A program made the position numbers and the translations under genes. From positions 31,849 through 95,848 of the forward strand of contig JBGASG010000013.1 in assembly GCA_044229845.1 (NCBI GenBank): a DNA stretch of 64,000 nucleotides, read 5' to 3'. Positions within the stretch are counted from its first letter, which is position 1. Every line of letters starts with the position of its first letter. The stretch is from Candidatus Obscuribacteraceae bacterium (GTDB taxonomy: Bacteria; Cyanobacteriota; Vampirovibrionia; Obscuribacterales; Obscuribacteraceae). Under the pieces are notes generated by a model. That model searched no databases. It was not told where the DNA came from and saw only the letters and a list, made by a program, of their open reading frames with translations. Positions 1 to 64,000 of this stretch are shown piece by piece.

Positions 1-42
1 TAAGCACCGCTCAAAGCGGCTCCCATTCTAACTTGAACACCC

Positions 43-519
43 GTGAAAATAAGTCTCGACGAACTCCAGTCTCTACCGTCCGGACGGCTCGATGTCGATT
101 TTACGACCGGCATGCGCGTCCTCGGTCATGTGCAGACGCTGCTCAAGCTCAATTGCCACCGTTGTCTCAACCCGTATTTCTTGAGCCTCAACGTGGAAAT
201 CGACGAAAGGTTCGTCAGTGAGCACGTTCAGGGCTTTTCTTCGCGCAACATCCAGAAAGAACGAGAATTGTCGGCTGGCGACTTCGTTGAATACCTGCCG
301 GAGGACGACATTCTTGACATCAGCGATGTCGTTTATCAAGCTGTAACCTTGGCTACTCCCACCACTTGTCTTTGCGGAGAGGACTGTCCGGGACCGCAAT
401 TGACGCCCCAGACCAGCAGATCGGTTGTCTTAGCAGAAGATCAGAAAGTCTCTAAGAGCGAGAAACCCATTGACCCTCGATGGAGAAACTTGAAGAGTCT
501 GTTTCCAAACGACGAATAA
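43..519 (+). CDS. yceD: YceD/DUF177 family protein (23S rRNA accumulation)
   Basis: CHRCL motif, LDISDVVYQAVTLATP..LCGEDCPG, C-terminal IDPRWRNLK; directly upstream of rpmF. Confidence 0.85.
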   Translation: MKISLDELQSLPSGRLDVDFTTGMRVLGHVQTLLKLNCHRCLNPYFLSLNVEIDERFVSEHVQGFSSRNIQKERELSAGDFVEYLPEDDILDISDVVYQAVTLATPTTCLCGEDCPGPQLTPQTSRSVVLAEDQKVSKSEKPIDPRWRNLKSLFPNDE

Positions 520-592
520 TAAACAAGATCAGTCATAATTATTGACCGCGTCTGCCCCGTCGCACGGGTTTTTTGTCCGGAGAAAAAGTGTT

Positions 593-790
593 ATGGCTCA
601 GCCAAAGAAAAAGACATCGCATCAAAAGCAGGCACAACGTCGTGCCAAAAACTATCTCAAAATGGAAACTGCCAATCTGAGCGCTTGCGGTCAGTGCGGT
701 CAGCCCTGCCGTCCGCATCAAGTGTGCGCGTCGTGTGGTTATTACAGAGGTCGTCCGGCTCGCCGCCGCGATAACCTGCTGAGCGAATAA
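593..790 (+). CDS. rpmF: 50S ribosomal protein L32 (Zn-ribbon form)
   Basis: MAQPKKKTS..QRR, CGQC..RPHQVCASCGYYRGR; ATG at 593. Confidence 0.95.
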   Translation: MAQPKKKTSHQKQAQRRAKNYLKMETANLSACGQCGQPCRPHQVCASCGYYRGRPARRRDNLLSE

Positions 791-822
791 CTAACACACA
801 CGATACCGGGCGCACCTGAGGC

Positions 823-1851
823 ATGGAAAAAATTCGCATTGCCGTTGACGCCATGGGCGGTGACCACGCCCCACGCGAAGTCGTCCACGGAGCAGTGCTG
901 GCAGCAAAGGAATGGAGTGACCTCGAGGTTCTGCTCGTAGGCGCTCCGGACGCCGTCGAGGCAGAACTTGCCCGTCACGGCGCGCGCCTTGCCAATATCA
1001 AAATCGTGCCGGCATCCGAAGTTATCGGCATGGACGAAAAACCCAGCCGCGCCATTCTCAAGAAGAAAGACTCATCGATTGTCGTAGCCACCAAGCAGGT
1101 AGCGGACGGACTGGCGGACGGGATTGTGGCAGCCGGCTCCACCGGGGCGGCTGCTGTGGCGGCACAACTGGGACTGGGTCGCATCACCAATGTCGACCGG
1201 TCGGCAATCGCCTGCACAATGCCTTCGTCGGGGACCAATCCCACCATCATGCTGGACGTGGGAGCCAACGTCGACTGCACGCCATTTCAACTGCTGCAAT
1301 TCGGACTGATGGGCGTGATCGTTTGCGAAGCGCTTTTCGGCACCAAAAACCCCAAGGTGGCAATTCTCAACATCGGCACGGAAGAAACCAAAGGCAACGA
1401 GCTGGTTCAAGGTGCCTACCGGCTTTTCAAAGAAAACGATCAGCTGAACTTCACAGGCTTTATCGAAGGGCGCGACTTCCCGATGGCTAAAGCAGATGTA
1501 GTCGTCACCGACGGTTTCACAGGCAACGTCACGCTCAAGACAGCTGAGGGCATCGCCAAGATGATCGGACTGATGCTGAAACAAGAGTTGCATGCCAATG
1601 TGCGCACCAAAATTGGCGGCAAGATTGCCGAGCCGGCATTCGACGCTCTCAAGCGCCGCATTGATTACAGCGAATTCGGCGGCGCACTTTTAGTCGGGGT
1701 CAAAGGCGTGTACGTGATCGCCCATGGTGGTTCCACCCACACGGCAATCAAAAACGCAATTCGCACTGCGCGCGAAATGGTGGTACACAAAATGGTGGAG
1801 CGAATCGAAGCGTCGCTATCCAAAGTAGCGGCCGGTTCGACCGCCAAATGA
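823..1851 (+). CDS. plsX: Phosphate acyltransferase PlsX
   Basis: IAVDAMGGDHAP, LDVGANVD, VVTDGFTGNV.LKTAEG, GGALLVGV..IAHGGS. Confidence 0.97.
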   Translation: MEKIRIAVDAMGGDHAPREVVHGAVLAAKEWSDLEVLLVGAPDAVEAELARHGARLANIKIVPASEVIGMDEKPSRAILKKKDSSIVVATKQVADGLADGIVAAGSTGAAAVAAQLGLGRITNVDRSAIACTMPSSGTNPTIMLDVGANVDCTPFQLLQFGLMGVIVCEALFGTKNPKVAILNIGTEETKGNELVQGAYRLFKENDQLNFTGFIEGRDFPMAKADVVVTDGFTGNVTLKTAEGIAKMIGLMLKQELHANVRTKIGGKIAEPAFDALKRRIDYSEFGGALLVGVKGVYVIAHGGSTHTAIKNAIRTAREMVVHKMVERIEASLSKVAAGSTAK

Positions 1852-2906
1852 AGCTGCCGATCGGGGCGAAGATTACCGGAGTGGGAGCGGCTGTTCCTGC
1901 CCATATCGTCACCAATGCCGATCTGGAAACTCTGGTCGACACATCGGACGAGTGGATCAAAACGCGCACCGGCATCGCCCAAAGGCGCGTGGTGGCACAG
2001 GACGAAACCACGACGGGGCTGGCAATTGAAGCGGCTCGCGACGCGCTGGGATTTGCCGGGGTCGACCCGTTGCAACTGGACCTGATCATTGTCGCCACAT
2101 CAACACCGGACAATCTTTATCCATCTACTGCCTGCATGGTGCAGGGAGCCATCGGTGCATCGAATGCCGCCGCTTTCGACCTGGAAGCCGCCTGCACGGG
2201 CATCGTTTATGCCCTGGCCGTCGGGCAGCAATTTATTGGTTCAGGCACCTTCAAAACAGTGCTGGTGATTGGCGTCGACATTCACTCGCGTTTCCTCAAC
2301 TGGGAGGATCGCAATACGTGCATCTTGTTCGGCGACGGGGGTGGAGCGTTTCTTCTGCAGGCATCGGAAGACGAAAACGACATGCTCTCGACCTATCTGC
2401 GCGCCGACGGCACCGGGTCACACCTGCTCTTCATCCCCAACACGGGTGCCGGCTATCCGCATCAGGACGGCACTCAGCCCAAAGCCGCCCACCGGTATCT
2501 GCAAATGAACGGCCGCGCCATCTACGAGTTTGCCGTCAACGCAGTACCGGAAGCGGTGCGTGCTTGCTGCGCCAAGGCCGGCATTCGAGTTGAAGACATC
2601 GACTTTCTGGTGCCTCACCAGGCCAACCATCGCATCATTAAAGCGGCGGCTGACCGGCTGGGGCTGCGCAACGAACAGGTAATCAGTAATCTGGATCAAT
2701 TCGGAAACACATCGGCTGCCTCAATTCCCCTGGCGTTTGCCGACGCCGTCATGCGCAACTCCATACAACCGCCGGCGCTCTGCGCGCTGGTCGGCTTTGG
2801 GGGCGGGTTGACCTGGGGCTGTTCCATCGTGCGCTGGACAGCCGAAGACAAACGCGGCGTTCGACAGAGCTTGCTCAAAGAAGAAATCAAAGAGACAACA
2901 CCATAG
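1848..2906 (+). CDS. fabH: 3-oxoacyl-ACP synthase III
   Basis: DTSDEWIKTRTGI, AACTG (catalytic Cys), LFGDG, PHQAN, GNTSAASIP, GFGGGLTWG. Confidence 0.97.
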   Translation: MKLPIGAKITGVGAAVPAHIVTNADLETLVDTSDEWIKTRTGIAQRRVVAQDETTTGLAIEAARDALGFAGVDPLQLDLIIVATSTPDNLYPSTACMVQGAIGASNAAAFDLEAACTGIVYALAVGQQFIGSGTFKTVLVIGVDIHSRFLNWEDRNTCILFGDGGGAFLLQASEDENDMLSTYLRADGTGSHLLFIPNTGAGYPHQDGTQPKAAHRYLQMNGRAIYEFAVNAVPEAVRACCAKAGIRVEDIDFLVPHQANHRIIKAAADRLGLRNEQVISNLDQFGNTSAASIPLAFADAVMRNSIQPPALCALVGFGGGLTWGCSIVRWTAEDKRGVRQSLLKEEIKETTP

Positions 2907-2914
2907 GTGATATC

Positions 2915-3871
2915 ATGGCAAAACTCGCATGTCTATTTCCCGGTCAAGGTTCGCAATCCGTTGGCATGGGCAAAGACTTCTTTGATAATAGCGCAGAAGC
3001 CCGCCAGACCTTCGAAGAGATCGACGGCATTGCCGGAAGGTCGCTGTCCAGCCTCTGTTTCGAAGGACCAGAAGACGAGTTGAAACGCACCATCAACACG
3101 CAGCCGACGATTCTCGCCGTATCGCTGGCCGCCTGGCGCGCCTGGGAGGCGGCTGGTGGCCCTCAACCCGTTTATACCGCTGGCCATTCGCTCGGCGAAT
3201 TCACCGCACTGGTGGCCGCCGGGGCACTGTCGGTGGAGGCAGCCGTGAAGCTGGTCGATAAGCGCTCGCGCTTGATGGAGACCTGTCCGCGCGGCGCCAT
3301 GAGCGCAGTCATCGGTATCGCAGCCGAAGATCTTTCGCGCTTTTGCAGTGAAGCTTGTGATGAAACCACTTCCATGAACAGCCTGCCGGTCTGCATCGTC
3401 GCCAACTACAACACTCGCGAGCAACTGGTAATCTCGGGCTCGCCGGAAGCGGTCTCGGTGACGGGCGAAAAGGCTAAGAAAGCCGGTGCACGCGTAGTGC
3501 CGCTGCCGGTCGGCGGTGCCTTTCATTCACCACTGATGGAGGCAGCCGCTGTCGAATTCGAGTCAGAACTGGAGAACTATCAACTTAGCGACGCCAGATT
3601 CGATGTCGTGCAAAACTTCGACGGTAAGCCGTCCAGACAGTCCAAAGAACTGCAAGAGAAACTTTCACAACAGATGCCCAATGCAGTGCGCTGGGTCGAC
3701 ACGATAGAATTCATGCTCGCGCAGGGCGTCGACACATTTGTAGAGATCGGTCCCGGCAAAGCACTGGCCGGCATGGTCAAGAAAATCGATCGCAAGGCGA
3801 CCGTCCACAACGTCTACGATCCGGCAACACTTTCAGAAACGCTGACCGCACTGCAGTCAGTGCCCGCCTGA
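2915..3871 (+). CDS. fabD: Malonyl-CoA:ACP transacylase
   Basis: FPGQGSQ, TQP, GHSLGE (catalytic Ser), AFHSPLM, EIGPG. Confidence 0.97.
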   Translation: MAKLACLFPGQGSQSVGMGKDFFDNSAEARQTFEEIDGIAGRSLSSLCFEGPEDELKRTINTQPTILAVSLAAWRAWEAAGGPQPVYTAGHSLGEFTALVAAGALSVEAAVKLVDKRSRLMETCPRGAMSAVIGIAAEDLSRFCSEACDETTSMNSLPVCIVANYNTREQLVISGSPEAVSVTGEKAKKAGARVVPLPVGGAFHSPLMEAAAVEFESELENYQLSDARFDVVQNFDGKPSRQSKELQEKLSQQMPNAVRWVDTIEFMLAQGVDTFVEIGPGKALAGMVKKIDRKATVHNVYDPATLSETLTALQSVPA

Positions 3872-5875
3872 ACGGCCTCGATTCGCCGATGGCGGTTGTT
3901 TCATTTGACGATAGGCGGTCGCCAGAGCAGCCTCGGCTTGACTGATCTGGTCGGCATTGCCGGTTTCGCTCAGCTTCAAGATCCTGATGCCTTCTACGTA
4001 GTCGGGCACTGAGAGGTCAGGTCGTCCGCGCCTTTGATTCAGACCCGCAATGTGAATCAGCAATCGCCCGCGCTCTTCCTCTCCTTTCTTATGCTGGATC
4101 AGATCATCGGCCGCGCGGCGCATGTATCGCGATCCTTCCTCGGCTTCTCCCTCTGCGAAAAGGCGCTCTCCGTATTCGCGATAGACCTCAAACATGTTGA
4201 GGGCGGGCGAATCACCGGTGTCGAGGTCGATTATCTCCTTCAAAAGTTTCAGGCGCGCAGGAGCGTTGGCAAGTTTCTCGTAAAGCTCCCGCCGTGCCTT
4301 GATTCGTTCATCGTTAACGGTCCGCGTCACCGCTTGATTCTCTGTCCGTATGTCTCGAAACACCGCATCATAGAAGGCGACTCTGTCGGCTGGGCTTTTC
4401 CGGTTGGAAAACAACTTATCCACAGACTTGCAATACCACTCGAAATCTTCGCGCGACTCGACTGTATTCCCCACATGAGACTCCGCAATCAGAGCCTCCT
4501 TGAAGTCGCGAACGGCTATTCGATATAGTTCGTCTCGGCGCCGCTCATAGTAAGGTTGCACGCTCAGCGAGCAATACAGCCAGGCACTGTTAGACATAAA
4601 CCAGGCATAGACGCCCTCGCCCAGCAAACCCCTCTGTTTCTGCAGCCGGTGAACGCGCTCCTCCAACTGCTCGGGCGTGACGGGATTGAGACCGTAGAGA
4701 ACCGCCTGTAAATACAAGTCGGCAATCAATTTTTCCTTCTCGTCGGCCGGAAAGTGGTGGGTGGCTTCCACCGCCTCTCTGGCAAACCGCAGCGACTCAG
4801 ACTGCTTGCCCAGTCTCGTTCTCCAGTGAACTTCCTTCAGTGCAGCCCGATACTGCTGACGATACCGCGTCTCCTCCTCCAGCTGCAGGTCGTGCTGTGA
4901 AGTTTGATAGGCTCCGGCGCACAGCGCGATGCCAATCACAATCAAGGTCAGCACCAAAAGAAAACCTCTCAAACGCTTGTTCGAGATTCGGCGCCGCACT
5001 GTATATGGTGCAGCACCGGTAAGTGCTTGAGTCATACCATCGGCGGTGGCAAATCTGGCGTCCGGTTGGGCGCTCAGTGCCTGCAGTATTACGCCCTTCG
5101 TGCGCGCCGAGATGCCGGAGGGTAGCGGACGTGGCTCAGCCTGCCAGCGGGCCTGCAGGTCCGCCAGATTGCCTGAACCATCCCAGGGCAAGCACCCGGA
5201 CAGCGCCTCGTAAAAGCATACGCCCACTGCGAAAAGATCAGCCCGCCCATCCAGTGGCCGCCCGGTCAACTGCTCCGGACTCATGTAGTCAGGCGTGCCG
5301 ACGATGGCGCCGGACTGCGTCAATTTCTGCCCAGCTTCCGCATCCAGCGATTTAGCAATGCCGAAATCGATCAACTTCACTGCACCGTCGGCGGTGATCA
5401 GTATGTTGGCCGGCGTGATGTCGCGATGGATCAGACCACGCTCGTGAACCAGCGCCAGCGCGCTGAGAACCTGGTTGAATATCGAGATCGCCTCTTGCTC
5501 CGGAAGAGTCCGCTGCTCAGCGAGCAACTTTTTCAGACTGCTTCCGTCGACAAATTCGCTGACGATATAGAGTCGCCCATCCGACGAGAGCACTACCTGA
5601 TAGATCGCGCAGATGTTGTCGTGGCGGACCTCGCTAAGCGCTTTGGCCTCGCGTCGCAAACGCTGTACGGCTGAGCGATCCTGAACTTTGTGCTCGTGCA
5701 GAAGCTTGATCGCCACCATACGCTCGAGCTGGAGATCTCGCGCTTTAAACACACGTCCCATGCCGCCAACTCCCAGAAGATGAAGAAGTTGGTAGCGTCC
5801 GTCGATTAACTCGGCTACATCTGGAGATACACAAATGTCGTCGTCGGCTGTCGGCGCCGGCTGCTCTCCAGACAC
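3857..5875 (-). CDS. Membrane Ser/Thr protein kinase with C-terminal helical/TPR-like region
   Basis: LGVGGMGRV, VAIK, HRDITPANIL, DFGIA, GTPDYMSPEQ; TM segment FLLVLTLIVIGIALCAGA. Confidence 0.9.
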   Translation of the reverse strand: MSGEQPAPTADDDICVSPDVAELIDGRYQLLHLLGVGGMGRVFKARDLQLERMVAIKLLHEHKVQDRSAVQRLRREAKALSEVRHDNICAIYQVVLSSDGRLYIVSEFVDGSSLKKLLAEQRTLPEQEAISIFNQVLSALALVHERGLIHRDITPANILITADGAVKLIDFGIAKSLDAEAGQKLTQSGAIVGTPDYMSPEQLTGRPLDGRADLFAVGVCFYEALSGCLPWDGSGNLADLQARWQAEPRPLPSGISARTKGVILQALSAQPDARFATADGMTQALTGAAPYTVRRRISNKRLRGFLLVLTLIVIGIALCAGAYQTSQHDLQLEEETRYRQQYRAALKEVHWRTRLGKQSESLRFAREAVEATHHFPADEKEKLIADLYLQAVLYGLNPVTPEQLEERVHRLQKQRGLLGEGVYAWFMSNSAWLYCSLSVQPYYERRRDELYRIAVRDFKEALIAESHVGNTVESREDFEWYCKSVDKLFSNRKSPADRVAFYDAVFRDIRTENQAVTRTVNDERIKARRELYEKLANAPARLKLLKEIIDLDTGDSPALNMFEVYREYGERLFAEGEAEEGSRYMRRAADDLIQHKKGEEERGRLLIHIAGLNQRRGRPDLSVPDYVEGIRILKLSETGNADQISQAEAALATAYRQMKQPPSANRGRSGGH

Positions 5876-5882
5876 GGTCAGA

Positions 5883-6458
5883 CTAGCCTTCGCGGGCGCG
5901 GCGTTTAGCCAGCTGAATTTGACGCTCGGCTTCCCGAGGATCTGAGAGCATGATGAGTTGCAACTTAGTTTTGGCTGTCGTCACTTCCACACCATTGCCT
6001 GTCGCACGGGTGGTCACGATGTCGGTGAGCGGCACAGCCGTATCGATCGGATCGCGGCGCCTGGTCCAGGCGTAGGAGACACCGAGCAGACGCTTATTGG
6101 TGACCACATAGACCTGCTTGCGGTCGAACAAAAAGACAATGATGAGTCCGGTCACAGTCAGGATCGCAAACAGAATCAGTTCGCCTTTTCCAGCGCTGTG
6201 GAACGCCATGGTGCCCAGGCAGAGCACGGCAAAGAAGATGGCGAAATAGAATTTAGCCCGCTCCAGTGGACGTTCCAGCCAACGCACCACTTCGTTTTCC
6301 TGCAAGCTCTGCCTGATCGCTTGGCGACCGAGACGGGGCAAGGCATCGAACTGCCTGGCGCCGACCGTGAACTCGGCGACTTTCACCTCTTCTACGGAGC
6401 CATCGGGGAGGCGCACCAGCCCCGGGCTCCAGTCGTTCTCAAAGCTCATTGCAACCAT
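5883..6458 (-). CDS. Hypothetical membrane protein (two TM helices, C-terminal bacterial PH-like segment)
   Basis: Two hydrophobic stretches followed by YVVTNKRLL; start uncertain (6449/6458). Confidence 0.6.
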   Translation of the reverse strand: MVAMSFENDWSPGLVRLPDGSVEEVKVAEFTVGARQFDALPRLGRQAIRQSLQENEVVRWLERPLERAKFYFAIFFAVLCLGTMAFHSAGKGELILFAILTVTGLIIVFLFDRKQVYVVTNKRLLGVSYAWTRRRDPIDTAVPLTDIVTTRATGNGVEVTTAKTKLQLIMLSDPREAERQIQLAKRRAREG

Positions 6459-6635
6459 CCACTTTCTTCTGAAATTATCACTTCGTGCGATTCTAACGGA
6501 AATGTAAGGCTTCACGTTAGGCGTATGTCAAAAATGGGACCTTTGAAAAGTGTATGCGATAATACACTTTACTCAGATTCTGGCCTGGTTCTCAACCCGT
6601 GTTGAAGATGCCTCTGGTCGAAAGGGTTGATTATC

Positions 6636-6923
6636 ATGAACAATAAGCTTTTCGTGGGCAACTTGGCCTATTCAGTTACTGAAGACGAACTTCAGCAACT
6701 GTTTGGCGAGTTCGGCGAAGTAACCTCGGCCGTAGTGCCGAAGGATAGAGAAACTGGTCGCCCGCGCGGATTTGCGTTCGTTGAAATGCAGACCCAAGCT
6801 GCTGCCGAAGCCGCTATCAAAGGTCTCGACGGCCGCGAAATGTCTGGACGCCAGATCAAGGTCAGCCCATCCCAACCAAAACCGCGCACCGGCGGCGGTG
6901 GCGGCGGACGTTATCGCTATTAA
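6636..6923 (+). CDS. rbp: RRM RNA-binding protein with Gly-rich tail (cyanobacterial Rbp type)
   Basis: RNP2 LFVGNL, RNP1 RGFAFVEM, DRETGRP, C-terminal GGGGGGRYRY. Confidence 0.93.
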   Translation: MNNKLFVGNLAYSVTEDELQQLFGEFGEVTSAVVPKDRETGRPRGFAFVEMQTQAAAEAAIKGLDGREMSGRQIKVSPSQPKPRTGGGGGGRYRY

Positions 6924-6940
6924 GCAAAGGCTAGGCACCC

Positions 6941-7774
6941 GTGATTGAATTCGTAGTCGCATTTTTGCTCTTCTACATGTGGCACGGCATGGGCATCACA
7001 ATCGGATACCATCGACTGTTAGCCCACCGCTCCTTCCAGTGCACGAAGGCGTTCGAATACTTCTTCATCCTCGGTGGCTACTTCGCCTACCAGGGATCGC
7101 CCATCTGGTGGAGCGCGATTCACCGCGCCCATCACAAGTATTCCGACACCGACCTCGATCCGCATTCACCGCGCAAGGGCCTGTACTGGGCGCTGCTCGG
7201 TTGGATGCTGGAAGGCAAATATCCCGATCACGTCAACGGTCAGTTGCACTGCAAAGATTTGATCACCGATCCGATCTACCGTTTCGTTGAATGCGGCGGC
7301 AGCTTGAAGAAAGCCACGTTACTCAACTTCGTGATCAACTGCGTTTACAGAGGTTTGCTCTGGGCCATCTTCGGATGGAAGATTGCGCTGGCCAGCCTGC
7401 TGGCTTCGGTCATGGTCTTCACGATTCCGCAAATGTTGAACGTGGTCTGTCACATTCCGAAGTTCGGATATCAAAACTTCACCACCAAAGAAGACAGCAG
7501 GAACGTCTGGTGGGTCGGACTGTTGGGCATGGGCGAAGGCTGGCACAACAACCACCACGCCTATCCTGGTTCGGCTCAAACAGGCATTCGCCCGCACGAG
7601 CTGGACGTCAGCTGGCAGACGATTCGCCTCGGCAAATTCTTCGGCTGGGTGAAGAGCGTCAACACCCCCAAAGATGTTCAGCGCAAGCTGGCTCAGCGGG
7701 ATGGTGCTCGAGTGCGTTTGGCTAACTTCCGCCGCATTCGTCGCCTGCGTCAACGCTCGGCTTCTGCAGCCTAG
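6941..7774 (+). CDS. Delta-9 fatty acid (acyl-lipid/acyl-CoA) desaturase, DesC/Ole1-like
   Basis: His boxes GYHRLLAHRSF, HRAHH, GEGWHNNHHA; DPHSP. Confidence 0.93.
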   Translation: MIEFVVAFLLFYMWHGMGITIGYHRLLAHRSFQCTKAFEYFFILGGYFAYQGSPIWWSAIHRAHHKYSDTDLDPHSPRKGLYWALLGWMLEGKYPDHVNGQLHCKDLITDPIYRFVECGGSLKKATLLNFVINCVYRGLLWAIFGWKIALASLLASVMVFTIPQMLNVVCHIPKFGYQNFTTKEDSRNVWWVGLLGMGEGWHNNHHAYPGSAQTGIRPHELDVSWQTIRLGKFFGWVKSVNTPKDVQRKLAQRDGARVRLANFRRIRRLRQRSASAA

Positions 7775-7798
7775 TCCAAACCAGACGAACAAACTATC

Positions 7799-7835
7799 AG
7801 GGGTGCAGCCACAAGCTGCACCCCTTCTTTCTTTC
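7799..7835 (+). terminator. Intrinsic terminator after the desaturase
   Basis: AGGGGTGCAGC-CACAA-GCTGCACCCCT stem followed by TCTTTCTTT. Confidence 0.75.
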
Positions 7836-7888
7836 TCGCTGTTGTCCGATCTGTCTGAGTTCTGACTTTCCTGACTGATCCTGATCGA

Positions 7889-8569
7889 TCAGGCAATCTT
7901 GCGTTCGCGTTCGACGTAAGGATTGATCAAGCCCTGCACCTTGTTGCGAGCGCGGGCGATGCGAGACTTGACTGTGCCCAGTTCGGTTCTGGTCAAAGTA
8001 GCGATCTCTTCATAGGACATTTGCTCGACTTCGCGCAGAACAATCGCTTCGCGGAAGTGCTCGGGGAGCTGATTCATCGCGTCCTGCACCACGGTCTCCA
8101 GTTCTTTGCGCTCGGCGATCTCAGCAGGACCGGCGGCACTGTCGGCGATATCACGGGTGGCGCCTTCTTCCTGCTCGTCGTTGCCCAGAGGCTCGTCCAT
8201 GGACACCAGACGCAGCTGGCGCGGTCTCTTTCTCAGTTCATCGTAGAAAAGATTTTTGGCAATTTGATTGAGCCATGTCTTAAAGGCGCGCGGGTTTTTC
8301 AAAGACTTGATGTTGCGCCACATGCGGATGAAGACTTCCTGGGTCAAGTCAGCCTGGTTATCCCAATCGGGAGCCATTTTATAGACGAGACCGGTGATCA
8401 ACCGCTGGTGTCTTTTGATCAAAATATCGAAGGCGCGTTGATTGCCTTGCTGGCATAGAAGAATCAGTTCGACATCGTCGAGATCCTTCATCGATTGCCC
8501 AGCCGGAACCAGGCGCAGCTTCGGTCTTGCCGACGAGGATGATGCTGATGATTGCTCTTGCGAAAACAT
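7889..8569 (-). CDS. ECF sigma-70 factor (RpoE/SigG-like)
   Basis: Region 2 DLTQEVFIRMW..FKTWLNQIAKN; region 4 LPEHFREAIVLRE..MSYEEIA..LGTVKSRIARAR. Confidence 0.92.
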   Translation of the reverse strand: MFSQEQSSASSSSARPKLRLVPAGQSMKDLDDVELILLCQQGNQRAFDILIKRHQRLITGLVYKMAPDWDNQADLTQEVFIRMWRNIKSLKNPRAFKTWLNQIAKNLFYDELRKRPRQLRLVSMDEPLGNDEQEEGATRDIADSAAGPAEIAERKELETVVQDAMNQLPEHFREAIVLREVEQMSYEEIATLTRTELGTVKSRIARARNKVQGLINPYVERERKIA

Positions 8570-8864
8570 GGCTTTGGATTCCTTTTTGTATTTCTCTTGT
8601 TGGTATCAACGGGGTTGCTTGGTCCGTACACTTACATTTTGACCATTTCGCAAAACTTCCCCAGCCATGCAAACCTGTATGCCGGTATAGGAAAACTCTA
8701 TAAATGCCACCCCTGTGAGCATTTATAGCCTCAAAAACCGTTAGATATCACCCGATCGGGTGATTGCACCTACCCTCTCGGGGTGTTGCTAAATCGCTGA
8801 TCAAGCCGGCAATCAGATGATTAACGGCTGCAAATTGGCAACTGTTGAGTTACTCCTATGCGGC

Positions 8865-10103
8865 TCAACGGGCGTTGGCAGCCAATCCCGAGCCTGCGGA
8901 CTTGCGAGCATTGCCGCCGGTGGACTGCGTCAAAGTTTCGTCCGTGATGCGCCGCATAATAATGGAACGTTTCGCCAGCTCGGTGAAGAAGAGTTCGGGC
9001 GGCACGCAGACCTCCGGCGCCAGAACGCCGCGATCGTTAATCACACCCAGACCGATCATCTGGGCCACGATCGAGGGCGGCACGCCCGTATCAAGAGCAC
9101 CGCAAGACACCTTCCACTCGGGGTTGGACAGAACCGTCGTTTCCATGCGCACCGAAGCAGGGCGTCCGTGCTTGGTGCCCAGCACATCCACTCGAATAAC
9201 TTCCGCGTCATCGGGATCTTGGGTGGGCATCGGATGTTTGCCGATTATCGCCGCCAGAATCGCTCGCGGATTTACCTGAGCACCATCGACGCTCAGCGAA
9301 TCTTTTTCAGCAAAGCCCAGGTCAACTAGAAACTTCATGCGCTCATGAAACTGCGCCGGCAGCCCCAGTCGATAGGTGCAATTCTTAATTCCTTTATGCT
9401 GATAGTTGAGAGGAATGGTGGCAACTTCCGAATGCAGGGTGAGAAACGCCCGCATGCGTCCCACCGGTTCAGGCAAATCAAGCCACTGCTCGCCGGACAT
9501 AGGCGGCTTGGCGAGAAACTTGCCGGCTTCAAAAACCCACGGCTCCAGCGCATACTCATCCAGAATCGTATCAAGGGCATAAGGCGGCAGGCAGGGATGG
9601 TTGCACTGCACGAAATCGACGCCGGCGACCGCGATATCCACAGTCTCTACAGCATCGAGCTCATGGGCAGCATGGGCGGCCATGATGTTGGTGATGCCGG
9701 GTGCAGCGCCCATGCCCAGACACGCCAGAAGATTTTTTTGCTTGAACTTTTCATTCAATTCCAACTGCTTGCGCGTGATGTGAAACAGTCCGCCCAAATC
9801 CAGATAGTGACAGCCGGCTTCCAGTGCCGCTTCCATCACTTGCACGTTGAAATAATAGGGAGTCGAATTGACCACCACAGAAGCGCCGCTGAAAGCTTTT
9901 TTGAGACTCTCAGGATCCTTGAGGTTGGCAGCCGCCGTCGATATCTTGGTGCCTCCGCTCTGCACCGACTTGCGCACTTCCTCCGCTTTAGAAGGATTGA
10001 GATCGGCAATCACGATCTGCGCATCACCGGGGGTTGTGTGAGCCAGATCCCTGACGATCACCTGACCCATAGCCCCGGCACCACCGAGCACCACAAACTT
10101 CAT
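8865..10103 (-). CDS. Saccharopine dehydrogenase family oxidoreductase
   Basis: VVLGGAGAMG, HYLDLGG, GMGAAPGITN, HSEV, TGVP, GVLAPE; AGGAGG Shine-Dalgarno before ATG 10103. Confidence 0.88.
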   Translation of the reverse strand: MKFVVLGGAGAMGQVIVRDLAHTTPGDAQIVIADLNPSKAEEVRKSVQSGGTKISTAAANLKDPESLKKAFSGASVVVNSTPYYFNVQVMEAALEAGCHYLDLGGLFHITRKQLELNEKFKQKNLLACLGMGAAPGITNIMAAHAAHELDAVETVDIAVAGVDFVQCNHPCLPPYALDTILDEYALEPWVFEAGKFLAKPPMSGEQWLDLPEPVGRMRAFLTLHSEVATIPLNYQHKGIKNCTYRLGLPAQFHERMKFLVDLGFAEKDSLSVDGAQVNPRAILAAIIGKHPMPTQDPDDAEVIRVDVLGTKHGRPASVRMETTVLSNPEWKVSCGALDTGVPPSIVAQMIGLGVINDRGVLAPEVCVPPELFFTELAKRSIIMRRITDETLTQSTGGNARKSAGSGLAANAR

Positions 10104-10150
10104 TTTCTGCCCTCCTGGGGGCAAAAAGTGTACCACGGCCAGGCATACGC

Positions 10151-10645
10151 CTACTTGGCCAGTCCTTCAATTACCTGCACGAGCGGGATTTTGAGCAGCT
10201 CCGTGGGACTTACTAAAAGCTTGGAAGAGCGGTTGCCGCCGCCGATCACGACTTTGCCGGCGCTGTTCATGACCTGCGAGTCGACGAAGATCGGCATCTC
10301 GGGCAGTCCGACGGGCGTCACCCCGCCGATTTCCATACCGGTGAGGGCGAGCGTTTGCTCGGCCGAGGCGAATGATGCCCGTTTCACGTCCAACAGTTGG
10401 CAGAGTTTCTTATTCACATCCAGGCGGGTATTGGCCAGAACCAGGCAGCAAGCGTATTTAACCGGTTCGGCTTTGGACGCGCCAATGATGGCGTTGGCAG
10501 CCTGGTCGGCGGTGAAATTGTAGTGCTGGCAAAACTGAGCCGTATCGGCCAGAGTCGGGTCGCAGGCAAGAGTTTCGAAGCTCAGGTGAAACTCTTCCAG
10601 TGCCTTCTGGACCGCCGGATGCAGGATGCTCAGGTCAACCGTCAT
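10151..10645 (-). CDS. YbaK/EbsC family aminoacyl-tRNA deacylase
   Basis: DPTLADTAQFC, ASFAS, LTGMEIGGVTPVG, IGGGNRSSK. Confidence 0.88.
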   Translation of the reverse strand: MTVDLSILHPAVQKALEEFHLSFETLACDPTLADTAQFCQHYNFTADQAANAIIGASKAEPVKYACCLVLANTRLDVNKKLCQLLDVKRASFASAEQTLALTGMEIGGVTPVGLPEMPIFVDSQVMNSAGKVVIGGGNRSSKLLVSPTELLKIPLVQVIEGLAK

Positions 10646-10730
10646 GAATGCAATTCTAAGGCATGGACAGGAACAGGCAAACCCAACTTGCTGTCTCATT
10701 CGAATATCGATCAAACAAGAGGGTCATCAC

Positions 10731-10985
10731 ATGCAAAATGTGCCGCCAAGAGGCGATTTAAAAGAAGCAGAGTGCGAGTGCGCCGCGGATGCGGCACTTT
10801 CAGAGCCGATAGCCTCAAACGTACAAGGCGTTGAGGACACTGAGGTCGGTGAATTGCTCGAAGAAAAGCGGCAAGCCAAATGCGGCGGCGATGAAGATGA
10901 AGCCCGGCATCTGGACGGCAAACTGCGCAAGCGCATTATGCGCGATCTCAACGAGATGGATGGCGACTACAAATCGATGGCTTAG
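10731..10985 (+). CDS. Small acidic hypothetical protein
   Basis: ATG preceded by AGAGGG; fills the intergenic gap; 84 aa. Confidence 0.5.
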   Translation: MQNVPPRGDLKEAECECAADAALSEPIASNVQGVEDTEVGELLEEKRQAKCGGDEDEARHLDGKLRKRIMRDLNEMDGDYKSMA

Positions 10986-11016
10986 ACGGCACCACATACG
11001 GTGCGCCTGGCTCGAC

Positions 11017-11541
11017 TCAAAACTGGCGCTTGCCACTGGCGGGCGCGCCGCAAGCGGCCGGTGCACTCGTGTATGGCGCGCCGGTTTGCGCGGCAGCACC
11101 GTTCTGTCCGGGGACGTAGAAGCGTTGCGGCTTGACGGCGGCGGCTGCATTTCTGGTGCGCTGGGCAGCCGCGCGTTTGGCAGCATCGGCTTTTTTCTTC
11201 GCCACTGCCTGCGCGTACTGGTCCTGATACATGACCGCACCATTGCCGGAGCGCACAGTGTTGTTGTACAGATTGTCGCCCGGCGTTCGAATATGACTGC
11301 CGGCGTTCACCTTGGGCAAGCTGGTGCCGATGCCGGCGGCGCCGCCTTTGGCGGAACCGGACATGGAGCTGTCGACGTACGTCGGTGATGGATTGGAGAG
11401 TCCGTTCTGGCTTTGCTTGACCACTCGCGTGTTGCCGAAGCTGGAGTGATAACCGTTGTTCTGAGCCCCGGCCGGTAGCGCACCGGTCAGAAAAACTACG
11501 GCGCTGCAGATCACCGGCAGCGAATTGATGAGAGTCGACAT
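11017..11541 (-). CDS. Secreted hypothetical protein, paralogue A
   Basis: Signal peptide ending AGA|Q; colinear similarity to 11561-12109. Confidence 0.75.
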   Translation of the reverse strand: MSTLINSLPVICSAVVFLTGALPAGAQNNGYHSSFGNTRVVKQSQNGLSNPSPTYVDSSMSGSAKGGAAGIGTSLPKVNAGSHIRTPGDNLYNNTVRSGNGAVMYQDQYAQAVAKKKADAAKRAAAQRTRNAAAAVKPQRFYVPGQNGAAAQTGAPYTSAPAACGAPASGKRQF

Positions 11542-11560
11542 GGCACTATATCTGGTGCGG

Positions 11561-12109
11561 TTAGAAACCACGCCGTCCATTGCCGCCGCCGCCGCTGTTG
11601 CCGGCTTCGGCGTAGGTGGACATACCGCCCGGGTTGTAATATGTCTGTCCGCCCGCTTGCACGGTGGCGGAGCCGTTCTGTCCCGGCACATAGAAGTTGC
11701 CGCTCTGTTGGCGCACCTGTTGTCCGCGCTGGCGTGCCATCATTTTGGCTTGCTGATTCATGGCTGCCTGCTTTTTTCTGGCCTGTTCTGCCATGTATTG
11801 GTCCTGGTAGAGGAAAGAGCCGTTGGAGGCACGCATCGAACCCTGGTCGTTATACATGTTGTCGCCGGCGGTGCGGACGTGGCTGCCCATGTTGACCACA
11901 GGCAGAGCGGCGCCGACGCCCGCTGACTTACCTTGTGCGGAACGAGACATAGTCCCGGCACCGATGTAGGTCGCCGATGGCGTATAAAGTCCTGTCTGGT
12001 TCTGTTGCACAACCCGGCTGTTGCCATAGCTCTTGTGATAGCCCTGGGCGAACGACGGCAAAGCGGTGACGGAAAGCAAGGCTGCCAGTAACAAAGCGCT
12101 ATTTTTCAT
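11561..12109 (-). CDS. Secreted hypothetical protein, paralogue B
   Basis: MKNSALLLAALLSVTALPSFA|Q signal peptide; colinear similarity to 11017-11541. Confidence 0.78.
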   Translation of the reverse strand: MKNSALLLAALLSVTALPSFAQGYHKSYGNSRVVQQNQTGLYTPSATYIGAGTMSRSAQGKSAGVGAALPVVNMGSHVRTAGDNMYNDQGSMRASNGSFLYQDQYMAEQARKKQAAMNQQAKMMARQRGQQVRQQSGNFYVPGQNGSATVQAGGQTYYNPGGMSTYAEAGNSGGGGNGRRGF

Positions 12110-12242
12110 AAGGTTAGGCCTAGTAAGTTGGGGCGGGGTGCGACCACATGTTGACAATCCTAACTTACTTATACCCAAAATGTAACTTAGAATTTCGTGG
12201 AAATGGCGTGGAATGCCTCGCCGAGCCCCAAAATTCGGACGT

Positions 12243-12944
12243 TCAGTCCATAAACCGGTACTTAAAAAGAGCCCAGATGGCGCCAAAGCCGTCCTTCCAG
12301 GTGATTTTCTTCCCTTCGGCATAGTCGCGCCCGAAGTAGGAAATAGGCAACTCGTAGATGCGTACACCCTGTTTGAGTACCTTGGCCGTGATCTCAGGCT
12401 CAAATTCGAAGCGGTTTGACTTGATGACGACGCGCTTGAATATGTCGGCTTTGAAGACCTTGTAGCACGTCTCCATGTCGGTCAGCGTGCAGTCATAGAG
12501 GATGTTGGTCAACAACGACAAAAACTTGTTGCCCACATAGTGCGTGAATTTGAAAGCCCGCGCCACCTTGCTGCCCGTCAGGCGGGAGCCGTAGACGACA
12601 TCTGCGTGCCCGTCCAGAATCGGTGTCAAAAGATTGGGATATTCGTCCGGACTGTACTCCAGATCAGCATCCTGAATCATAATGATGTCGCCGGTTGCTT
12701 TGCCCTGCCCCGTACGCAAGGCAGCGCCCTTGCCTTGATTCTTCTCGTGCATGAAGATGCGGGCATGATATTTGTCGGCATCCAGAGTCGACAGCAGATC
12801 TCGCGTGCCATCGGTCGAGCCGTCATCAACGATAATCAGCTCCTTCTCAAGCCCGAGCGTGTTGGAGTTAGCCACCTTGTCGAGCACTTCGACGAGAGTC
12901 TTTACTTCGTTGAAAACTGGAATCAGGATCGACAGCTTTTTCAT
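12243..12944 (-). CDS. GT2 glycosyltransferase (DPM1-like polyprenol-phosphate sugar transferase)
   Basis: LSILIPVFNE, VDDGSTDGT, NQGKGAAL, QDADLEY, DMETCYK, EGKKITWKDG. Confidence 0.93.
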   Translation of the reverse strand: MKKLSILIPVFNEVKTLVEVLDKVANSNTLGLEKELIIVDDGSTDGTRDLLSTLDADKYHARIFMHEKNQGKGAALRTGQGKATGDIIMIQDADLEYSPDEYPNLLTPILDGHADVVYGSRLTGSKVARAFKFTHYVGNKFLSLLTNILYDCTLTDMETCYKVFKADIFKRVVIKSNRFEFEPEITAKVLKQGVRIYELPISYFGRDYAEGKKITWKDGFGAIWALFKYRFMD

Positions 12945-13676
12945 TTAGGCGCGCAAGTGAAGGGCATGCTGGTGGGCCTTCGTTTCCAGAAGGTCGTTCA
13001 GCGCTTTTAACTGTACATCACCATGGCGTCGTTTGAGCGCACGAGCAATCAGTTCGTCGGTAAACTGTGGATTTTTCGGCAACAGCGAACCATGCAAATA
13101 GGTGCCGTAAACCATGCCTTTGCCTACTTCCTGCGCACAACCTTCCAATCCGTCGTCACCGTTGTTGCCATTACCAGTGGTTACTTTCCCCAGCGGCTTC
13201 ACTTCGCTACCGAGAATGGTTTTGCCGCTGTGATTCTCAAAGCCAACCAGAGTCGAACCGTCGGCGCGCTCGACGACAACATTGCCGATCATGCGTCGAT
13301 TTCCCGCTACCGTGTGCGCATCCACCAGCGAGATGCCTTTCAAATCGTCGCCGCCGTGCGGCCTGTAGTAATGTCCCAAAAGCTGATAGCCACCGCATAT
13401 CGACAAGATCACCGCACCACTTTCTACCGCCTCGTGCATCGCCTGTCGCCTTGCCTGCAAATCGACGGCAATCACCTGTTGCTGCTTATCCTGTCCACCG
13501 CCGATGAAATATATATCGAAGCGATCAATATCGATCTTTTCGCCGATCCCGACGGGCTCTACCTCGGCGTCGATGCCGCGCCAGCGGGCCCGTTGCAGCA
13601 AGGTGATGATGTTGCCCCGGTCACCGTAGATGTTGAGAAAGTGCGCATAAAGATGGGCGATGCGAAGTGTGTGCAT
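12945..13676 (-). CDS. gatD: GatD/CobQ-like type 1 glutamine amidotransferase
   Basis: LNIYGDRGN, GGGQD, ICGGYQLLG (catalytic Cys), GFENHSG, GNGNNG, TYLHGSLLPKNP. Confidence 0.85.
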   Translation of the reverse strand: MHTLRIAHLYAHFLNIYGDRGNIITLLQRARWRGIDAEVEPVGIGEKIDIDRFDIYFIGGGQDKQQQVIAVDLQARRQAMHEAVESGAVILSICGGYQLLGHYYRPHGGDDLKGISLVDAHTVAGNRRMIGNVVVERADGSTLVGFENHSGKTILGSEVKPLGKVTTGNGNNGDDGLEGCAQEVGKGMVYGTYLHGSLLPKNPQFTDELIARALKRRHGDVQLKALNDLLETKAHQHALHLRA

Positions 13677-13698
13677 GCAGCAAGTATCGCACATGCTG

Positions 13699-15360
13699 CT
13701 ACTTGGCGTGCCGCTTGACCGGATGCTTGGTGCTTTTTACCGAAGACTGAGTGGCAACCGGCTTCAGCAGCGCCGGATTCTCCGTTTCAATTTTTTGCAA
13801 AATATCACGCTTCATCTCGCGGGCAGCTTGCATTTGTTGCGAGTTCTCGCCGTACTGGCGCTTCTCCATCACTTCCAGATCTTCGGCCGCTTTCAACGCC
13901 GTGGACAGATGTCCGGTAGCCGAGGACACCTCGGCTAACCGCGTCAGACAATCTGCATATAGAGCGGTGTCGTGACCGGTGCTCAGACATTGGCTTGCAT
14001 ACTTCAGATAATAGAAAGCCAGCTCCGGCCTTTTTTGTCGGTCATAGAGGTCAGCCAGAAGAAACGCCGCCGCGCCGGCATGCGCAGACAGAGCACCGAA
14101 CTTGGACATCCGGTAGTCGAGAGCTTGCTCCAGAAATTCGCGTGCGGACTCACCGCCCTCATGAGACTCCATGCCGTCGGCCACATACGCCAGTTCTTGG
14201 TCGCTTTTGATCTTGGGCGTCACTTCCTGCATGCCCATGAGATTCACCATGATCACAGGTTCGGCAAACTCAAAATAAACGACCAGTGCCAGTGCACCAT
14301 ATACGATGGCACGCAACGCAATGCGCATCCATTTGCCCTGCGGCGAGTTAAGCTTGCGCAACAGGCGTTTCCAGCCCGGCACCAGTGGACGCTGCCCCTT
14401 GATGCCGGCACCAATCGAATCGCGGAAGTCCAGCGCACTCTGAAATCGTTCTTCGCGTCGCTTTGCCAGTCCTTTGCTAACTGCCGCTTGCAACTCAGGA
14501 GGCACCGTGTCTGCCACATCTGTGCCATCGAAGGTCGGCACCGGTCCGCCGACATGCGCGCTCATGCACTCCATCGGATTGCCGGCGAATGGTTTGACTC
14601 CCGCCATCGATTCGAACAACGAACAGGTCAGAGAATAGACATCCGAACGCCCGTCCAGTTTCTCACCCAGACATTGCTCAGGACTCATGTAAGCAGGGCT
14701 GCCGATTGTCTGTCCTGTCGATGTGATCTCCGAAATTTCGGCCGCCGGTCCGAGCGACTTGGCCAAGCCAAAATCGACAATCTTGACCGTGCAGCCGCCG
14801 ACAGTTCCCTCAGTGATAAACAGATTGCTGGGCTTGATGTCGCGATGCACCAGCCCCCGAAAGTGAGCATATGCCAGGCCTTCAGCCGCCTGCTTGAAGA
14901 TCTCCACAGCTTGCGGCGGGCTCAGTTTGCCCGATCGCTTCAGGCGATCGGCTAGCGTTTCGCCTTCCAGATGCTCCATGACGATATAAGGCTGTCCCAT
15001 AGGAGTCAGCCCGTAATCATAAGTAGCGACTATATTCGGATGGGACAGCCGGCTAGCCGCCCGCGCCTCATTTTCAAACCGCCGGCGCTTTTCCTGGTCG
15101 GAAGCCAGCGGCAAATGCAAAAGTTTGACCGCCACCAATCGCTGCAATTTCTCATCGCGAGCCCGATACACCATGCTCCAACCGCCGATGCCCACCGGCT
15201 CCTCAATGCGAAAGCGACCATTGATCACCAGATTGATATACGGGTCGGCAATCGCTGCCGGCAGCGGAGAGCAGGCATGCGAAGCCGCTTCGCTGTACGG
15301 CAAACTACAGTCGGCGCAGATCTTCACGTCGGTTTCTTGCTCTGCGTCTTTCAAGGGCAA
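13699..15360 (-). CDS. Membrane Ser/Thr protein kinase with TPR-like C-terminus
   Basis: GIGGWSMVY, HRDIKPSNL, DFGLAK, GSPAYMSPEQ; TM IVYGALALVVYF. Confidence 0.9.
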   Translation of the reverse strand: MPLKDAEQETDVKICADCSLPYSEAASHACSPLPAAIADPYINLVINGRFRIEEPVGIGGWSMVYRARDEKLQRLVAVKLLHLPLASDQEKRRRFENEARAASRLSHPNIVATYDYGLTPMGQPYIVMEHLEGETLADRLKRSGKLSPPQAVEIFKQAAEGLAYAHFRGLVHRDIKPSNLFITEGTVGGCTVKIVDFGLAKSLGPAAEISEITSTGQTIGSPAYMSPEQCLGEKLDGRSDVYSLTCSLFESMAGVKPFAGNPMECMSAHVGGPVPTFDGTDVADTVPPELQAAVSKGLAKRREERFQSALDFRDSIGAGIKGQRPLVPGWKRLLRKLNSPQGKWMRIALRAIVYGALALVVYFEFAEPVIMVNLMGMQEVTPKIKSDQELAYVADGMESHEGGESAREFLEQALDYRMSKFGALSAHAGAAAFLLADLYDRQKRPELAFYYLKYASQCLSTGHDTALYADCLTRLAEVSSATGHLSTALKAAEDLEVMEKRQYGENSQQMQAAREMKRDILQKIETENPALLKPVATQSSVKSTKHPVKRHAK

Positions 15361-15427
15361 TCTCGTCGGAAACCCAACAGCATCTGCATTATGCCCAGTC
15401 CTGAACGGGCCGGCACAACCGTAAATG

Positions 15428-15464
15428 CAAAAAGGGAGAGGCCGGAATAATCCGGCCTCTCCCT
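15428..15464 (-). terminator. Intrinsic terminator (minus strand)
   Basis: AGGGAGAGGCCGGA-ATAA-TCCGGCCTCTCCCT perfect stem with an A-run on its left (U-tract on the minus strand). Confidence 0.8.
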
Positions 15465-15501
15465 CACCCCTCGTGATAAAACCTTGTGCTGACGCGCCTC
15501 G

Positions 15502-15822
15502 TTAGCGAATCGCCCGCTTATAGCGATCCTCTAACAGTGGCGGCATGCCGGTGGCAGGCAAATGCTCCACCGGGGCATACGAACCGATTGTCGAAAGTCC
15601 TGTGTCAGCCTGGTTCGGTTCAGTCGGACCGACATCAGCAAACGGCTGGGCGATCACCAGCCAGAGCGCGAAGGCAAAGAGAATCAGCGATGCCGTCGCA
15701 AACAACACGACGCCCAGACCTTCTCCGTCTCCGTCAAAAACGTTCCATTGTGGTTCAGACTGTGCTGTGGCCCGGTTCTCACGAATATAGAAGTTAGGTT
15801 TTCGCTTCTCCAGAACGGCCAT
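15502..15822 (-). CDS. Small single-TM hypothetical protein
   Basis: One hydrophobic helix GLGVVLFATASLILFAFALWLVIA; followed by a terminator. Confidence 0.6.
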   Translation of the reverse strand: MAVLEKRKPNFYIRENRATAQSEPQWNVFDGDGEGLGVVLFATASLILFAFALWLVIAQPFADVGPTEPNQADTGLSTIGSYAPVEHLPATGMPPLLEDRYKRAIR

Positions 15823-15922
15823 TTTCCTTGCCTCTGTTTCGCAAAAGACGCTCTGTCAGTTGCACAGGAAGTGACGCGAAAGGCGTATCGCGTGTTCCCG
15901 TCAGGCACAGCAATAATTATGT

Positions 15923-16924
15923 TCAGCGCTGATACCGGCTCCAGAGCCGCTCGTAGGTCGCCCAGTCGTCAGGCGTGGTTGTGTACTCAGCAAATACACA
16001 GACGCCGCGCAGCACTGCTTTGCGGCTGCGGCTGGAGAAGTAACCGTCACGCACAGCCTTCAAAGACAATGGCAGCGTTTCAGCATGATTGCTGTGCCCG
16101 ATGGTGCCATCTTCGAAAGTAGGGATGCCCAGCAAAACAGCGCATCTGCCTCCCGCCGCCTGATCGCAAGCGTCGCTGACACGAATGACATTTTCGCGTA
16201 CCAGCCAGACATACGCGCGCGGCAGATAAAAGTAAGAGTCGTAACACATGACGCAGATCTGATCGCATCGTCGGGCTACTTCTTTGTAGTACCGGCTGTC
16301 CCATCCCCAGAGTCCGTTGAGGGGATACCACATAGGAGTAGCAACTGACAGCACTTTATCGGCGGGCACCACCTGCCTGGTTGCATCTAATAACTTTAGA
16401 AACCCGGGGTCGCCGTTGAAGCAGAATTCGTAGTCAAGCTGCACCCCATCGAACCCGCAATCGTCAATCAGCCACTTGACCTCCTTGACGATTTGCTCGC
16501 GCACAGGCGGCTTGGACAGATCCACGCCACCGTATTCGGGGACAGTGCCCAGGTACACCCAGGCGATCACCTTCGTGCCGGGGCTGCCCTTGCGAACGCG
16601 CGCGATCAGTTGCCGGGCTTTATCAAGATAGTGAAAACGCAAAGTGCCGTCGGCAATGATGCCGCGCACATGAAAGAAAGCGTACTTAAAGTGTTCATCT
16701 TTCAACCGCTTCAACATTCGTTGCCATTCGGCCTCAGAATGTTCGTTGAAATACCACTTATAGCGAAGCCAGATACCGTCCTCGCTTTGAGCAGGCACGG
16801 TACCCGCAACTTTTGCGGTCAGCGGATAGACGAAATAGTCGACGACCAGCAATAAAGCCGCCAAGCAGACTACTACCTTGATTATCAAAAGAACCACCGG
16901 GCGGCGTTTGCGCGTCTCGTCCAA
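15923..16924 (-). CDS. Membrane-anchored GH18-like glycoside hydrolase
   Basis: N-terminal TM; GFDGVQLDYE (variant of the DxxDxDxE motif); DQICVMCYD. Confidence 0.75.
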   Translation of the reverse strand: MDETRKRRPVVLLIIKVVVCLAALLLVVDYFVYPLTAKVAGTVPAQSEDGIWLRYKWYFNEHSEAEWQRMLKRLKDEHFKYAFFHVRGIIADGTLRFHYLDKARQLIARVRKGSPGTKVIAWVYLGTVPEYGGVDLSKPPVREQIVKEVKWLIDDCGFDGVQLDYEFCFNGDPGFLKLLDATRQVVPADKVLSVATPMWYPLNGLWGWDSRYYKEVARRCDQICVMCYDSYFYLPRAYVWLVRENVIRVSDACDQAAGGRCAVLLGIPTFEDGTIGHSNHAETLPLSLKAVRDGYFSSRSRKAVLRGVCVFAEYTTTPDDWATYERLWSRYQR

Positions 16925-17329
16925 ATCGAATGCTCCACCGGTCGCTACCGTATACGGTGCATGCTATCGCACACCGTGCCACCGCGCATGCCACCAGAGT
17001 TGCTGACATTTGGCGATTATCAGTCACTGCCGCCATAGTAAAAACACTAGCGCCCCATTATGGTGCAGCCGGTTCGAATTCTTGATAAGCCGGAAGGGGG
17101 AACGTCAAGCGCTGCAAGCGATTCCGGCATTGGCAACGCATATATATTGGGGACCCTTCGTAACTAGATTAACGGAATTTAAGATGCTCTCAGATCCCGC
17201 CAACAGTGGCTCTTCAGGAAATGCAAAAAGCAGTAGTTACTTTTACAGTTATTCCTACTACTAATCACTGAATCAATTGGGGTATATTGCTGACCGTAGG
17301 AGTCAGGGTCGAAAGGGAGTGATTTCTAA

Positions 17330-17893
17330 ATGAACAAGGGGATTGCAGCCTTACTATCAGCAGCTGTTGCTCTAGGGGCAAGCACTCTAATTACTATTCA
17401 GCCCGTCAATGCACAGGGCGCAACCAACATCAGTGAACTCACTGACGTGGTAGGTAATGAGTGGGCATACAATGCACTCAAGGAATTGGTTAACCATCCT
17501 TGCCACATCTTGGTGGGTTATCCGGATCGTACGTATCGCGGTCAAAAAGCCACGACACGTTTCGAACTAGCGGCAGCCCTATATAAGTACGAACAGTGCA
17601 TCGTCGAAAGACTTGCACAAAAGGCCGATAAAGCTGACCTCGAGAAATTCGCAGCGTTGCTCGATGAGTTCCGCGGTGAATTGAACGCGCTCAAAGCGCG
17701 TGTCGACGATCTCGAGCGTCGTATGAAACTGGTCGAAGAAAAGAACATCGAACAAGACATGCGTCTAGCCTATGCTGAACGCCAAAAAGGCTTCATCTGG
17801 GAACGTGTCGTTAAAGGCACAGTTATTGACGTACGTGACGTCGCCATCGGCGGTGTCCGTGCTGTCCGTGGACTCTACGAATTCCTGTTCTAA
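17330..17893 (+). CDS. Secreted SLH-domain plus coiled-coil protein resembling the N-terminus of cyanobacterial SLH porins
   Basis: Signal peptide ..VNA|Q; LTDV..NEWAYNALKELV..GYPDRTYRG..TRFELAAAL; DEFRGELNALKARVDDLE. Confidence 0.85.
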   Translation: MNKGIAALLSAAVALGASTLITIQPVNAQGATNISELTDVVGNEWAYNALKELVNHPCHILVGYPDRTYRGQKATTRFELAAALYKYEQCIVERLAQKADKADLEKFAALLDEFRGELNALKARVDDLERRMKLVEEKNIEQDMRLAYAERQKGFIWERVVKGTVIDVRDVAIGGVRAVRGLYEFLF

Positions 17894-17932
17894 TCACCCT
17901 CGACTAGTCAGCCAATCGGCAGATCTCCTATT

Positions 17933-17975
17933 GAAGCTCCCGTTGCATAAACGGGAGCTTCCCATTTGTTATTTT
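17933..17975 (+). terminator. Intrinsic terminator after the SLH gene
   Basis: GAAGCTCCCGTT-GCATA-AACGGGAGCTTC stem followed by a T-rich tract. Confidence 0.75.
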
Positions 17976-18146
17976 CTATATACAGAGCACCGCAGGTGAT
18001 GCCCCGAGCAGCCACCATATTAGGTGCCACGCCCGCACCGGATACACCGGATGGCATCCGATGTCTAAGAGCGACCGGAACCCCACCTTGATATCGTTTT
18101 TCGCTGTTAAATCGGCGACAATGACCTTTTGTTGTCAGGGAATTCG

Positions 18147-18965
18147 ATGGTGCAATCGCAAGTGCAAGTGCCGATAAAGGGCAGTCAGGAGCTGCAGTTC
18201 GCAGTAGCAGTAGCCGAAAGAGCTGGTGCGGTAGCGCTCGAGCACTTTCAAGAAGGCATCGAGGCCACTTACAAAAGCGATGACACTCCTGTCACCAAGG
18301 CTGACCGAGAGTGCGAGCGCTTGATTCGGGAAGCGATTGCCGAGACCTTTCCGGATGACGACATATTGGGAGAGGAAGAGGGTGAGTCAGTAGCCCATCA
18401 GGGTCATACGGGTCGCCGCAAGTGGATTATCGACCCCATCGACGGTACTTATAACTACATGCGAGCGGTGCCCATTTTTTCGACGCTTCTGGCCTTCGAG
18501 CAGGACGGAGAAGTGCGGATCGGCGTTGTGGTGGCGCCCGGCATGCAAGAGGTGTATTACGCCGAGCGGGGCAATGGCGCCTTCCGTAACGGCAAGCCTA
18601 TCCGTGTGTCAGCAATTTCCGATGTCAGCCGTTCTCAGTTTGGCTTCGGAGCACCCTCGCGCATCCTCCGGGATGGACTGTGGGAGGGTCTGGGGCGCAT
18701 TGTCCAGGCAACCTATCGACAACGTGCCTTCGGCGATTACCTGGGCTTCGCCCACGTCTTCGACGGGCGCGCCGAAGCCCATCTGGAGCTCGGATTGAAA
18801 GTCTGGGACGTGGCACCCATGCAAGTCATCGTCGAAGAGGCAGGCGGCCGCTATTGCGACCTGGAAGGCGGGCGGGACATCTATCGCGGCAGCTGCTTGA
18901 TCTCCAATGGACTCGTCCACGATCAACTGATGCGCCTTCTGCTGGGGGCTGACGACGAAGACTAG
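18147..18965 (+). CDS. Inositol monophosphatase family protein (possible HisN histidinol-phosphatase)
   Basis: PVTKADRECE, ILGEEEG, WIIDPIDGT, WDVAP..IVEEAGG. Confidence 0.88.
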   Translation: MVQSQVQVPIKGSQELQFAVAVAERAGAVALEHFQEGIEATYKSDDTPVTKADRECERLIREAIAETFPDDDILGEEEGESVAHQGHTGRRKWIIDPIDGTYNYMRAVPIFSTLLAFEQDGEVRIGVVVAPGMQEVYYAERGNGAFRNGKPIRVSAISDVSRSQFGFGAPSRILRDGLWEGLGRIVQATYRQRAFGDYLGFAHVFDGRAEAHLELGLKVWDVAPMQVIVEEAGGRYCDLEGGRDIYRGSCLISNGLVHDQLMRLLLGADDED

Positions 18966-19102
18966 AGACGCAATGCGCCGATCACACAACAATCACAGAG
19001 GTTGCCGGCACCTCGCGAAGTCAAGGTAGGGTTTCATTCGGCATAATTGTTCTGGTAGATTCTGATAACTAGGAACGTTTCGCAAATTCAAAGGGATCTC
19101 TT

Positions 19103-19810
19103 TTGGCCAAGATTTTGATTGTTGAAGACGAGAAAGACCTGGCGACACTGATCTCGGATCGCCTGACACTCGAACATCACCTTGTCGAAGTCGCCCACGA
19201 CGGCACCAGCGCGCTGGAGAAGTTGAAAGCCAGCATTTACGACGTCATCGTCCTCGACTGGATGCTGCCTGAGGTTTCAGGCATCGACGTCTGCCGGCTC
19301 TATCGAGCTCAGGGCGGCAATGCCGGCATCATCATGCTGACAGCCAAAGAATCAATCAGCGACAAAGAAGTAGGATTCTCGGCCGGCGCCGACGACTACA
19401 TGACCAAGCCTTTTGAACTAAAAGAACTGGCCATGCGAGTCAAGGCCCAGTTGCGACGCGCCGAAACGACTACTCACACCTCCTTCCACATCTACGACAT
19501 TCAGATCGATATTGAAGAACATCGCGTTACCAGAGACGGCAAGGAAGTCTACTTGATGCCCAAAGAATTCCGGCTCTTAGAATTCTTCGTGCGTCATCCG
19601 CAACGCGTTTTTTCCTCTGAAGAACTCTTGTCTGCAGTCTGGGAAAGCGAAAGCTATGCAGGCAACGATACGGTTCGCGGTCACATCACTCGCTTGCGCA
19701 AGAAACTCGATTCGCCCGGTCGCGAATCAATTATTACCACCGTCCATGGTGTCGGTTACAAATTAGGATTGGACAGTGCTCACCCGAATGCGAGCCAAGC
19801 TCGCGCTTAA
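19103..19810 (+). CDS. OmpR-family response regulator
   Basis: ILIVEDE, VLDWMLP, MLTAK, GADDYMTKPF, wHTH ending TVHGVGYK. Confidence 0.95.
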   Translation: MAKILIVEDEKDLATLISDRLTLEHHLVEVAHDGTSALEKLKASIYDVIVLDWMLPEVSGIDVCRLYRAQGGNAGIIMLTAKESISDKEVGFSAGADDYMTKPFELKELAMRVKAQLRRAETTTHTSFHIYDIQIDIEEHRVTRDGKEVYLMPKEFRLLEFFVRHPQRVFSSEELLSAVWESESYAGNDTVRGHITRLRKKLDSPGRESIITTVHGVGYKLGLDSAHPNASQARA

Positions 19811-20999
19811 CTTCGCCTACCTCGTCCTCTGTCTCTACGCCATAGCCGGTCTGGCTTCGCTCGCCATGTTCTACCACGGCATGACGCGCGCGACCGAATC
19901 ACTGCTCTTCAACTCGCTGGCTGAAATACGTCCGGCAGTCAAAGTCGTCGAACAGCACGCGTCTCTCAAGGAGTGGGCGGCAGCGGCCAGTTCTGAAGAT
20001 CTGCCAGTGCTGGCCACTGTGCAGGTGTTCGATCCGAAAAACAACCTGATCGAACACTACGGTCCCGACGGCGCACCACGCCTGGGCACGGGACATCTAA
20101 CCACCAAGACTGTCTCGGTTCGTTCGGCCAATCAAAGAATCATTCACGAGGGCGTGAACTACGGCACTCTGCAGGTGCAGGTTTCCACGGCTCAGGACGA
20201 TCGAGCGATTGCCGAATTGGCATTTGCGATCTGCATCGGGATTCCGATCATCGCCGCCCTGGTTTCTCTAGGAGGATACTTCTTCGCCGGTCAGGCTCTG
20301 CAGCCAGTGGAGACCACCATGGACCTGTTGCGCCGTTTCGTAGCTGACGCCGGACATGAATTGAAAACACCGATTTCGATCATTGAAGCGTGCATTGAGA
20401 CGCTTCAGGACATGCATCAGAAAGAAGGACTTCCGGATACCCAGATTCAGATGCTGCGCTCGGCAAGCACGCGCATGCGCGAACTGACGGCAGACCTGAT
20501 GTTTCTCGCCAAAGTCGAAGATCCAATGTACGCCTTCGACAAGAGACACATCGCCCTCGATCACCTGGTGGCATCGGTGGTGGACGAGTACAAACCGCTG
20601 GCCGAAACCAGCCATGTTTCGCTGGATGTGAGCACCGACGAGAAGGTGACGATCTACGCCGAGCCGGAGGCTTTCCGGCAATTGATGAGCAACTTGATCA
20701 GCAACGCCGTCAAGTACACCGACACCGGGGGCAGTGTCAAAGTCGGGCTCAGTAAAGATGGCATTCACGCGGTGATCACCGTCACCGATACGGGCATCGG
20801 CATTCCCCAAAACAGCCTGCCGAACATATTCGACCGCTTCTACCGAGTCGATAAATCTCGCTCGCGTGAAGCAGGCGGAGTCGGACTGGGTCTATCGATT
20901 GTGAAGGCGGTTGCAGAAGCACACGGCTCGCTGGTGATCGTCAACAGCGAGGTGGGAAAAGGCACGACCTTCACTGTTACTGTGCCGCTCTCGCAGTAG
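19776..20999 (+). CDS. Sensor histidine kinase
   Basis: Two TMs; H-box FVADAGHELKTP; NLISNAVKY; DTGIGI; FDRFYRVDKSR; GLGLSI. Confidence 0.93.
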   Translation: MLTRMRAKLALNFAYLVLCLYAIAGLASLAMFYHGMTRATESLLFNSLAEIRPAVKVVEQHASLKEWAAAASSEDLPVLATVQVFDPKNNLIEHYGPDGAPRLGTGHLTTKTVSVRSANQRIIHEGVNYGTLQVQVSTAQDDRAIAELAFAICIGIPIIAALVSLGGYFFAGQALQPVETTMDLLRRFVADAGHELKTPISIIEACIETLQDMHQKEGLPDTQIQMLRSASTRMRELTADLMFLAKVEDPMYAFDKRHIALDHLVASVVDEYKPLAETSHVSLDVSTDEKVTIYAEPEAFRQLMSNLISNAVKYTDTGGSVKVGLSKDGIHAVITVTDTGIGIPQNSLPNIFDRFYRVDKSRSREAGGVGLGLSIVKAVAEAHGSLVIVNSEVGKGTTFTVTVPLSQ

Positions 21000-21247
21000 T
21001 AACCCTGAAGTGGGCGCCAGAGCCCGCTTACAGGGGGATCTTACGTATCACAAATCGTCACGATGGCGCTCAGAGCCTGAGCCGATCACAAATCTAGCAC
21101 ATCGTAGGTCTATCTTTGATTCAAGCAATCAAGCGCTTCTCGAGCATTGATACACGAAAAGCATGGATACCGCCAACCGATATAGCCGACTGACCGCAGA
21201 TTGCGGATGTTTTGTCGGCATGTTCGTCCTTTTGAGGTCTTGTCTGA

Positions 21248-22942
21248 ATGAGTCAAACAACAGCCAACAACCCAGCCGTCGACACTAAGCCGACCGACGG
21301 CAACGAAATTCACCTCAGAGCTTCTGGAATGAACTCACAGACAACTCGGACACCCAAAGACTATCTGCCAGGACTTTTGCAGAACTGGCAATCGGACATC
21401 GTCTCCGGACTGATCATTTTTCTGATTGCTCTGCCTCTTTGTCTGGGCATCTCAATCGCATCAGGGGTGCCACCAATGGCCGGCATCATTGCGGCCGTTG
21501 TAGGCGGCATTGTTGTTTCTCAGATCAACGGCTCTTATGTCACCATCAATGGACCAGCTGCCGGGCTGATTGTCGTGATTCTCGGTTCGGTAGACCGCCT
21601 CGGGGGCGGCGATGTGGGATACCACGCGACGCTGGCCGCAGTTGTCGTATCCGGCATCCTGCTTTTCCTGTCCGGCATTTTCAAAGCCGGAGCGCTCGGC
21701 GACTTCTTTCCATCGACTGTCGTGCACGGCATGCTGGCATCGATCGGGATCATCATCATGAGCAAACAGTTGCCCTTCGTGCTTGGGGTCAAGCCTCCCG
21801 CCAAAGAGCCGCTGGAGCTGATCGCCAAGATTCCCGAGATGTTTGCCAACGCCAACCCCGAGATAGCCATCATCGGCATAATGAGCTTGCTGATCCTGGT
21901 CATGCATGCATCGATTTCCAACAAAGCGTTAAAGCGCATTCCGGCACCGATTGTTGTCGTACTGATCGCAATCTTTCTGGGCGGCTACTTCGACCTCAGT
22001 CACGCGCACCGCGACATGATCGCCGGGCATGCCGTCGAGCTGACACCGAAGTTTCTCGTCACGCTGCCGTCCAACTTAAAAGACGCCATCCAATTCCCGG
22101 ATTTCTCGCATGCACTGTCTTATGCCTTCATGCTCTCGGTGGTCTCAATCACCCTGGTCCAGGGCATTGAGACTCTGCTCAGCTGCGCCGCAGTAGATAA
22201 GCTCGACCCATACCGCCGCCACGCCAACTTGAGCCGCGACGTCGGTGCTGTCGGACTGGGCAGCGCCATCTCAGCCGCCATTGGCGGTTTGCCCATGATT
22301 GCTGAGATCGTCAGAAGCACAGCCAACGTGGCCAATGGTGCCAAGACGCGCTGGTCGAATTTCTTCCATGGCTGCTTCATGCTGGCGGCGATTTTGTTCT
22401 GTGCGTCCTACATCAACCAGATTCCACTGGCCGCACTGGCTGCACTATTGGTGTTCACCGGCTTCCGACTGGCTTCGCCCAAGGTCTTCAAAGAAGCCTA
22501 TCAAATAGGAGCCGAGCAACTGTTCATCTTCGTCACCACCATCATCGCGACTTTGATGACTGATCTTTTGATTGGCGTCGCCGTCGGCATCGCTACCAAA
22601 TTCGCTCTGCACACCATGCGTGGCGTGCCGGTTCGCTCGTTGTTCAAATCTCACGTCAATGTCAAAGACCTGGGCGACAACAAATTGCTCGTCGAAGTGG
22701 AAGATTCAGCCATCTTCTCCAACTTCATCTCGCTGAAGCGACAACTGGAAAAACTTGGTGCCGGCAAGAACATGACTGTCGATCTCAGTCGGTGCAAACT
22801 GGTCGACCACACAGTAATGGAGCGCTTGCACGAGTGGGCGGAAGACTATGCGCACAAAGCTGGTCAGACCTGCACCATCATCGGTCTAGACTCGCACAAA
22901 GCTGCTTCCAGCCATCCATTTTCGGCACGCCGCGCCGTGTAG
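21248..22942 (+). CDS. SulP/SLC26 family anion (bicarbonate/sulfate) transporter with STAS-like tail
   Basis: FLIALPLCLGISIASG, INGPAAGL, GGLPMIAEIVRS, IPLAALAALL. Confidence 0.92.
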   Translation: MSQTTANNPAVDTKPTDGNEIHLRASGMNSQTTRTPKDYLPGLLQNWQSDIVSGLIIFLIALPLCLGISIASGVPPMAGIIAAVVGGIVVSQINGSYVTINGPAAGLIVVILGSVDRLGGGDVGYHATLAAVVVSGILLFLSGIFKAGALGDFFPSTVVHGMLASIGIIIMSKQLPFVLGVKPPAKEPLELIAKIPEMFANANPEIAIIGIMSLLILVMHASISNKALKRIPAPIVVVLIAIFLGGYFDLSHAHRDMIAGHAVELTPKFLVTLPSNLKDAIQFPDFSHALSYAFMLSVVSITLVQGIETLLSCAAVDKLDPYRRHANLSRDVGAVGLGSAISAAIGGLPMIAEIVRSTANVANGAKTRWSNFFHGCFMLAAILFCASYINQIPLAALAALLVFTGFRLASPKVFKEAYQIGAEQLFIFVTTIIATLMTDLLIGVAVGIATKFALHTMRGVPVRSLFKSHVNVKDLGDNKLLVEVEDSAIFSNFISLKRQLEKLGAGKNMTVDLSRCKLVDHTVMERLHEWAEDYAHKAGQTCTIIGLDSHKAASSHPFSARRAV

Positions 22943-22969
22943 AATTGGGATTCTTTCAGGAATACGGCT

Positions 22970-23890
22970 GTGAATATAGTTCTTGCTGTTGATAACTCGC
23001 CCCATTCTCAGGTCGCGATCGATGTGGTTTTGAACCGCGTCTGGCCGGAAGGTTCCACCTTAAAGGTATTTAGCGCAGTCGAAAAACGCGAACACGTTTT
23101 CGCCGTCATGAAAAGCGATGAAGCTGAGTCCTTTCAAGGCAAGGCACTGTCCGCCGCCAAGACCTTCACCGAGGACGTGGCCGCCAAGATTCAAGCCAAG
23201 TTTCCCAAGCTGAACGTCACCAGCGAAGCGGCGCTCGGTGACTGCAAAGAACTGATTCTCGACCAGGTCAACTGGCCGGCCGACCTGATCGTTGTTGGAT
23301 CACATGGACGCCAGGGGCTGCCGCGCTTGTTTCTTGGCAGTGTCTCGCAAACGGTGCTGCTCTACTCGCCCGTTTCTACACTTGTAGCCCGCTATCAGCA
23401 CGCGCACGAGGGCGTACCGGAGTTTGACAAGAACATCTTGATTGCGGTCGACGATACTCCACACTCGCGCAATGCCCTCGACTGGGTCGCGAAGATGCCC
23501 TGGCCGAACGACGCCAAGTTCACGCTGCTCTCCGTGCTGCCTGCCATCGTTGATAAGTACTCCGACGGCATCGACGCCCTATATGCCCGCAAGTTTTCCG
23601 GCGAGCGCCTGGAGATCAGACAGTCCGCCCAGAAGTTCCTCGACGCCAGCGCCCGACGGCTGGAAAGCAAAGTAGGTGCCGGCAACGTCAATGTCGACCT
23701 GCGCGAAGGCGACCCCGCCGAGTCGATTCTTTTCGTTGCCGGCAACTGGCCGGCTGGACTGGTCGTCATGGGCTGCAGGTCGCGCGGACAAATGACCCGG
23801 CTTTTTATGGGTAGCGTCTCACAAGAAGTGGTTTTGCAAGCACCGTGCCCCGTCGAGGTGATCAAACGGTTGAGCGATGGGATAATGTGA
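22970..23890 (+). CDS. Tandem universal stress protein
   Basis: Two USP domains: LIVVGSHGRQG..FLGSVSQ and LVVMGCRSRG..FMGSVSQ..APCPV. Confidence 0.92.
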   Translation: MNIVLAVDNSPHSQVAIDVVLNRVWPEGSTLKVFSAVEKREHVFAVMKSDEAESFQGKALSAAKTFTEDVAAKIQAKFPKLNVTSEAALGDCKELILDQVNWPADLIVVGSHGRQGLPRLFLGSVSQTVLLYSPVSTLVARYQHAHEGVPEFDKNILIAVDDTPHSRNALDWVAKMPWPNDAKFTLLSVLPAIVDKYSDGIDALYARKFSGERLEIRQSAQKFLDASARRLESKVGAGNVNVDLREGDPAESILFVAGNWPAGLVVMGCRSRGQMTRLFMGSVSQEVVLQAPCPVEVIKRLSDGIM

Positions 23891-23950
23891 AGTTGCCGGG
23901 AGGCGGTTGCTCCCGACATTCGTCTAGATCCGAGATCCGGTTAGAAGCGC

Positions 23951-26143
23951 GTGCCAGGCAAAATGAAATGGGCCCGTTCCCTTAGAGGGCGGATGACTCT
24001 GGTCATCACCGCTTCCGGACTCTTGCCGATTGCTATTTGTCACTTGATCGTCGCAGGCGTCAATGGTTTCAACCCGCTAGACCTGCTCTGGGACATCCCG
24101 CTCTTACCGATTCTTTTCTTGATCAACTGGTTTCTCACCGGTGCGCTTCTCGGTCCTCTGCGCAATTTGATCGGTTCAACCAATCGCCTGGCGGCCATGG
24201 ACATCAGGCAACGTCTGGAAGTCGATGCCAGCGAACAACAAGAGATGCTGGAGTTACGCCGGGCATTCAACAAGCTCCTGAACCGGCTGGAAGAATCTCT
24301 CAATATTCAATGTCAGTTCGTAGCCGACGCCTCACACGAATTGCGCACGCCCCTCACTTCCATTCAGGGCTATACCAAACTACTACAGCGACGCCGCGGC
24401 GAGATAGACCAGCAGCTGCTCTCCGAAGCCCTGCAAACTATCTCTGACGAATCAGGACGTCTGATTCGCCTCGTATCGGACCTGTTGGCTCTGGCTCGAG
24501 CGGATGCCGGACAGGCCATTATTGCGCAACAAGAAATCATCGACCTGCGGGACGTCTTACAAAGCGTGGAAGACACAGTGACTGTAATTGCTCCCGAACA
24601 GGTGGAAATCCAGTTCATCATTCCGCAGAAGCCTGTCTGGGTCTCCGCCGACGCCGACAAACTGAAGCAGGTTTTTCTCAACCTGACAAACAACGCCATC
24701 AAAGCCACGCAGAGCGGCGGCAAAGTCACAGTGACGCTGAGATCTTCCAACAACCAGGCCATCGTCCGCATTATCGACACCGGAATCGGCATCGCGCCCG
24801 CCGATCAACAGCGCATCTTCGACCGCTTCTATCGGGTGGAACGGTCGCGCACCCGCAGCAAACTCTATGGCGGGGGCACCGGACTGGGCTTAGCCATCGC
24901 GCTGACGATCATTCGCGCTCACGGTGGTACGATCGAATTGGAGAGCGAACTCAATAAAGGTTCTACATTCACCGTGCGATTGCCGATTACCGAAAAGGAA
25001 CCGAGGGAGAAACCGGGCAGAGATCCGCAAGCAGCGGCCGTGGGCATGTTCCTTTTGCTGGCACTACAAATGGTGCCAGGCGTACAAGCCGAAAATGTCG
25101 GCACAGCGAAGAGAAAAATTCAGCAAGGCGGCATTCAACATGACGTCACGACATCGGGCAACGAGGTGGCGCCGGATCAAAGCGGCAGCGCCACCCCGCA
25201 ACAGGCGGGATTGACGCACCAGCAGCAGCAAGATTTGCAGAAGAACACTCTGCAACAGAAAAAGTTCGACGCCACCATCGACATGGGCAACAAGCTTTAC
25301 GCCGCCGGCAAGTATCAAGACTCGATCAAGGTCTATGAAAAAGCAATCGCCATCGACCCTTACGATTGCGTCGCGCACTTCAACCAGGCCATGGCACTCA
25401 TGGAACTGGCCCGCTACAAAGAGGCGATTGACCACTTCAATGAAGCCATTCGACTGGAGCCGAAATTCTTCCTGCCTCGCTTCGAGCGAGGCGTTGCCTA
25501 TATGCGCTCCAGCGAATACGAACGGGCGCTCAATGACTTCACGATCGTTAAACGGCTGAATCCCAAACACATCGACAGCCAATATTATCAAGGTCTGGCT
25601 TTGATCGGACTGAAGCAGAATCAGCCCGGCATACAGGCTTTGCGAGCCGCTGCTGCCGCCGACAACAAGTTTCCTCGCCGTTATCTCTATCAAGGTATGG
25701 CACTGTCGATGCTGAACAGACCTAAAGAAGCGGTCAAGCAATTCGACATTGCCGTCACCAAATCGAAAAACCCTTCGGAAGCACTTGCCGAGCGCGGCAA
25801 GCTTTATGCCAAGGCTGGCAATATCGAAAAAGCAACCGCCGACTTCGATGCGTTGATCAAGCTCAGTCCCGGGCGACCGCTACCCCTGGTGCTGCGCGGT
25901 ATCGCGGCGGCATCTGCCGAGCAGTACGTGCAGGCTTGCGGGTACTTCGACGCAGCGATTGAACTGAGTCCCGACTTTCACCTGGCGTACTACAATCGCG
26001 GATTGGCTTGCATGCAGGCCGGCGACCTGGCAGCCGCCCTCAATGATTTGGAAAAGGCGAAAGAAGTAAATCCAAATTACCAGCCGACGCTGCAAGCACT
26101 CGAACAAGTGCACTCGATGATGAAGGCTCAACAGACCAACTAA
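23951..26143 (+). CDS. HAMP histidine kinase fused in frame to a TPR-repeat protein
   Basis: FVADASHELRTP, NLTNNAIK, DTGIGI, GTGLGLAI; then a signal-peptide-like segment and multiple TPRs. Confidence 0.8.
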   Translation: MPGKMKWARSLRGRMTLVITASGLLPIAICHLIVAGVNGFNPLDLLWDIPLLPILFLINWFLTGALLGPLRNLIGSTNRLAAMDIRQRLEVDASEQQEMLELRRAFNKLLNRLEESLNIQCQFVADASHELRTPLTSIQGYTKLLQRRRGEIDQQLLSEALQTISDESGRLIRLVSDLLALARADAGQAIIAQQEIIDLRDVLQSVEDTVTVIAPEQVEIQFIIPQKPVWVSADADKLKQVFLNLTNNAIKATQSGGKVTVTLRSSNNQAIVRIIDTGIGIAPADQQRIFDRFYRVERSRTRSKLYGGGTGLGLAIALTIIRAHGGTIELESELNKGSTFTVRLPITEKEPREKPGRDPQAAAVGMFLLLALQMVPGVQAENVGTAKRKIQQGGIQHDVTTSGNEVAPDQSGSATPQQAGLTHQQQQDLQKNTLQQKKFDATIDMGNKLYAAGKYQDSIKVYEKAIAIDPYDCVAHFNQAMALMELARYKEAIDHFNEAIRLEPKFFLPRFERGVAYMRSSEYERALNDFTIVKRLNPKHIDSQYYQGLALIGLKQNQPGIQALRAAAAADNKFPRRYLYQGMALSMLNRPKEAVKQFDIAVTKSKNPSEALAERGKLYAKAGNIEKATADFDALIKLSPGRPLPLVLRGIAAASAEQYVQACGYFDAAIELSPDFHLAYYNRGLACMQAGDLAAALNDLEKAKEVNPNYQPTLQALEQVHSMMKAQQTN

Positions 26144-26146
26144 GTC

Positions 26147-26176
26147 AAAGAGAGAGGGCGACCGAAGCCGCCCTCT
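26147..26176 (-). terminator. Terminator of rplY (possibly bidirectional)
   Basis: Minus strand AGAGGGCGGC-TTCG-GTCGCCCTCT with a cUUCGg tetraloop, then CTCTTT. Confidence 0.75.
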
Positions 26177-26199
26177 GATTGCTCTGATTAGCTGCCTTG

Positions 26200-26838
26200 C
26201 TATTCCTTGTCTTTTTCCTTGCTGGCGGCAGCGGGAGCTGCAGCGGCAGGAGCGGCTTCGGCAGCAGCGGCTTTGGTTTCTTCAACCATGGCTTTCTTGG
26301 CCACCACACGGGCAACCAGTTCTTCCGGTGGGTTGAGGACCACGACGCCCTTCGGCAGTTTCAGTTCGGAGAAGTGAATGCCGTGATCGACTTCGACGAT
26401 TGTGGACAGGTCGACTTCGATGAAGTCAGGGATGTCGCCCGGCAAGCATTCGACTTCTGCATCAGCAAAGTTTTCGATCAATTGACCGCCTGCGGCAACC
26501 GCCGGCGATTCGCCGAAGAACTTGAGCGGCACGTTCATGGTCACCTTACGGTCTGCGGCCACACGGTAGAACTCAACGTTCAAGACTTCGTGAGTGGTGT
26601 GCTTGCGCTGCACATGGCGGATGATCGCCTGGACGGTTTTCTTGTCAGGACCGCCTTCCAGCTCGATAATGTGCGAGTAGGCGGCAGCCGGCAGGCGGGT
26701 GAACTCGCGTTCATTTACCTGGACGTTGATTGACGGCGAGCCCGGACCGTAAACGGTGGCGGGGATTTTGCCGTCGCGACGCAGCTGATTGGGCTTCCGC
26801 TCTTCGCGCGTCTCAAGCTTGAGCTTGAACTTTTCCAT
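26200..26838 (-). CDS. rplY: 50S ribosomal protein L25 (CTC/TL5 long form)
   Basis: LRRDGKIPATVYG, VECLPGDIPDFIEVDLS, ELKLPKGV, Ala/Glu/Lys tail. Confidence 0.95.
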   Translation of the reverse strand: MEKFKLKLETREERKPNQLRRDGKIPATVYGPGSPSINVQVNEREFTRLPAAAYSHIIELEGGPDKKTVQAIIRHVQRKHTTHEVLNVEFYRVAADRKVTMNVPLKFFGESPAVAAGGQLIENFADAEVECLPGDIPDFIEVDLSTIVEVDHGIHFSELKLPKGVVVLNPPEELVARVVAKKAMVEETKAAAAEAAPAAAAPAAASKEKDKE

Positions 26839-26910
26839 GAGAACTGACCTCTTTAGACAAAACGGGGAGCCAAGAAGCGAGTTTCCTCGCCTGGCCGCCG
26901 CACTTTCAAT

Positions 26911-26982
26911 CTGGGGCGCAAGGATTCGAACCTCGGAATGCCTGGACCAAAACCAGGTGCCTTACCGCTTGGCGACGCCCCA
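26911..26982 (-). tRNA. trnQ: tRNA-Gln (UUG), CCA not encoded
   Basis: TGGGGCGTCGCCAAGCGGTAAGGCACCTGGTTTTGGTCCAGGCATTCCGAGGTTCGAATCCTTGCGCCCCAG folds as a cloverleaf with anticodon TTG. Confidence 0.97.
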
Positions 26983-27003
26983 GCGCAGCAAACGCAATCA
27001 GGG

Positions 27004-27033
27004 ATTGTATTTAATAACTAAGCGCTGTGTCAA
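27004..27033 (-). promoter_or_regulatory. Sigma-70 promoter for tRNA-Gln/rplY
   Basis: TTGACA-18 nt-TACAAT on the minus strand, about 20 nt upstream of the tRNA. Confidence 0.75.
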
Positions 27034-27079
27034 CTTCACATATATGTCTGTAACTTAGGCTGAGCGCCTGCTTCTGGCT

Positions 27080-27481
27080 TCAGACCGGGTCGCGGCGGGC
27101 GGCCCATTTGGTCAACATGGACTGTAATTCTTTGGCGCTGAAGGGCTTTTCGAGATAATCGTCCAGTCCGGCGGCCATACAACTGTCACGCAGGTCGTCA
27201 GCTAGAAACGCCGACATGGCAACCACCGGAATCGGCGGTCCAGGCAGGACCTCACGCAATTTTTGGGTGCAGATGAGCCCATCGAAGTCCGGCAGCGCGA
27301 TATCCATCAAAACCAGCGTGAATTGATTTTCAGGGCGGCGAGCATGCTCCAGAGCCTCTTGCCCACTGCCGGCCAGAATTACTTTGTAGCCGAATTCCTC
27401 GGCAAGCAGCGCAATCACTTTTTGCTGTGTCTGATTGTCTTCGACAACAAGGATCACAGGCTTTTCCACGGCCGTACTCAC
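27080..27481 (-). CDS. Single-domain response regulator (receiver)
   Basis: ILVVEDN, VLMDIALPDFDG, AMSA, GLDDYLEKPF. Confidence 0.9.
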   Translation of the reverse strand: MSTAVEKPVILVVEDNQTQQKVIALLAEEFGYKVILAGSGQEALEHARRPENQFTLVLMDIALPDFDGLICTQKLREVLPGPPIPVVAMSAFLADDLRDSCMAAGLDDYLEKPFSAKELQSMLTKWAARRDPV

Positions 27482-27697
27482 TCAACCAACTTCGCTAATA
27501 CCAGAAGCAGATTAATACCTCTCTGGCAGGCTGGTAAAGTAGTGCGCGAAACAGCAGTGCAGACGATCTTAGACGTCCTGCGCGCAGATCAAGCGTCAGC
27601 AACTGCTTTCGGCGTTTGCTGTACGTCAACATAAAATTTGTGCCGCTCACCATATATGGTGTCACGTCCATAAGCATATGCCGGTTGAGCCATTGCC

Positions 27698-28705
27698 TCA
27701 GATAGGGTAAGCCGCCGGTTCCATGGCCGGCATGTGGAAGTTCTGAGTATAGGCATAGTCGGGGATCCAGCGCTTCTGCCAGTCCGAGGGGGGCGAGATC
27801 ATGCTGACGCCGTTGGCCAGTTCCACAACTTTGCGACCGCCGACCGTGTAGCCGACATTGCCCTTCTGATCTACTTTGAGGTCCAGTTCCGGGTAGGGCG
27901 TCGCTTTGCCGCTGGCTTCTGTAAACACCCATGTCTTGCCACCATCCTCGGTGGCCCAGCTCGTGCCGTCAATGTTCTTGATTCCGACCAGGGCTCCCTT
28001 TTGGTAATTGAACTCGCGCAGCGCCGTGCCGCCGAAATCGGTAACTCTACTGATCAACGATCCGTCCTTCTCCACCTGCGCCCAGTTAGCCCGCGTGTTC
28101 CAGTCCGATCGATGCCAGAAAGAGATGGCAGTATGCTCGTCCGGAGTCAAGGTGACCCGGGCGCCAATCGAGGGATTGTCGAAGGAAATGTTGCCGTGAC
28201 TGTCCACCATCAACCACTCCATCGCCGTCGGCGAGAGGTTGTTGTACAAGTCTTTGAATTGCCACTTTCCTTGTGAGTTGACTACATAAGAGCCATTAGG
28301 CAGGACCACTTCATTGAGGTTGCCGTTGCTGTCATATTTGAAGCGCCGCACATCGTGGCCGCTCGTGTCTTTGACGGCCCGAATACGGCCGTTGTTTGAC
28401 GAATCGGTGTCGGCGAAATACTCATTTGAATACATGTGGTTGGCGACGCTGTCGAGTTCGCCGTCGATGTTGCGACTCTTGTCGCCACCGATCGCTTTGC
28501 CTGGGCCTTCGTTGCTGCCATCGGCTTCTTTTTCCTCGTCGTCGTGATGAAAGAGCTCTTTCAGCTTGTGCCATTCATCACTCACGAATTCAGCGAGTCT
28601 TTGCAACGGGCATTCGTGCTGTCCGTTGACCAGAGTTGCGGTACTGTCCGCAACACCACCTACGGTGTTGTCCGCCATTCCATCACCTTGCCCTAACCTA
28701 GCCAC
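27698..28705 (-). CDS. Hypothetical protein with YD/RHS-like beta repeats
   Basis: RRFKYDSNGNLNEVVLPNGS and REFNYQKGALVGIKNIDGTSW segments. Confidence 0.6.
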   Translation of the reverse strand: MARLGQGDGMADNTVGGVADSTATLVNGQHECPLQRLAEFVSDEWHKLKELFHHDDEEKEADGSNEGPGKAIGGDKSRNIDGELDSVANHMYSNEYFADTDSSNNGRIRAVKDTSGHDVRRFKYDSNGNLNEVVLPNGSYVVNSQGKWQFKDLYNNLSPTAMEWLMVDSHGNISFDNPSIGARVTLTPDEHTAISFWHRSDWNTRANWAQVEKDGSLISRVTDFGGTALREFNYQKGALVGIKNIDGTSWATEDGGKTWVFTEASGKATPYPELDLKVDQKGNVGYTVGGRKVVELANGVSMISPPSDWQKRWIPDYAYTQNFHMPAMEPAAYPI

Positions 28706-28771
28706 GGGGATCGCTACAACGGTATATAGGCAAGGAGAAACTTTTTTGGACGCGCTCAGATTAAACTCTGC

Positions 28772-30457
28772 CTAAAGGCGCGAAACATCCTCGAACAAGG
28801 ACCGGGCGAAATCAATGCTGGCTTGCCCCTGCTGATCGCCACCGGCCATGGCGGCCACCGCTTTCACCCTCTCTTCGCTATCCAGAACCTGGCAAGCAAT
28901 TGCTGTTTTGGTGCGCGTTTGTTCCTTGCGTACCTCTATATGATGATCGGCCACGGACGCAATGATCGGCTGGTGAGTGATGCAGAGTATCTGGTGCGAT
29001 CCGGCCAGTTGAGCCAGTTTCTCCCGCATGGTTTTCAGCAATCGACCGCTCAAGCCTGTGTCGATTTCGTCAAACACCACTGTATGCACCCGGTCGGCCT
29101 GGGCAAAAATCGTCTTCACCGCCAGCATCACTCGCGACAGTTCGCCGCCGGAGGCGATCTTGGCCAGCGGCGCCAGCGGCTGTCCGGGATTGGGGGCAAT
29201 CAGCAGCTCGACTCGATCGCTGCCGGCCGGGCTCAATCCGGCTTCGCTGGTGACTGAGACACTGAACTGGCAGTGAGTCATACCGAGGTCTATCAGTTCG
29301 GCAAGAATGCGTTTGCTGACTTTTTCGGCCAGCGAGGTTCGTTTCTGAGAGAGCGCCCCGGCCTCTTTGAGCAGTTCCTTTTCCACGTCGGCATGCTCCG
29401 CTGCCAGCTCCGCAATTGTTTCATCCGCAGAGCTCAGCCGCTCAATCTCCTCGGTCAAGTCAGCCTGGCGGTCGATTGCCTCTTGCAAGGTGGGTCCATA
29501 CTTACGCTTAATGGCAGACAGCTGCCCGGCCCTCTCCTCCAGTTGCCCGAGCTGTTCGGGATCGCTTTCGATGCGCTCGCGATAACGACGCAACTCCCTC
29601 TGACAATCGGCAAGAGCATCGATTGAAGAAGCCAGCGTGTCTTTGACCGGGTCAAGGGTTTCGTCGAACTCGCAGGCTTTTTGCACGTCGACCAGGGCCG
29701 ACTGCACCAGGTCGAGTGCACCGCTGCCAGTATCATGATCGCCGCCGGCGATGGCCGTCTGCGCCTGCAAAACCAGCTGCTCGAGATCGACGGCATTAGC
29801 CAGCAAACGGCAGTGGGCGCTGATCACAACGTCCTCATCGGCAGCGGTGAGGCGGGCTTCCGCCAGTTCAGCCAACTGAAACCGGGCGAAGTCGAGTCGT
29901 CGCGTGCGCTCCTCCGATGAAAGCGTCAGCGTCTCCAGTTGTGTTTCCAGCTGGCGGAAGCGGACATAAAGAGTGCGCACTTTTTGCAATAGCTTTTTGT
30001 GCTCGCCGTCACCCAGTCCATCCAGAAGTTCTAGCTGCGCCTGAGGCGACATCAGCGTTCGGGCCTCATGCTGAGCATGCATCGTCAATAATCTGGAGCG
30101 CACTTCCTGCACCAGGGATATATTCACCAGCGTGCCGTTGATGCGACACTTGCTACCGGATTTGGTGACCTCGCGAGAAAGAATCAATCCATCGAACGTG
30201 TCGTCGCCCAGTTCATTTTGTTTCAACCAGGCAGCCACATCCGGGGTGAGCGCGAACGTCGCCTCGACATTGGCTTTTTCGGCGCCATTGCGGATTACGG
30301 ACGATCCCACTTTGCCGCCGAGCACCACATTTAATGCGTCGATGATGATCGATTTTCCGGCTCCGGTCTCTCCCGTGAGCACGTTAAAACCCAACCCGAA
30401 AGACACGCGAACCCGCTCTATGAGCGCAAAGTCACGGATTTCTAGCTCTTGCAGCAC
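28772..30457 (-). CDS. recN: DNA repair protein RecN
   Basis: LTGETGAGKSI, ASGGELSRVMLA, FDEIDTG, CITHQP. Confidence 0.97.
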   Translation of the reverse strand: MLQELEIRDFALIERVRVSFGLGFNVLTGETGAGKSIIIDALNVVLGGKVGSSVIRNGAEKANVEATFALTPDVAAWLKQNELGDDTFDGLILSREVTKSGSKCRINGTLVNISLVQEVRSRLLTMHAQHEARTLMSPQAQLELLDGLGDGEHKKLLQKVRTLYVRFRQLETQLETLTLSSEERTRRLDFARFQLAELAEARLTAADEDVVISAHCRLLANAVDLEQLVLQAQTAIAGGDHDTGSGALDLVQSALVDVQKACEFDETLDPVKDTLASSIDALADCQRELRRYRERIESDPEQLGQLEERAGQLSAIKRKYGPTLQEAIDRQADLTEEIERLSSADETIAELAAEHADVEKELLKEAGALSQKRTSLAEKVSKRILAELIDLGMTHCQFSVSVTSEAGLSPAGSDRVELLIAPNPGQPLAPLAKIASGGELSRVMLAVKTIFAQADRVHTVVFDEIDTGLSGRLLKTMREKLAQLAGSHQILCITHQPIIASVADHHIEVRKEQTRTKTAIACQVLDSEERVKAVAAMAGGDQQGQASIDFARSLFEDVSRL

Positions 30458-30590
30458 AGTGATAAAAGACCCCCAACAGGGTCAATCATAACTGAAAAAC
30501 GATCGGCGGCAACAGGCAAATACTTGCGGTCTTGAGGGTTAGCGGATAGAGTAGAAGTAAGCAGCTGCCAAGAGGTCCCTTAGCCGCGCC

Positions 30591-30965
30591 ATGACTTCGT
30601 CTTTACGGGAACACCAGGAGCACTACCGCGCGCACCATCGCACGGTTGGATGCAAGCTCACACACCTCTTCGGCGTGCCCATGATCGCGCTTTCGATCCC
30701 AGCGCTTCTCTTCAATCGCAAGCTTTCCGCCTCGCTTTTTTTCACCGGCTGGGCCCTGCAGTTCATCGGTCACTTCGTGTTCGAAAAAAACAAGCCGATG
30801 CTGTTCAAAGATCCGAAAGATCCACTTACTTATTGCTCGGCACTAATCTTTGTCACGCAAGAGTGGCTCAGTCTGTTGAATGGCGGGCGTCTCACCGGCG
30901 ATGACAGTCAGGTCAGTGCGGTGACTCATTTGCGTCCACGCCGCCGTCGCACTGGCAGCGTCTGA
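30591..30965 (+). CDS. DUF962/Mpo1-like membrane protein
   Basis: YRAHH..THLFGVP, GWALQFIGHFVFEKNKP. Confidence 0.85.
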   Translation: MTSSLREHQEHYRAHHRTVGCKLTHLFGVPMIALSIPALLFNRKLSASLFFTGWALQFIGHFVFEKNKPMLFKDPKDPLTYCSALIFVTQEWLSLLNGGRLTGDDSQVSAVTHLRPRRRRTGSV

Positions 30966-31001
30966 CCCAATTTTTCAACAATCATGCGCTAACATAGCGA
31001 A

Positions 31002-31490
31002 ATGACGAATTTCTGGTGGGCGCTCTATATCGTAGTTTGCCTGGGATGCACGGTACCACTGATCGGGATTGCTCAGGAGAGTGAGCACTGGCGCAAAGTG
31101 CAGGGTGCCTGCATCGACAACACAACCGAAAAACGGACAATCGTCTTCGAGGTCGGCTCCAAAGACTATAAAACCTCCAACGAATCTGTCATCGATGTGT
31201 TGGGACAGCGCTTTGGAATCGACTTCCATTTTCGTCCCGGGCAAATGAAAGAGGTGATCAACGGGATCGACCCGCAGATCGGACAGCGCGTCGAACTGTA
31301 CTACGACCCGCAAAATCCCTGGCAGGCAGTGGTTATGAAAGGCTGGTCGATGCCCGTCATTATCTTCATGCTGGTCACCCTGCTGCCTCTGTTGATCAGA
31401 TGCGTCGCGCATTTCGGTATGAGCTGGAATCCGCGTGCGTACGGGAACGGGTACGATCCCATAGCCAACGACAGCATCGATATCTTTTAG
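31002..31490 (+). CDS. DUF3592-like membrane protein
   Basis: N- and C-terminal TMs; W.KVQG; GQRVELYYDPQNP..AV. Confidence 0.7.
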   Translation: MTNFWWALYIVVCLGCTVPLIGIAQESEHWRKVQGACIDNTTEKRTIVFEVGSKDYKTSNESVIDVLGQRFGIDFHFRPGQMKEVINGIDPQIGQRVELYYDPQNPWQAVVMKGWSMPVIIFMLVTLLPLLIRCVAHFGMSWNPRAYGNGYDPIANDSIDIF

Positions 31491-31530
31491 CCGGACTGCA
31501 CCATGCGTGGTATCAGATGCAAAGCCGCAA

Positions 31531-32601
31531 TCAGACAGCCGGAACTGGCTGCAACGCCTGAATGCTCACCTGCGCAGCCAGTTGTTTGGCCACTTGTAAG
31601 AAAGCCGTCGAAACCGGATGATCAGGGTTGACTGCCGTGATCGGCTTGCCCGAGTCACCGCCCTGACGGATTGAAACATCGATGGGAATGGCTCCCAAGA
31701 ATGGCACAGCCAGTTCCTTGGCCAGCTCCTTGCCACCACCGGTGGAGAAGATATCGGTGCGCTCTTCACAGTGCGGGCACTGGAAGAAACTCATATTTTC
31801 AACGAAACCAAGCACCGGCACCTGCATTTGTTGGAACATGGCCAGTCCGCGGCGGCCGTCCAGCAGCGCCACATCTTGCGGTGTGGTAACAATTACCCCA
31901 CCGGAAAGATTGGTTGCCTGCACCATACTCAACTGTGCGTCACCCGTGCCTGGCGGCATGTCGACAACCAGGTAGTCCAATTCGCCCCATTCAACATCGC
32001 GAAGAAACTGGCGAATCGCCTTGTCCAGCATCGGTCCACGCCAAACGACTGGAGTGTCTTTGGGAACGAAGAAAGCCATGGAGATCACTTTCACTCCATA
32101 GTTTTCCGCCGGCAAGATCTTGTTATCCCGAGCTGCCGGCTGGTAATCAGGCACACCCATCATGAGCGGCGTATTAGGACCTGTGATGTCGGCATCGAGG
32201 ATGCCCACTTTCGCTCCCAGCTGACTGAGGGCTACAGCCAGGTTGACCGAAACTGTTGTTTTGCCGACCCCACCTTTACCCGAGGTAACGGCGATAATGT
32301 TTTTGATGCCCGGTATTTCTTCGCGGCCGGCGATCTTGCCGCGCGCGGCGACGGCTGCTGTCGACTCCATTTCGACTTCCGTGACGCCGGGAATCTTGCT
32401 GACGTTGTCACGGCATTCTTGCTCGATCTTTTCTTTGACCGGGCAGGCGGGCGTAGTCAGCGTCAGCTTGAAGAAAACCTTCGAGCCCGTGATCTTCACA
32501 TCGGAAATCATGCCCAGGGTGACGACGTCGACGTGCAGGTCCGGGTCCATCACCTTGGAAAGCTCGGCCATCACCTGTTCGGTCGTTACTTTGTTCGCCA
32601 T
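31531..32601 (-). CDS. mrp: Mrp/ApbC Fe-S cluster carrier ATPase with N-terminal DUF59
   Basis: LTTPACP, SGKGGVGKTT, WRGPM, DMPPGTGD, VTTPQ, ENMS..CPHC. Confidence 0.95.
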   Translation of the reverse strand: MANKVTTEQVMAELSKVMDPDLHVDVVTLGMISDVKITGSKVFFKLTLTTPACPVKEKIEQECRDNVSKIPGVTEVEMESTAAVAARGKIAGREEIPGIKNIIAVTSGKGGVGKTTVSVNLAVALSQLGAKVGILDADITGPNTPLMMGVPDYQPAARDNKILPAENYGVKVISMAFFVPKDTPVVWRGPMLDKAIRQFLRDVEWGELDYLVVDMPPGTGDAQLSMVQATNLSGGVIVTTPQDVALLDGRRGLAMFQQMQVPVLGFVENMSFFQCPHCEERTDIFSTGGGKELAKELAVPFLGAIPIDVSIRQGGDSGKPITAVNPDHPVSTAFLQVAKQLAAQVSIQALQPVPAV

Positions 32602-32745
32602 AGTTCAATCGCCCTGCAAAAAGTTCCCATACGGTACCAAAATCGGGGCGAGCCCGCCAGAATTCGGCCCATTGACATGATACGAGCAATACAATCGCTG
32701 CTCTCATTTACTAAGCAAATATTCCAATCAGTGCCCGAGTGCGTG

Positions 32746-32800
32746 CCGAATCAGGGCTGAATCAGTGCTGAATCAGTGCTGAATCAGTGATGAGTCAGTG
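32746..32800. repeat. 11-bp tandem repeat (CTGAATCAGTG), 3 perfect and 2 degenerate copies
   Basis: ccgaatcaggg ctgaatcagtg ctgaatcagtg ctgaatcagtg atgagtcagtg. Confidence 0.9.
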
Positions 32801-34423
32801 ATGCAGCCTGTCCAGATTGGCAGCAGCCACGCGGGTGTACGGGTGGTCTTGACCAAGCACCTTTTCGCGCGATTCCAGTACGGCCTTTAAAAGCGGCTCA
32901 GCCAGCGTCGGCTTGTTTTCCTGTAAATAAAGCAGAGCCAGCCCTTCCCGGGTGGACGCCAGCGCCGGATGATCGGCGCGCAAGACCTTTTCTTGAATCG
33001 CCAGAGCCGCGTTGTAATCAGCCAGCGCTTTATCCAGATGCCCCCGGGCTCTCTGCAACTCAGCCGAGTTGAAGTAAGTGAGGGCCAGGTCAGGATGAGT
33101 GCCACTAAGGGCGGTGCGACGATAAGCGAGCACGGAATCGACCATCTGCTCTGCTTCGGACAGACGACCTTTGATTCTATACGCGGACGCCAGAGCATTT
33201 TTCGCCGTCGCCACATCCGGATGATCGGGACCGAACGCCTTTTCACTGACGTAAACAGCCCGCTCCAGGTAGGGTATGGCCGCATCGACTTTGCCCTGCT
33301 CGCGGTTAAGTTCACCCAAACCGATCAAACATTTGGAAACCAGAGGGTGCTCTTTATCCAGCACCGATTCGCGAATCTGCAAGCTCTGTGTGTAGAGTTT
33401 ATTGGCTTCCGCATAACGACCGAGATCACGATAAAGACCCGCCAGACTGTTCATGTCAGTGGCGGTATCGGGATGCTCGGTGCCGAGCACCTGGCTATCG
33501 ATGTTGAGAGCGCGCTCGTAGAGTGGCTCCGCTTCCGACAAGCGACCTTCCTCACGATAGAGACTGGCGATGTTGCCGAGGATGGTGGCAATCTCGGGAG
33601 AATCGGGACCGGACGATTCTTTCTTAATCGCCAGCGCCTGCTCATAGTATTGCTCCGATTCCGGGTACCTGCCTTCATCGCGATAGAGCCTGGCCAGCCC
33701 GTTGAACAATGTGGCGCGATTGGGATGGTACTTCCATTTGAACTTGGTTTCCCAGATCGAGATCGCCTGCTTATAGGTCTGCTCGGATAACTCGTACTTT
33801 CCTTCCTCTCTATATAAAGTGGCAAGATTATTCAGACTCATGGGGTAGCCTTCGTTCTTTTCCCCGAGGTGAATCCTGGCTACGTCGCAAAGCTGCACAT
33901 AGATAGGTTGAGCAAGTTTGTATTTGCCGGTGACTCGGTAAGTTTCGCCGAGATTGTTCAGACATGCGGCGAAACGCGGGTCGTTCTCACCGGCTCCGAA
34001 TTGTTTGACTTCACGAAAGGCCGCATTGAACATCTCTTCGGCCGCAGCGTACTGTCCTTTCTTGTAAGCCTCCCGCCCAGCGCCCATGTACGTGTAGTAA
34101 GGAATGGTGTTGGCAATTACAAACACGGCCCAGAGTGTCGCGCCAACGTAAACACCGCGGCGGTAGTTGCGCATTTGCGGACTGAAGAGCAGAAAACGGC
34201 TCCAGCGCCGCGTCTCAAGCATAAGACGCTGCGCCAGCTCACGGCGGCGTTCCGCACGATCTACTTCCGGTTCCGGCTGGGACTGCCTCTGCACAACCTG
34301 AGTGTTATGCTCGGCGCCTCCGTCGGACTGCCCCTCAGAAGAGGCGGCTGCATCCGACTCCGCCTCTGCGGCAGCTTCGTCTGATTGAAGAGCATTGTCC
34401 GGCTCGGAATGCATGATTTTCAC
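32795..34423 (-). CDS. Membrane-anchored TPR protein (kinesin light chain-type ~42-aa repeats)
   Basis: TM VGATLWAVFVIA; repeated LNNLA.LY..EG.Y..AE..Y..AL...E..LG..HP. Confidence 0.9.
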   Translation of the reverse strand: MKIMHSEPDNALQSDEAAAEAESDAAASSEGQSDGGAEHNTQVVQRQSQPEPEVDRAERRRELAQRLMLETRRWSRFLLFSPQMRNYRRGVYVGATLWAVFVIANTIPYYTYMGAGREAYKKGQYAAAEEMFNAAFREVKQFGAGENDPRFAACLNNLGETYRVTGKYKLAQPIYVQLCDVARIHLGEKNEGYPMSLNNLATLYREEGKYELSEQTYKQAISIWETKFKWKYHPNRATLFNGLARLYRDEGRYPESEQYYEQALAIKKESSGPDSPEIATILGNIASLYREEGRLSEAEPLYERALNIDSQVLGTEHPDTATDMNSLAGLYRDLGRYAEANKLYTQSLQIRESVLDKEHPLVSKCLIGLGELNREQGKVDAAIPYLERAVYVSEKAFGPDHPDVATAKNALASAYRIKGRLSEAEQMVDSVLAYRRTALSGTHPDLALTYFNSAELQRARGHLDKALADYNAALAIQEKVLRADHPALASTREGLALLYLQENKPTLAEPLLKAVLESREKVLGQDHPYTRVAAANLDRLHH

Positions 34424-34574
34424 CGCTACCTCGGCGCGGAAGTTGGTTTCAATGATTTATGCGCGTAGTAAATGGGCGTTTAGTTCACGAAGCCCAGCTT
34501 ATTTACCCGGCAAGCCAATGTCAAGCGGGGTATTGGTGTAGATTGTCCCGCAAAAAACCTACCCGGGACAGGAA

Positions 34575-35273
34575 ATGGCCAGCAAAACCATCACAGTGAA
34601 CGCTCCGGACGGCGGCAAATTCGACTGCTACGTCTCGGCCCCGACCGGTGACGCGCCCGCCGTGCTTGTGATTCAGGAAATATTTGGCGTCAACCAGGGT
34701 CTGCGGCAGACCGCCGATTGGTTGGCTGACAACGGCTTTCTGGCAGTCGCCCCGGATCTGTTCTATCGGCAGGAACCAGGAGTTCAACTCACCGACCAAA
34801 CAGATGAGGAGTGGCAAAAAGCTTTCAGACTTTATGCCGGCTTTGATGAGAATTTGGGCGCTGAGGACCTCAAGGCTTGCTTGACCGCCACTCGCAAAAT
34901 GCCCGAATGCACCGGCAAAGTAGGCACTCTGGGTTTTTGCCTGGGCGGCAAGCTCGCCTATCTCATGTCCGTGCGCTCAAATGCCGAATGCAATGTCAGC
35001 TATTACGGTGTGGGCATCGAAAAAAATCTTGCAGAAGCAACCAACCTCAACGGTCACTTACTGCTGCATATCGCTGAGGACGACCAGTACGTGCCTCCGT
35101 CAGCGCAGAAAGAAATTCAAACCGCGCTGGGCAAAAATCCGAGAGCGACAATTTACGCGTATCAGGGTCAAGACCATGCTTTCGGAAGGGTCGGCGGCGC
35201 ACACTACAATCGCGACGCAGCTGAGCTTGCCAACGCCCGCAGTCTGGAGTTTCTTCGCAAGCATCTGCGGTAG
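34575..35273 (+). CDS. Dienelactone hydrolase family protein
   Basis: QEIFGVN, APDLF, GFCLGG (Cys nucleophile), HAF. Confidence 0.93.
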   Translation: MASKTITVNAPDGGKFDCYVSAPTGDAPAVLVIQEIFGVNQGLRQTADWLADNGFLAVAPDLFYRQEPGVQLTDQTDEEWQKAFRLYAGFDENLGAEDLKACLTATRKMPECTGKVGTLGFCLGGKLAYLMSVRSNAECNVSYYGVGIEKNLAEATNLNGHLLLHIAEDDQYVPPSAQKEIQTALGKNPRATIYAYQGQDHAFGRVGGAHYNRDAAELANARSLEFLRKHLR

Positions 35274-35421
35274 CGAAGACACCACTGAGCACCAAAAGCG
35301 GTGCCGCGTGTAACGTATTCGATAAGCCTCACCCCAAACTTCTCACAATTGTGGGCAGTCTCAGCAAGACGTGTAAATATGATTGAAAGTACCGGAACAC
35401 AACCATGGAGATCTTTCAGCG

Positions 35422-35715
35422 ATGCTGACACTGAACCGCTGGGGACTGATCTTAGAGTGCAAAGAAAATGGCCGACAGTTTGCCAGCCTGGCTGAAGAGG
35501 CAATCATGCGCCGAGATTACGTGGAAGCAGAAACGCTCTGCCGGCTGGGGATACAGCTGCTCGAACCGTTGTTGGGACCCGAACATCTCGATGTCGGCAT
35601 CATTACTCACTATCTCGCCGTGGCGCTGGAAGAACAAGGAAAAGTGGCTGAGGCTCTGGCTCTGCTGAACAAAACCGGTCGCATAATCGCGTGCCAGGCT
35701 ACTCAGCAAAATTGA
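35422..35715 (+). CDS. Small TPR protein
   Basis: DYVEAETL..LGPEHLDVG..LAVALEEQGKVAEA. Confidence 0.65.
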   Translation: MLTLNRWGLILECKENGRQFASLAEEAIMRRDYVEAETLCRLGIQLLEPLLGPEHLDVGIITHYLAVALEEQGKVAEALALLNKTGRIIACQATQQN

Positions 35716-35722
35716 ACCTCAG

Positions 35723-35926
35723 CTAGGCAGCGCGATCCCAGGGGTCCCATTGCGTCCGCCGGCATTCGACCTCATTGTTGAGTTCCACAAGCTCGCGCAC
35801 CAGCCGGGCGATATACAAAATATCTTCTTCAGATACAGTCGCTTCGATCATCCTGCCGTTGAGCGCGCGCAGCAATTGCATATACGAAACGCTATCCGGA
35901 ACCCCGCTGTTATACATGATGAGCAT
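35723..35926 (-). CDS. Small hypothetical protein
   Basis: ATG preceded by AAGGA; helical, protein-like composition. Confidence 0.4.
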   Translation of the reverse strand: MLIMYNSGVPDSVSYMQLLRALNGRMIEATVSEEDILYIARLVRELVELNNEVECRRTQWDPWDRAA

Positions 35927-36190
35927 CCTTTCGTTATATCCACAAGTCGCACTTTGCCCTTCCGGAGGGCATTGACGCCGGGCAGACTATTTCGTTCCAT
36001 TTGGAAATCGGCTGATGATGCGGCTCAGCGACGGATCGGCTCAGCTAGATTTGCCGATTTAATCGCTGATTTAAAGATCCGATGAGAAAAACTTTGTATG
36101 ATTCCTCTCTAACGACGCCTTTATTTCGAATGCATATGTCACCGCCGGCAGCGCACACAGCGCGCCTCTTTGTGATGGAGACCCACTCGC

Positions 36191-36523
36191 ATGGTAGCCC
36201 TAGTTTCTGAGTCAGTAACCACTCCCGCTTCTCGAAAAGCAGTCATCGAAGACTTGCTTGAATACGGGCATACATGCCGGCAGGAAAACCGTCTTGCCGC
36301 TGCAGAACAGTGCTTTGAAGAGGCGCTGCTGGCGCTGGAAAAAACATCGGGCGGCAGCAAAGAGCTGCAAGCCTACACGCTGCGAAATCTGGCCCGAGTC
36401 TGTAAAATGCAGGGCAAACTGGCAGAGTCTTCTTTGCTGGAAGATCGCGCCGATCGGCTTGGCGATGATGCCACACCGCTGGGCGGTTCTAGCGGATTCT
36501 GGGCACTCCTGGGAGTTAACTAG
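36191..36523 (+). CDS. Small TPR protein
   Basis: AAEQCFEEALLALE..AYTLRNLARVCKMQGKLAES. Confidence 0.65.
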   Translation: MVALVSESVTTPASRKAVIEDLLEYGHTCRQENRLAAAEQCFEEALLALEKTSGGSKELQAYTLRNLARVCKMQGKLAESSLLEDRADRLGDDATPLGGSSGFWALLGVN

Positions 36524-36534
36524 GCATTCATTCG

Positions 36535-37203
36535 ATGTTCACCAAATACGGTATCACAGCCGCCGCCCTGATCGGCTGCTTGTCCTCGCCTTCGGCCATG
36601 GCGTTTCCGGCTTCGGAAGCCAAATTGCATCCGGAAGAAGAGAAGCAATATTCAGCGCCGGTAGGGCTGGCCTTCAGCCACACCGCTGCCTACAAGAAGG
36701 AGTTTCGGTCAGCGATTGCCGATGCCCGTAAGGCGGCGAGCAAATTCGTCGGACAGCCAAACGTGGCAATCGTCTTCGACATCGATGAAACCTTGATCGA
36801 TAACCGGGGCTTTTTCGAGACTCACGAGAAATTCACCTGGACCGAGTTCAATAAATGGATCGAGGAAGCAAAAGCACCGGCACTTAAAGAAAGCGCCGCA
36901 TTCCTCTCATGGGCTCGCAAAAACGGCTTCGCCATATTTCTGATCACCGGGCGCATGGAAAAAGACCGCCGCGGTACGATCAAAAACCTCGTCAGAACAG
37001 GCATTGCCTACGACGGACTCTACATGCGCCCCAACGGCGATGAGAGTTCGGCCGCCCAATCAATCAAGACTCCGCACCGGGAAGCCATCGAGAAAATGGG
37101 TTTCAAAATCGTCGTCAACATCGGCGACCAGTGGTCAGACCTGACCGGCGGACACGCCGAAGACTGTGAAAAGTTACCTAACAAGATGTATTACGTGGAC
37201 TGA
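36535..37203 (+). CDS. Secreted HAD subfamily IIIB acid phosphatase
   Basis: Signal peptide; FDIDETL, ITGR, NIGDQWSDL, KLPNKMYY. Confidence 0.9.
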   Translation: MFTKYGITAAALIGCLSSPSAMAFPASEAKLHPEEEKQYSAPVGLAFSHTAAYKKEFRSAIADARKAASKFVGQPNVAIVFDIDETLIDNRGFFETHEKFTWTEFNKWIEEAKAPALKESAAFLSWARKNGFAIFLITGRMEKDRRGTIKNLVRTGIAYDGLYMRPNGDESSAAQSIKTPHREAIEKMGFKIVVNIGDQWSDLTGGHAEDCEKLPNKMYYVD

Positions 37204-37257
37204 GACCCTTTTTGGGGTACTGAATTGATGTAAGGCTGTCGCCTCCGCTCAAGGCCC

Positions 37258-39582
37258 ATGGACGAATCCGTCAAAACCCGAGCCGTCCGAAAACTCTGCT
37301 CCGAGTGCGGTGAGCAGTACCCGGCTGACGCCCAGGTCTGCAGGCGCGATGGGGCTGCCTTGCTGACCCTGTCTGTGCCTCAAAAAATGCCCGACCCGGC
37401 GGAAGAACTGCTGCCGGTTGGCACCGTGCTCGGCGACCGCTACGAAGTGCTGTCCGTCATCGGCAGTGGTGGCATGGGGATTGTATACAAGGCTCGCCAC
37501 CGACTCATGGATCGCCTGGTGGCGGTCAAGATGTTGAACAGAGAAACCATTGCCAACGCCGAACTACTGGAGAGATTTCAGGGCGAGGCAAAAACAGCCA
37601 GCATGCTCTCCCATCCCAATATCGTTGCGGTGTTCGACTACGGTGTCTTCGAAGAGAAACCCTACCTGGTCATGGATTACGTCGAGGGACGCAGCCTGGA
37701 AGACCTGATCATTGAAGGTCCGATTCCACTGAAGCGCATCTTTTCCATCTTCAGCCAGGCAGCCGATGCCCTTTCTCACGCACACCAGAAGGGTGTGGTC
37801 CATCGCGACGTCAAGCCGAGCAATATCATGATCGAGCAGAACGACATCGATCCCAACTACGTGCGCGTCTTAGATTTCGGCATCGCCAAACTGATGCGCA
37901 CATCCTCACGCAAAGACTCCGGCGAGCACAAGGTGACCAGAGGGGGCGAGGTATTCGGCACCGCTCCGTACATGAGCCCGGAACAATGCATGGGCGGGGA
38001 GATTGGCATCGCCAGCGATATCTACTCGCTGGGGTGTGTTATGTACGAAGCGCTGATCGGCGAGCCTGCCATTCAGGGCAAGGACACCATCGACACTATT
38101 TACAAACAGATCAATGATGAGGCACTGCCACTGCGGACGGTGCGCGCCGATCTGAACATTCCACCGGCGATCGAACAGGTGGTGATGAAAGCTCTGCGTA
38201 AAGACCCGAACCGACGCTATGCAACCATGCATGAACTGCAGGCGTCCCTGGAGGAAGCATTTAAACCGGCGCAGTCCACCGCCGCCGCTAACATCGATCC
38301 TCCCCCAGCAGGCAAGACTGCGTCCGCTGAAAAACGCGCCGCCGGCAGACGCAATTTGCGACGCTGGCTGGTTCCACTGGCTGTGGCAGCAGTTCTTGTG
38401 CCCCTAGCCGGAGCGCTCATTTACCTGGCGGCCGGGGACGGCACTTTCAAGTCGAAGCGGTTGCAGGCAGTTTTGTTTATCCAGGACAACACCGGGAGCG
38501 CCACCAGTGCGTCCGTGATTCCAACACTCAATTCTCTGGCAGCGGAATACCGGCAATCCAATCCTGACTCGATGCCCGCTATACGCACTCAAGAGCGGCT
38601 GACTCAGCTGCTTGAGAAGTATCGCCCCAACACGCGCGAACTGGCAAAGGCGAAACTTGACCTGGCAGAGCTCTTCAGCAGACGCACCAATTCGATTCGC
38701 TCTAAGTCGCTGCGGCGAGAAGCATTACAAGCCTTGCAAACCTATACGGCTTCATTGCCGGACAACGCTGCCGACAAAGAGTCAACACTGAAACAGCAAT
38801 CAGACCTGGCGAAAACCGTTTACGGTGCGACGAGCCTGGAATATGCCGAAGCGCTCTCGCTCTGCGCTCAGCTACACGGAAGAAACCGCGACTGGCAATA
38901 TGCCGAAACAGAATACGGTCAGTCCTTGAAAATTCGCCGTCAGGTATACGGAGAAACCAGCGATAAGTATGCCGATGCACTCGAAGAATACGGTGAGGTT
39001 TGCATTCAGGCTCACAGTTTTACGAAGGCAGCAATGCTTCTGCAAGGTGCGCTTGAGATCAGAGAGAAATTGCACGGCAAAGAGTCCGCACTTTCCGCTC
39101 GCTCCAACCGCTCGCTCGGCAAGCTCTATCAGGACATGGGTCGTACCTCCGATGCCGAGAGCTGTCTGCTGGCAGCCATCGCCAGCCAGGGAGCGGCAAC
39201 CGGCGCTGAAAGTCAGGAGGTAGCTCCGATTTTGACAGAGCTGGCGGCGGTGTACGAAGCTCAACACAACGCCAAGCAAGCGCAGTCCATGTATAAGCTC
39301 GCCCTCACCATCGAAGACAGCCAGTCGAAAAAAGATGCCGCTAGCCAGGACGTCGCCACGACTCTCGAAGGACTTTCCCGCGCTTATGTCGAGCAAGGCA
39401 ATCTGAAAGATGCAGAAATCGCTTTGACAAGGGCTGTATCCTTGCGAGAAGAAAGGGGCGGTGCTCCGCTCGTCGCCGCTCTCCGGCAACTGTCCAAAGT
39501 GCTGGACTCTGAAAACAAGGGCAGCGAAGCGGCAAAGGTTTTGAAGCGCGCGCAAGCGCTGGAGGCGCAGAAAAAGCCATGA
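37258..39582 (+). CDS. Membrane Ser/Thr kinase with C-terminal TPR array
   Basis: N-terminal CSEC..CRRDG; GSGGMG, HRDVKPSN, DFGIAK, YMSPEQC; TM WLVPLAVAAVLVPLAGALIYL; TPRs. Confidence 0.92.
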   Translation: MDESVKTRAVRKLCSECGEQYPADAQVCRRDGAALLTLSVPQKMPDPAEELLPVGTVLGDRYEVLSVIGSGGMGIVYKARHRLMDRLVAVKMLNRETIANAELLERFQGEAKTASMLSHPNIVAVFDYGVFEEKPYLVMDYVEGRSLEDLIIEGPIPLKRIFSIFSQAADALSHAHQKGVVHRDVKPSNIMIEQNDIDPNYVRVLDFGIAKLMRTSSRKDSGEHKVTRGGEVFGTAPYMSPEQCMGGEIGIASDIYSLGCVMYEALIGEPAIQGKDTIDTIYKQINDEALPLRTVRADLNIPPAIEQVVMKALRKDPNRRYATMHELQASLEEAFKPAQSTAAANIDPPPAGKTASAEKRAAGRRNLRRWLVPLAVAAVLVPLAGALIYLAAGDGTFKSKRLQAVLFIQDNTGSATSASVIPTLNSLAAEYRQSNPDSMPAIRTQERLTQLLEKYRPNTRELAKAKLDLAELFSRRTNSIRSKSLRREALQALQTYTASLPDNAADKESTLKQQSDLAKTVYGATSLEYAEALSLCAQLHGRNRDWQYAETEYGQSLKIRRQVYGETSDKYADALEEYGEVCIQAHSFTKAAMLLQGALEIREKLHGKESALSARSNRSLGKLYQDMGRTSDAESCLLAAIASQGAATGAESQEVAPILTELAAVYEAQHNAKQAQSMYKLALTIEDSQSKKDAASQDVATTLEGLSRAYVEQGNLKDAEIALTRAVSLREERGGAPLVAALRQLSKVLDSENKGSEAAKVLKRAQALEAQKKP

Positions 39583-41873
39583 GTTGGGAAGACCACCTGC
39601 CTCCCGATGAACTCTTGAACACGGTGATAGGCGAAAAATACCGGCTCCTGGAGCGGATCGGCGAAGGTGGCATGAGTGTTGTGTATAGAGCATTGCACCT
39701 GCAGCTCGATCGCATGGTGGCAGTCAAAATAGTGCAGGATCGGCACGCCTCACGCGATCCGCAAAGTATGGAGCGTTTTCGGCAGGAAGCTCGCGCCGCC
39801 AGCTCGCTCACCCACCCAAACGTAATTGCCGTCTTTGACTATGGTGTCACCGGCAATGGCATCGCCTACCTGGTTATGGACTTCCTGGACGGCATTGGTC
39901 TGGATGAGGTGCTGCGCAGAGAGCGTCTGTCGCCGTGGCGCTTCGTCCGCATTTTCGGGCAGGTCTGCGATGCGCTCACGCAGGCGCACAGCAAGGGGAT
40001 TATTCATCGCGACATAAAGCCCAGCAACATCATGCTTGTAGACCTGCCTGATCACGAGGACTTCGTGAAAATTCTGGACTTCGGAATCGCTAAGTTTGTC
40101 CCCGGCTCGGTCCCCAGCTCTCAGCAGTTGACACAAGTGGGAGAGATCCTCGGCAGTCCTCTCTACATGAGTCCTGAGCAGTGCATGGGGCAAACTCTGG
40201 ACACACGCTCGGACATCTATTCACTTGGATGTGTCATGTACGAGGCTTTCACCGGTATGGCGCCGATTCAAGGTGAGAACGTGCTGGCCATAATCTACAA
40301 GCACATTCACTACACGCCGCCGGAATTCAGCACCATAATTCCTCCGGAAACGCGAATTCCCGCCGAACTGGAAGAACTGGTGCATAAAGCGTTGAGAAAA
40401 AGTCCTGATGAACGCTGGTCTTCCACTTCGGAAATGAGCAAAGCGATCAGAGCGGCCGGCAAACGACTGCCGATAGAAACCGAAGCTCAACTGAACTTTC
40501 AACCCGATTCCGCGCCCGGTCGTTCGAAACCCGTGGAAAAAACCGGACACAGCACGACTGCGAAATTGTTTCTTGAGAGGATAGCATTTGCCGAAGCAGC
40601 AAAGGGCGAGAACAGTACGGATCTGATTCCGATTCTCGAACAATTAGCTGAGTACTACAAACGGCAGCAAGACTATCAGGAAGCCGAATTACTGTATCAC
40701 CGGTCGGTTCGCATTCTCGTCAATAAATTCGGCGCTTTCTCCCCGCAAGTTGCCGATGCTGTTTTTCATCTGGCGGAGTTTTATCAATCGCTGGGGAGGC
40801 ATCACGAAGCGGAGCCACTGCTTGTCGATCTAGTCACCATCAAAGAGAAGGCCAAGGGCAAAGACAAGCTCGATTTGCCTTTCATCTGGCAATGCCTGGG
40901 CGACGCTTATAAACACACCGGACGCCTTGCCGAGTCAGCAAAGGCATACGGCAAATCGCTGAAAGCGTGCGAGAAGATCTTCGGAAAGACTGACCCGCGG
41001 CTGGCGGCATCAATCAGCAGACTGGCGACGGTATTGTACATGGAAGGCAACTTAAAGGATGCCGCCATCAATTTCAAAAGGCTGGTCTCGATCTATGAAA
41101 GCATCCATGGACCAGCGCACGAATCAGTTGCCGACGCACTCGTTTCTCTAGCGATCATCTATCAGAGCGACAATCAGAATCAGCTATCGGAAGAATGCTT
41201 GCGGCGAGCGCTGTCCACTCAGGAAGAGCTGCTCGGCAAGTACCATCCCAGCGTCGCCTCCACATGCGTCTTTCTTGCCGACTTGTGCAACAGCGAGCAA
41301 CGGCATGTAGAGGCAGAGTATCTCTACAACCGTGCTCTCGATATTCGCTGCAATTACTATGGTGCCAATTCGCTGGAGTCCGCCAGCGCTTACGAATGCC
41401 TGGGCTCTTACTACGCAGTGCTCAACCGCTTTCAAGAAGCGGAGCAGATGTATCGCAGCAGTCTGAGCATCCGCGAGACAGTCCAGGGCTTTACGCACGC
41501 CGATCTGGCCGTACCGGCGCGGTCGCTGGCAATTCTTTATGAACGCAACGGTCAGTATAAGAAGGCAGAGCATTACTATGTGGCGGCGCTGGAAGCGTTG
41601 CAATCGAGTAATTCACCGGATGTGCTGGCAAGCGTCCTGCAATCTCTCGGTAATGCCTACCTGCAGCAGTCCAGGTTCGAAGAGGCTCGTGCCGCATACG
41701 AGCGTGTCATCGGGATCAAAGAAGCGTCCTGGGGAGAAACCCACTCCACACTTCTGGAGACTCTGACGCAGCTGGAAGCTGCTCTGGCAAACCTGCAGGA
41801 AAACCCGGAACTGGAGAAAGTGCGGGCTCGCGCAGCGCGCATCCGCGCCATCAATTCGCTCGATTCGAATTAG
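39579..41873 (+). CDS. Soluble Ser/Thr kinase with C-terminal TPR array
   Basis: GEGGMS, HRDIKPSN, DFGIAK, GSPLYMSPEQC; no TM seen; ATGA overlap with the upstream kinase. Confidence 0.92.
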   Translation: MSWEDHLPPDELLNTVIGEKYRLLERIGEGGMSVVYRALHLQLDRMVAVKIVQDRHASRDPQSMERFRQEARAASSLTHPNVIAVFDYGVTGNGIAYLVMDFLDGIGLDEVLRRERLSPWRFVRIFGQVCDALTQAHSKGIIHRDIKPSNIMLVDLPDHEDFVKILDFGIAKFVPGSVPSSQQLTQVGEILGSPLYMSPEQCMGQTLDTRSDIYSLGCVMYEAFTGMAPIQGENVLAIIYKHIHYTPPEFSTIIPPETRIPAELEELVHKALRKSPDERWSSTSEMSKAIRAAGKRLPIETEAQLNFQPDSAPGRSKPVEKTGHSTTAKLFLERIAFAEAAKGENSTDLIPILEQLAEYYKRQQDYQEAELLYHRSVRILVNKFGAFSPQVADAVFHLAEFYQSLGRHHEAEPLLVDLVTIKEKAKGKDKLDLPFIWQCLGDAYKHTGRLAESAKAYGKSLKACEKIFGKTDPRLAASISRLATVLYMEGNLKDAAINFKRLVSIYESIHGPAHESVADALVSLAIIYQSDNQNQLSEECLRRALSTQEELLGKYHPSVASTCVFLADLCNSEQRHVEAEYLYNRALDIRCNYYGANSLESASAYECLGSYYAVLNRFQEAEQMYRSSLSIRETVQGFTHADLAVPARSLAILYERNGQYKKAEHYYVAALEALQSSNSPDVLASVLQSLGNAYLQQSRFEEARAAYERVIGIKEASWGETHSTLLETLTQLEAALANLQENPELEKVRARAARIRAINSLDSN

Positions 41874-42003
41874 CTAATATGCCGTAGAGAAATTTCTGTC
41901 CAAAACCGGCGGAATCTGTCTAGACACGATAGCGCCCCAATTGCGCTCCCGCATGCCTGATTCCATATCCGTACTCTTCCTTATAACCTAAGGCGGTTCA
42001 CTT

Positions 42004-42561
42004 ATGACAGCCAGAGCCATTGATAATGGTGGCGGCCAGCCGAACGACGGCGGCAAGTCACTTGATCTTTCCAAAGATATTGTCCACCAGATTTTAGATA
42101 TGCGTCGCGAATCCGGTCCGATCTACGGCGGGCCGAATCCCGGCTTTACCGGAGATCGACAAGCCGGAAACGGCAGCATTGCGTTCACCAATTGTTTTCC
42201 GGTCCATAAAAAAGACATCTGGGAAAGAGCAAATTCGGCGCCTAAGGGCGATGACATGAGCAAGCCACCAGAGACGGTGACGATGAGAAACGGAGACAAG
42301 ATAACGATTGGCGGTCCCGAAGGATTCACAATCGTGGATAAGAATGGATGCATGGTGCAACGGACTCTCGAGCCTGCCAAACAGGTGGCCTATGACCTGC
42401 CGGTAAGTTACAAATTATCGAATGGTGCAACATATGTGACCCGCGGCGGCTGGAATCATGACGAGTTCATCAGTTATCCGAACGGAGACTATGTGCACTT
42501 CACCGATGCCGGCAAACTGGTATCCAGCAAGATTAACGGCAAAGAGAAACAGTACGCCTGA
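42004..42561 (+). CDS. Hypothetical protein
   Basis: 185-aa ORF filling the gap; beta-hairpin-like NGD/NGA turns. Confidence 0.6.
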   Translation: MTARAIDNGGGQPNDGGKSLDLSKDIVHQILDMRRESGPIYGGPNPGFTGDRQAGNGSIAFTNCFPVHKKDIWERANSAPKGDDMSKPPETVTMRNGDKITIGGPEGFTIVDKNGCMVQRTLEPAKQVAYDLPVSYKLSNGATYVTRGGWNHDEFISYPNGDYVHFTDAGKLVSSKINGKEKQYA

Positions 42562-42571
42562 AGACTGACTA

Positions 42572-43498
42572 CTAGCGGTTTTTCAGCGTCTTGAGGAACA
42601 TTTCCTCAAAGCCGTCTTTGTCCATCTCGACAGCCATTTTGACTTTCTTGCCGCCAAAAAATGCGGTGGTAGTTTTGCCTGCCGATTTACCTGTGGTGGC
42701 AATGTCGACGCGCGTGTCTTTGAACGTGAATAGATCAGGTTTGATGACGACTGCGACGGTGAGCGTATCCCAGAAGAAATAATTGAACCCGCGCACCAAA
42801 TAATAAAGCGTCGCCGCTAACTTCGATGAACGCGAGCGCTCGCCCTGCTCTTCCAGTTGCTCGAGAAACCGTGGCGTCACCGGCACTTTGTTGGTGACAT
42901 CAAGCGGGATCAGTGTGATTGGCACACCGGATTCGAGTAGAGCCTTTGCGGCGGGAGGGTCTGCGTAGACATTCCATTCGCAGGTGCCGTCACTGTCCGG
43001 TTGTTCAACGTTGCCCGGCACACTGAAGGCACCACCCATGACGATACACTCCTGCACCCGCGATACGAGATCCGGACGCTCCACAAATACTGGTGCCACG
43101 TTGGTCAAAGGTCCAGTGGTGATGATCGTCACCGGTTCTTTCGAGTGCTGCAGTATGTCGGTGATCAGCGCCTGTGACTTACGCGGGCGGCCGGTCTGGT
43201 GTGGTTTCTTCAAAGCGTTGGCACTGAAGATAGGCAATTCGTTGATGACAAAACTCTCGCGTCGCCAATTTTCTGGAAACGCCTTCAAGGGCTGATCTTC
43301 GCTTATACCGACCTCGGCACCATCGAGATCGAGATACGTCGCAATCTTGATCATGCATTCGAAGGCCTGGTGAATGTAGCAGTCGCCTTCAGTGAGAGTG
43401 ACCGCCTGCAAATCTACTTCCGGTGACAGCCACAAGAGAATCGAACTTAAGAGATCGTCTACGTGTCCATCCTGATCGTGGATTACAGAGCGCGCCAT
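42572..43498 (-). CDS. Nucleoside hydrolase (IAG/purine-specific type)
   Basis: DQDGHVDD, TGPLTN, MGGA..GNV, EWNVYADP, PLDVT, FWD. Confidence 0.9.
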   Translation of the reverse strand: MARSVIHDQDGHVDDLLSSILLWLSPEVDLQAVTLTEGDCYIHQAFECMIKIATYLDLDGAEVGISEDQPLKAFPENWRRESFVINELPIFSANALKKPHQTGRPRKSQALITDILQHSKEPVTIITTGPLTNVAPVFVERPDLVSRVQECIVMGGAFSVPGNVEQPDSDGTCEWNVYADPPAAKALLESGVPITLIPLDVTNKVPVTPRFLEQLEEQGERSRSSKLAATLYYLVRGFNYFFWDTLTVAVVIKPDLFTFKDTRVDIATTGKSAGKTTTAFFGGKKVKMAVEMDKDGFEEMFLKTLKNR

Positions 43499-43501
43499 AA
43501 A

Positions 43502-43813
43502 TCAGATAATGCCCAATTCCATTTTCACGTCTTCGGTCGCCATCGAACGTGGATCCCAGCGGGGACTCCAGACCAGTTGCACCTCGGGTTCTTTCACCCA
43601 GGGCAATTTGACCAGCGCCTGGTGCACCTGTCCCTGAATAACCGCTCCCAGCGGACATGCCGGGCTAGTCAAGGTCATGCGCACAACAACCTTGCCCTCA
43701 TCCTTAATGTCGACGCCGTATATCAGACCCAAGTCGACGATGTTGACCCCCAGTTCAGGGTCGACAATACTCTTGAGATGCTCTCGGACGACGTCTTCCT
43801 GAAGCGATGTCAT
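43502..43813 (-). CDS. sufT: DUF59/SufT Fe-S maturation protein
   Basis: DPELGVNIVDLGLIY, MTLTSPACPL, VWSPRW. Confidence 0.88.
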   Translation of the reverse strand: MTSLQEDVVREHLKSIVDPELGVNIVDLGLIYGVDIKDEGKVVVRMTLTSPACPLGAVIQGQVHQALVKLPWVKEPEVQLVWSPRWDPRSMATEDVKMELGII

Positions 43814-43963
43814 GGCGGGCTCCTGTGTCTTCGCTATTGCTTTGGTGATCCACAGATCGTATCAGGTGCAATCTTTCCAAAACAGTTTTCAAGCAGCTTC
43901 TGCACACATTTCGGAAATTCTCGCACCCGGGTAGATGCAGTCATGGTGTAGACTCCACTGCCT

Positions 43964-44833
43964 ATGACGCGAGAGAAACAGTCAGAGCTCCAATCAAGGC
44001 TGTGGTTCGACCAGCGCACACGGCCAGAGGAAATTCGCCTAGAGATCATCGCCAATGCCGAAGCTCTAACGGAGCTGACCATACTCAATCTGGATTTCAT
44101 CAACGGAAAGGATTTCTTCACCGACCTTGAGTTGCCGGCTCTCAAAGAACTGACCATTGCCAGCATTGCCGGCTTGGATTGCCCACAGGGATGGCGATTT
44201 CTCCACGGATTAAGCTCTCTGCGCGCGCTAAGCGTCGGGCGGACGGTTTTTAAAGACTCAATGATCGGTGAGTTGGCAGCGGCTCCATGGTGGCGGTCAC
44301 TAAGGCAGCTCGAGCTGCATATGTTTGACTTGAACAAGACCAGCCTGTGGCCAACGCTGTGGCATGGTCAAGTTCTTCGAATCGAACTGCTTTGTCTGTT
44401 CTACCTAACCGGCGACCATTGCCTGCAAGTCTTGACGGCAAACCTGCCGGATTTGAGGTATCTGATCCTGGGCTCGGAAGCCGACGATCAGATTCTCAAG
44501 ACTCTTGCCGAAACCGCTTTGCCGAGCCTCGAGGATCTGGAATTGCGGCACACCAACATCAGTCCCGAAGCGCTATACACCTTTTTGCACAACCCGCGAC
44601 CAGGGCTGCCGAAATTGAAACGAGTAGGAAAAAACGTCTACAGCGATCGGCGAGTCGACTACTACGACTGGAACGGCGCGGTCGTGGATTGGGGCTATGA
44701 GCTTATGTCCGATGCCGAAGTACACAAGGCATACTTTAAAGACACCGGAGTAAGTCTTTTACCATCCAACTTCGAATTGGATACGCGCTTGCAGTCGAAC
44801 GGGCATCCCCGCCTTCTGTCCCAACCAGGCTAG
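43964..44833 (+). CDS. Leucine-rich repeat-like hypothetical protein
   Basis: Repeated LPALKELTI, LSSLRALSV, LRQLEL, LPDLRYLIL, LPSLEDLEL. Confidence 0.7.
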   Translation: MTREKQSELQSRLWFDQRTRPEEIRLEIIANAEALTELTILNLDFINGKDFFTDLELPALKELTIASIAGLDCPQGWRFLHGLSSLRALSVGRTVFKDSMIGELAAAPWWRSLRQLELHMFDLNKTSLWPTLWHGQVLRIELLCLFYLTGDHCLQVLTANLPDLRYLILGSEADDQILKTLAETALPSLEDLELRHTNISPEALYTFLHNPRPGLPKLKRVGKNVYSDRRVDYYDWNGAVVDWGYELMSDAEVHKAYFKDTGVSLLPSNFELDTRLQSNGHPRLLSQPG

Positions 44834-44859
44834 CTGCCAATCTGCGGTATGATCTGCTG

Positions 44860-46515
44860 ATGCTCTCGGCGAAACACCTTAAGCTCACACTGGTGGCTCT
44901 GGCGGCTACCATAGTGCCGGCGTGCGCTCAAAGCACTGACGCAGCGCAATATGCTCAGCAGGGGCTGCAGTTCTTCGGGTCCCAACAGTTTCAGTCAGCC
45001 ATTAAGTCTTTTGACGAAGCCATTCGGCTGAGTCCGAGTGACGCATCTTACTTTTACTACAGTGGTTGGGCGCATCAAAGCTATGCATATCTGGCTGGTT
45101 CTGCTCAAGAACGCGAACAGGAGCTGACCGAAGCCGAGCGTCAATTTGCCAAAGCCGTCCGATTGCGCGGCGATTATTTCGACGCCTTGATTCATCTGTC
45201 TAACGTTCAATCTGAACTCAAGAAATACAGTGAGAGCCTGAAAAATCTTCAAACAGCGCTGGCAGTACCCGGTGTGCAACCAGCGGACCAGGCGCGGACC
45301 CAACAAGCGATGGCATTCGTGCAGCAGCAGTTAGCGCAGCAGCAGGAAACGTCACAACCTACTGCTAGTGCGCCGCCAGCAGAAACCGAAAGTGCCACTG
45401 CGGCAGAGTCGGAAACTCCGACTGCCTCTCCGGCGGTCGTGGCTGAAGCTCCCAAGGAAATGGATCAAAGCGATTCCGAAGGCGGAGATGATTTCGGCGT
45501 GACACCATCGGCGGAGGCACCGCCAGCCCCTACCGAGGGAGCGACTGGCAGCGATCTCGCTTTCAACGGCTGGACACGTTATGTAGATCCCTCGGAGAAC
45601 TCTTTCTCCGTCGAGGTGCCGGTCGGTTGGAAAACGGAGGGCGGACTCACGCGCGTCAGCGCCATCGATTGCCGCCCATGGGTGAAGGTAACATCACCCG
45701 ATAATTTGTTTTGCGCTTTCATTGGTGACGGGACGATTTCCCCGTGCACCATGCCTAACGCGCAGCTCAGCTCCCTTGGTTTCTACCCGGGACGCAATTA
45801 CAACGGTTCTAAGATTCTGGCTTACATTCCAGCTCGACGCTTTGTTGAAAAGTACGCGTTTTTGAAGTTGAAGTCGGTGATCAGCAACCTGCAGGTCGTT
45901 TCCGAATCAAATCATCCGGATATCGCGCAGGCTGTGAACGGCACGGTGGGAGCCACCAGGTCCGAGTGCGCATCGATCAAAATCACTGGCGACTACGGCA
46001 ACATTCCCGCATCGGGTTATTACATCGCCGCCACAAAAGCCACCGTAATGAATGGCACAGGCATGTGGTGGGTGACCTACATAGCAGGCAATCTGGGGCC
46101 GGCTGCGCGCGATGGGGCGGGTCTGGGAGTGCTTCTGCACATGATGGGTACGTTTCAAATGAATCCGGAGTGGAGCAAACGCTCACACGACACAACCTGG
46201 CGAGTTTCTCAAAATTACAGACAAACCGCTAATCAAATTTCGAATTCGATTATGAACCGATACTGGAGTCAGCAAGCTGCGAACGACAGATTCAACCAGG
46301 CTTACTGGAACCGGCAAGCAGTGCAGGATAAAGCGGCAGGAAACTTCTCTGATTACATCAGAGGTGAACAGACGGTTGCCGATCCTCAGACCGGTCAGCA
46401 GTGGAAAGTCAATCAAGCCAATGAGCACTGGATGGATTCATCGGGAAACATCACAGGCACTGACTATGGCGGACAGCCTGGTCCCGATTGGCGCAAGCTC
46501 AATAACGTTCCCTGA
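44860..46515 (+). CDS. Secreted protein: N-terminal TPRs, acidic Pro/Ala linker, unknown C-terminal domain
   Basis: Signal peptide ..PACA|Q; AIKSFDEAIRLSP TPR; low-complexity linker. Confidence 0.75.
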   Translation: MLSAKHLKLTLVALAATIVPACAQSTDAAQYAQQGLQFFGSQQFQSAIKSFDEAIRLSPSDASYFYYSGWAHQSYAYLAGSAQEREQELTEAERQFAKAVRLRGDYFDALIHLSNVQSELKKYSESLKNLQTALAVPGVQPADQARTQQAMAFVQQQLAQQQETSQPTASAPPAETESATAAESETPTASPAVVAEAPKEMDQSDSEGGDDFGVTPSAEAPPAPTEGATGSDLAFNGWTRYVDPSENSFSVEVPVGWKTEGGLTRVSAIDCRPWVKVTSPDNLFCAFIGDGTISPCTMPNAQLSSLGFYPGRNYNGSKILAYIPARRFVEKYAFLKLKSVISNLQVVSESNHPDIAQAVNGTVGATRSECASIKITGDYGNIPASGYYIAATKATVMNGTGMWWVTYIAGNLGPAARDGAGLGVLLHMMGTFQMNPEWSKRSHDTTWRVSQNYRQTANQISNSIMNRYWSQQAANDRFNQAYWNRQAVQDKAAGNFSDYIRGEQTVADPQTGQQWKVNQANEHWMDSSGNITGTDYGGQPGPDWRKLNNVP

Positions 46516-46538
46516 AACGCGAGGACTTGAGTCCGATT

Positions 46539-47150
46539 TCACCCAAGGAGAACCGGACTCCTGCCGGCGTTAGACAAAGGCAGCGCCAGCAACGCAGCCA
46601 GCCAATATGGCAACAGTTTGAATCGCGCATCGGTTTCCTGCCAGTTGCTCTCCGACCACTGCACCGCTGCATGCTGTACGAAATGAGCCGGGTCACTGTT
46701 CCGTCCCAAATGCCACATCGTACGCAGTTGCACCCCGACCGTTGAGTCTTGGAGAGCAATTTTGCGCAGTGACGCGCCCACAAACTGAATTGGTCCATGG
46801 CATGACCAAATAGTGCTACTGCGTCCATTTGTGGCGAAGATTGCCTCAGCACTCGCCTGAACCTCGATACCGATGCCTCGCGCGAAGTCGATGCTGATCT
46901 CGGCTACAGTTTTGAAGAATGCCTGTGCCTTGGCATGCGCAATCTGCGTGACAGTCGGTTTCGCTGCAGTCCTGTTACCCTTGATGTAGAGCCCTTGCGC
47001 AACGCGGAAAATCTCCCCGCTCTTATTCAGCCGGTAGAGCGCACAATACAAGGTTCCACGTCGCCTCGAAAAGTGCAGCACGTCGCGCGCGCTGAACATC
47101 TCGCCGTCTTTGAGGGTCTCGAGAAATTCTCTCAGTTTTGCGGTAGCCAT
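46539..47150 (-). CDS. DUF6088/AbiEi-like wHTH protein (type IV TA antitoxin-related)
   Basis: FSARD..ALYRL.KSGEI.RVAQGLY wHTH; IA.AKA, FATNGRS, ASLRKIAL, LPYW; AGGAGG 8 nt before ATG 47150. Confidence 0.75.
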   Translation of the reverse strand: MATAKLREFLETLKDGEMFSARDVLHFSRRRGTLYCALYRLNKSGEIFRVAQGLYIKGNRTAAKPTVTQIAHAKAQAFFKTVAEISIDFARGIGIEVQASAEAIFATNGRSSTIWSCHGPIQFVGASLRKIALQDSTVGVQLRTMWHLGRNSDPAHFVQHAAVQWSESNWQETDARFKLLPYWLAALLALPLSNAGRSPVLLG

Positions 47151-47334
47151 CAGGCTCACCTCCTATTTAAAGAGGAAGCGCCCTTCTAACGGTATCACTG
47201 CAATTGAGAGGCAATATATTACTGGCAGGGCATCATGTTGACGAGTCACCGAGGCACTCGATAGTCGAAGCTCTCGATCTCATTTTAATACTTCAAGGGC
47301 TGTCGTCGCCAGCATTTCGCCTCCTCAGGGCGTG

Positions 47335-47658
47335 GTGATTTTCTGGTGCCAAAACATCACAAGCCCTCGATCGCAAGCAGCGCGGCACGTGTCGTCGTGA
47401 TTTTCTGGTGCCAAAACATCACAAGCCCTCGATCGCAGCAGCGCGGCAAGTGTCGTCGGATTTTCTGGTGCCAAAACATCACAAGCCCTCGATCGCAGCA
47501 GCGCGGCACGTGCGCAGTGATTTTCTGGTGCCAAAATATCACAAGTCCTGGGCGCAAGCAGCGCGGCACGCGTCTGATTTTCGGGTGCCAAAATATCACC
47601 TGCCCTTGGGCGCAAGCAGCGCACCACGCGTCGTGATTTTCTGGTGCCAAAATATCAC
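47335..47658. repeat. Array of six 26-bp imperfect palindromes (GTGATTTTCTGGTGCCAAAAYATCAC) with related 31-36 bp linkers
   Basis: Cores start at 47335, 47397, 47457, 47517, 47574 and 47633. Confidence 0.95.
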
Positions 47659-47735
47659 CAGCCCTGGAGGGCTTGCGCCGTGACACAGCGCGGCGGGATG
47701 ACACAGGTTCGCCGCGACCGGCAGCGCAGTCTCGG

Positions 47736-48230
47736 TTATTCGGTGGTAACGACTTGCGGTTTGATGGTTTCGACAATATCGCCGTCATGCGACTTGAGGC
47801 TTTGAATACCCTCAAGAAGCGTGTTCCACGGCAACAGTGCACACTTGATCCGAACGGGGTACTTTTTCACCCCCTGGAGCGCCTCCAGGTCTTCCATGTC
47901 TTCGCCGGCAATAAACTCGGTGGTGGCATCTTTAGAAAGCAGCATGTTCTTGAACGATTCAGCAAGCTGAGTGGCGCCCTCCAGATTCTGTCCTTTGATC
48001 GCTTCTGTCATCATAGAACCGGAGGCGGTGTTGATAGAGCAACCGCGCGACTTGATGCGAATGTCTTCGATCTTGTCTTTGTCGACGTTCAAATAGAGCG
48101 TCAGTTCATCGCCGCACAGTGGATTGACACCTTCCACCTCTACCGTCGGTTTGTCCATCACACCTTGATTGCGTGGATTGTGGTAGTGGTCGAGGATTGT
48201 CTCGCGATAGAGTTCTTCAGACAGCGACAT
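47736..48230 (-). CDS. sufU: SufU Fe-S assembly protein
   Basis: LYRETILDHY.NPRN, NPLCGD, GCSI..ASGS, PVRIKCALLPW. Confidence 0.93.
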   Translation of the reverse strand: MSLSEELYRETILDHYHNPRNQGVMDKPTVEVEGVNPLCGDELTLYLNVDKDKIEDIRIKSRGCSINTASGSMMTEAIKGQNLEGATQLAESFKNMLLSKDATTEFIAGEDMEDLEALQGVKKYPVRIKCALLPWNTLLEGIQSLKSHDGDIVETIKPQVVTTE

Positions 48231-49452
48231 GACCTAACACCTTTTCTGCTTGCGTGAGCGCCTGGACGAAAGTATCCACTTCGGCTTCCGTGTTGTAGAT
48301 GTAGAAACTGGCGCGCGCGGTGCCCATCAGGTCGTACTGCCGCATGAGGGGCTGGCAGCAATGATGTCCGGCTCTCACGGCTATTCCCTGTTCGCTGAGA
48401 ATATGTCCCAGATCGTGCGGATGCACGCCGCGGACATTGAACGCAATGACACCCCCGCGTTCAGCAACTTCCTTCGGTCCATAGATCGTGACATTCGGGA
48501 ACTTGCGCAGCTTGTCCAGTGCGTAAGCAGTAATCTCCATTTCGTGACGGCGGACATTTGCCATGCCCAGTTTCGTCAAATAATCAACCGCCGCTCCCGC
48601 TGCGATGACATCAGCGATGTTTGGCGTACCGGCTTCAAATTTCCACGGCAGCTGATTGTAGAGCGAGCGCTCGCGGCTGACGGATGAAATCATGTCGCCG
48701 CCACCCATGAAGGGCGGCATCTCCTCCAGAAGTTTGGCTTTGCCGTACAAAATGCCAATGCCAGTCGGACCCAGCATTTTGTGAAACGAGAAAGCCAGGA
48801 AGTCGCAGTCGAGAGCCTGCACATCGACAGGCAGGTGAGGCACGCCTTGCGCTCCGTCAACCAGAAGAACAGCGCCGTGCATGTGAGCCAGCTCCGCGAG
48901 CGCCTTGACGTCAACAATGCATCCAAGGACATTAGACATGAGCGTGATAGCAACCAGTTTCGTCTTCGCTGAAATCGCCTGCCGCGCGGACTCCATATCG
49001 AGCTTGCCGTCGGCCGTCACCTCGACAAAGACCAGCTTGGCTCCTTTTTCCCTGGCTAACATCTGCCAGGGAACGAGGTTGGAGTGGTGCTCCATCGCGC
49101 TGAGAACAATCTCGTCGCCTGCCTGGATGTTCTTCTTACCCCAGGTGTACATGACCAGGTTGATCGCCTCTGTGGCATTTCTCACAAAAATAATCTCGCG
49201 CGTTTCCCGGGCGTTTATGAAGGCGCGAATTTTCTCGCGAGCGCCCTCGTAGGCTTCCGTAGCTTCTTCAGAGAGCGTGTGGATGCCTCTATGAATATTT
49301 GCGTTGTAGGTGCTGTAGTAATTGGTCAGCGCATCGATGACCTGTTGCGGCTTTTGCGATGTCGCTGCATTGTCCAGATATATGAGCGGCTTGCCGTCGA
49401 TTTTTCTATCGAGAATCGGAAAGTCTTTGCGGATTGCATTTACGTCAAACAT
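48217..49452 (-). CDS. sufS: Cysteine desulfurase SufS
   Basis: YLDNAATSQKP, EHHSN, FSFHKMLGPTG, FEAGTP, RAGHHC. Confidence 0.96.
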   Translation of the reverse strand: MFDVNAIRKDFPILDRKIDGKPLIYLDNAATSQKPQQVIDALTNYYSTYNANIHRGIHTLSEEATEAYEGAREKIRAFINARETREIIFVRNATEAINLVMYTWGKKNIQAGDEIVLSAMEHHSNLVPWQMLAREKGAKLVFVEVTADGKLDMESARQAISAKTKLVAITLMSNVLGCIVDVKALAELAHMHGAVLLVDGAQGVPHLPVDVQALDCDFLAFSFHKMLGPTGIGILYGKAKLLEEMPPFMGGGDMISSVSRERSLYNQLPWKFEAGTPNIADVIAAGAAVDYLTKLGMANVRRHEMEITAYALDKLRKFPNVTIYGPKEVAERGGVIAFNVRGVHPHDLGHILSEQGIAVRAGHHCCQPLMRQYDLMGTARASFYIYNTEAEVDTFVQALTQAEKVLGHVAV

Positions 49453-49473
49453 TTTCGTCCCAACTTTCTTTAG

Positions 49474-49800
49474 TTATTTGCTGGGTGGGCCGACCCAAAG
49501 TTCGCCGTCGCGTATTTCAATTGGATAAGTCGCGACCGAGCCCACCGCTGGTAGACACATAGCTTTGCCGGTCTTGATGTCGAAGCGTGCACCGTGTCTG
49601 GGACATTCAATCTCGCCATCCACCAGTTCGCCTTCGCCAAGCGGACCGTTGTCGTGCGTACATCGATCATCGATCGCGTAATACTGTCCCTCGTTGTTGC
49701 ACAGGGCAATGCGATGCCCATGCGCTGAGAATACGCGCACCTCGCCGGGCGGAATTTCAGCTACCCCGGCGACCTTGACGAATTGGGTGGTGTCACTCAT
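49474..49800 (-). CDS. Rieske [2Fe-2S] ferredoxin
   Basis: CTH..L.EG..IECPRHGARFD. Confidence 0.92.
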   Translation of the reverse strand: MSDTTQFVKVAGVAEIPPGEVRVFSAHGHRIALCNNEGQYYAIDDRCTHDNGPLGEGELVDGEIECPRHGARFDIKTGKAMCLPAVGSVATYPIEIRDGELWVGPPSK

Positions 49801-51197
49801 GGTCCCTCGCTGAACTCGACAACGGCGCTTTGTTCGCCGGCAAGAACCTTAAGTGAGACCAGTCTCGAAACCCATTCGATCACGACAGGCAAGGGGCAAC
49901 GATCCATGACCTTGCGGAAAAATCCGATGACGACCAGTTGTTCTGCCTGCCGTTCCGTCAGACCGCGACTCATCAGATAGAAGATCTGCGACTTGTCGAC
50001 CGGACCGACCGTGGCTCCGTGCGAACAACGCACATCATCCGCCAGAATCTCCAGCTTGGGAATCGAATCGGCTTTGGCGTCGCCATCCAGCAACAGGTTT
50101 TTGTTTTGCTGATAAGCATCTGTACGCTGGGCTACCTTGTCGACGCGAATGACACCGTGATAGATGGATTGTGCAGCCTCACGCAGAGCGACCCGGAAGT
50201 TGATGTCCGACTTGGTATCAGGTGCTTTGTGCTCTTCAACGGTATTGAAATTGAATGCTTGCTGAGCGTTACCGAATACCGCTCCCATCACATCGCTGGT
50301 CGCGCCTGGTGCTTCCAAATAGGTGGCGATTTCGGACTTGGTTTGTTTAGCTCCAAGCGCCAGAGACATAGTGGCAACGAATGCATCTTTCTGTACGTGG
50401 CTGTTCAACCGCTCCATGTAGAACACGTCCTGCGGCAGCACTCCGACGCCCAGATAGAAAAGCTTCGAACCCGGGCGAGCGAAGATGTCCGTCTCGGCGG
50501 CTATGAGAGAACGCGTCTTGGTGCCTGATTCCGGAGTGAGTGCGTCGGTAGTCGGACCATTGACATGAATCAAGTTGACGCGGCTGTTAGGTTCCGCGGC
50601 AACCACCAGGCGGGGAAATACCGCGCCACCATACTCAGTGCCATTGAGAGAATCAGACCCGAATCCGATTCCATAGAAGAAGGGCTGGGCGATCTCAACA
50701 CCGGCTGGAACGAACAAGAAAGCGCCGCAATTGAAGAGCGCTTTCGTCAGCAGATGGAATTTATCTTCTCCGTCCTTCTGTTCGGACAGATATGCTTGCA
50801 GTTTTGCGGAATGCTTCTCTATCGCAGTGGCGATGTCGCAGAAGACAACGCCTTGCTCCGCCAGTTCCTTACTCAAGAAATTCACACCAGAACCGGCTGT
50901 GCTCTGCCAGAGGAAACCAGCATGGCTTCCGACTTCCTCAAGAGCCTGTTGGAACCACTTGGGCAGATCGCTTACCTGTCCCGGCTTCACTACCGGAACA
51001 TCGACGGTCACCAGTGTCGACAGGTTGAGTTCAGCGGGATCGATCTTGCGCCACTCTTCAGCGCGAGGATTGGGCATGGGCATCTGCAAATAAGCTTCCC
51101 ACGCCGAGAGACGCTGAGCAGAAAGCCATGAAGGCTCTGCATTGCGCGCAGTTAGTTCTTCAACTCGCTCTTTAGTGATGGTGCGTACTCCTGTCAT
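49797..51197 (-). CDS. sufD: Fe-S assembly protein SufD
   Basis: EEWRK, PKLEILADDVRCSHGATVG, FYLMSRG. Confidence 0.92.
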   Translation of the reverse strand: MTGVRTITKERVEELTARNAEPSWLSAQRLSAWEAYLQMPMPNPRAEEWRKIDPAELNLSTLVTVDVPVVKPGQVSDLPKWFQQALEEVGSHAGFLWQSTAGSGVNFLSKELAEQGVVFCDIATAIEKHSAKLQAYLSEQKDGEDKFHLLTKALFNCGAFLFVPAGVEIAQPFFYGIGFGSDSLNGTEYGGAVFPRLVVAAEPNSRVNLIHVNGPTTDALTPESGTKTRSLIAAETDIFARPGSKLFYLGVGVLPQDVFYMERLNSHVQKDAFVATMSLALGAKQTKSEIATYLEAPGATSDVMGAVFGNAQQAFNFNTVEEHKAPDTKSDINFRVALREAAQSIYHGVIRVDKVAQRTDAYQQNKNLLLDGDAKADSIPKLEILADDVRCSHGATVGPVDKSQIFYLMSRGLTERQAEQLVVIGFFRKVMDRCPLPVVIEWVSRLVSLKVLAGEQSAVVEFSEGP

Positions 51198-51232
51198 AAG
51201 CACTCCGTCTGTGTTTCCATCGGGCGCGGCAT

Positions 51233-52660
51233 TTAGCCGACAGACCCTTCCATTTCCAACTGGATGAGGCGGTTCAATTCGACAGCGTATTCCAGTGGCA
51301 ATTCTTTAGTGAACGGCTCGAAGAATCCGTTGACGATCATGGTGGTGGCCTCGGTTTGCGAAAGTCCGCGGCTCATCAAATAAAAGAGCTGCTCTTCGCC
51401 TACCTTGGACACGGTGGCTTCATGCTCGATGGTGACATCCTTTTCGTCCACTTCCATGGTCGGGTAGGTGTCCGAGCGCGACGCTTCGTCCATGAGCAAC
51501 GCATCGCAACGAACGCTGGACTTGCAATCATGGGCATCCGGATAGACCTTCACCAGTCCACGATACGAGGTGCGTCCACCATCTTTGGAGATGGACTTGG
51601 AGACTATAATCGAGCTGGTGTCAGGAGCGACGTGCACCATCTTGGCGCCGGCGTCCTGGTGCTGGTCTTTGCCGGCAAATGCAATCGAAAGCACTTCGCC
51701 GTGAGCGCCTTTGCCGGTGAGATATATAGATGGATATTTCATCGTCAGCTTTGAGCCTAGGTTGCCGTCCACCCATTCGACCTTGGCATTTTCTTCAGCC
51801 ACGGCACGCTTGGTGACCAGGTTGTACACGTTTTTCGACCAGTTTTGAATGGTCGTATATCTGATGTGCGCGCCCGGTTTGGCAATCAGTTCGACGACTG
51901 CCGAGTGCAGCGAGTCGCTGGAATAAACCGGCGCCGTGCAACCTTCAATGTAGTGCACGAAGCTGCCCGGCTCGGCGATGATCAAAGTTCGTTCGAACTG
52001 ACCCATGTTCTCGGTGTTGATGCGGAAATACGCTTGCAGCGGAATCTCCACCTTCACGCCTGGCGGCACCCAGACGAAAGAGCCTCCGGACCAGACGGCG
52101 GAGTTGAGGGCCGAGAATTTGTTGTCGGCAGCCGGAATAATGGTGCCGAAGTGCTTGCGCACGATTTCTTCGTGCTCGCGCAGACCGGTATCCATGTCCA
52201 GGAAAACCACGCCTTGCTTTTCGAGGTCTTCACGAATGGAGTGATAGACCACTTCCGATTCGTACTGCGCTGTGACGCCGGCAAGAAACTTGCGCTCGGC
52301 TTCCGGAATGCCCAGGCGGTCGAAAGTATTCTTGATGCCTTCCGGCACGTCTTCCCAGTTGCGTTCTTGCTTTTCAGAAGCGCGTACGAAGTAGTGGATA
52401 TTGGCGAAGTCGATTTGATCGAGCAGTTCGCTGTTCGCCCAGCGCGGCATCGGTTTCTTATTGAAGATCTTCAGAGCTTTCAGGCGATATTCGAGCATCC
52501 ATTCCGGCTCGTTCTTCATCTCCGAAATCTTGCGCACGATCTCTTCGGTCAGACCTTTGCCTGACTTGAACGTATATTTGTCTTCTTTGTCGTGGAAGCC
52601 ATATTTGTAATCGGCACCAACTGAACGCAGAACGTCGTCTTGTGTTAATTCAACTGCCAT
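51233..52660 (-). CDS. sufB: Fe-S assembly protein SufB
   Basis: [43 protein letters not shown]. Confidence 0.97.
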
Positions 52661-52679
52661 TGGTTCTGCCTCCATCGGG

Positions 52680-53456
52680 TTACTTGCTTCCGGCGGCGGC
52701 GCCGGCGAATTCTTTAGCAACCCAGTCGTAACCTTCCGCCTCAAGTTGTTTGGCAAGTTCTTTGCCACCAGATTTGACGATCTGTCCGTCTTGCATGACA
52801 TGCACGAACTGCGGCGTCACATAGTTCAGCATGCGTTGATAGTGAGTGATGAGGAGCATTGCATTGCCCGGCGTCTGCAAGGCAACAATGCCTTCTGCCA
52901 CCGTCTTCAGTGCATCGATGTCCAGTCCGGAATCTGTTTCGTCGAGCAGAGCGAACTTCGGTTGCAACATCGCCATCTGCAGAATCTCAAGGCGTTTCTT
53001 TTCGCCGCCCGAGAAGCCGTCGTTGACGTAACGCGAAAGGAAGTCATCAGCAATGCCCAGCTTAGCCATATTGGCTTTCAGCTCTTTGCGGAATTCTTTG
53101 ATCGGCACTTCCTGACCGCGACGAGCCTTAACGGCGGTGCGCAGGAAGTTGGAAACCGAAACACCAGGGATGGCGACGGGGTACTGGAATGCCAGGTACA
53201 TACCGGCGCGGGCTCTTTCATCGACCGGCATCTCAAAAAGGTCTTGCCCAAGGAAGGTGACCTTGCCCTTAGTGACGGTATAGCGCGGATGCCCCATCAG
53301 CGTGTATGACAATGTCGATTTGCCGGACCCGTTGCGTCCCATGAGCGCATGCACTTCACCGGCGTTGATCGTGAGGTCCACACCTTTGAGGATTTGCTTG
53401 CCTTCCACTTCTACATGGAGGTCTTCAATCACCAGAATCGGAGTCTTCGCTGTCAT
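52680..53456 (-). CDS. sufC: Fe-S assembly ATPase SufC
   Basis: [40 protein letters not shown]. Confidence 0.97.
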
Positions 53457-53553
53457 TAGTCCAGTTGCCTTCTTTTACGGTCGCGGTTGCGGCGTTCGGT
53501 CGGTCCACGGGTTAGATTAACTCGGCTGAATTTAAGCGCCCATGGCTTTTATC

Positions 53554-53583
53554 GATATAATAGTATCAAAAATACGATATATC
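53554..53583. promoter_or_regulatory. Imperfect inverted repeat overlapping -10-like hexamers; candidate SufR operator
   Basis: GATATAATAGTAT-CAAAA-ATACGATATATC in the sufC/sufR divergent gap; TATAAT at 53556 (+), TACTAT at 53560-53565 (-). Confidence 0.45.
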
Positions 53584-53701
53584 TCACCACGGCCATAATG
53601 ATCATTTCCAATCTATCCAGATGGGCGGTGCTTCAAAAGCCGTACGATGGGAAAATCTTGCGGTCCGTTCGCGGACGATGTAAACAAAGAAGCTGATTGA
53701 T

Positions 53702-54379
53702 ATGGTCACCAAGCCCCTGTCAACACAACCGGAATCCACTCACGACGCTGTGCTTCTGCACCTTCGGCAGCAAAACGAGCTGACCGTCTCGGAACTGTGC
53801 GACAAGCTGGGCATTACTTCCATGGCTGTCCGGCGGCACCTGGCCGGCTTGCAGAAAGATGGACTGGTTGAATGCCGCCTGGTACGCCAGGCCCGCGGTC
53901 GCCCTACTTACCGGTACCGACTGACCGCCAAGGCAGAATCGCTCTTTCCATCGGCGATGAACAGCCTGGCTTTCGAGATGATCGATGCTGTCTTTGAGCA
54001 GAGCGGGCATCAGGGCGTCACGGAACTCTTGCGCACACGAGACGCCTGGTTGGCACGCAAGCTGGAACCGCATCTGGAGCGGATGAGCTTGCAAGAGCGC
54101 GTTTCGGAAGTAGCACGCATTTTTTCGGAAAATGGCTACATGACTGACTGGAAGGCTCTTCCAGATGGCAATTTCTTTATTTATCAGCATCACTGCGCCG
54201 TTCACCAGCTGGCTACAAAATACCGCCAGATTTGCGCCCTGGAGCCTCAACTCATGCAGACCCTGCTGGGAGTCAAAGTCACCCGCCAGCAATACATGCT
54301 GAAAAACGATCCTGTATGCGGTTATCTGGTTGAGGCGAATGAGCCACCCGGTCCGCTGACCGGAGGTGACGATGCCTGA
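53702..54379 (+). CDS. sufR: Fe-S cluster transcriptional regulator SufR
   Basis: HTH AVRRHL..L, GRP..YRLT; C-terminal C-X12-C-X27-C; divergent from the suf operon. Confidence 0.85.
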   Translation: MVTKPLSTQPESTHDAVLLHLRQQNELTVSELCDKLGITSMAVRRHLAGLQKDGLVECRLVRQARGRPTYRYRLTAKAESLFPSAMNSLAFEMIDAVFEQSGHQGVTELLRTRDAWLARKLEPHLERMSLQERVSEVARIFSENGYMTDWKALPDGNFFIYQHHCAVHQLATKYRQICALEPQLMQTLLGVKVTRQQYMLKNDPVCGYLVEANEPPGPLTGGDDA

Positions 54380-55376
54380 CGAGCATGTCGCTCGCGAGCT
54401 CATGCAGCAAGCGTACGAACTTCTCGGGACCTACGATACGGACGGTGCCATCAAAATCGGTGAACAACTGCGGAAGATGCGCTACACAGGCGGCTACGAG
54501 ATACTGGCATTGGCTTATCAAATCGAAGGCAAGCTGGAAAAAGCAGTGCGCATTCTCAAAGAAGGCGTGAAGCAAGCACCGAGTTCCTGGCTTCTGTGGC
54601 AGCAGTTGGGCAATCTGTATTCGGATCGCGCGGAGTTCGACAAAGCACACGAGTCTTACGATCGGGCGCTGCAGTGCCCGGACGCCGATCCATCCAACAT
54701 CACGTTGAACCGCGCCAACGTTTACCATCGCCAGGGCGAATACGAGATGTCCTTGAAAGTGCTCGATTCAGTTTCGGATGAAGATGCCCGCCACCAGGGC
54801 ATGTCACTGCGCGTCACGCTCCTGAACGGACTGGGTCGTCACGAAGAAGCAATGACGATTGCCAAGCAAACCATCGCCCGACTAGAACAGTCGGAACATA
54901 AGAACGCAGCCGATGTCCGCCACGATATATCAAGACTGCACGCCGAACTGGCGGTTTCTTACAAGAAGCTGCAGCTGCCACCAGAAATGGTGCAAGCCGA
55001 GATTCGAGAAGCGATCAGCACCGAGCGTACCAGCAATTTTGCCATGCGTCTGCTGCGCGAGCAACGCAACGAAAAATCGCCGCAGGCCAAGCATTTCTGG
55101 CTGCAGTTAAAAGGCACCTGGGACGCGAAGATTGAAGGTGATGACGGCGAAGAGGGCGACTTCATTCCCGACTTTTTCGTCAATTACGACGTCGTTGCCG
55201 ACAGCATCGAAGAAGCGCTTTCGTACTGCCGCGACTTCGAGCCGGAAGGCGTGCGCGAGAGTCTGGAAGTGGACGATCAGGAAGAACTGGAAGCCTGCCC
55301 CGACGAGCTAAAGGGCGTCTACGGCTGCACCGGGCACGCGTTCTACGATCCGCGCGAAGACGAAGAGGACGACTAG
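54372..55376 (+). CDS. TPR protein with acidic C-terminal domain
   Basis: LWQQLGNLYSD..FDKAHESYDRAL; GGAGG Shine-Dalgarno; overlaps the end of sufR. Confidence 0.75.
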   Translation: MPDEHVARELMQQAYELLGTYDTDGAIKIGEQLRKMRYTGGYEILALAYQIEGKLEKAVRILKEGVKQAPSSWLLWQQLGNLYSDRAEFDKAHESYDRALQCPDADPSNITLNRANVYHRQGEYEMSLKVLDSVSDEDARHQGMSLRVTLLNGLGRHEEAMTIAKQTIARLEQSEHKNAADVRHDISRLHAELAVSYKKLQLPPEMVQAEIREAISTERTSNFAMRLLREQRNEKSPQAKHFWLQLKGTWDAKIEGDDGEEGDFIPDFFVNYDVVADSIEEALSYCRDFEPEGVRESLEVDDQEELEACPDELKGVYGCTGHAFYDPREDEEDD

Positions 55377-55822
55377 TTTTTTATCGAGATGCTCTGGATG
55401 CGGTTCATCAGTTTGATGTCCGCTTTGGCGACGAAAGAACGTCCGTCCTCCAAATGGCATTCGAAACAGGCTTCGTTTTTAGTGAGAAACGTACCGGCGG
55501 CAAATCCGCCCAAAACTCCAATTGGTCCACCGACAAGCATGGCACCGGCGATGGTTGATGCCCAGGGCGCGACTTGACCGACGACTTCGCGCATCGGTCC
55601 GCTTTCTTTGGCGTCCTTAGGCACTACACGTACTTTGTCGCGCAGCGGAATCACCATCTTGATGCGTTCATCGTCCCCTGCTACCTGTTTGTCCGAATGG
55701 GGATTTTTCGCCAGCACCATGCTTTCGCCGTTAAAAATCCAGTCGCCGGCCGGCACATCGCCTGAAACGACGTAGAGCTTGGTCAGGTCCAGCTTCCACA
55801 TAAGCTCGTTAACAGAATTCAT
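55373..55822 (-). CDS. Hypothetical protein with a Gly-rich hydrophobic segment
   Basis: AGAMLVGGPIGVLGGFAAG; FECHLEDGRSFVA. Confidence 0.6.
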   Translation of the reverse strand: MNSVNELMWKLDLTKLYVVSGDVPAGDWIFNGESMVLAKNPHSDKQVAGDDERIKMVIPLRDKVRVVPKDAKESGPMREVVGQVAPWASTIAGAMLVGGPIGVLGGFAAGTFLTKNEACFECHLEDGRSFVAKADIKLMNRIQSISIKN

Positions 55823-55927
55823 CTACGGCGATCCTCATGGTGGGTCAGAACATGGGTTCTGGGGTTAGGTAGGTCCATATCTACCTTGTACCACCGCACA
55901 CCGATCGGCCGCCGGGTTAACCCCCAG

Positions 55928-57385
55928 CTAGATACCTTTAAATTCCCGCTGGCGAACCTTGGGTTTTTCCGCTATCTGTGAGAGTTTGACGAAGTTTGCC
56001 GGTCCCCGGGCGGCAATCGGCAGCCCGCCTGTAATAACGACACTGTCGCCGGCTTCCACCAGTTGCTTCTTCAGCAAAGTTTCTTCAACCATGGCCAGCG
56101 TGGATTCGGAATCGCTGACCTCGAGAAGCATAAGCGGCGTCACGCCCCAAATCAGGCTCATCTGGTTATAGACGTGCACATGCTGAGTAAGGGCGATCAC
56201 CGGTGTCGATGGGCGAAACTGAGAAATCAGCCGCGCAGTCGAGCCCGTTTTGGTGAAACACGCAATAGCCTTGGCTTTCATGTCGGTGGCCATATCGCAA
56301 GCAGCATGGGCAATGGCATGCGCCGAAGTGGGCGATGCATGCTCCTTCAGCTTGCGGTAATCGACACTGCTTTCGGCGGCGGTGGCGATTCGATCCATCA
56401 TTCGCACCGATTCCAGAGGGTAGGCTCCGGAGGCGCTTTCCCCCGACAGCATGACGGCATCGGTGCCGTCGAAAATGGCATTGGCGACGTCAGATGCCTC
56501 AGCGCGCGTCGGGCGAGGATTGGTGATCATCGACTCCAGCATCTGGGTGGCTGTAATCACCGGTTTGCCGCGCGCATTGGCCTTACGCGTAATCAGCTTC
56601 TGCGCCGGCGGTACCATCTCCGGCGGCAGCTCAACGCCCAGGTCGCCGCGAGCGATCATCACACCATCGGCGACATCGAGGATCTCATCGAGGTGCTCAA
56701 GCGCCTCAGGCTTCTCCAGCTTGGCAATGATCGAAACCGGCGGCCAGTGATCGCCGATCAAACTGCGCAAGTGCAGAACGTCTTCCGGATCGCGCACGAA
56801 TGAAAGAGCCACAAAATCCACGTCATGCTGCAAACCGAGGTAGAGGTCCGCTTTGTCTTTCTCTGTGATCGCGGGGATCGACAGGCGCACGCCGGGCAAG
56901 TTAATGCCCTTTTTGTTTTTCAGCAGTCCGCCGTTAACCACCTCGCAAACGACATCTGTTTCATTAGTGTCGATTACGTCCAACTCGATCAGCCCGTCAT
57001 CGAGCAAAATCGTGTCCTGAACACCCACTTCCAGAGCCAGTTTCGGGTAGTTAGTGGCGACCACCGTCGAATTGCCGTCGACTTTGCGGCTGGTCAAAGT
57101 AAATCTTTGTCCCGCATGCAACAGCACAGGGGAGCCACCAGCCATGGTGCCGGTGCGAATTTTCGGGCCTGACAGATCCAGCAGGATGGCCACCGGGCGA
57201 TCCAGCTCCACGCTCAGTTGTCGTATGTCTTCGATGACGCGAGAAACATTTGCATGTTCGGCGTGCGAGCAGTTGATGCGGGCGACATCCATGCCGGCCC
57301 GGATCAATTGTTCGATCATCGGCCGCTCGTTCGTGGCTGGTCCAATCGTGGCCACGATTTTGGTGCGTCGCGCTCGTAATGCCAT
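55928..57385 (-). CDS. pyk: Pyruvate kinase
   Basis: RTKIVATIGPA, DLSGPKIRTG, AKLEK, MIARGDLGVE, ATQMLESM..PRPTRAE..DVANA. Confidence 0.98.
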   Translation of the reverse strand: MALRARRTKIVATIGPATNERPMIEQLIRAGMDVARINCSHAEHANVSRVIEDIRQLSVELDRPVAILLDLSGPKIRTGTMAGGSPVLLHAGQRFTLTSRKVDGNSTVVATNYPKLALEVGVQDTILLDDGLIELDVIDTNETDVVCEVVNGGLLKNKKGINLPGVRLSIPAITEKDKADLYLGLQHDVDFVALSFVRDPEDVLHLRSLIGDHWPPVSIIAKLEKPEALEHLDEILDVADGVMIARGDLGVELPPEMVPPAQKLITRKANARGKPVITATQMLESMITNPRPTRAEASDVANAIFDGTDAVMLSGESASGAYPLESVRMMDRIATAAESSVDYRKLKEHASPTSAHAIAHAACDMATDMKAKAIACFTKTGSTARLISQFRPSTPVIALTQHVHVYNQMSLIWGVTPLMLLEVSDSESTLAMVEETLLKKQLVEAGDSVVITGGLPIAARGPANFVKLSQIAEKPKVRQREFKGI

Positions 57386-57406
57386 GCCTAGAGGTTTCCC
57401 TTGCCG

Positions 57407-59062
57407 TTACTTAGAAACCGCTTCGGCCTTTTCTTCGATAATGTAGGCTGACAGATCAACGTCTGGGAAGCAGTTATCGATATCCTCAATCTCACGCAAT
57501 TTTGCTTCATCGATTTTACCCGCGTCGATCATCTCGACTAGAGTTTCCCAGCGCTCTTTATGTCCATTGAATCGTTCAACGGCATATTGCTTGGCTTGCC
57601 CGGTGGTGACCAGGAACGGCCAGTCGCTGGATTGCAAAAGCAGTGTTTCGCGGATTGCTTGTTTGATCGCCCGCTTCATCAGCGGGTCACCGTTCTTGTG
57701 CTCGGTAGCTAGTTTCTCAATGGTGCGCTCGGCCTTATGAATAATCGGCCACATCCATTCAGTCTCGTTGTTGTACCAGACCTGGAAGTGTCCACCCGCT
57801 CCCCATGAAGATTCCGGCAGTTCAATCGCCTTGCTGGGCGGATGCGCTTCCAGATATTCGCTGGCGGTGCACGCCGTGACGGCGGTGTAGTGTTTGAGCT
57901 TCTTCAGTACATCCTTGATCCAGGCTATACCTTCGAACCACCAGTGCCCGAAGAGTTCGGTATCGAACGCCACCATCATCAAGCCCGGCTGTCCGGTCTG
58001 TTTGACATGATTGGTGAGCGCAGACTGAACTACACCCACGTAGTGATCCGCGTTTTCGCGGATGCGTTCCATGGCTGCTTCCGGGTTGTACAACTCTTTA
58101 AAACCGAGATCGGTTCTTTGCGATGTCAGCTTCCAGTAGTGCAGTCCGGAGACATCGTCTTTTTTGTGAAACTCACGGTAATTGCCGTCGCCCGGGTAAC
58201 CCTGGTCGGCTGACCAGACCTGATAGCCGGCTTCCTCGTCGCGTCCCATGACGGCCACTTCGTGGTCTTTGAGCCAGTAGGCTTCGGTAGTATCCAGCCC
58301 GGTCTCGCGACGCTTGGCGGCCGGAATGTATTCGATGGTGCGATAAGCTCCGAAGACGCGGCGCATCTCGACCGACGTGCCGCCTTTGATTTGATGCGAC
58401 TCGACGAAGAAATATTTGATGCCGTTATCGTGCAGCCACTTCTCGACACCTTCGCGCTCGCGATTGGCAGGACGGTAGGCGCACTCAGGAAGCCAGGCTC
58501 CGCGGGGAGCGCGGCCGAAATACTTTTTGTAGGTGTCGACGCCAATCTTGTACTGGGCGTTCAAGGAAGAATCGGTTGCCAGAAGTGGCGAAAAACAGTG
58601 GGTAGCCGATGAAGTCGTCAGCTCAATCGCGCCGAGGTCCTGATACTTCTTGAAACCGGCCAGCAGATCCTTGTTCCAGGTTTTCACGAAGTCGTCGCGA
58701 GTTTTCTGGAACCAGTTGAGATAAAAGCGAGCCAGATGCAGCTTGTTGAGGTCGGGCGTCTCGCCCCGCGGCTGAAATCGCTCTTCATCGGCGCGAGCGG
58801 CGTCGATGCGCGCGTCCATGTATTTGAGGAAACCCTGCTTCAAATGTTCGTCATTCATCTGCTCCGCCAGAACTGGCGTGATGCCGATGGTTATGTGAGC
58901 GGGCAATCCTTCGTCCCAGAGCTCGGCAACCATATTGAGCAGCGGGATGTACGTCTCCGCCATGCACTCATAGAAACTCTCTTCCCCGAATGGCCACATG
59001 CCCGCTTTGCGGTAGAAGGGAAGATGGCTATGAAGCATTAAGACGAAAGAACCAACAGTCAC
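57407..59062 (-). CDS. GH57 1,4-alpha-glucan branching enzyme (DUF1957)
   Basis: LHSHLP, ETYIPLL, WLPECAY, FDTELFGHWWFEG, QSSDWPF. Confidence 0.92.
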   Translation of the reverse strand: MTVGSFVLMLHSHLPFYRKAGMWPFGEESFYECMAETYIPLLNMVAELWDEGLPAHITIGITPVLAEQMNDEHLKQGFLKYMDARIDAARADEERFQPRGETPDLNKLHLARFYLNWFQKTRDDFVKTWNKDLLAGFKKYQDLGAIELTTSSATHCFSPLLATDSSLNAQYKIGVDTYKKYFGRAPRGAWLPECAYRPANREREGVEKWLHDNGIKYFFVESHQIKGGTSVEMRRVFGAYRTIEYIPAAKRRETGLDTTEAYWLKDHEVAVMGRDEEAGYQVWSADQGYPGDGNYREFHKKDDVSGLHYWKLTSQRTDLGFKELYNPEAAMERIRENADHYVGVVQSALTNHVKQTGQPGLMMVAFDTELFGHWWFEGIAWIKDVLKKLKHYTAVTACTASEYLEAHPPSKAIELPESSWGAGGHFQVWYNNETEWMWPIIHKAERTIEKLATEHKNGDPLMKRAIKQAIRETLLLQSSDWPFLVTTGQAKQYAVERFNGHKERWETLVEMIDAGKIDEAKLREIEDIDNCFPDVDLSAYIIEEKAEAVSK

Positions 59063-59292
59063 TTTTTGACGACCCGCACTTTAACTTGAGTCTGAGTTTT
59101 TGGGCTATAGTAGTTTCGGTATCACAGCCGCCGTTTACTAACAGCGAAATATGGCTGCACTCAACAGTACTGCCAGGCTCTACGTGATCACAGAACGTTG
59201 AGGAATATATCAATTGGAGATTGCTTTGCCTATATGGGCAAGCGAAAACCGTAACTATTCTTCAGGACGGCATTTCCAGCCGCGAAAGCAAG

Positions 59293-59646
59293 ATGTCAGA
59301 CATGTCAGAGCAAGATAAGGCACAACAGAACAATCCGACCGCCGAATCGGACGAGGTTGCCAAGGACGGCGTCTCCGCGGATGCGGGCGCCGACTCTGCA
59401 GGCGCACGCAAAGAAAAGGTCGCTAAAAAGAAGGAAGAAAACCGGGTCATCAGACTACTTGAAAAGAACCCGCTTGGAATGACCCTGCCTGAGATGGCAG
59501 GCGGTCCACGTCAGTTGAAGAAAATCAAACTGTTGCGTCCGATGCTGGCTGAAGCGATTCGCGCGGGACAAGTGATGCCAATCAGCCAGCGGGCTGGCAA
59601 TACTGTCTATCGCCTGGTCAAGTACATGCGGACTCGAAGCATCTAG
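59293..59646 (+). CDS. Hypothetical protein with acidic N-terminus and basic, possibly wHTH C-terminus
   Basis: VIRLLEKNPLGMTLPEMA...VYRL; start uncertain. Confidence 0.55.
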   Translation: MSDMSEQDKAQQNNPTAESDEVAKDGVSADAGADSAGARKEKVAKKKEENRVIRLLEKNPLGMTLPEMAGGPRQLKKIKLLRPMLAEAIRAGQVMPISQRAGNTVYRLVKYMRTRSI

Positions 59647-59966
59647 TTCTGCGTCTGCTTCTCCGGCACCAGGAAAGGATTTATATGTTGCAGCAATCGC
59701 TGCACATCACCGCGGATGAGCACAGCCTTATGTCGCGACGTGTGTCCGCGTACAACCTCCACCTGTGATTTGCTGACCTGAAAGCACCGAGACAGAAATG
59801 CGCACAATTCTTCATTGGCGGCGCCGTCTTGTGGCTTGGCGGCGATGCGCACCAGCAGTTCGTCGCCACGCACCCCGCCCAGCGCCGACCGGGCAGCACC
59901 AGGCTGCGCATGAACCTTGAGCGAGATTCCCTCTGTGAGTTGCTTCACAACCGCATCTGCTGGCAC
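59643..59966 (-). CDS. DUF167/YggU family protein
   Basis: VHAQPGA, DGAANEEL..LS, VRGHTSRHK. Confidence 0.88.
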   Translation of the reverse strand: MPADAVVKQLTEGISLKVHAQPGAARSALGGVRGDELLVRIAAKPQDGAANEELCAFLSRCFQVSKSQVEVVRGHTSRHKAVLIRGDVQRLLQHINPFLVPEKQTQN

Positions 59967-60007
59967 TGTTAGAATAGACCCCGGAGAAAGACTATGAGGA
60001 AAACGTC

Positions 60008-60880
60008 GTGACTGTCAGAATCGGAAGCATCGAAGTGGGCGCCCGCCAGCCGATGCTCATTATTGCAGGACCCTGCGTCATCGAGTCGTGGGAGACGATT
60101 TATAACACCGCTCGCGCACTTAAAGATCTTTCTGTCGAGCTGGGCTTTTCCTATGTATTCAAAGCATCGTTCGACAAAGCCAACCGCACATCTTTCGACA
60201 GCTTTCGCGGTCCCGGACTGCAGAAGGGGCTGGAGATGTTGCAAGACATCAAGAAACAGCTGAATCTGCCTGTATTGAGTGACATTCACGAAGAGTCGCA
60301 GTGCGCCGCCGCCGGCGAGGTCCTCGATATCCTGCAGATTCCCGCGCTTTCTCTGCCGGCAGACCGATCTGGTGGTGGCGGCAGCCAAAACAGGCAAAGC
60401 CGTCAACATAAAGAAGGTCAGTTTGTGGCTCCGCTGGACATTTTGCACAGCGTCCGCAAAGTCACGGAATCAGGCAATCCCAACGTGCTGGTTACCGAGC
60501 GCGGCACCACATTTGGTTACAATAATCTGGTCGTTGACTTCAGATCCATACCAATGATCCAGTCAGCCGGTTATCCATTGATCTTCGACGCCACACACAG
60601 CGTCCAGTTGCCCAGTGCCGCCGGCGGCGTCTACAGCGGTCAGCGCCAGTACATTCCCGAACTGTCGAAAGCAGCGGTCGCTGCCGGCTGCCAGGGACTG
60701 TTCATGGAAGTGCATCCCAATCCGGACGAAGCAAAAAGTGATGCGGCCACACAGATTCCTCTGTCGCATGCTCGCGATCTTCTCACCCAGTTGTTGAAGA
60801 TTCACCGGCTGGTGCAAGAGTTTCCCGCCATCAACTTGCCGGAGAAAGGAAAGTGCGGACAGCCGGTCCTCGCACAGTAA
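60008..60880 (+). CDS. kdsA: KDO-8-phosphate synthase (contains a compensated internal frameshift)
   Basis: IAGPCVIES, KASFDKANRTS, ERG..FGYNNLVVD, FDATHSVQ, EVHPNP..A.SDA. Confidence 0.93.
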   Translation: MTVRIGSIEVGARQPMLIIAGPCVIESWETIYNTARALKDLSVELGFSYVFKASFDKANRTSFDSFRGPGLQKGLEMLQDIKKQLNLPVLSDIHEESQCAAAGEVLDILQIPALSLPADRSGGGGSQNRQSRQHKEGQFVAPLDILHSVRKVTESGNPNVLVTERGTTFGYNNLVVDFRSIPMIQSAGYPLIFDATHSVQLPSAAGGVYSGQRQYIPELSKAAVAAGCQGLFMEVHPNPDEAKSDAATQIPLSHARDLLTQLLKIHRLVQEFPAINLPEKGKCGQPVLAQ

Positions 60881-63243
60881 GCACTAAGTTTCTAATTTCG
60901 CTCGCCCTCATCTCGTTTAACGCGGCCGGCGGCTCTGCTTTGGCGCAACCAACCGCTGCCGGCGAATCAGCCCGTTCACCCAGCGCCGTTTCGGAAGATC
61001 TGACCCTGGAAGATCTTTTGGCTAAGGTCTTTCTGGCTTATGGTGGCAAGGAATCCCTGGATAAACTCGACAAGCAGCACACATTTGTCGGGCAGCAGGT
61101 CACCCTGAATGAAGCAGACGGGCAGCCCGTAGAGAGCAGTAAGTCGCCGTTTCGCCAGGTGCGGCGCGGCTCCAGTCTGCGCATCGATGTAGAGACCAAC
61201 GGCGAACCGAGCGCCACCGTATATGATGGCGTTTCCGGCTGGAAGGCATCGGGCAAAATCGTCTCGGAACTGTCACCGGAAATGACGCGCATTCTGGCCA
61301 AACAGCGCAGTCGAGAGCCCTGGGTCTTCTCGCATGCCGAAGATCCGCTCTTCAAGTTCAAGCTGGCCGGTCGCACTACCTATCGAGCCACGCCGGTCTG
61401 GGGAGTAGAAGTGGACGACGGCAGCGTCACCACCACCTTTTATATAGATCAGCGCAATTTCCAGATCATCGGTTCATCCTATACGACGCCCGATCCGGAG
61501 ACCAAGGCGCCCGTCAAAGTGGCTACCGACTTCCAGGAGTACCGCCCGTCCGCCGGCACCCTGGTGCCCTTCAGACAAGTGCAGTATGTCAACGACAAAC
61601 CGGTTTTCGAAATTGCCTTCTCCAGCGTCGACGCGACTAAAGAGCCTGACGAATCCGTGTTTCGTCGCCCCGATCGCCCGGATGAGATTGTTCTGGAAAA
61701 ATCAGTGACCATGCCGTTTTCTTATTCGCACAAAGCGGTACTGATCCCGGTGCGCATCAATCACGGCGACAACCTGGACTTCTTGCTGGACACCGGTGCC
61801 AGCCAGACAATCATCGATCGGCGAGTGGCCGCCGAATACCTTCTCGATCGCCAGGGCAACTATTCGATCGGCACCGCTAATGGTGCCGTTGTAACAGAGA
61901 AGAGCGTGATCAAAAAACTGGAGATCGGTCAGGTTTCTCTCAATGACGTGCAAATTCTCATGCTCGACCTGACACCGCAGTCCCGACAATTAGGCCAGCG
62001 GGTCGCGGGAATCATCGGCAGCAACGTTCTCAGTCTTTTCGCCGTCGAAATCAACTATCCCAAATCGACTCTAACGCTGCACGATGCCTCCAGCTACAAG
62101 CCGCCGACCGGCAGCATCACCGTCCCGTTCTCACAGAAACAAGGCCCGGTGGTGCACGCGACGCTGGGGACCAACAATCAATTAGATCTGCTCGTCGACA
62201 CCGGGGCGCCGCATTCAACAATCTACCCAGCAAGTTCGCCAAGCGTTTCGCCGCCATGCAAACTCCGCACACCATTGAGGAACGGGATTGGACGGACGCC
62301 CGTCAAACTGGGAACGGTAGTCGTGGACACAGTCAAGCTGGGATCGCAAATTGTCCGCAAGGTGCCTTTTACGTTCTCCGTCGATCAAGATGGCGAGCGC
62401 ACCGAGCGACGCGGTTTCTTTCAATCTGCGGATCTGGGAATCCTCGGCAATCCTTTTTGGCAGAACTTTGTGGTCACTCTCGATTACAAATTTCAGCGTC
62501 TGGTGTTGCGCTCCAGTCAGGCTTTCACAGCCAGCCAGGAGATCGATCAGTGGATCGGACAGGCCGACGAAAAACTGGTGATTCACAGGGATTTGCGCAC
62601 ATCGGAGGCGCTGTATCAAAAAGCTCTGATGCGAGCGGAAACCATCGGCGATGCCAAACTGCAGGCGCGTGTCTGGGGACGCCTCGGCAACGTGCGCCGC
62701 ATCATGGCTAAAGATCTCAATCGGCCTGAACAAGCACACGTCGCGTACGAATATTTCTCCAAGGCGCAATCGCTCGCGCACAAGCTGGGCGATCGCGAAG
62801 GCGAGGGACGTATCCTGGGCGACTGGAGTTTGCTCTATATGGATAACAACCAGCTGCCGGCGGCTCGCCAGGCCCTGGATGGAGCCATTTTGTTCGCTCC
62901 ACAAGACCCACAGAGCAATGTCAACTTCGCCGTGTACCTGTACAAGATGCGCGCCTACGCAGATATGAATCGCTACATAGACCGGGCGCTGTTCCTCGAT
63001 CCATCAAACTGGCAAGCACTCTGGTACAAGGTGAAGCTGGCCGAGATGTTCAACGACCAGCTGCAGCTGAAGACCGCGCTCAAAGAGATTTTGCGTTTCT
63101 ACCCCTGGTCATCCGTCGCCAAGGAGAAGATGACGCAACTGGCACAGCCGCTGCCGCCCGGTGCGCCGGGCGCGGGCGGAACGCCTCCGCCGGGTGGTGC
63201 CGGCATGCAAACTAACACTTCGCCTCCAGGGGTGGTGCCCTGA
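60853..63243 (+). CDS. Secreted protein with two retropepsin-like aspartyl protease domains and C-terminal TPRs
   Basis: Signal peptide; FLLDTGAS..GIIG and LLVDTGA..GILG; TPR tail; local frameshifted patch at ~62200-62305. Confidence 0.85.
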   Translation: MRTAGPRTVSTKFLISLALISFNAAGGSALAQPTAAGESARSPSAVSEDLTLEDLLAKVFLAYGGKESLDKLDKQHTFVGQQVTLNEADGQPVESSKSPFRQVRRGSSLRIDVETNGEPSATVYDGVSGWKASGKIVSELSPEMTRILAKQRSREPWVFSHAEDPLFKFKLAGRTTYRATPVWGVEVDDGSVTTTFYIDQRNFQIIGSSYTTPDPETKAPVKVATDFQEYRPSAGTLVPFRQVQYVNDKPVFEIAFSSVDATKEPDESVFRRPDRPDEIVLEKSVTMPFSYSHKAVLIPVRINHGDNLDFLLDTGASQTIIDRRVAAEYLLDRQGNYSIGTANGAVVTEKSVIKKLEIGQVSLNDVQILMLDLTPQSRQLGQRVAGIIGSNVLSLFAVEINYPKSTLTLHDASSYKPPTGSITVPFSQKQGPVVHATLGTNNQLDLLVDTGAPHSTIYPASSPSVSPPCKLRTPLRNGIGRTPVKLGTVVVDTVKLGSQIVRKVPFTFSVDQDGERTERRGFFQSADLGILGNPFWQNFVVTLDYKFQRLVLRSSQAFTASQEIDQWIGQADEKLVIHRDLRTSEALYQKALMRAETIGDAKLQARVWGRLGNVRRIMAKDLNRPEQAHVAYEYFSKAQSLAHKLGDREGEGRILGDWSLLYMDNNQLPAARQALDGAILFAPQDPQSNVNFAVYLYKMRAYADMNRYIDRALFLDPSNWQALWYKVKLAEMFNDQLQLKTALKEILRFYPWSSVAKEKMTQLAQPLPPGAPGAGGTPPPGGAGMQTNTSPPGVVP

Positions 63244-63258
63244 TTCAGCCGACCCTTC

Positions 63259-63925
63259 TTAAGGATGGTCAGGCTCTGCTCCAGCGGTGGCACCATGGGC
63301 GGGCGTGTTCGGCTCAGACTCAGTACTCTTGCCTACACCCTTGCCGGCACGTTCGCGGACAGCGCCGGACAGCTTGGTGAATTTCTGTCCGAAGTAGTAT
63401 TTGCGCATTTCTTTGTACGCTTCATCGTAGCTGTAGTTGTCCTCTGTGACGCGCCAGATACCGATCATGCAGCCGGTGCGGTCCGAACCATGCGCGCAAT
63501 GCACGAGCACGGCGCCCTTGTTTTTGTCGCGGGCTTCACGAATTGCCTTCATCATGGTCTCCACCTGCTTTTTCGTTGGCGGTTCGGCGCTCATCGGCAG
63601 GTTGATGTATGTAATTCCCAGCTGTTTTTGCCCCAGGCTTTTCCGCATCAGTCCATTTTCTTGGCGGCGCGCCAGGTCGACAATCGTGTTGATGTGGTAT
63701 TTATCGTCAGGCTGTCTTCAATCCAGCCTCGGTCGGCTCACCGCTACGGTAAAGGAAGGGGTGCACTTCATGGAAGTTCGGCAGGTCTTCGATTTTGGCC
63801 AGCACTCGCCCGGAGCTGGAGCGCAAGACCGGCTTCTCGGCGGTCTCAGCCATGGCGGGCAACAGCGTCAAAGAAGCGCTCAGGGCAAGAAACGTGGCGG
63901 CCGTTCGCGGCTGAAATCTTTGCAT
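63259..63925 (-). pseudogene. Secreted tyrosine/dual-specificity phosphatase split by indels (probably sequencing errors)
   Basis: Upstream ORF: signal peptide, NFHEV..LYRSGEP; downstream ORF: VHCAHGSDRTG (CX5R); INTIVDL lies off-frame between them. Confidence 0.75.
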
Positions 63926-64000
63926 ACGGGCACTGTAGAGGAACCTCCGGTTTACCTGGGCGTCGACCTGATTAGTCTCAGTCGCACATTATAAGGAATG

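Follow-up and report, generated by a model that had tools for sequence, protein, structure and literature searches.

The analysed window comprises 64,000 nucleotides from a Candidatus Obscuribacteraceae bacterium (genome G000, 88% complete) and was compared with G001, a genome of the same genus, and with further genomes of the family. Based on the ORF list, Pfam, and fold, it harbors a toxin-less DUF6088 gene on the minus strand (46539..47150) encoding 203 amino acids from an ATG at 47150, with an in-frame GTG ahead of it at 47159. The Shine-Dalgarno sequence AGGAGG, described as strong in the original prediction, is found 8 nt before the ATG (47159..47164, minus strand). Further upstream, a putative promoter-like element (AGTAAT...GT(T/G)A, 47190..47223, minus strand), which is conserved in an alignment of the window's subclade, aligns with an ECF-type promoter of the family and has an altered -35 part. 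Scanning for sigma-70 promoters and terminators gave nothing informative; the matches that looked like terminators were the repeat units described below. Neither the ORF list nor a Pfam scan of six nearby proteins revealed an adjacent AbiEii, cas, or transposase gene, and the AbiEii profile PF08843 had no match in the 88%-complete G000, in line with the toxin-less module that had been proposed.

The deduced protein passed the profile check as the DUF6088/AbiEi-like product announced beforehand, with a match to PF19570 (DUF6088) of 28.1 bits against a Pfam cut-off of 25, an AbiEi fold match, and a weak match to AbiEi_4. Modeled with AlphaFold at a pLDDT of 91.9, it consists of an N-terminal winged HTH and an AbiEi-like C-terminal domain without the TQ(V/M)P-type loop discussed below. 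Its best full-length fold match, albeit weak, was AbiEi 6y8q (Foldseek rank 1, E 1.2e-3), and comparison of this structure with the model gave modest values (VIA Z 7.1, rmsd 6.3, 169 aligned); for the C-terminal domain alone, AbiEi and MenT1 tied at a likewise modest Z of 5.2 (rmsd 4.5, 118 aligned). A fold match to DpnI runs through the winged helix only. At the sequence level, a PDB search returned AbiEi only (E 0.52), and the NCBIfam model TAA_AbiEi scored 17 against a cut-off of 150 bits. Nuclease, recombinase, and HUH transposase domains were absent from the top fold-search rows for both the whole protein and its C-terminal domain, which weighs little as evidence. A metagenome scan with this single protein yielded five weak loci and was uninformative.

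Upstream of the gene, TRF, a dyad search, and family comparison delimited a tandem array of six units of about 57–62 bp (47335..47658). Each unit contains one imperfect dyad of 26–28 bp with the half-site GTGA(T/G)A, its 7-bp half-sites lying 14 bp apart. The six copies start at 47335, 47397, 47457, 47517, 47574, and 47633, i.e., 185–483 bp upstream of the ATG, with the last dyad ending at 508 bp, and 10 of 12 pairs are complementary in four copies and 8 of 12 in two. The TRF score of 458 is the highest of the three tandem arrays in the window; further short tandem repeats lie at 32743–32800 (11-bp unit x5.3) and 26244–26273 (15-bp unit x2). Since dyad sites above 18 bits occurred 0–1 times per 2.5 Mb of shuffled DNA versus 23 times in the 5.16-Mb genome of G000, the shuffle control and the TRF score together exclude a chance array. 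Starts, pairing, and TRF thus bear out the six-copy array ahead of a minus-strand gene that had been predicted from the sequence; its 26-bp dyads are real, but the repeated unit is the whole stretch of about 60 bp. The five spacers are mutually 68–92% identical, the duplication covering the entire unit, which identifies a tandem array and not a repeat with unique spacers. At the orthologous site in G001, 11 pattern matches were found versus 6 in the G000 array, and arrays arose separately at L021 (40-bp units), L026 (49-bp units), and the ORF-less locus L182. The array is a local, variable elaboration of a family-wide, dispersed gene-plus-operator unit with ORF-less derivatives; the original prediction was right about the local array and missed this wider unit.

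Cross-genus synteny placed array and gene within a genus-specific insert of 3.9 kb between sufU and sufT (43814..47735). Besides these two features, the insert comprises in both G000 and G001 two genes on the opposite strand, assigned from the ORF list and Pfam and each single-copy, namely an LRR-like gene (43964..44833, plus strand) and a TPR-containing gene (44860..46515, plus strand), the latter convergent with the DUF6088 gene at a gap of 23 bp. Its upstream boundary is formed by sufU (NifU_N; 47736..48230, minus strand; ORF list and Pfam), from which the insert has moved away a sufT-like FeS_assembly_P gene (43502..43813, minus strand; synteny). In 27 of 28 loci of other genera, sufT directly follows sufU, and the 28th locus stops at a contig edge. 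The suf operon is split in the window's genus, and sufT, now 3.9 kb from sufU and behind two antisense genes, may depend on a promoter of its own or on extended read-through. Transcription reading through from sufU would traverse the array, which lies on the same strand. The two insert junctions have no repeat of more than 8 bp in common, whether direct or inverted. Between G000 and G001, the unit at this site is 73–80% identical and the flanking genes are mostly 92–99% identical, a dip that suggests replacement in place; comparable dips were seen at 2 of the other 7 DUF6088 loci shared by the two genomes. Elsewhere in the window (37258–41873), reading the ORF list by eye revealed two adjoining Ser/Thr kinase genes with TPR-like tails.

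Of the 104 family genomes, 94 contained matches to the DUF6088 profile, 511 in total and up to about 30 per genome; outside the family, 13 of 300 genomes of the phylum possessed DUF6088, in single copy each. Among the family loci scanned, the toxin profile matched only the canonical locus L046 (G001, contig C3). At that locus we also observed a long array of GC-rich repeats of about 20 bp ahead of the operator, 400 bp upstream of the DUF6088-AbiEii operon. A TQ(V/M)P-type loop was present in 11 of 13 canonical proteins versus none of 113 toxin-less ones. A conserved loop is reported to be required for AbiEi antitoxicity (10.64898/2026.01.19.700257), and we infer that the TQ(V/M)P-type loop is equivalent to the AbiEi D85-I87 loop. 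In a quick version of the DUF6088 tree, from which L028, L030, and G0_C3 were left out, the 64 toxin-less rows were set apart from the others by a single branch (SH-aLRT 91), with paralogues grouping by genome or genus. The toxin-less genes are under purifying selection, with a dN/dS of 0.13 for the window gene against G001 and a median of 0.07 among 15 copies of G010. Most also share an ECF-type promoter pattern (GAACT...CGT), detected before 97 of 114 genes scanned and at none of the 13 canonical loci.

G000 carries eight DUF6088 paralogues, five of them with their own dyad variant upstream. With a matrix trained on G001 dyads, 24 sites in G000 scored above 16 bits; of these, 22 lie at most 620 bp from five of the eight paralogues and the other two are solo; the co-occurrence of repeat and DUF6088 paralogues that the original prediction had raised thus holds genome-wide. 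Among the 104 family genomes, the strict form of the window dyad is restricted to the genus, bar one match. This exact dyad in G079 (L079) falls within an ORF that has no DUF6088 gene in its vicinity, and we regard it as a chance occurrence. In other genera, the palindrome reads GTNAGA-N14-TCTNAC, often with one copy between promoter and RBS and one 120–200 bp upstream. Counted on the same set from which it was derived, this motif was present in the 300-bp upstream stretch for 20 out of 50 non-redundant genes of the family, compared to 1 in the downstream control, 0 at the coding start, and 0.6 in shuffles. Its half-site spacing is fixed: N14 was found at 20 genes, N10-13 at 0–1, and N15–18 at 2–6. 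A palindrome with the same half-sites, TGTCAGA-N15/16-TCTGACA, lies within 200 bp of the start in 7 of 13 canonical, toxin-linked DUF6088 loci and at the coding start of none. This canonical set, mostly from other phyla, was not used for deriving the motif; it comprised 50 scored loci, which reduced to 13 non-redundant ones, and an AbiEii-like gene was detected at 11 of these. At the strict threshold, the dyad was missing from 30 of the 50 family genes and from 6 of the 13 canonical loci.

AbiEi is reported to bind inverted repeats starting with TGTT in its own promoter and to repress through them (PMC3985639), and Rv2827c, for which multiple upstream repeats are likewise known, is reported to bind four of them (PMC7319586). 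Fig. S8 of the former article, which lists repeats at other abiE loci, may also bear on the dyad (PMC3985639). Because the dyad matches the palindrome upstream of toxin-linked operons, an amplified operator is the best reading, as the original prediction had offered among its options; judged from sequence, the window dyad is most likely the DUF6088 protein's own dsDNA operator, tandemly amplified. The centromere-like site offered alongside found little or no backing, with no partition genes recognised among the nearby ORFs (six proteins scanned). In the window's subclade, the half-site has changed to GTGA(T/G)A, and at a position of the recognition helix a Tyr replaces an Asp that is 96% conserved in the rest of the family; being a single event, this co-change is suggestive. 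An automatic best-dyad picker failed at many loci, and its output was taken qualitatively. In this subclade, some 110 bp separate the promoter-like element from the closest dyad on its upstream side, and no dyad falls between promoter and RBS, which makes simple steric self-repression less obvious here than in the relatives.

With AbiE systems (S. agalactiae AbiEi/AbiEii, M. tuberculosis Rv2827c, and toxin-linked DUF6088), the unit shares the winged HTH plus AbiEi-type C-terminal domain and inverted repeats upstream of its own start, with half-sites in common with toxin-linked DUF6088 operons. Unlike AbiE, the window unit has no toxin gene and is not bicistronic, the next gene being the convergent TPR gene. 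The toxin-less lineage further differs in that it has lost the loop motif, has a spacer of 14 instead of 15–16 and an ECF-type promoter, and is dispersed in many copies per genome, with operators that also form tandem arrays or stand without an ORF. The DUF6088 unit would work like an AbiEi autoregulatory module, yet it is not an AbiE system. Since the half-sites of most family members still resemble those of toxin-linked operons, the protein could conceivably cross-repress the promoter of an incoming abiE, and AbiEii genes do occur elsewhere in G001 and G010. Nevertheless, it seems very unlikely to us that the protein acts in trans as an orphan antitoxin or anti-addiction factor, neutralising or silencing AbiE modules that enter the cell: all 113 toxin-less proteins lack the loop with its presumed AbiEi equivalence, the spacer is 14 versus 15–16, and the half-site in the window has diverged.

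Comparison of 98 DUF6088 loci resulted in 83 site clusters, and sites were rarely common to different genera. All eight G000 copies occupy the same sites in G001, indicating that insertion here is old. The next gene was convergent at 78 of 96 loci versus a background of 39%, a count obtained with crude ORF calls and with orthologous loci counted separately. In G010, 17 copies of a unit of about 810 bp were 90–97% identical to the query copy, and loci L049 and L050 of G013, which occupy unrelated sites, matched at 99.8% identity along some 840 bp. Neither terminal repeats nor target duplications were seen in the 24 pairs compared, and the ends were ragged. The 17 G010 copies are mosaic, with 56% of site pairs incompatible and this share rising with distance (permutation p 0.0005). 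Moreover, L127/L128 and L131/L132 are 100% and 99.9% identical, respectively, from the promoter to near the ORF end, and their upstream dyads differ. Mosaic copies with differing upstream dyads indicate ectopic gene conversion; identity and mosaicism in G010 could partly be an assembly or polishing artefact. Near positions 562000–562350 of G000 contig C1, just upstream of the dyads of the paralogue at C1:561353, we further noted an insertion missing in G001, whose end we take to be IS200/IS605-like.

An exact 28-bp dyad pattern was present in 37 of 104 family genomes (reversed control 0), comprising 36 of 94 genomes with the gene and 1 of 10 without it, a difference that was not significant (Fisher p 0.09). 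In G004, 53 exact dyads were found versus three DUF6088 genes. None of 40 chosen ORF-less loci revealed a trace of DUF6088. For 32 of them, which were intergenic with both neighbors called, 13 lay between convergent and 4 between divergent genes; measured against the G000 background (17.5% convergent, 26.6% divergent), this is an excess (p 0.002) and a deficit (p 0.047), respectively. No gene family was shared by the flanks of the 40 loci, the flanking ORFs giving four blastp pairs. Two G013 cassettes have kept dyad, promoter, dyad, and RBS-like stretch, with the ORF gone; L185 and L187 carry inverted ends of about 55 bp with no duplication. The two solo dyad sites of G000 are conserved in G001. 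Several further families of intergenic palindromes alternate with DUF6088 dyads, forming mosaic clusters that recall BIMEs (G000 C21:111885-111976, C21:3718-3769, C1:297536-297633, C13:195007, C14:50558, C19:411340, and C8:568275; loci L039, L041, L182, and L183).

The placement of the ORF-less dyads resembles that reported for REP/REPIN elements more closely than that of a regulon. The dyads seem to share with REP/REPIN-RAYT (TnpA-REP) systems, as reported, that they are lineage-restricted palindromes with each variant beside its cognate gene, extragenic and near gene 3' ends, that they occur in pairs and mixed clusters, and that they persist vertically. Unlike RAYT, the adjacent gene encodes an antitoxin fold and no HUH tyrosine transposase, with no conserved His/Tyr motif; it is itself multicopy, and G000 has only 24 dyad sites, two of them solo. 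The palindrome moreover has the look of a long-spacer dsDNA operator, unlike the short ssDNA hairpin of REP. As with IS elements and MITEs, near-identical units of about 0.8 kb sit at unrelated sites and ORF-less derivatives exist, two with inverted ends, but no transposase, constant ends, or target duplication was seen (24 pairs and the insert junctions), and signs of gene conversion were.

Active mobilisation is the main rival to the best reading. Here, similar to RAYT/REPIN, the DUF6088 protein, or a recruited host or IS enzyme, would mobilise dyad-flanked DNA, and ORF-less dyad pairs would be non-autonomous. The absence of any His, Tyr, Asp, or Glu conserved to at least 70% in the C-terminal domain argues against such mobilisation, as do the ragged ends without target duplication or terminal repeat in 24 pairs, the lack of a gene family common to the flanks of 40 ORF-less loci, and the constant sites of 8/8 G000 copies in G001. 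The abundance of ORF-less dyads in genomes such as G004, their orientation bias (13 convergent and 4 divergent of 32), the inverted ends of L185 and L187, the near-identity of L049 and L050, and the predominance of a convergent next gene speak for a mobile system, which we regard as unlikely but not as negligible.

A similar ECF-type pattern was detected at 36 sites in G000 (among them C1:262135, C6:216078, C13:120236, C18:362497, C18:455572, and C4:11147), of which 19 downstream proteins were scanned. The conserved promoter motif, TTGAACTTTTT-N12-CGT, marks a candidate competence/repair regulon including genes for RadC, ComM-like, ComF-like, and YraN-like proteins, PriA, DnaE, DnaB, SbcC, and an ECF sigma factor, the competence label being our assumption. 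In G000, L267 (C18:313400-315100) is a dnaB gene with an intein containing a LAGLIDADG-like domain. The same promoter precedes a second multicopy family (L256, L259, L261, L262, and L268; G000 C3:201849, C6:254490, C8:371338, C10:1025, and C18:76628) of 350–400 amino acids with a DprA-type winged helix (Pfam) and a Cys-rich N-terminus; upstream of every member lies a dyad whose core is GATATC, present as a tandem of four at L256, and the family looks like a parallel gene-plus-operator unit.

Purifying selection, copies kept at orthologous sites in two species, a host promoter that repair and competence genes also use, and the conservation of two solo sites in G001 would suit paralogues that are domesticated ECF stress or competence transcription factors, with solo dyads as operators of target genes. 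We consider such a host regulator improbable, more so than mobilisation, given that ORF-less dyads are depleted where neighboring genes diverge, overrepresented where their 3' ends converge, and surrounded by unrelated flanks, that copy number varies from 0 to about 30, that paralogues cluster by genome or genus, and that sites seldom cross genera.

The original prediction had alternatively proposed that transcription of the array, for example through read-through from the suf operon, yields a repeat RNA partnering the protein; a hairpin RNA with a guide or antitoxin role was considered along with it. The position downstream of sufU on the same strand would allow this, and the gene-sense strand folds better than the other against shuffles (z -2.8 vs -1.3), although good folding is expected of any palindrome array. 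Gene-sense dyads of the window's C2/C7/C21 subclade also favor G-U over A-C mismatches (36 vs 8), as for an RNA or ssDNA hairpin, but this bias is weakened by the one origin of these loci, with C1 loci leaning the opposite way, and mismatches across the family are strand-neutral (12 G-U vs 14 A-C, p 0.85). Half-site letters and spacer length are fixed and the center is poorly paired, most relatives have one or two dyads only, and an Rfam scan of 46400–48000 gave zero matches. With spacers that resemble each other, a repeat RNA is highly improbable in our view, and a guide RNA from the array is unlikely. The likeness to CRISPR arrays and type III TA repeat RNAs ends at regularly spaced, partly palindromic repeats beside a gene; unlike these, the spacers are mutual copies (68–92%), copy number has changed by tandem expansion, there is no Rfam match, and the neighbor is no nuclease. 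The ORF list contains no cas gene adjoining the array.

Altogether, we favor, with a probability of about 0.62, the reading in which the repeats are a tandem dsDNA palindrome likely bound by the DUF6088 protein, and the dispersed toxin-less unit has likely been copied and homogenised by host recombination. Two winged-helix domains would read half-sites about two helical turns apart, like AbiEi on its own inverted repeats, and in the ancestral state operator binding would repress the DUF6088 gene's own promoter. Toxin and toxin-contacting loop may have been lost once, and the gene would have come under a host ECF-type promoter that competence and repair genes also use. The array could have grown from one operator-containing unit by slippage or unequal exchange, and it might act as a high-avidity sink or as a protein roadblock to suf read-through. 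Ectopic gene conversion would maintain the copies, together with an occasional insertion into harmless positions past the 3' ends of genes. Gene conversion accounts for homogeneity, not for the first seeding of new sites and ORF-less dyads.

More tentatively, and doubtful at present, the unit may be a transposase-free selfish element, in which an antitoxin that shed its toxin and joined a competence/repair sigma regulon promotes, by means of its operator, the copying of both itself and ORF-less operator cassettes. The protein could, for example, bridge two dyad-bearing DNAs and steer host recombination. If true, this would represent a REPIN-like repeat family that originated in a toxin-antitoxin promoter and whose driver is a DNA-binding protein without catalytic activity, and such protein-driven spread without catalytic residues would be an undescribed mode of mobility. 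Our literature search, in which few subscription journals were covered, revealed no account of a toxin-less DUF6088 and dyad system.

For the preferred reading of an amplified operator, the analysis provides a concrete predicted DUF6088 binding site, TGTCAGA-N14/15-TCTGACA with its variants. Strong purifying selection on hundreds of scattered toxin-less antitoxin copies in one bacterial family is a puzzle, and the unit may illustrate a route from a toxin-antitoxin operator to a dispersed, REP-like family of intergenic repeats.
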